This document shows, one piece after another, positions 1 through 32,000 of a stretch of 32,000 nucleotides of DNA. Positions within the stretch are counted from its first letter, which is position 1. Each line of letters starts with the position of its first letter. The position numbers were made by a program, and so were the translations under genes. Under the pieces are notes generated by a model. It was not told where the DNA came from. It ran no database searches and saw only the letters and a program-made list of their open reading frames with translations. This stretch comes from Wallemia ichthyophaga EXF-994 (Eukaryota > Fungi > Basidiomycota): assembly GCF_000400465.1 (NCBI RefSeq), contig NW_008806279.1, positions 146,107 through 178,106 on the forward strand, read 5' to 3'.

Positions 1-430
1 TTGAAGAATAAGATTCTCAGGAATGGTGATCATTTGTTCATCGCTCACATATTGGAAATGCCAGCAGATGATCAACAAACACACGAATCTAATCTTATTC
101 AATTAAAGCAAATTCGTGACCACGTCTTAGATAATCTACGGGCTATTTCAAATGATATCCTCCACTCTAACCTCCATGTTTGTCTATTTTGAAACATTTT
201 TGAACAATTTTCACTCACAAACGACACAGATCACTACCACTCTTCTAGTTATTAACCACGCTGATGCTAAAATAGCTATTTGTAGAATAGCTGATCATCA
301 CGCCGTTGATTTGATTGTCGTAGGTAGAAGAAGACGCGATGAAGGTGGTGGAGGTATACCAGGTGCATGTTCAACTTATATACTTAAACAATCACGCAAT
401 CCAGTTTTAATTGTTAACAAGTCTACTTGA
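1..430 (+). CDS. Universal stress protein (USP/UspA) domain protein, 5'-truncated; intron 178-229
   Basis: The GT(178)-AG(229) 52-nt intron joins the two ORF-track pieces in frame. The product has USP-like motifs: GDHLFIAHI, AICRIADHHAVDLIVVGRR, GACSTYILKQSRNPVLIV. Confidence 0.75.
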
Positions 431-453
431 TTTGATATAAATTACATAGTGTT

Positions 454-1557
454 TCAGTTGACACGGTTAAATGCTTTTTGCAGTTTCATTGCGAGGTTGA
501 GCATTTGAAGCTCATCATCTGCTCCATCGGTTAGCGCTTTGTCTGCTTCTGCGATGGCTAACACTGATTTAGCTTTTGAGGAGTCAGCTATACTAGAACT
601 GTCTATAACTTTGTCATGGAGCTGTGCAAGTATCTGAGCTGAAGCATAACCATTCAAATGGATTTGCTTGAGTGTGCTCTGTACCTCCTTAAAATTCTTT
701 TTGTTCGAACAAACAGACACTATGTTATCAATTATGTGTTGAGGTATAGTACCGGCAATTTCAGTAATCGTATCTGGAATTATTTTTGTCGATGTTGCTT
801 GATGTAAGCGTGTAGCTGATTGAAGGTATGTGATAGCCTGTCTGAGGTCGCCATGGGTTGTGCTTATGAGTGCATCAATTACACCATCCTCATAATCAAT
901 ATGCTCCTCTTTAGCGATAAATTCGAGTCTAGCTTTGGTATCAGTATCGTCAAGTGGCTTAAAGCGGAATTTTGAACAACGAGAAGCGACAGGTTCGATG
1001 ATTCTAAAGGGATTTAAGCCTAGAAAGCATTAAAATGCTTTTTTCCCACCTAGTAACGTAATTACAGACTAAGCAGAATCTAGTCGACTTGGAATAAGTT
1101 TCCATTGTACGCCTCAAAGCAGATTGAGCATCTTGAGTCATAGAATCAGCTTCATCGAGTATAATAATCTTGTAAGAAGGAGTATTGGATGAAGAAGAAG
1201 CCTTTGGTGCTTGTTTTGCAAAGTTTTTAATTTTATCGCGAACAACGCTAATACCACGCTCATCAGACGCGTTTAACTCGAGTACGCGACTATTTACGAG
1301 ATCCTGGCTTCAATTGGGGGTGAGTGGGTGTATAAAATTAAAACAACCAATCCCCACCCAAATAATTGCCTGGATAAAGCGAGAATAGTGGATGTTTTAC
1401 CAGTACCAGGTGGACCATAGAATAACATATGTGGTAAATTAGCGTTGTTGAGTTGTTTGTTAAGAACTCGTATTGTATGATCCTGTGCAGCTACGTCATT
1501 GATAGTGCGTGGTCTATATTTCTCTATCCAAGGTTTCAATGATTCGTTGGCTGGCAT
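454..1557 (-). CDS. RFC2: Replication factor C small subunit (yeast RFC2 / human RFC4 type); introns 1308-1357 and 1004-1049
   Basis: PWIEKYRP, Walker A GPPGTGKT, spliced [12 protein letters not shown], Walker [12 protein letters not shown] motif ([10 protein letters not shown]), GDLRQAI. Both introns are GT-AG and restore the frame. Confidence 0.93.
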
Positions 1558-1585
1558 GGCTGTTGGGAGTAACGATCAACGGTAA

Positions 1586-1602
1586 TATAAAATTATTTTA
1601 TA
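1586..1602. promoter_or_regulatory. Palindromic double TATA element (TATAAAA-TTA-TTTTATA) between divergent RFC2 and GLR1
   Basis: TATAAAA at 1586-1592 on + and its reverse complement at 1596-1602 are directly visible. A promoter function is inferred. Confidence 0.4.
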
Positions 1603-1604
1603 AA

Positions 1605-3151
1605 ATGTCTTTCACACGTGTGGCTGTAGGTTTTAATATCTTAAATCCCTCTTCACCTCTAACTCCCATCAGAGAAGATTCCACTCATCGTCGATCCCTC
1701 AAATGCCACCGATCAACAAACCAAGTCCTGGAATTTATGATATCGTCGTTATCGGCGGTGGCTCTGGTGGCTTGGGCGCTGCCAGACGCTCAGCTCAATA
1801 TGGCGCTAAGGCTGCAATCATCGAAGCTCAACCAAAACTTGGTGGCACATGCGTCAACGTTGGCTGCGTTCCAAAGAAGATTATGTGGCACGCTGCAGAT
1901 CTAGCACACCATGTGAACCACTCCCGCTACTACGAACTGGCTCAGGACGTTTCTGAATCATACACTCCCCACAAACCCAGATTCGCTTGGTCTGATTTTA
2001 AGCAAAAACGCGACGCTTATATTCATCGCTTAAACGGCATTTATGATAGAAATGTTGAAAAGGACGGCGTGGAGTATCATCATGGTTGGGGTGCTATCAA
2101 CAACCACCAAGGCACATCAGTTTCTGTTAAAAAGGACGACGGCAGCTCTTACGAAATTCCAACAAAGAATGTCGTCATTGCTGTTGGTGGTCACCCTCGC
2201 ATCCCTTACGAAATTCCAGGTGCACACCTCGGTATCACCTCAGATGGCTTCTTCGAATTAGAACATCAGCCACGCAGAGTCGCTGTTGTCGGTGCTGGCT
2301 ACATTGCCGTTGAATTGGCCGGCGTGCTTAACTCCCTCGGCTCTGAAACCTCCCTTCTCATAAGACAAGATAAGGTGTTGAGGAATTTCGACTCTATTAT
2401 CCAGGATACTGTGACGAGTGAGTCTCAGCGCCAAGGAATCAACTTAGTCAAGCACACAAATGTTAAGAGCATAGAGAAGACAAGTAGTGGTTTGTTGGTC
2501 CACACGGACAGCTCCACAAACCCACTAGAAGTTGACTGTCTGCTCTGGGCAGTTGGCAGAGAACCTGAAACTGACAAAGCTGGAGCTAAAGTTGCAGGCG
2601 CACAGACTGATTCAAAGAACAACATTCTCGTTAACAAGTACCAGTCTGTCCAATTAGATGAGAACACTTACTCGAAGAACGTTTTCGCTTTGGGTGATGT
2701 ACAAGGAAAAGCTGAATTGACACCAGTCGCTTTGGCCGCTGGTAGAAGACTCGGTAATAGACTATATGGACCTGCTGAGCTCAAGGATGATCACCTCAAC
2801 TATGAAAACATCCCATCTGTCATCTTCTCACATCCTCCAGCTGGATCGGTCGGTTTGAGTGAGGATGATGCCAGAAAGCAGTTTGGTGATAGTGTGAAGG
2901 TGTACACGTCCAAGTTCACTTCCATGTACTACTCAATGTTCCCTCAAGAGGAGAAGGAGCCAAGTGCTTTCAAGTTGATTGTCGTCGGCAAGGAAGAAAA
3001 GGTTGTTGGTTTGCACCTTGTAGGACAAGGCAGTGATGAAATGTTGCAAGGATTTGCAGTAGCTATCAAGATGGGTGCAACAAAGAAGGATTTCGATAAT
3101 ACTGTAGCTATTCATCCAACAGCTGCAGAGGAAGTTGTGACGATGACTTGA
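1605..3151 (+). CDS. GLR1: Glutathione reductase; main (cytosolic-type) start ATG 1703, plus a putative mitochondrial-presequence exon 1605-1625 and intron 1626-1672
   Basis: GGGSGG FAD motif, [11 protein letters not shown] redox disulfide, GAGYIA NADPH motif and C-terminal HPTAAEE. The upstream exon splices in frame to give [18 protein letters not shown]. Confidence 0.97.
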
Positions 3152-3387
3152 TGCATTATTAGTTGGTTACTTGTTTACTTGATGACTTAAACCTGATGAA
3201 AATTTGACCCAATTAAAGAGCAGTAATGTATATATGAATATAAAACACATAGAGAGTAAATTCGAGTAGAATATCCACCTAACACCACATGACATAAAAA
3301 TCTGCAGCCAATATCTTTTATGATGCAATCAAGACGACCTCTCCGGTTGTGAGAGACGACGACAAGCAAAATTGAGCAAAAATTGCA

Positions 3388-5060
3388 ATGAATGGATTGT
3401 CGGAAGAAATCTCAACGGAGCTTCCAGCATATGATGAAGGATTGGCGTTTTCAATAATGAATGCTTTATCAGAAGGGGCTGGCAAAGAAGATAAAGAAGA
3501 AGACGGTCGATCAGATTGCAGCTCAGAATACTGTGACGATGAAATGCACAAAGTCGATGTCGTATGCGATGACGATGATTGTATAGAGCCAGTTTGTGAA
3601 TCTGAAGAGCAGTTTCAGTCTTTTGTGAGTTCTATGTTTTGTCTTGGAGTATATCGCTGAATGAAAACAGCTGGAAAACTGCTGCAATGACTTTGATTTT
3701 CACAATAATGGTCATGTTAGTTGTTCTATTCCAAATTCAACAAGCACTATACCACCACTCATAAAATGCGAATGGGCAGGCTGTAATGCTCACTACGATA
3801 GCATGAATGACCTAATTGAGCATGTGCACAATTCACACCTCAATTTCGTAAATTTGGACTGTAAATGGGGTGGAACAGACTGCAATGTTTGTCCACCGTC
3901 TACGTCAACTAACACGCAGCCAGACGCGCATTCAATTCTCCGACACGTCCTGCAGGACCATTTGCAGGTGGCTGACGATCCACTGGCGTTGTCAGGAGCT
4001 GGGCAGGGTGCACAAGGCACCCAAGGCACACAACAAACCCAAAACAACTTGCATACCCTGCAAAATTCCGATAACCTTTCTATCGCAATTGCACATCACG
4101 ACTATCCTGATCTAAATCCATATGCTCACCATCTTCACGCGACAGCCTTCCCGCATCTTCACCCGCCGTCGATATGTCCCGCAGCTACGCACGCGAGTAT
4201 GAACACGAATATGAACACGAATATGAAGACAGAAACAGAAAAGGCACGCCCAATACACCCGCCTCACCCACCCAAACCACACCACCATCACCACTACCAC
4301 ACACCGCACTACCATCACCATCCATACCCACGTCCAAACACATGCACTATCGCTGGCCCACCGTACAGGTGCGACTGGCTCAATTGCAAGCAGCACGACG
4401 TCGAGTTTGGGTCGACGGAGGAACTCATGACCCACCTCTCTACCGAGCATGTTGGGTCTGGCAAGGCGGAGTATTCCTGTATGTGGAGAGGCTGCGAAAA
4501 GAGTGGGAGTGGGAGCGGGAGTAGTAGTAGCAGTACACGCGGACGAGTCTTTTCCAGCAGACAGAAAATAATGCGTCATCTCCAATCCCACACTGGTCAT
4601 CGACCGTTCGAGTGTCCAGTCTGCCACCGCTTCTTTAGCGAGGCTGCGACGCTGCAGCAGCACATGCGAAAGCATACGAGGTGAGTGTGTATTTGCGTCT
4701 TGTGTTGACAAAGAAAATGACAATAACTGATAATACACGCCTAGAGAAAAACCCTACGTGTGCGATTACCAAGGTTGTGGAAAAGCATTCGCTATTGCAG
4801 GCGCACTGACCATTCATAAACGCACTCATACCAACGAACGGCCGTTCAAATGCACTTTTTGCGATAAAGCCTTCTCTGAATCTTCTAATCTTAAGAAACA
4901 TCTTCGCACACATACTGGTGATAGACCTTTTGAATGCCCTCACCCGAGCTGCGATAAACGTTTCGCTAGGCCTGATCAAGTTACTAGACATCAGAATGTG
5001 CATTACAAACAATATAAGCATGATAATAACAATGTCAATAACAATAACAATAGCATTTGA
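3388..5060 (+). CDS. ZAP1: Zinc-responsive C2H2 transcription factor, Zap1/ZafA-like; introns 3625-3670 and 4681-4744
   Basis: GTGAGT...CAG and GTGAGT...TAG introns join ORFs 3388, 3803 and 4758 in frame. There are about 8 fingers, including CxW pairs (CEWAGC/CKWGG, CDWLNC/CMWRGC). The C-terminal fingers carry RQKIMRHL, ATLQQHMR, FAIAGALTIH and ESSNLKKH, paralleling the Zap1 DNA-binding fingers. The N-terminal region is acidic and Cys/His-rich. Confidence 0.8.
4198..4226 (+). repeat. 12-nt coding tandem repeat (ATGAACACGAAT) encoding MNTN-MNTN-MKT
   Basis: Seen directly: tatgaacacgaatatgaacacgaatatgaag. Confidence 0.8.
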
Positions 5061-5171
5061 GTTTATTTACTTCTATTCGTGTCGCATTCCCAGTACCCAT
5101 TTCTTTGTCTATCGCAATACATACACATGCACACTTTTACTAGAAAAGTCTAAATAAATTATTCTACCACA

Positions 5172-5230
5172 TTACAAGCTGTGTCACAAGCTACGTTACA
5201 AGCTAAGTTACATTCTACGTTACAAGACCC
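5172..5230. repeat. Imperfect 12-bp tandem repeat, about 5 copies (TTACAAGCTACG consensus), between the convergent ZAP1 and M50B 3' ends
   Basis: Units ttacaagctgtg / tcacaagctacg / ttacaagctaag / ttacattctacg / ttacaagaccc. Confidence 0.75.
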
Positions 5231-5232
5231 AT

Positions 5233-6590
5233 CTAGGTCGCTAAAATGATATCCGCGCGAGCTCTGTTGGGTTGCATTAGGAGTGTGATTACAGGTGACA
5301 CACTCTCACCTCTGATCTTGATATTTAAAGGCTACGATGCCGACTATAACACCACAAGCGAAGAATCCTACACTCTGCAGAAGCCAGAGTACACCCCAAC
5401 CTCTGGAAGGTATACAGTGAAAGGCATAGGACATCTGAACGGCATCCGAGCTGGGCACCTTTCTTATCAGGGTATCGTCTATGATATCCCAAATGGAATA
5501 CTTGAGAGGGACTTGTTAGACAGCTATGGAGTCGTGCTATGTACTCACTAGACAGCTCATCACACCAACAAACAAGATGAAGTAGCGCTGTACACTTTGT
5601 TAGTACCTCTCAGTCGTTTTCACTTCAACGCGTGCTCACGAGATATATTGCGTGCCTGGTTAGTTGATCCGTTAGCAAGTCAAATGATGAGCATATCAAC
5701 CAACTCAATGAACCAAAAGGCGATAAGGAGTGCCGCAAAGACAATAAGTAGGACATAGCCTGCGTGGTGTGAGGTTGAAGAAAAAAGTCAAGTCAAAGAT
5801 AAGGACTCACACAACCAGTCCTATGACGTCATTAAACATGTTCCAACGAGTAGAGTCAGTGAAGGCACTCACTCTGCGAGCCCAATAAATACAGACTAAG
5901 AAACACGCCGCTATAACAAAACAGGCGATCTTTGAAGCAAACGAGTCAAACCCGACGGCAATTAAAATGGCGCCGACTGTTGAGAATTAGGGGTGGTGCA
6001 TTATAGGAAGACTAAGGCTGCACGTACTCAAGCTACTACCCAGATAGCCAGCCGGGAGTGAAATGAATGACCAACCGCCTCTCATACGTGTTTCACCGCC
6101 TTCTGTAGGAATGTGAGTAATTATCCCACCCAAACAAGCTGATACTTTCCATGGGGATCCAGCTTTATACTCTCAATCTTAGCTCCCGTAAGTTTACCAG
6201 CAATGGCGTGGCTGAACTCGTGGAATCCGACGGTGAGCAGTTTGAATGGGTAAATAATCCATCTCTGGGGGATGTTAGAGGGTTTATAGAAATACCAACG
6301 CGTCATTTCAAACTAGATGCTGCTATCGACGTGTTGGCTTCAGATTACCAAGCCACTAACAAGAAAAGGGACGTGCCAGAGAATGGCTATGGCGACGACG
6401 TAGATACATGCTACGATAAGCGTCTCTTTTCTGGGTAAATCACTGGTCAGACACGTGATGAGAATGCAAGACGTCCTCACTGAGTGCTGTTCACGCTCAA
6501 GCTGTTGTCCTAGTATGCCTTTGTAAGCCTGCGTATGCAGCTCGACTAATATCGCACTCTTCTATGTAAATGATTTTCAGGCAAAAACAT
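5233..6590 (-). CDS. Peptidase M50B-like polytopic membrane protein; 12 exons / 11 introns (6510-6557, 6431-6480, 6265-6360, 6103-6149 [GA-AG], 5977-6027, 5821-5872, 5760-5810, 5656-5704, 5588-5639, 5501-5548, 5264-5309)
   Basis: Hand-spliced product: ...IYVVAIAILWHVPFLRWIIYPFKLLTVGFHEFSHAIAG...LDPHEGGETRMRGG...LPAGYLGSSLIG...RYFILFVGVMSCLYSIWDIIDD...SSDA...WGVLW. It has an HExxH zinc motif and multiple hydrophobic segments typical of fungal M50B-like proteins. The first exon (ATG 6590) is the least certain. Confidence 0.8.
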
Positions 6591-6671
6591 GGGATCGTCA
6601 ATCAACGGCTGATTTGGGATTTGGATTACGTGCACAGCATTACAAAAATAGCCAAATAAAGATAAATATTA

Positions 6672-8126
6672 CTACGAATTTACAAACGTCATCAAGGATC
6701 TACTAGGCTTGTACTGGCACTCGCGCAACTCCTCCAGAGCAACTTTGTAGCGTGAGTCACCGAGACTCTTGCAGCGACGAATAAGCGTCTCATAAACAGA
6801 CTGTGGTGGAATGTATCCCGCTGATTTCATCTCCTCGAGATAGTAGAAGGCGTCTTCGTATGTACTCTGCGTCAAACACAAGACAATCAGCCTCTCGAAT
6901 GTCCTCTTATCGGGTTGAATACCTTGTTTTTTCATCAATGTGAGCAGCTTGTCACCGAGACTTCTATTGGATGTGTCTATGCAGCCTGATAGCAGTATGT
7001 TGTAAGTTTCAGTTGATGGTTTGAGATTGAATGTGTCAACTTCCTGGAACGTGGACAGCGCACGATGTATATCACCCAATTTGATAGATGCTGATATTAT
7101 CACGTTGAGTGCAGATATGTCAATCGCTTCACCCTCCTTCTGAAGGTCTTGGAGCATGTAGTATGCATCGTCGACGCTATCTACAGATTTTGAAATGACA
7201 TCGAGGATAGGTTGAGCGGTTTCTAGCTGCGGAGCGATTTTGTTCTGTCTCATAACACCTAGCAAGATGAAAGGTTCTTTGATGTTGTCAGCTTTTGCAT
7301 GGGCTTCTATTACGGGTGCTAAATGGTGCTCTTGGAGGGGAATGAATTGGTTCCTGAGAGATGCAATTACTAAGGTGGATAGTTGAGGGTTTGAAGTTCT
7401 AGCGCAGGCGTTTAACACAAGGATACAAGTGCCTTCGTCGACGGCAGTACCATTCTCAGCAACAACAATTGACCAAGCGTGTTCAATTGCAGGCATGTAG
7501 TGGTGGTGAGCAGCGGATCTCAAAATGGTGAGCCAAGTATCCACAGTTAAAGATCTTGGTGAGGAAGATTCGAATTCGATCGCGATTTCGAAGGCTAGCC
7601 TTGGGGAGGCTAATTGGGAAGCTAGAGAGACGACGTTTGTAATGGATTGGATAGAAGGCTGAGAGGTATTGGAAAAAGAGTGTAAGAGCTTTAAACAGCC
7701 TTCTAAAGAGCGTCTGCGGGTGTTATAAGCGATGAGCTCGTCTAGGATGGCTGTAGAGGAAGTGTGACCAGATTGTTCCATTTTACCGAGTAAACTGAAG
7801 ATAGTTGAGGTATTTTGTTGCGTTCTTATGGCTGTCTGAGGATATCAATGTTAGAGAGAAGCTAAGGGGGATTACAAGGAACCAACTCTAATCAATTGAT
7901 TGTAGTGATCGATATTTGGAGTACTGATCTCACTAAACAAAGCACTCGATTCGCTAAACAGCCTATCGTTGTAACAAAGTTTTAGAAGAATAGAATAAGT
8001 CTCGTCGTTGGGTTCCAGCTGAGTTTGTGAAATGAAGTTTAGAGCGTTACAGAATCCATTTTTAGATTTCAGAAACCTTGAGATCCTAGTGTTTGCTTGA
8101 ATAATTGAAGGTAATCTATTAGACAT
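6672..8126 (-). CDS. Pentatricopeptide-repeat (PPR) protein, probably mitochondrial; intron 7836-7886
   Basis: Successive ~35-aa helical repeats (TYSILLKLC, SALNVIISASIKLGD, TYNILLSGC...PD, TFERLIVLC, VYETLIRRC). The N-terminus is basic and has no acidic residues (MSNRLPSIIQANTRISRFLKSK). The GT-AG intron joins ORFs 7872-8126 and 6672-7781 in frame. Confidence 0.85.
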
Positions 8127-8157
8127 TGGTGGTAGTACAACAGACTAGAGGAAACAC

Positions 8158-8500
8158 TTATAATTTGTTATTATCAATCAATTCTTTCAAGTTTGGCTTG
8201 GAATTTATAGATTTCTTAGTAAAATGTAAGCAAATGATAAATTCAATAGCACTACCTACTTCCAAGCACTGAGAGTATAATTTGAACAAGCCACCACAGT
8301 CCTTATCATATGTCTGCATACTGGTGTTTATATTCTGCTTTGAATATTCCTCGAGGTACTTGTCAAACCATTTATTGAAGCAGCTCTATACCCGTATGTT
8401 AGTCGTGGCTGTATATCACCCAATGCACATCACCAACATCATATTTATTCTTGAGCTCATTACACTCCCCATCCAAGCTCGATATCGATCCAATTTCCAT
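8158..8500 (-). CDS. MDM35: Mitochondrial intermembrane-space twin-CX9C protein Mdm35/TRIAP1, 81 aa; exons 8438-8500, 8260-8385, 8158-8214
   Basis: Spliced product [81 protein letters not shown]. It has two CX9C motifs and the Mdm35 signature KYDSCFNxWF. Both introns are GT-AG (52 and 45 nt), and the first has an ACTAAC branch site. Confidence 0.88.
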
Positions 8501-8551
8501 TCTCAACGTTTGTGTCCATCTCGTTCTAACTTCCCTCACTCCCAGACCACC

Positions 8552-11135
8552 ATGTCCTTCTCTAATCTAAAATCTATGATTAAATCTCTAAGGCAACAGA
8601 AAACTCTGGCTGATGAGAGGTCCCTCATTCAGCGTGAATCCGCAGCTATACGTACCGCTTTCAGGGAAGAAGATCACTTTATGAGACACGCCAACGTCGC
8701 TAAACTTATTTACATTCATATGCTTGGTTATCCCGCTCATTTCGGTCAGATTGAGTGCTTGAAACTAGCTGCTTCGTCGAAATTCATCGATAAGAGACTT
8801 GGTTACTTGGGAATTATGTTACTTCTCGATGAATCTCAGGAGGTCTTGACTTTGGTCACAAACAGCTTGAAGAATGACATGAATCATTCCAATATGTTCG
8901 TCGTTGGTCTCGCTTTGGCTACTTTTGCAAACATTTCTTCACAAGAAATGGCTAGAGACTTAGCACAAGAGGTTGAGAAGCTTTTATCCTCTACTAACTC
9001 CTACATACGTAAAAAAGCTGCCCTTTGTGCGATGCGTACTGTTAGGAAGCTCCCAGAGTTACACTACTACTACTTAAACCCAGCCAAATCCCTCCTCACC
9101 GATCGCAACCACGGCGTTCTCCTCTGTGCAGTCACTCTCATCACGAACATTGCTATCGCTCAACCTTCCACTCAATCTGACCTCAAGAAGGCTATACCAT
9201 TGCTCATCAGACAACTCAAGACTCTCATCACCCAGGGTTACAGTCCCGAGCATGATGTCTCCGGAATCACTGATCCCTTTTTACAAATCAAGATTCTTCA
9301 GCTCCTTCGCTTACTCTGCATCAACGATGTCGCCTCGTCTGAGTTAGTGAACGATATTCTCGCCCAAGTTGCAACCAATACCGATAATACCAAAAACGTG
9401 GGCAACTCCATCCTCTACGAAGCTGTCCTCTGTATTCTTGATATTGAAGCTGAATCTGGTTTGAGAGTGATGGCTATCAATATTCTCGGTAAATTCCTCG
9501 GCAACAAGGATAATAACATTAGATATGTTGCTCTCAACACCCTCAACAAGGTTGTCAGGATGGATACTCAAGCTGTACAGCGACACAGGAATATCATCAT
9601 TGATTGTTTACGCGATGGTGATGTATCTATACGTAGACGTGCACTTGAGCTCTCTTATGCGCTCATCAATCAATCCAACGTCAGAATGCTTACACGCGAA
9701 TTGCTTTCCTTCTTGGAGGTCTCAGATAATGAATTTAAGAACGGACTTACCTCGCAGATTTCTTTCGCTGCTGAGCGTTTCGCACCCAACAAGCGCTGGC
9801 ACATCGATACCATTCTCCGTATGCTCAAAGTAGTGAGTTGATATGTCTAATTAATGCAACACTGACTTATTACTGTTCAAGGCTGGCAACTATGTTCGTG
9901 AAGAAGTACTTTCTGCATTTGTGAGACTAGTATCACATACGCCGGAACTGCAAGCATATACGGTCCAAAAGCTATTTTCAGCACTACAAAAGGATGTTTC
10001 TCAAGAAGCGCTTACTTTGGCTGGATTGTGGACTATTGGAGAGTACGGCGATGTGCTTTTATCCGCAGGCAGCTACGAAGATGACGACCAAGTGAACCGA
10101 GTGACAGAGAATGACATCATCCAAGTGAGTGAAAAGAAATCAGTCCATGTTACAGAAAACGACATAGTTGAACTACTCGAATCGATCAACGCTTCACCAT
10201 ATGCCAACACGGTGATACGTCAGTATGTATTAGTGTCTGCAGCCAAGCTGTCTATCCGATTTGGGAAGACATTCAACGAGTCTCAAGATAAATTGCGCTG
10301 GCTAATAACATCGTATGAAACATCACCCGAGCTCGAACTGCAGCAACGTTCAATAGAATTCACACAGCTTCTCGATATGCCTGATTTGGTCGATGGGGTG
10401 TTGGAGCGGATGCCACCACCTGAGATTCGTGCATCCATTTTGGGTGGGACAGCGTCAGAAGCTAAGCCGGTCGGCAACACACGTTCTATAACGGATTCAT
10501 CGCTCGTGGATGTACTAGGTGACGAGTCGCCGAGTGTCGGTAATGGTAGTGGCAGTGCGGTTGCTGGTGGTGCTAGGGGTAATGCGCATGACCTGCTAGC
10601 TGATATATTTGGTACGGGTGAGTCACTTGGTGATGCGAGTGCAAGTTCGAGTGTGAGTGTTGGTGCAAATACACTTGTGCACCCGCAAGAGAAGTCGGAA
10701 AAGTCATCGGTGACCGACATAATGGGGCTTTTCGGACAAGCTGCTCCAGATGGCGATGAGAGCGAGAAGGCTAGCGAGGAGGTGAAGACGTACACAGCTT
10801 ACGACGCAAATGGACTGCTCATCACTCTCACACCCTCACCGGACGAAAGTAAGCGGAACATTGTGAACATCATGGCTACTTTTAGCGCGACAGGACTTGT
10901 CGAATGCGAAAAAGTAAATTTTCAGGCTGCTGTGCCCAAGTCTATGAAGCTGCAGATGCAGCCTATATCAAATACGACAGTGGGAACAGAGAGGGAAGAG
11001 ACGCAGCTGTTGCGTGTCATGGCACAGCCCCTACAGCATATACGCCTGCGGCTTCGCATCAGTTTTCAAGTTTCCGGAAGACAGGTGCAGAACCAGGTGG
11101 ATTTCTCGGAGCTTCCTAGTGATATATTGAAGTAG
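8552..11135 (+). CDS. APL4: AP-1 adaptor complex gamma subunit; intron 9833-9881
   Basis: [40 protein letters not shown]-like segment, ELQQRSIEF, and a C-terminal gamma-ear domain ([15 protein letters not shown]...RLRLRISF). The start is placed at ATG 8552 because the upstream part of the ORF-track ORF is antisense to MDM35. Confidence 0.95.
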
Positions 11136-11207
11136 AATCGATTATATTTTCGATATATTTTTTATACCTTTTTTTGTTTGCGTCTTGTGCTGTCACCACG
11201 AGCGATA

Positions 11208-14200
11208 ATGGAACCAGAAGAGAGGATAAAGAGCACACAGAGCACACTGCGCCAGAGAGGGCAAGTGGAAGTGGAAGAAGATGCAGATAACGCAATTAAC
11301 GCAGACGCACACACACACAGCGAGGAAATACTAGGCAAAACACCCGATGGGACCATGTTCGCAGTTCCTCCGACGGCTGATGTGATCTCGTCGCTATTCC
11401 ACCCGAAATACCCAAAGACGCACGTAGATATTCTTACACTGGCTATTCTCGGTCTCCAGGTACTTGGATTTGCATTGATGCCGCTGAGTACGAGCCGAGT
11501 GGTGTACCTCTACGTCTTTATCTTCTGGCGCTTATCGTACAATGTCGGGCTGGGCTGGGTGCTCTCACGCCAGTCGCGCTCGCAGTGGATAGTCAACTGG
11601 GTGAAGCAGCACGGCTTTCTCGATGCAAACAAGCGCCCGGCAATGCGAAACTGGGTGGAGAATCAAATAAAGACTAAAATGGGTCCAGGCTACAGCTTCG
11701 ATAAGTGTCCACCAGAGTTCAACACGTGGATATTTTTCCGCCACGCCGTCGATATCATCTTGTTGTCTGATTTCGTCGCGTATGTTTGCTTCGCTTGGGC
11801 TCATTGTCGTTTACCGACGGGACACGGCGTACTGTGGCATGTGCTGCGCTGGGCAGCTGGATGGACTATGATACTGTTCAATCTATGGGTCAAAATCGAT
11901 GCTCATCGTGTTATTCATGATTACGCTTGGTATTGGGGTGATACGTTTTTTCAACAAATCCAATCACTCAAGTTTGATGGCGTGTTTGAGCTCGCGCCAC
12001 ATCCCATGTATTCAATTGGATATGCTGGCTTTTATGGTCTTTCGCTGGTTGTGGGAAGCTATCAGGTGCTTTGCGTGTCGCTACTCGCACATGCTCTCCA
12101 ATTTGGCTTCCTTCTCTGGTTCGAGAATCCACATATCGAACGCACTTACGGCGAGCGGAAACCTCTGGCTGAGCGCGTACCATTTGCGTTGAGAGAGGAC
12201 ACTGTACACGCTGAGCACGCTGAGCACGACGCACACATCCCTCCTACACCTGCTGCCACAGACGCTACAACTGACACTGATACCGATGTCGACGAGTGCG
12301 TCACTCAGTTTGACGACAAGCCCACTCCCGCAACTAAGGTAGAAGGATACCCCCACTCACCCAACAATTTACACGACCTCGAACACAAATACTTCAGCCG
12401 CGATTTGATTATATTCAAGAACTTTGATGTGTTCAGATCGAATGACTTTTCAACAGCGCTCGTCGTGGCTTATGCAGTCGTAGGCTCATTCATGCCTAAT
12501 TTTAGCTACGGGACGAGTCTAACACTACACATAAGCCACGTAATCGCATGGCGTACTTTCCACTCAGTCGGCCTAGGATATTTGCTCAAAGCGCAGAGCG
12601 AAGAGAAGTATCTAATCAAGCATTATCTCAAGTACTATGCGCATGTCAATGCGAACGAAGCGAAACGGAGTGCATTTGATAGTTGGAAACGCGTATACAA
12701 TCTCTCGCTGATTATGGTCTATGTATCCTTTGTCGGCCTCGCGCTCAAGACGTACACTCTGCCTCAACAGTGGACAGTCGGAACTGAGTTGTTGAAGCAT
12801 GTTGTTGGGATACTATTGATAATCCTCCAAGTGTGGTGCTCTCTCGAAAGTCATGAGGTACTAGGCAACTTTGGGTGGTTTTTCGGCAATTTCTTCCTCG
12901 AGGAGTTTCCCTCGCGACTCAATTATACGGGCATATACCGCTACGTGAATGATCCAGAGCGGTCGATGGGTGGAGCGGCCCTGTTCGGTATCAGCCTGAT
13001 AAGTGGATCAGCGACGACATTCGCGCTGGCTGTTTTCAGCTATATTTTACACTGGTGGTTCTTGTCTTGCGTCGAAAACCCACATACAAAGAAGCTGTTC
13101 GGGAGTGGAGTGCGTACGACAGGTGGCGCCGCGCGTACTCTGACAAAGGCAGTGAAAGACGGCAGACGTCGCAGTAGCTCCTCCCTCTTCAACCAGAATT
13201 CGCTCGATCGGTTCGACCGCGTTGCTAAAGACGTACAGGGCCAGGTCCACAGAGTGTACGGAGAGACAGTGGACGTCGTCGAGGATTTCCTCAAGAGCGC
13301 TAAGCCGTCTGTTGACAAAATGGTGCAGGATACGCGCGTGCTGCTGCATCAGTCGCGCGAGCGGCTTGTGATTACGTGGGTTTGCACACGTGTGATGGAG
13401 AGTAGATTGACTGATATCTGACAGGCGCGTTGACAAGGATCTATCGGCGTACGATGTATCGAAATACTCTCTCAGTCTCAAACCTTCCATATCGCCACGC
13501 CAGCCTACCTCGTATCATCTTGTAAGTTGAGTGTGTGTGGTGAGTGAAGCCAACACCACTGACATGAACACGACCACCAGGGAGAGCCAATTGAAGTGGA
13601 GTGGACAGCACCTGCAAACCACTCGCGCAAGGACTGGATAGGTGTAGGTTTTATACGAGTGGTGATGTCCTTGCTTTGCTGACGAATCCCAATCCTCAGA
13701 TATATCGCGTTGGGGCTAATACAGATCATCTCGTTACACGTATTTCCTCACGTGGGAAATGGCAGCCGATCCACGATGGAGAGTTCGACGGCGCACGTCC
13801 TATTCCCGACAGACCGACGTCGCATGTCGGTAAGTCATCTGCAGCTGCAGCTACAGCCACGCAGGAAGAGGAAGGGCAGCGAGGAGTGGTTTCCTTCTGC
13901 TCGAATTCACTCCCGTGGAGTGTGGGTCGGTACGAGTTGCGCTACCACCATGCCGGCAAGCACAATGTGATGGCGTCTTGTGGTCCTCTCGAATTGTATG
14001 TCGACAAACCAACGGACGGGGATGATTTTGAAAGCGTTAGGAATACCCTGTCGCGTTGTGTCGCTTTCGCACTTAACTGTGACCCCGCTCTCGTGCCCGC
14101 GAGCAGCTGGCACCATCTGCCGGAAAACACCATACATTCATACCGCAGAAACACACCAGATGTTGATAGAGATGACGACGATATGGTCATCATGGATGAC

Positions 14201-14359
14201 GAACAGGCTAGAAGAATCGCAGTGGTCATTCGCGTCGCTTGCTCCGTTGATTTCACACCAAGCGTCGTCGTGGCTGATGCTAACCTGTCGCGATTGGCAC
14301 AGAGAGTGCTCGATACGAGGAGAGTATTGGGCATTGACGATGGAGAAGGGGATACGTGA
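11208..14359 (+). CDS. CHO2: Phosphatidylethanolamine N-methyltransferase; introns 13376-13424, 13522-13580, 13644-13699
   Basis: [14 protein letters not shown], two PEMT modules ([11 protein letters not shown]...[17 protein letters not shown]; FGWFFGNFF...[12 protein letters not shown]), and a C-terminal DWIGIYRVGAN...GRYELRYHH segment. Three GT-AG introns restore the frame. Confidence 0.93.
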
Positions 14360-14406
14360 AAATTTGACCTAGTTTCTATAAATGATAGATTGATAAATAA
14401 ATAATA

Positions 14407-15270
14407 TTACAATAACTTCCTCCTGCTCGCGGTACGCTGATAAGGACGTAGAACCCACTCAGTATCAGCAGCAGCGTTTTCAATAGTGCCTTGTTTTATT
14501 TCATACGGCTTCATTTCGAAACGCGGACCAACTTCAGCAAGTTGAACATCTTTGTGAGAGGTTTTTACATAGACGTGGTGTCTGAAGGAGATGAAATCAG
14601 CGTCATTGTAGAAAGTCATAACACGCTTAGCGTCTGGTTTTGGAGGGGGAAAGAGGAATTTGAGAGCGTTCATCACGCGGTTACCGAGTGAGGAAGAGAA
14701 ATTTTCAAAGATGAGATGAGGGAATTGCTCGGAGACAGTGCTATCCAAGGCACCGGCAAGGTCATGCCTAAGTTGAACGTTTGAGAGGGTGAAAGTGAGA
14801 GTTGGGCCATGTGGAAAGTGAGATAAGAGTAAAGCATCAGGTTTACCTCTAGTTTCGTGTAAAATGATCAAATCCGTTACGTTGTTGGCTCTGCAGGCGT
14901 CTGCGATTTCTTTGACGACGTAGTTACCTCTGTTAAAGCGTATAGAGTTAGGGAACACCAGTCTAAGTTCCTTTGAGAAGGTAGTTAACCTAGAGGAAGG
15001 GTCTCTGGCAGTTGTGATGAGAATTTTGGGATCATAAGTACCAGCTTTATTGTATTCATCGTCGAGGAGTTGAGTTGGATCAGATTGAGATTCATCGTAT
15101 CGCAATTCAGAGCCTAAGCCTTGAGCATCGTTTTGTAACTCCGTGGGCACCTTCCCAGAAGCCAGAGAAGATTTCAATTTCTGCTTTCTTTGATAAGATT
15201 CCTTCTCTTGAGCTTCTAAAGATTTCTTATAAATGAATTCTCTCCTTTGACGTGCTTGTCGACGAATCAT
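14407..15270 (-). CDS. IMP4: U3 snoRNP Brix-domain protein Imp4, intronless
   Basis: MIRRQARQRREFIYKK, DPKILITTARDPSSRL, RHHVY, LAEVGPRFEMKPYEI. Confidence 0.96.
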   Translation of the reverse strand: MIRRQARQRREFIYKKSLEAQEKESYQRKQKLKSSLASGKVPTELQNDAQGLGSELRYDESQSDPTQLLDDEYNKAGTYDPKILITTARDPSSRLTTFSKELRLVFPNSIRFNRGNYVVKEIADACRANNVTDLIILHETRGKPDALLLSHFPHGPTLTFTLSNVQLRHDLAGALDSTVSEQFPHLIFENFSSSLGNRVMNALKFLFPPPKPDAKRVMTFYNDADFISFRHHVYVKTSHKDVQLAEVGPRFEMKPYEIKQGTIENAAADTEWVLRPYQRTASRRKLL

Positions 15271-15294
15271 GGAGATGGAAGTTGAAGATTAACG

Positions 15295-15810
15295 ATGGAA
15301 TACTTGGAATTGAGAATTGGATTTATTGAGAGCTTAATTGGTAGTGAATCTAATGAAAATATCAAAATTCGATTAGAAAATATAATAAACACCGTGAAAT
15401 CAATAAAATTAGTCGATAACTTTCTTCATACGTTTGATAGTTATAAAGGTGTTTTAAATGGTGATTTAGATGATTCTATTTCAACTCAAGATAAATTAAC
15501 CTTGATAAATTTATTCGATAGCGATATACCCACCTTAGACTATAACTTAAGACAGATTGACTTGTTAAGTGAATTTAATGGTGATTTGGGCAATTTAATC
15601 AACAATTCAAACTTTATACGGGATTTAAACACACAACTCCAAGAGATATCCACTCAATTAGAAATCATTGAACCTAAACTTTATCATATCATCACAACGT
15701 ATAACAACTCAACTAATCAAACTTCAAATGAATTTATAAAGATAAACAACGATCTGAACATTTTAGATTTACAATTAAAGAGATTTGAATTTATGTATAA
15801 CTCTTCTTGA
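15295..15810 (+). CDS. AT-rich helical/coiled-coil protein, 171 aa; possibly a dynactin p24/p22 (DCTN3)-like subunit
   Basis: Open 171-codon frame filling the gap between IMP4 and CWC22. The pattern LELRIGFIESLIG...STQDKLTLI...YNNSTNQTSNEFIKIN resembles the DCTN3 layout as I recall it. The product name is inference. Confidence 0.6.
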   Translation: MEYLELRIGFIESLIGSESNENIKIRLENIINTVKSIKLVDNFLHTFDSYKGVLNGDLDDSISTQDKLTLINLFDSDIPTLDYNLRQIDLLSEFNGDLGNLINNSNFIRDLNTQLQEISTQLEIIEPKLYHIITTYNNSTNQTSNEFIKINNDLNILDLQLKRFEFMYNSS

Positions 15811-15829
15811 TCACGTACTATCATCAACC

Positions 15830-18079
15830 ATGTCCACTACTGAAACTCCCGAATTGAAGAGAAAGAGGTGAGTACTTTTTATACACCATTTGCACCATCC
15901 AACACGGCTTAGGTCAACATCACCAAATACCCACCAACAACACAAACCAATTAATCTCAACAATGAACTATCCACTCTAGGTTTGAATAGACCTACTGGT
16001 AGATACATTCCACGTCCAGTGCTCAAAGCCATGCTTGAACAACAATCCTTAGATTCATCCTCTGCAGATACTCAAAGATTGAAATGGGATCAACTTCGAA
16101 AATCTATAAATGGTCTCATAAACAAAGTAAACACTGGAAATATTAAACTTATCTCTCCTCAATTGTTTCAAGAGAATCTAATTAGAGGTCGTGGCTTATT
16201 CGCTAGATCTGTTATTAGAGCCCAGTCTTCTTCTCTCCCTTTTACTCCTATTTTCGCTGCTTTAGTTGCCATCATAAACTCTAAACTTCCTCAACTAGGC
16301 GAACTCTTAGTTCAACGTTTAATCAATCAATTTAGAAAATCTTATAGACGTAATGATAAACTTACGTGCAACGCGACCGTCATTTTCATTGCACACCTCG
16401 TTAATCAGTCCGTTATATCCGACGTGTTTGCTTTAGAATTAGCCCTTTTCCTTCTCTCTAAAGGTGGCGACGATGGCGTTGAAATTGCTGTTCAATATAT
16501 TCGTGAAGTTGGCGCTGCTTTACAAGAACGCGAACCTGCTATGAATAATCTCATCTACGAAGAACTCAGAAACCTTCTCCATGACGCTAACATTTCAAAA
16601 CGCGTTCAATATATGATTGAAGTTCTCTTTCAAATTCGCAAAGATAAATTCAAAGACAACGTCATCATCCCTCAAGACCTCGATCTCGTTGAAGAGGATG
16701 AACAGATTGTTCACGATATTGATTTCAATGCCCCGATCAACACTCAAGATGGTCTCAACATCTTCAAATTTGACCCCAATTATGAAGAAAATGAGGAAAA
16801 ATACGCCTCCATCCGTCACCAGATCTTAGGTTCATCAGATGAAGAAGAAGAAGAAGAGGAGGAGGAAGAGGGTGAAGAAGAGAATGATGCAGTTCAACCT
16901 CCAAACCAAGATGGTATTGTTGACCATACAGGCACCAATCTTGTTAACCTCCGCCGTACCATCTACCTAACGATAATGAATTCACTAGTATTTGATGAAG
17001 CTGTTCACAAACTAATGCGCATTCAAATACCACCTGGAGATGAAATTGAGTTATGCAACATGATAGTTGAGTGCTGCTCCCAAGAACGCACATATAACAA
17101 ATTCTACGGTCTTATAGGCGAGCGTTTCTCTAAAATCAATCGAATGTGGCAGGAATGTTTCCAAAAATCTTTCACAGGTTTTTACGACACAATCCACCGC
17201 TACGAAACTAACCGACTGCGCAACATAGCTCGTTTCTTCGGTCACCTATTTGCATCTGACGGTGTAAATTGGGGTTGTATGAATGTAATCAAGATAACCC
17301 AACAGGACACCACATCGAGCAGCAGAATATTCGTCAAAATTCTTTTCAATGAGATTGTCGAAATGATGGGTTTAAGTGACGCACGTAAACGATTTGCCGA
17401 CCCTGCTTTCAGACAAGACTTTAGCGGTCTCTTCCCAACTGACCACCCTGCCAATACACGCTTTGCCATCAATTACTTTACGGCTATTGGACTGGGTGCG
17501 ATAACAGAGGAGATGCGCGAGTATCTTAAACATGCTCCCAAGAATATACCACCACCTCAAACGCATGATGATGGAAGCGGCAGTGATAGTGATTCGAGCA
17601 GCGTTTTGAGTTCCAGTTCGTCGGATGTATCGTCAGTGTCTGCTGGAGAGAGGGATAGATATAGACCAAGATCGAGATCGAGATCTAGATCGCTGAGCAG
17701 ATCCCCAAGACGCCCACGCTCATACTCACGCTCACCATCACGCTCCCCTCCCAGGAGATACACTAGGTCCGTCTCGTCCTCCCCGCCTAGGAGGAGATAC
17801 GGCGGTGGGCGCACCAGTCGCTCGCCTTCACCGCGTAGACGCTACGATAACCGCCATGAATCGATGTCTCCTCCACCTTCACCGAGAAGACGTCCATATG
17901 CGGGCAGAGGTGGTTACGAATTGTCGAGGTCACCTCCGAGAAGAAGATACGACGATTCTCCAGCAGGCAGGAGGAATGACTCTCCACCACGTAGAAGATA
18001 TGATTCTCCACCACGTAGAAGATATGATTCGCCTCCACGTAGAAGATATGACTCACCTCCACGCAGATGGAGAGGGTGA
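15830..18079 (+). CDS. CWC22: Pre-mRNA splicing factor Cwc22 (MIF4G + MA3 + RS-like tail); intron 15868-15912
   Basis: GRYIPRP, WDQLRKSINGLINKVN, NLIRGRGLFARS, LVNLRRTIYLTIMNSL, ETNRLRNIARFFGHL, NTRFAINYFTAIGLG. The first exon MSTTETPELKRK splices in frame through a GTGAGT...TAG 45-nt intron. Confidence 0.96.
17978..18070 (+). repeat. 24-nt coding tandem repeat, about 4 copies (DSPPRRRY), in the Cwc22 tail
   Basis: Units at 17978, 18002, 18026 and 18050, e.g. gattctccaccacgtagaagatat. Confidence 0.9.
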
Positions 18080-18174
18080 TTGAGTAGCTTACTGGGTAAT
18101 TGAAAGTAGTGTAATTAACTTATCAATGCGTTTAATCATAATTCATTTGAACGGCTTGTTGCTGCCATACGCTC

Positions 18175-19409
18175 ATGTCTGCTCGAATACCCAAGACTAT
18201 TTTCTCAGGAATCCAGCCTACGGGAATACCCCATGTAAGGATGAGGCAGATGTTGAAGACGCAAGCTAATTAAGCAGCTGGGTAACTACCTCGGTGCGCT
18301 CAAGAACTGGAAGAAGCTTCAGGATAGCGAGGCAAGGGATACGCGGCTGATTTACTCAATAGTCGGCTATCACGCTATCACACTCCCACAGCAGCCAGGC
18401 ATATTGCGGCAAGAGAGGCGCGAAATGATGGCTGCATTGCTCGCTATCGGCTTGGATCCTCACCGGTCAATCATCTTCCATCAAGACCAAGTAAGTTTAC
18501 TGATGGATCTAAACAACACGCTAATTGCGTCACTTTCAAAGGTCGCGCAACACACAGAGCTCGCCTGGATTCTCAATTCGTTCACTCCGGTGAATAAATT
18601 GCAGCGGATGACGACGTGGAAGGTGGGTCGTGATCACTGCAAGGCTCTCAAAGCTCATTAAATCTGAATGGAATTCAGTCTAAAATTGCAACGCTGAAGA
18701 ACTCTAATGATGTCAGTGAGATTGACGACAGTACACTCAATCTTGGTCTGCTATCCTATCCAGTGTTGCAGGCGGCCGATATAATGTTGTACAAGTGGGT
18801 AACGCGCTGGTTTAAGCCTCCTAGTATAACACCCTCTCCAGAGCTACACATGTACCTGTCGGAGAAGACCAGCAACAACATCTTGAATTGACGCGCGATT
18901 TGGCTGAACATTTTAACAGGATCTTTAAATGTCGCAAGTTTTTCCCTTTACCAACTCACCTGATCACTCCCGCTTCTCGCATTCTGAACCTCCGAGATCC
19001 ACTGTCTAAGATGTCTAAATCTCATCCACTGCCCACTTCCCGCATAATGATAACAGATTCGGATAGAGAAATAGCTTCTAAAATCAAGTCTGCAGTGACT
19101 GATTCAGACAGTGGAATCAATTTCGATGCGTTGAACAGACCAGGTGTGAGTAATTTGCTCACTATCTTGGCAGATTGCGAAGAATCCACGCCTGAGAAAG
19201 TATCAATCGGTTTAGAAAACTCATCGCAACTGAAAGAGGCAGTGGCTGAGGCGCTTGTTCAATCACTCTCACCTATACGAGGTGCCTTCCATCGTCTGTC
19301 AAATGAGCATCACTATTTAGATGAACTGGCCAAAAAAGGTCAGAAGCAGGCTGCCTATATTGCCAGCGACACCATGAACCACGTTAAAAAGCACGTAGGA
19401 TTGGATTAA
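18175..19409 (+). CDS. MSW1: Mitochondrial (bacterial-type) tryptophanyl-tRNA synthetase; introns 18235-18277, 18491-18541, 18623-18678, 18795-18841
   Basis: IFSGIQPTG, HIGH-type HLGNYLGA across intron 1, YPVLQAADI, VPVGEDQQQHLEL, KMSKS. Four GT-AG introns restore the frame. Confidence 0.93.
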
Positions 19410-19457
19410 AATCAGTGTTATTTGTACAATAAGTTAGAATTTATAGAAGCATCTTGT

Positions 19458-22031
19458 CTATATTTCCATAAAGTGTTGTCTGTCACTACCCGTATTGACT
19501 GTATGTTCTATATTCTCATCGCCTTTTTCTTTCTCTGGAAGTGGATCGTCGCTGCTTATATGCTGACGTCCTTCAATACGCTGGGTTGAGAACTTAGGGA
19601 ACGATCTCTTGTACAAGTACAGAAGAACCGTGTCCATTTGTGTGACAGGGCCGTCAAAGTGCGCCTTGAAGTATCCATGCGTTCCGAGACTCTCCTTTAT
19701 ATGACCCACTCTGCCATATTTGGTACGTAATTCAATCGGTTTAAAGTAAGCAATATCATCTTTTTCTTTTGGTTAGCAATAGAATAGCTTATTACCAGCT
19801 CACTTACCTGGATTGAAGAAAAGATAACGAACAGTGACAGTCTTCTTGTGCACCTTGAATGGATGTCCCGACAAGATAATCCTCTTAGCAATGATACGTG
19901 TAGGATCTGCGTCCTTGAATGTACCACTACCAACGAGATAAGGTGGTTTGCCATCCTCTCTCTCACGCAAATATACGATAGGTACCTTGCCCCAAGTGAC
20001 TGGACCAAAGATGGTAGCTACACTCGCATCGCCGTGTCTAAGGTATCTTTCGAACTTGTGCACGTTATTCACACCCTTCGGTGTGTTCTGTGAATATATC
20101 GGCTGGATTTGGATCTTCCTAGGACCAATAATAGCCGTGAGTGTCTCCTTAGATTTGACTATACCACTGTACTCAGAGTTGCGCGTAATTGTCATATTTA
20201 CCAATGACTTTTTCTTCTCGTGGGGCAGGAGACTGAATATGACAAGAGGCAGATCTGGCGATTGTGTGGATTCGAGATCTCGATTGACATTCTTGATGTG
20301 TAGTGTCACCCTCTTACCAGGAGCAACTGAGACTGATTGCTCATCTTCATCCACACCTAGCTTGGCCCTCTTGATCACACGCTTCGACATCTGGTCGTAG
20401 TTTTCGAATTCGAACACTTTGCTCATCTCAATAGGCAAGTTCTCGTAAGGATCCCAAGGCGAAGTTCTGAAAGATTTGAGACCGCGATATCTTGCAAAAC
20501 GTTCACGCGCTGATACGTCTAATGGGGTGTCTATCTCATCAGGGAACTCTGCATCTTCTTTCTCTTGGTTGAGGTATTCTTTGTACTGTTTTTCTTCTTC
20601 GGCGTCGTCGAAATCTTGGAATTCTTGGTCACGGGTGTCCATCTCGATCTCTTCATCATCCTCATCATCCTCATCAGCATCGTCGTGTACTGGTTTGTCA
20701 TCTTCTGCCATCTCGGCTTCACCTTCCTCCTCTTCCTCGCTGTCTTCATCTTGATCGTCACTGAGATCGTCATCATTGTCGTCTACTATCCAAGCTGCTT
20801 GATAAGATGATGTACCTTTTGGAACCTTTTTAGATCTAGAAGCTTCCTCTTCTGCTTCAGCTTGCGCTTGAAGACGCTCTCCTTCGGCCATCTCTTCCTC
20901 TGTTGGCCAGGTCTGTTCATTGCCCATTGTATCAGCTTCGTTCTCAGACACGAGATCATCCTGCTCTTCTTGGTCTGGTTTGGCAAGCAAACCTGTGTCT
21001 ACTTGGTCCACTGACATGGAGTTACCATTTGGTTTGTGGTTGAGCTGGCTAGGATGAGGAGAGTTTGTGATCTGAATGGGTTGTGAAAGGGGTGTATTTA
21101 GTAAAAGAAACTAACCAACCTTTTCAATTTGATAATCACCAGAGTTTGGAATATGGATTAACCTGTTAGAGTTGAGGTGTTCTCCTCTAACAACGCCTGT
21201 GAGCTTGAGTAGGGTGCCATCCCACTCTGCTTGTTCAGTGAGCATGTAAGACCTGTAGTCTCTCCAACTTGGTGATTTAGGAGTACCTGTAGCTATAGAT
21301 CTAATAGTGTTTGAGAGTTCGTTGAGTTGATCTGCTGAAGCTAATTTTGAGACATTTGGGAAGAAGTAGCTCAAGAAGGAGTGTAAAGAGTGTCTAATTC
21401 CTGTATCTTGTTTCTTGTCAACATTAGATAAACCTTGAATAATACCAAAAGTTTCGGAACAAGATTGAGCTTGAATACACCTAAGAGTAGTTTCACCCCA
21501 TTCACCGACCTCATTTGTAGCAGATAAAATGGGTAAAATGTAATCGGCAATCTTTGCTGAATCTAGAATGGACATGAAAGTTTGATTATTTGAAGGGAAT
21601 TGAGGGATTATGAATTGAAATTGCTGATTGAATCGTTCAACTTTACATCTAAAAATGCCAAAACCCTGATATTCCAAAGCAGAATCATTTTCACCAACAG
21701 ATTCTAATAACGATTTTACAACGTTTAAACCATTTACATCCTCTGTAAGTGATAAAACGAGTATTATTCTAGGTGCAGCGAATCTGCCTTCAAATAAACG
21801 CTTTCCTTGTAAAACTGATTCTCTCTTATTAGATTGAATTTGTTTAGCGTGATTTCTACGCTGTTGCTTGTTCAATTGATTATTAGAGGATGAAGTTTTT
21901 GAAGAAGATTGCTTTGAATCTATTCTGCCCTTATTGACATTCTTAGTTGACCTCTTTGTAGAATTCTTTGACTTGAATTTCTTATTCGATTGCTTAAGCG
22001 TTGGCCTGTGACTGTGTGCAGATGTGCTCAT
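19458..22031 (-). CDS. TSR1: 40S ribosome biogenesis factor Tsr1 (Bms1/Tsr1 family); introns 21072-21119 and 19760-19807
   Basis: [87 protein letters not shown]. Confidence 0.95.
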
Positions 22032-22237
22032 CACAGTTTATTTTGAAGAGAGAAGACGGAGTTAAGAGGGTGTAGAGGAATCGCAAAGGGGTATCGGATG
22101 TTAGTATATCTATAATAGACCCGATATCTAATCTAATCCGCTTTCAAATATCACTCAATTCACTTCTCCTCGGAGTTAAGTTCAAGTATTTCAACCGACA
22201 CTGCACTTTGACCTGCAACACCCATCTTTACACTAAA

Positions 22238-24010
22238 ATGGATCAAACAAAGGCTGTACACGACTTCTACTCAACAATTCTTATTTTAGATTGTAAGTTG
22301 AGCACTTCACCCAGTTTAAACACATCTAACGATTTGATTCAGTTGGTTCTCAAGTTAGTTGAGGCTACAGTACAAGCACAATCTACTCACAATCACTCAA
22401 GTACTCTCACTTGATCACAAGAAGATGTCGTGAACTTAACGTTTACTGTGAAATGTTACCTTGCACCCAAAAGCTCAAAGATTTGTCATGGAAGCCAAAA
22501 GGTAGATAACTCAGCTGAACTACACTCTCCGATCTAAATTGTCCTCCCAGGAATCATCCTCTCCGGCTCTCCCTACTCAACTTACGATACTGACGCCCCT
22601 AGAGTTGATCCTGATGTCTTCAACGCAGGTGTACCTGTTTTGGGTATCTGCTACGGCTTACAAGAAACTACAAACGTCTTTGGTGGTAAAGTTGAAGCCT
22701 GTGATCACAGAGAGTATGGTTTCGCTCAATTAGACATTGTACACAATGATCAACACCCACACGCTAATAAGCTTTTCGAAGGCATTCAAGGCTCTATGCA
22801 AGTCTGGATGTCACACGGTGATGCCGTCAGAGAAGCTCCAAAAGATTTCGTCGTTATCGGTAAAACTAACACCGCCCCATTCGCTGCTATAGCACACGTA
22901 AACAAGCCAATTTACGGTATTCAATTTCACGCTGAGGTCACCCACTCTCAACGCGGAAAAGAAGTCATTGGTAAATTCGTACATGATATCTGTCAATGCA
23001 AGGGCGAATGGACGATGGAGTCTTTCATCTCAAAGGAAATTCAAAGAATTCGTGAAATATGTGGCGATAAGGGCAAGGTCTTGGGCGCTGTATCTGGTGG
23101 TGTTGATTCAACTGTCGCTGCCAAGCTCATGCATGAAGCTATCGGTGACAGATTTCAAGCTGTCTTGGTTGACAATGGCGTTTTGCGTCTCAATGAAGCC
23201 TCCCAAGTCTACAAAACCCTTAGACAAGATCTCGGTGTAAATCTCAAAGTTATCGACGCAGCCGACTTATTCTTGGGCAAATTAGAAGGTGTCACTGATC
23301 CAGAGAAAAAGAGAAAGATAATCGGTAACACTTTCATTGAAGTGTTTGAAGCAGAAGCTGCAAGATTAGAAGGTGAAGCTGAGAAGGAAATTGAACAAGG
23401 TAAATTTAGCAAAGGTAAATTTGAATGGTTATTACAAGGAACACTTTACCCAGATGTTATCGAATCCATCTCCTTCAAGGGCCCATCAGCTACAATCAAA
23501 ACCCACCACAACGTTGGTGGTCTTTTGGCTGACATGAAATTGAAACTCATTGAGCCACTGCGAGAGCTCTTCAAGGATGAAGTTAGAGCTTTAGGAAGAT
23601 TGTTGGAGATTCCAGATCACTTAGTCAATCGTCAACCATTCCCAGGTCCAGGTTTAGCAATCAGAATTCTGGGTGAAGTCACCAGATCTCAAGTGGAGAT
23701 TGTTCAGCATGCCGATAGTATATATATGGAAGAGATTACAAATGCGGGATTATACAACCAGATATCGCAAGCATATGCTGCATTATTACCGGTTAAAGCA
23801 GTTGGTGTTCAAGGAGATAAGAGAACATATGAGCAAATAATAGCACTAAGAGCAGTCACAACAACAGATTTTATGACGGCTGATTGGTTTGATTTCCCTC
23901 ATGATGTACTCAAGCGCATTTCGTCAAGAATCACAAACCAAGTCAGAGGAGTAAACAGAGTCATGTTGGATGTCTCATCGAAGCCACCAGCGACTATTGA
24001 GATGGAATAA
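22238..24010 (+). CDS. GUA1: GMP synthase (glutamine-hydrolysing); introns 22293-22342, 22354-22401, 22502-22550
   Basis: Spliced [17 protein letters not shown], catalytic [42 protein letters not shown]-terminal [11 protein letters not shown]. Confidence 0.97.
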
Positions 24011-24204
24011 ATTTGTCAGATTCAGTTTATGTATTTTGTATTCGCTTTCGGTTTTTAATAATATAAATATTTTCACACACTAGACTCAAATAGGAAGGCA
24101 AATATTAATTTAATTAACTACGATTATGGAAAAGGATATATTGCTTGTTGCTTTAAAAAGACAAGAACAATATCTCTTTGCACAGCAACCACAAACCATA
24201 AGCG

Positions 24205-26764
24205 ATGAGATTTTCACCAAAACGCAAAACCCCACCAATTGACTCAGCTTCGATAGAATCTAGCTTGCGTCTCAACGGATCGGATCCTTCAATTAGACTT
24301 GTCACAGAAGAAAATGACGGGCTGTCAGCTGATGACAGGCCAAGTTACGAGGGTACAGCCCCCAGGAACAACGAAATTTCGTCCAATAAGGCGGACGGTT
24401 TTAAGAGCTTGGGTCGCCCCGCGTCTTTTATAACAACGACATCGTCAAATTCAGAAAATAACTATTTGACACCTGAACAGCCTTCTTCACCGCAAGCAGC
24501 TAACAACAAGACAAGCTACCGCAACATATCCCAAAGCTCTTTACCGAGACAATCAGCGGAAGTCACAGGCGTTGGAGAAATAGCACAGCAACCACCATAC
24601 ACATATACACATTCATTCGAACAGAAATCCATGTCAGCTAATCTAACTTCATCTTCGGAACTTTTCGATAAAGGAATTCAAGAGAAAGGCTTGCCAGAAG
24701 TGCAGCCCGATAGATCATCCAAGGCTCCTTTGGGAGGTGCGCGCAAACAGCGCAAATGGTTAATAGCAGGCGCGAGTACTTTAGCCGCGGTTGTTGTAAT
24801 CGTGTTGGTCATAGCGTTACCAGTTACGGTAAGTTGACATGTAATTTCCAGTTAATGTGCTTACGCGTATTCCAGCTCACCCGCAACAACGATTCATCGT
24901 CATCCTCGTCTTCATCCGAAAACAAAGATGGACAGCCCAAAACCAATGCTTCCGGTAACCTCGTTCAGACGTCAGGTGGTGACGGAAGTGAAGTGACGCT
25001 TGAAAATGGTGATACCTTTATTTACAATAACACATTCGGTGGCAATTGGACGAGCATCCCCTTCAACAACACAGCAAGAGCTCAATCTTACACGAAACCG
25101 CTCAGTGAGACATGGGATTACAACAATGACAGGATCCTCGGTGTGAATCTTGGTGGATGGCTTGTGCTTGAGCCTTTCATCGTCCCTGCACTTTACGAAG
25201 CTTGTGAAGACGCTGACACACCATGCGTTGACGAGTACACCCTATCCAACTACTATAGATCGCAAAACAAGTTGGAAGAAGTGTTAGACGAACACTACGA
25301 CACATTTATCACAGAAAAGGACTTTGCTGATATAGCCGCAGCTGGTCTAAACTGGGTCAGACTTCCAATCCCATTCTGGATGATTGAGACACAAGACGAC
25401 GAGCCATTCTACGAAGGCGGTTGTTTCAAGTACTTCCAAAAAGCCGTCAAATGGGCTCGCAAATACGGTCTGCGTCTTAACCTCGATCTTCACGCTGTAC
25501 CGGGTAGCCAGAACGGCTACAACCACAGCGGTCACTTGGGTAATATTCACTGGATGGCTTCGTACATGGGTCTCGTGAATGCGCAGCGCACGCTCAACTA
25601 CATTCGCACGATCACTGAACTGATCACCGAGGATGAATACAAGGATGTAGTGGCGATGTTTTCGGTCATCAACGAGCCATTTGGTCCTACTATCGGACGC
25701 GACGTTGTTGCGTCCTTTTACTTTGAAGCATACAACGTAATCAGAGAAATCACAGGCACAGGCGAGGGTAAAGGTCCATGGCTTGCTTTCCATGATGCAA
25801 TGGTCGGCGGTGCACAATGGTCTGATTTCTTGAGAGGTGCTGATCGTGTCGCGCTCGACATCCACCCTTACGTAGCCTTCAATGGCCAGAACAATGATCC
25901 TATGTCTGAGCAGGTGTGGAAGCCATGCGAAAACTGGGGAGCACAAACCAACCAATCCATGAACAGGTGCGTATCTGTTTACTGACAAGTTTCAATGCTC
26001 ATTCACCCTTCAGCTACGGTGTCACTATTGCAGGCGAATTCTCGCTCGCTATCAATGACTGCGGTACCGTGAATGGCGTCGATGAAGGCACGCGCTACGA
26101 GGGAACGTACACCAACGATCAAGGCAACGTCCTTCAACCCAACTTCGGTGAAGGAGCCTGTGATGAGTTTAACAATTGGCAGGGTTGGGATGACCAGTTC
26201 AAGTCTCAAATCAAAACATTTGGTTTGTCGTCGATGGACGCTCTCCAGAATTTCTTCTTCTGGACGTGGAGAATCGGCAAAAGTAGCAAAACAAACGACT
26301 TCGTCAATCCTTTCTGGTCTTATCAGCTCGGTTTGCAGCAAGACTACATGACCACCGACCCACACAGTGAACCATGGGGCACGTGCGAAAAGTTGAGCCA
26401 AGAGGACCAAGGACGCAATTGGAATTCCAACCCTGTACAAGACTACCCAGAATGGATGTTGGGTGGTGAAGGTGCTGGAGAATTATTTGGTGACACGTCA
26501 GCTTATAACACTTTCCCTCCTCAATCCTTCTTCAATGTTGATGACGTTGATAGCTTGCCACAATACACACAGACGGGCGACCGCATCGTGCTCGAACCTA
26601 GTCCTGTCGAGTACATGAATGAAGATGGCGAGCTGGAGAGCGTTGATAATGCCAATGGGTGGTATGACGATAGCGACGACACACCGTTCTACTCTGCTAT
26701 TGAAGGCTGCGATAGATACAGATCGCCTTACTATGAAGGTGATATCATTGGCGGTAACTGCTAA
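24205..26764 (+). CDS. Membrane-anchored GH5 glucan 1,3-beta-glucosidase (ExgD/Exg2-like); introns 24829-24875 and 25967-26013
   Basis: A disordered N-terminus, then RKQRKW plus one TM helix (LIAGASTLAAVVVIVLVIALPVT). GH5 motifs: GVNLGGWLVLEPFI, NWVRLPI, DLHAVPGSQNGYNHSG, INEP (acid/base), GEFS (nucleophile), FFWTWRIG. Confidence 0.88.
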
Positions 26765-26807
26765 TCATTTTCTTCAACTATTTTGCTTTTACACTTTTCA
26801 CCACGCA

Positions 26808-26839
26808 ATTCCCTTCACTTCTTATTCCCTTCACTTCTT
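26808..26839. repeat. Perfect 16-bp direct duplication (ATTCCCTTCACTTCTT x2) in a pyrimidine-rich 3' region
   Basis: Seen directly downstream of the GH5 stop codon. Confidence 0.8.
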
Positions 26840-27096
26840 ATTCTTCATTCGAAAAGGATTCTTTGCTATATTCCACTTTTCTCTCTTCCACTTTTTTCTC
26901 TCTTCTTTGAGGTCGCAGAACAATTTAAAGTACATATACTTAATAATATGCTTGTACATATTCTACTCGCAATCGATACACACATTCATTAGATGCAAAT
27001 GCTTCGAAGTGGTTGTACATGGTGCGGTATATATTAATGAAAAGTAATATGAAGCCAATAGAATCCCTCTAGTAGAATAGCTCAGTCGTAAATTGA

Positions 27097-29402
27097 CTAC
27101 CGCACATCTCTACTTGAATTCCTGACCAGCTCGTCGAACAAACCTTTAGCGCTACTTTCTGACTTGAGTTGAATGAGATAGATGATACCAGTCCTTTTCC
27201 CATTATCCGACATCTCCACCGCGAGTCCTGTCTTGCCCACCCTCTCCACAGCGTCGAGGAGGACATAATTACTTATAAGCAACGACTTAGCTTTATCAGA
27301 TTCGACGACGAGTTGTTTAGAATTCGACGGCGACTCCGTGTATAACTTAAGACCACCACTACCTAACGACTTCCAAGCCTGATGGCCGTGTTTAAGGAAC
27401 ACCTTACATCTCATCTGCGCACTAAGGCGCACTTTCTCCGGTTTGAGCGCTTTGGTATCTAGCTCTGGTGATTGAGGTGGAGAGTAAGAGTCTGTTTTGT
27501 TTTTTCCGCTCTTGATATCCCCAATGAGATTCGATGGCATGGTGAATTTACCACTAACATCGTGACTCAAGCTTTTGCTCGATTCCGTTTGAAGTGTGTC
27601 GACGGAAGGTATCCTTTCAGACAAAACAGCATGCGCGGGCTGATTGCCATCTGAGCGCGGTGCAAGTTTGTTGAAGGGTGGTGGTGGTGGTGGTATCATT
27701 CCAGGAGAAATCGGCCGGATTTGCGCGGGTCGTGGTCCCAAATGCATGTTGGATAGGTTGGCAGCGGATAGTTGATTTATTTGATGGTCTATTGAGTGAG
27801 GCGGTGGTGTTGCAAATGCTCCATTGCTACCCACCTGCCTCAATCCCATCATGGGAACGTTATCGAACGCAGGGAATGTGTCGCGCGGTGGTGGATGAGG
27901 AAATTTGGGTGGAGAATTATTTGGGAATATGTTAGGGGATGTGATAGGTGGAGAAGTGTGTGGGGAGTTGATAAGTGGAGGAATGTGCGCTTGTGGAAGT
28001 TGCGATGATTCGTCTGATTGTCTATTAGGTGGTTTGTTAACAGGACCTGTTGGAATTGAGTTTAATATATGATAAAGACAAGAACACTCCCACCATTGAA
28101 AGCAAAGTTGGTACAGTTGCCTATATCATCTATCCACTCATCTCGAGCTATCTCAGACTCCACTTTAATGGTTAGGGTCTCCTTCTTCATGATACTCAGG
28201 TCAAAAGCATTGTCTTGCTTATTCTTGAACGCTTTGAGGAACTTGCCAGACAGGGGTGGAAAGGACAACCACATGTCAGTGTTTGGTGCAGATATTTCAC
28301 TTTCTTTCTCACTTTGAGTCATGCGCTCAGCTACCAGGAAGAGATCAGAGAGGAGAAAGATGTGAGCTCTTCTCATAATGATCTCTTCTGTTGATTGAGG
28401 GGCAGTAGAAGGAGTGAAAGAGAGAACGACATCAGCAGACTTGACCAAACCCCTCTTGAATGGGAGGAATGAAGGCTGGATTTGCAATTTACACTTTTTC
28501 TGTTGCATGGAGAAGATGTCGAGTGTGCGTGAAGTATCAAGACGATGGGTAAGGTTGACAGCTTTAGAGTGGGCTGATAGCTGGGAGCTGTTTGAGGTGA
28601 TTGAGGAAGATTGAGAGTCGGTAGATTGAACTTGATTTGAGTGATGGTCAGATTGAACAGGTTGATGTTGTTCAGAGGATGACTGATCATTGAGGTTGCT
28701 GCTATCTGAAGATAAAGATGAAGAATCAGATTGTAAATTATTTGAAGCAGCAGCTCTAAGTTTAAGAGGATCGTCGAGTTGATTGAATCTAACTGAAGGT
28801 TGATGTTGTAAAGGAGTTTGAGTAGATTCTAAGACAATGTCTTGATTTTTATTAGGCGTTCGATTAGAAACATCCAACTGATCAACCAAAGACTGTAAAA
28901 TATTAACGCTATTTAATAATAAATTGTAATCAGGTTTAGAACTATTTGTTGATGAAAGTAAGTTTGAGTATAAGTCCAAGTAATAATTCAATCTAATCGC
29001 GGGTAGATTGAATAAATGATCGATATCTTTATCAATATTACGTAATATTTCATGTAGTTTTGAGTTAAACTTGATATCGGGATGTGAAGAAAATGGTGGA
29101 GACTGAGTGTATAGCTGTACATATTTTGAGTATGGCTGGTGAAAACCTTCAATGAAATTGAGCAAACTGTCACCGATCAATTTAAAGTTGTTACTAGTTG
29201 ATTGTAAGTTATTAAGGAAAGATCTATTAATTCTATAAACTGATTCGATAATTCTAAACATTCTATCGATATCAGGTGGAGGGAAGTTACTCCTTGACCA
29301 AGCAGAAGCGACTTTTCTAACGATCAAAGCTAAATTTTCAACAAAATCTATTTCAGTTTTAATTAAATTTATAAGTGGATTATCTGCGTCGTTGGTGGCC
29401 AT
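27097..29402 (-). CDS. Dbl-homology (RhoGEF-like)-PH protein with a Pro-rich linker and a C-terminal PH-like domain; intron 28047-28093
   Basis: DH-like LIKTEIDFVENL...LFNLPAIRLNYY..LL..., then a PH-like HIFLLSDLFLVAE...RDEWIDDI, a Ser/Gln-rich spacer and a Pro-rich tract. The 47-nt GT-AG intron joins ORF 28062-29402 in frame to ORF 27097-27852. Confidence 0.7.
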
Positions 29403-29423
29403 GGGAGTCTATATTCAACAATC

Positions 29424-30299
29424 ATGGAGGTTGATTTAGTTCATTTGAAATTACAAGATGAAGATCTACTAGAGGAGTTGAATGGTTTTGGCAGTGTCAA
29501 GGATATTTCAAAATTATATTTAAGGCAGAATCTATTGAAATTACAAGACGAGTTGATTGGATTTGATAATTTGGTGGAATTAGATTTATATGATAATAAA
29601 TTGGAATCTGAAAATTTAATCAATCTGAAGCACTTGAAATTATTAGATTCATTGGATTTATCTTTTAATCTGATCAGATGGATACACACCACACTACAGC
29701 AATTACCTTTGAAGCAATTATACTTGATTCAGAATAAGCTATCTAAAATTGAAAATCTGAACATTCCTACTCTTCAAGTTTTGGAGTTAGGCGGTAACAG
29801 ACTTAGACATATTGAAAATTTACACAATCTCCATCAACTCCAACAATTATGGCTTGGGAAGAACAAGATTGAGAAGATTGAGAACATCAATTCCCTAAAG
29901 TCAATGGAACTTCTTTCAATTCAAGCTAACAGACTAACTAGCATCGATGGCTTGGGTGGTTTGTCTAATCTCAAAGAACTATACTTATCACATAATGGAA
30001 TTAAAGATATTTCTGGTTTAGATGATCTAGTTAACTTGGAAGTACTAGATATATCTAACAATCAAATTAAATCTATAAACAACCTTTCACATCTCAAGAA
30101 ACTACAAGAACTTTGGGCTAACTCAAATCAGATTGATAATCTAGATGGCGTTGAGTCTCAACTTCAACACATACAATCCTTGCACACTATCTATTTGGAA
30201 CACAATCCCATTCAACACTCGCTCAACACCTCATACAGACGTAAATTGAAAATTTTGCTTCCTCAACTGAAACAAATAGATGCAACACTAACTCAATAA
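29424..30299 (+). CDS. SDS22: Protein phosphatase 1 regulatory subunit Sds22 (leucine-rich repeats), intronless
   Basis: LxxLxLxxNxI repeats (LVELDLYDNKL, LDLSFNLI, LELGGNRLRHIENL, LWLGKNKIEKIEN, LSIQANRL, LYLSHNGI) and an LRR cap YRRKLKILLPQLKQIDAT. Confidence 0.93.
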   Translation: MEVDLVHLKLQDEDLLEELNGFGSVKDISKLYLRQNLLKLQDELIGFDNLVELDLYDNKLESENLINLKHLKLLDSLDLSFNLIRWIHTTLQQLPLKQLYLIQNKLSKIENLNIPTLQVLELGGNRLRHIENLHNLHQLQQLWLGKNKIEKIENINSLKSMELLSIQANRLTSIDGLGGLSNLKELYLSHNGIKDISGLDDLVNLEVLDISNNQIKSINNLSHLKKLQELWANSNQIDNLDGVESQLQHIQSLHTIYLEHNPIQHSLNTSYRRKLKILLPQLKQIDATLTQ

Positions 30300-31035
30300 T
30301 TGAATCGTTTTAATGTTGGCTACAACTCCCTTTTCCTCAACCATCCAATCTACTATATCCCACTGCTTGAATTTTGTACTCCAATACAACATTTCTGACG
30401 TTAATGTCAACTTGCTACCTCTTTTCAGCTTCTTCTTCTTAGTGTGAGTGACATCATTTGTCAACTCTTTTAATCTCTCCAAGTCGCCATTTAATATCAA
30501 ATATTGAATTGGTTTATATCCACTGATACTCAAATCAACTTTGTTGGTGGATAGCAAGATATCTGTCATGGTTCTATCCTTGATTGATATCGCTTTGATT
30601 ATTGGGTAGCCACCCATGCAATTCACATCCGCGTTATAAATATTAATCAACCACTTGACTACATCATAATTACTGTACTTGATAACTGTTTTGGTTAATG
30701 ATTTACATTCCAACTGAATGGTGTTGTATAAACTCTCAACTCTCCTGATAATATCCACGTTAAGTATTCTAAACCCAAGCAAGTGATCAATCAACCTCTT
30801 TTGTACCAATCTATCGCTCATCCGATCTTTGAATCGTTGCTTAAAATTATTTATCAGGTATCTCATTTTATCCGCCGTATAACTCTCCTTCACCGCCAAA
30901 TGTACGTCCTTACAGACCAAATTCAGCGCTGGATTCCCTGCTGTTGCATTGATTGACTGAATCGCCTGGACTGTGTTAATCCATGGCCAGAACATCCACT
31001 GCACCTACATCACATGGCAACGCTTGCAAACTCAT
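30288..31035 (-). CDS. Hypothetical protein with an F-box-like N-terminus and ankyrin-like repeats; putative 34-nt intron 30971-31004
   Basis: Splicing gives MSLQALPCDVVQAIQSINATAGNPALNLVCK (F-box-like). Ankyrin-like segments follow (DVVKWLINIYNADVN..GYPIIKAI...ILLS; LYWSTKFKQWDIVDWMVE). The exact 5' structure is uncertain. Confidence 0.6.
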
Positions 31036-31168
31036 TCATCACCCTGCTCTTTTAGTGCAGTCGCCATCAAACACTATAAAATTCCAATAATACTTTAATA
31101 TTAAAAATTGCTACAAAATCGTATAAACAAATCAAGTAAAAGTAAAAAAACAACACTATACAGCTCTA

Positions 31169-32000
31169 CTAACACCCACTTAGCCCCAATGTCAAATCTT
31201 CCTCCTCCTCCTCTTCCTGTACACCTCCGATGACGCCATTCAACCTCGGGATGGGAATATCATTTGCAGGTGTGCCTGACATATCCTCAACTTTCGTATC
31301 TCTGCGCTTCATATCTATCCTTTCAGGTCCCTCACTCTCCTCCTCCACGTCCTCTTCCAGATCGGCAAATGCTCTGCACACAGGACAGCTGAAGCATGGG
31401 TAGTGCGTGTTGAGCAGTCCCCGCAAACACTTGTAGTGGAAAGTATGTGAGCAAGGCGCTATAAACAGCGCTTGGCATATCCCCACCGGGAACAAACAAA
31501 TAGCGCAGTCGAGTGTATTGTGCGTGGTCTCACTCGATGTATTTGTATTTGTATTTGTATTTGTCGTGTTATCCGTGTTGCTCTTGCTCTCGCTAGCGGC
31601 GCGCATGCTCCCGCTCATCTCCTTCACCTGTTCGAGCGCCTTCTCGTGGAAAGCGACGGGACTCTTCATTTTATCGCCAATCTCAACCCTAATCTTGATG
31701 CAGCGATAGAGGGCGTCTTTACCGCCCTGGTAATCTACGCCCAGCTGAATAATATCTCCATCGACCATCTCATACGGCTTACTAGCGTGAGTGCTGCCCG
31801 ACAATCGACGATGATTGAGGAATGTCCCACTAGAGCTGCCTGAGTCCTTTATATAAAACTGTTTGTCGCATTAGCGCCGCTGCTTCTCCATCAATTCCTA
31901 CCCACCTTGCCGTCGTCATTCACAGATATTTCGGCATGGTTGCGAGACACTACCTTAGAGCGGAATGCGAGCGAGAGACTAAGAGGATCACCGCCACCGC
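31169..32000 (-). CDS. DMA1: FHA-RING E3 ubiquitin ligase Dma1/Chf1, 5'-truncated; intron 31859-31905
   Basis: FHA domain AFRSKVVSRNHAEI...FYIKDSGSSSGTFLN...GDIIQLGVDYQGG...YRCIKIRVE; RING-H2 CAICL...APCSHTFHYKC...FSCPVCR. Confidence 0.92.
31538..31564 (-). repeat. (TGTATT)4 hexanucleotide microsatellite encoding (TN)n in the Dma1 linker
   Basis: Seen directly. Confidence 0.85.

Follow-up and report, generated by a model that had tools for sequence, protein, structure and literature searches.

The 47-nt insert that interrupts a Peptidase_M50B-like gene of the halophilic fungus Wallemia ichthyophaga is probably a U2-type spliceosomal intron with non-canonical GA-AG termini, which is functional and fixed in the species and probably spliced sub-optimally. 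The gene lies on the minus strand of a 32,000-nt stretch of contig NW_008806279.1 from strain EXF-994, and this whole stretch is called the window here. That the insert goes beyond a chance resemblance is supported, at the level of sequence, by its donor hexamer, branch motif, YAG acceptor and typical length, and by the introns found in two related species.

Host gene and exon model

The gene model comprises the following features:

6590..5233, minus strand: coding sequence of the Peptidase_M50B-like gene, 12 exons, 255 aa (exon model and Pfam)
6590-6558, 6509-6481, 6430-6361 and 6264-6150, minus strand: exons 1-4
6102-6028, 5976-5873, 5820-5811 and 5759-5705, minus strand: exons 5-8
5655-5640, 5587-5549, 5500-5310 and 5263-5233, minus strand: exons 9-12
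6150..6264, minus strand: exon 4, which holds the HEFSH zinc motif and ends ...LDPH plus G
6222..6208, minus strand: HEFSH zinc motif, in exon 4
6028..6102, minus strand: exon 5, which codes (E)GGETRMRGGWSFISLPAGYLGSSL and opens AA GGC GGT GAA

The predicted product matches Pfam PF13398 (Peptidase_M50B) at 182 bits (E=1e-53; gathering cut-off 26 bits) over profile positions 2-200 of 201. This near full-length match, together with the HExxH motif, identifies the host as a predicted member of the Peptidase_M50B-like family. Exon 4 translates as RWIIYPFKLLTVGFHEFSHAIAGKLTGAKIESIKLDPH followed by one G. The best protein match to the product comes from W. mellicola (P0001), with 87.5% identity over aligned residues and 86% by BLASTP with an N-terminally trimmed query. 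The orthologues of W. hederae and of the closest sister are intact genes of 256 aa, and every intron in their full models is GT-AG. The W. ichthyophaga gene has ten introns besides the one studied here, all of them GT-AG, with CTNAY-type branch motifs about 10-20 nt from the acceptor, and it retains microexons of 10 nt and 16 nt. The neighbouring PPR ORF (6675..7781, minus strand) shares 99-100% of its residues with W. ichthyophaga E3P92_00776, which identifies the species; identity falls to 86% for a Logan assembly and to 79% for W. hederae.

The 47-nt GA-AG intron

The elements of the intron are as follows:

6149..6103, minus strand: intron of 47 nt, phase 1, GA-AG termini
6142..6149, minus strand: donor GAAAGTAT, preceded by exon ATG; the non-canonical A at +2 is position 6148
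6117..6113, minus strand: CTCAC branch-site motif; putative branch A at 6114, 12 nt from the 3' end
6105..6103, minus strand: CAG acceptor

Across the site, the minus strand reads ...CTG GAT CCC CAT G|GAAAGTATCAGCTTGTTTGGGTGGGATAATTACTCACATTCCTACAG|AA GGC GGT GAA. Position, length, phase, CTCAC motif and CAG acceptor are all present as the original prediction had described them. Its remark that 47 nt is exactly the modal length holds loosely: nine of the ten other introns measure 46-52 nt and one (intron 3) measures 96 nt, while the published mean intron length of the species is 61-68 nt. A G at either flank leaves one base of uncertainty in the boundary, so that the same insert can formally be written as |GG..CA|G instead of G|GA..AG|A; of the possible forms, GA..AG alone has a normal acceptor. 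A CTCAC motif at a similar distance also occurs in intron 7 of the same gene, and the 47-mer fits the pattern of the other ten introns except at its second base, with a donor hexamer that matches at 5 of 6 positions. The 47-mer is present as a single copy in the window, and a repeat or introner origin was rejected on this uniqueness.

The site in other W. ichthyophaga assemblies

Three further assemblies of the species, namely NCBI GCA_004918755.1 (L008), Logan SRR25394091 (L007) and Logan SRR25393958 (L011), were retrieved by exact look-up of the neighbouring PPR ORF and an antisense ORF. An exact look-up of the 61-aa read-through ORF, which covers exon 4 and the start of the intron, returned no record. 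All three assemblies carry GGAAAGTATC at the site, as the window does. Six other SNP positions in the gene set the window and the three assemblies apart and define at least four haplotypes; of these SNPs, four are intronic, two are synonymous and none is non-synonymous.

These data bear on two of the readings offered with the original prediction, a sequencing error and a strain-specific splice mutation. An error of sequencing or assembly, or a mutation private to one strain, would make the true base a T, and it draws on prior probability alone, given that GA donors make up about 0.01% of introns in surveys. The A at 6148 was read in four independent assemblies from different runs, each with different linked SNPs. 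Because all four carry GA, the base is neither an error nor, for the sampled strains, a private mutation, and the chance that it is one of these is negligible. The third reading, a real GA donor, is favoured by GA in all sampled haplotypes and by GT introns in relatives; that the intron is actually spliced, and with what efficiency, we infer from the sequence.

Alternative splice pairs

Every in-frame GT/GC/GA-AG pair in exons 4-5 was enumerated. Among all of them, the pair 6149/6103 alone produces LDPHEGGETRMRGG, a segment that is identical in W. mellicola, W. hederae and the two other Wallemia taxa compared (L015 and L012). An alignment of 121 basidiomycete homologues shows 98-100% conservation of L79, D80, P81, E83, G84, G85, T87, M89, G91 and G92. 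The enumeration and the alignment together uphold the earlier statement that no donor other than 6149 yields the conserved segment, and they support the view that the GA-AG intron is required to encode the conserved protein. Read-through of the intron would meet a stop, TAA at 6122..6120, after ...LDPHGKYQLVWVG. The canonical donors in the vicinity are the following:

6165..6170, minus strand: alternative donor GTATAA; 68-nt intron to 6103, changing SIKLDPHE to K
6192..6197, minus strand: alternative donor GTAAAC; 95-nt intron to 6103, deleting GKLTGAKIESIKLDPH
6140..6145, minus strand: nearby GT, GTATCA; in frame with the AG at 6081 only, 65 nt, deleting EGGETRMR

The GTATAA donor at 6170 had been named as the only in-frame GT alternative, which does not stand, as 6197 to 6103 (95 nt) and 6145 to 6081 (65 nt) also keep the frame. 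Likewise, the nearby GT at 6145 is out of frame with 6103, as had been claimed, but it keeps the frame with 6081. Use of one of these GT donors (6170, 6197 or 6145) would give a shortened isoform and leave the GA site unused. Three GT-AG combinations would allow it, and G|GTAAAC at 6197 is a reasonable donor. However, each GT alternative deletes residues of the LDP.EGG.T.M.GG pattern that are invariant in the 121 homologues, and the codons that would turn intronic are still constrained and specify the same amino acids as in relatives. Moreover, the resulting introns of 65-95 nt exceed nine of the ten canonical introns of the gene, with intron 3 alone comparable, and the 6081 acceptor lies inside conserved coding sequence without a placed branch motif. 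Use of a GT donor in place of the GA site is accordingly rated very improbable.

The context of the same nearby GT, aaaGTATCagc, loosely resembles the U12 donor RTATCCTT and raises the question of a minor-spliceosome intron that starts at 6145. The match extends to 5 of 8 positions, no TCCTTAAC-like branch site lies 10-15 nt from any in-frame acceptor, and the sole in-frame pairing, 6145 to 6081, loses EGGETRMR. The orthologous introns of L012 and L015 have plain U2-type GT donors. The minor spliceosome is reported to have been lost in Dikarya. A U12-type intron was rejected on motif and frame, with a probability that is close to nil, and the GA-AG pair at 6149/6103 is retained as the preferred reading.

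Origin of the intron across Wallemia

W. mellicola and W. hederae: Both W. mellicola sequences (L001 and L002) and that of W. hederae (L014) lack an intron at the site and read GAT CCN CAY GAA GGA without interruption. Relative to these species, the window has a clean insertion of 47 nt.

L012: This low-GC, Wallemia-like metagenome fungus (ERR3209793) has an intron of 58 nt at the identical codon and phase. Its donor is GT, and the junction reads CAT G|GTAACG...AAAG|AG GGG. Of the five taxa, it stands furthest from the others in protein distance.

L015: The closest sister (SRR25399871) has a 47-nt GT-AG intron located 2 nt upstream, with the junction CCA CA|GTTCGT...CTCAAG|C GAA.

The comparison with sister species that had been proposed alongside the original prediction therefore returned GT at the same site in one taxon and a GT intron shifted by 2 nt in another. 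Since L012 has a same-site GT, L015 a slid GT, and W. hederae and W. mellicola no intron, the sequences indicate that the GA of W. ichthyophaga arose from GT within its own lineage. The simplest history would start from a GT-AG intron at this site in the ancestor. W. mellicola and W. hederae would each have lost it, precisely and independently, L015 would have slid it by 2 nt, and the T at +2 would have changed to A on the way to W. ichthyophaga. This history is the simplest because L012 is the most divergent taxon. Two other histories may apply, namely a parallel gain of the intron at the same site or, rather improbably, a GA state that was already present in the ancestor shared with L015 and was 'repaired' in L015 by moving both splice sites 2 nt upstream.

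According to the intron matrix, the introns of this gene have turned over substantially within Wallemia. In terms of intron sliding and loss, the insert is in phase 1 of the Glu codon in W. ichthyophaga and L012, in phase 2 of the His codon in L015, and absent in W. hederae and W. mellicola. Cases of intron sliding normally have GT-AG at both positions, whereas here one of the states is GA.

Outside the genus, a phase-1 intron occurs 6 nt upstream in other Agaricomycotina, where it falls within the Pro codon of LDP, and 9 nt upstream in Tilletia.

Donor strength and proposed splicing mechanism

Donors were scored by matches to the U1-complementary consensus CAG|GTAAGTAT over 11 positions, in a ranking that was made post hoc. 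The GA donor ATG|GAAAGTAT scores 8 of 11 despite its mismatch at +2, and it is perfect from +3 to +8. Within the W. ichthyophaga gene, the ten remaining introns score 3-7 of 11. In this post hoc comparison of 54 introns of the gene from five taxa, none of the 53 canonical ones exceeds 8 of 11, even with the T at +2 counted. The rest of the donor thus looks as though it compensates for the A at +2, and the observed pattern is as expected for such compensation.

In the proposed mechanism, the intron would descend from an ordinary GT-AG intron in an ancestor shared with other Wallemia, and the T>A change at +2 would have been fixed later. U1, and later U6, would still find the GA site because the other informative positions are consensus (G at -1, G at +1 and AAGTAT at +3 to +8). 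The CTCAC branch site and the CAG acceptor would act normally. Cleavage at G|GA and ligation to |AA would join ...LDPH to EGGETRMRGG and give a zinc peptidase-like membrane protein of 255 aa. The GA intron would probably be removed less efficiently than its neighbours, since an A at +2 is known to hamper splicing, its second step above all, and the intron may act as a throttle on expression. In classical yeast and mammalian work, the U>A change at +2 blocks the second splicing step, and the title of a 2003 paper by Brackenridge reportedly speaks of a 'dead-end'. Short fungal introns are thought to be recognised by intron definition.

Comparison with known GA donors

Human reporter assays: GA donors can be used in an NN-AAGTAT context, in which they are weak and enhancer-dependent, and the donors rank as GC>TT>AT>GA>GG>CT (Erkelenz et al. 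2018, PMC6280755). The reporter CAG|NNAAGTAT, in which GA was measurably used, has the same AAGTAT at +3 to +8 as ATG|GAAAGTAT of W. ichthyophaga. In contrast, the reporter was assayed in human cells and needed SRSF7 and TIA1 enhancer elements (PMC6280755), and the W. ichthyophaga intron is a 47-nt fungal intron.

Trema orientalis: Intron 12 of SYMRK is GA-AG, and the gene works fully although one base has changed to give the GA (PMC10668435). As in W. ichthyophaga, the GA allele arose by a point change of a commoner donor, and in Trema it is functional. The ancestral donor was GC in Trema and GT in W. ichthyophaga.

Eurytemora affinis and Oikopleura dioica: Both species have constitutive, required GA donors (PMC5714493, PMC7072748). 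Nearly all GA donors of Eurytemora have A at +3, and the W. ichthyophaga donor has the same. However, an obligate AG ends the preceding exon at the copepod sites, whereas the W. ichthyophaga exon ends in TG. These two species and Trema share with W. ichthyophaga a single departure at +2 in an otherwise consensus U2-type donor, and also the need for removal at the exact site to obtain a conserved protein. In contrast to these three, in which splicing is documented, it is deduced from sequence in W. ichthyophaga, a fungus for which frequent GA donors are not known.

FGFR genes: Papers that cite the original work describe functional GA-AG introns in FGFR genes. According to these citing papers, the FGFR sites resemble the reading proposed for W. 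ichthyophaga in that a GA donor with strong complementarity elsewhere serves the major spliceosome. The same papers describe the FGFR sites as alternatively spliced and reportedly dependent on a canonical site 6 nt upstream. In W. ichthyophaga, on the contrary, the upstream sequence CCCATG offers no GT at 6 nt, and the intron would be constitutive by necessity.

Selection on the gene

Compared with W. mellicola, the whole gene has a pN of 0.079 and a pS of 0.876 (saturated), and the part downstream of the junction has a pN of 0.072 and a pS of 0.846. Of the codon changes assigned to the window lineage, 36 are synonymous and 9 non-synonymous when three taxa are compared; a strict count over four taxa gives 19 and 4. 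No stop or frameshift was seen in the gene in the four haplotypes, and its other splice sites are intact. With pN far below pS, neither of the signs of a pseudogene that were considered, extra disabling lesions and a relaxed dN/dS, was found. The T>A change is not placed on its branch, and therefore this long-term constraint is no proof of present function.

When W. hederae serves as outgroup, lineage-specific replacements number 26 in W. ichthyophaga and 7 in its sister (p=0.0013); when W. mellicola does, the numbers are 20 and 11. A milder excess in the same direction occurs in the neighbouring PPR gene (24 versus 13), and most of the replacements in the W. ichthyophaga protein are conservative exchanges between hydrophobic residues. 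A lineage that evolves faster overall could explain the excess, perhaps together with some relaxation of constraint.

Searches for transcripts and gene models

A database of 5.8 billion proteins contained no protein from a spliced W. ichthyophaga transcript, the best match to the full-length query being 86%, and a 98-aa query across the junction likewise found no such W. ichthyophaga protein there. The same database yielded no M50B model in the annotated W. ichthyophaga strains. In JGI data, neither the spliced junction (metagenome and metatranscriptome contigs) nor the genomic site with N at +2 (metagenomes) gave a hit. Gene models also fail in relatives, as the all-GT orthologue of W. hederae is mis-modelled at 190 aa, and the W. 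mellicola models P0002 and P0229, the latter fused, are wrong. Because these models are wrong as well, the missing ones are not due to GA alone, and the microexons are the likely cause of the missing or wrong models.

Within the window, a loose screen by motif and ORF filter was non-discriminating, with 184 GT, 209 GA, 139 GC and 148 GG candidate donors. A strict, insensitive screen of the window retained three GA candidates: the target, GAAAGTAT at 19196, and GAGAGT at 21313..21369. The candidate at 19196 lies inside an uninterrupted ORF and was dismissed as a false positive. Scanning the window for Rfam families and tRNAs gave no hit, and hence no snRNA gene.

These results have to be set against the idea that the T>A change at +2 is a fixed lesion, which has disabled or nearly disabled removal of the intron and has made the gene a recent unitary pseudogene or a strong hypomorph. 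GA is among the weakest donors in the human assays (PMC6280755), the gene set of W. ichthyophaga is much reduced at 4884 genes, and the lesion would also agree with the 26 versus 7 replacements and with the lack of a gene model in annotated W. ichthyophaga proteomes and of a transcript-derived protein in the protein database. However, the 12 exons and ten other introns hold no second lesion in any of the four haplotypes, both microexons are kept, polymorphisms are all intronic or synonymous, and the lineage changes are largely synonymous or conservative hydrophobic swaps. In addition, the donor consensus is unusually complete at its other positions, as expected if splicing is maintained, and microexons explain the absent gene models equally well, the W. 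hederae orthologue being an example. A fixed lesion is thus judged unlikely, though less so than any of the alternatives above, and a functional GA-AG intron with sub-optimal splicing remains the preferred reading.

Implications

GA-AG splice sites are rare but have been described before, and no new mechanism is opened by this intron. A broader possibility is that W. ichthyophaga tolerates GA donors generally, like Eurytemora and Oikopleura, and that the intron is the tip of a hidden class, which is regarded as rather improbable. TopHat is not known to report junction types other than GT-AG, GC-AG and AT-AC. In the published RNA-seq study of W. ichthyophaga, the junctions were called with TopHat (PMC3849046), and a hidden GA class would have been missed because of this junction calling and of predictors that assume GT or GC donors. 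If such a class exists, hidden GA introns could contribute to the approximately 12% of BUSCOs that are incomplete or missing. The M50B-like gene itself is absent or mis-modelled in annotated Wallemia proteomes, and GA donors and microexons of 10-16 nt are blind spots of fungal gene prediction and of canonical-only aligners.

The intron would be a natural fungal GA-AG case with a visible history, which includes a GT ancestor, a fixed GA, a sister with a GT slid by 2 nt, and two losses. If the GA state did precede the split from L015, the repair in L015 would capture, in nature, an intron that slid by way of a non-canonical state. Moreover, the gene would offer a natural experiment on how far the rest of a donor can offset the +2 position in very short, intron-defined fungal introns.

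Genomic context of the M50B gene

The order adaptin, UPF0203, PPR, M50B, C2H2 zinc finger and pyridine-nucleotide disulphide oxidoreductase is common to Wallemia ichthyophaga (positions 1 to 9000 of the window) and the W. mellicola locus L001. Annotation of the PPR gene (6672 to 7781, minus strand) is inconsistent within W. ichthyophaga, as it is a bare 369-aa ORF in the assembly L008 (GCA_004918755.1) and a spliced model of 467 aa in another strain (P0226).

Other candidate GA donors in the window

Besides the 47-nt GA-AG intron of the M50B gene (6103 to 6149, minus strand), a strict intron filter for GA donors returned two candidates. A second GAAAGTAT, with CAG 47 nt on, was found at 19196 to 19242 on the plus strand, but it is a chance match that sits within an unbroken ORF (...STPEKVSIGLENSS...). 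The other candidate is as follows:

21313 to 21369, plus strand: third GA-donor candidate, ttt|GAGAGTTC, followed by GTAG|ctc 57 nt on, phase 0

Microexons and gene models

The M50B gene contains two microexons, and the positions of both are kept in W. ichthyophaga, its closest sister L015 (assembly SRR25399871), W. hederae, and W. mellicola:

5811 to 5820, minus strand: microexon of 10 nt, GACTGGTTGT, coding for DWL plus 1 nt
5640 to 5655, minus strand: microexon of 16 nt, coding for (E)HAIYL

Public models of the gene are faulty: that of W. hederae has 190 aa, the W. mellicola model P0002 reads through an intron, and the P0229 model joins M50B to the PPR gene in one fusion. These truncated or wrong models are probably explained by the two microexons. 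On Logan contigs, two antisense ORFs inside M50B are also entered as 'gene':

6151 to 6438, plus strand: antisense ORF of 95 aa
5246 to 5551, plus strand: antisense ORF of 101 aa

A Pfam match was sought for both and none was found; they are almost certainly gene-caller artefacts.

Replacement rate of the protein

Over the whole CDS (5233 to 6590), 18 residues are unique to the W. ichthyophaga protein where L015, W. hederae, and W. mellicola agree, against matching counts of 4 in L015, 9 in W. hederae, and 3 in W. mellicola. The relative-rate test with W. hederae as outgroup gave 26 vs 7 (p=0.001), and the adjoining PPR gene shows a milder excess (24 vs 13).

Intron positions compared between species

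Exon 11 of W. ichthyophaga (5310 to 5500, minus strand) is without three adjacent introns, after IIDD, IPSR, and G.LW, each of which L015, W. hederae, and W. mellicola have; it looks as if neighbouring 3' introns were lost in concert. Near the GA-AG site, L015 has a 47-nt GT-AG intron (4649 to 4695 of L015; CA|GT...AG|C GAA) located 2 nt upstream of the W. ichthyophaga position, and the span from GATCC to GGT is 65 nt in both. The intron has apparently slid by 2 nt between the two species, and the His-Glu coding is kept. Farther afield, other basidiomycetes carry a phase-1 intron upstream of the position used in Wallemia: by 6 nt in Gloeophyllum (L003), Auricularia (L005), and Cantharellus (L006), where it interrupts the LDP Pro codon, and by 9 nt in Tilletia (L004), where it interrupts the Asp codon. 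On comparison of these positions, the M50B region around the Wallemia site is a hotspot for near-coincident intron positions.
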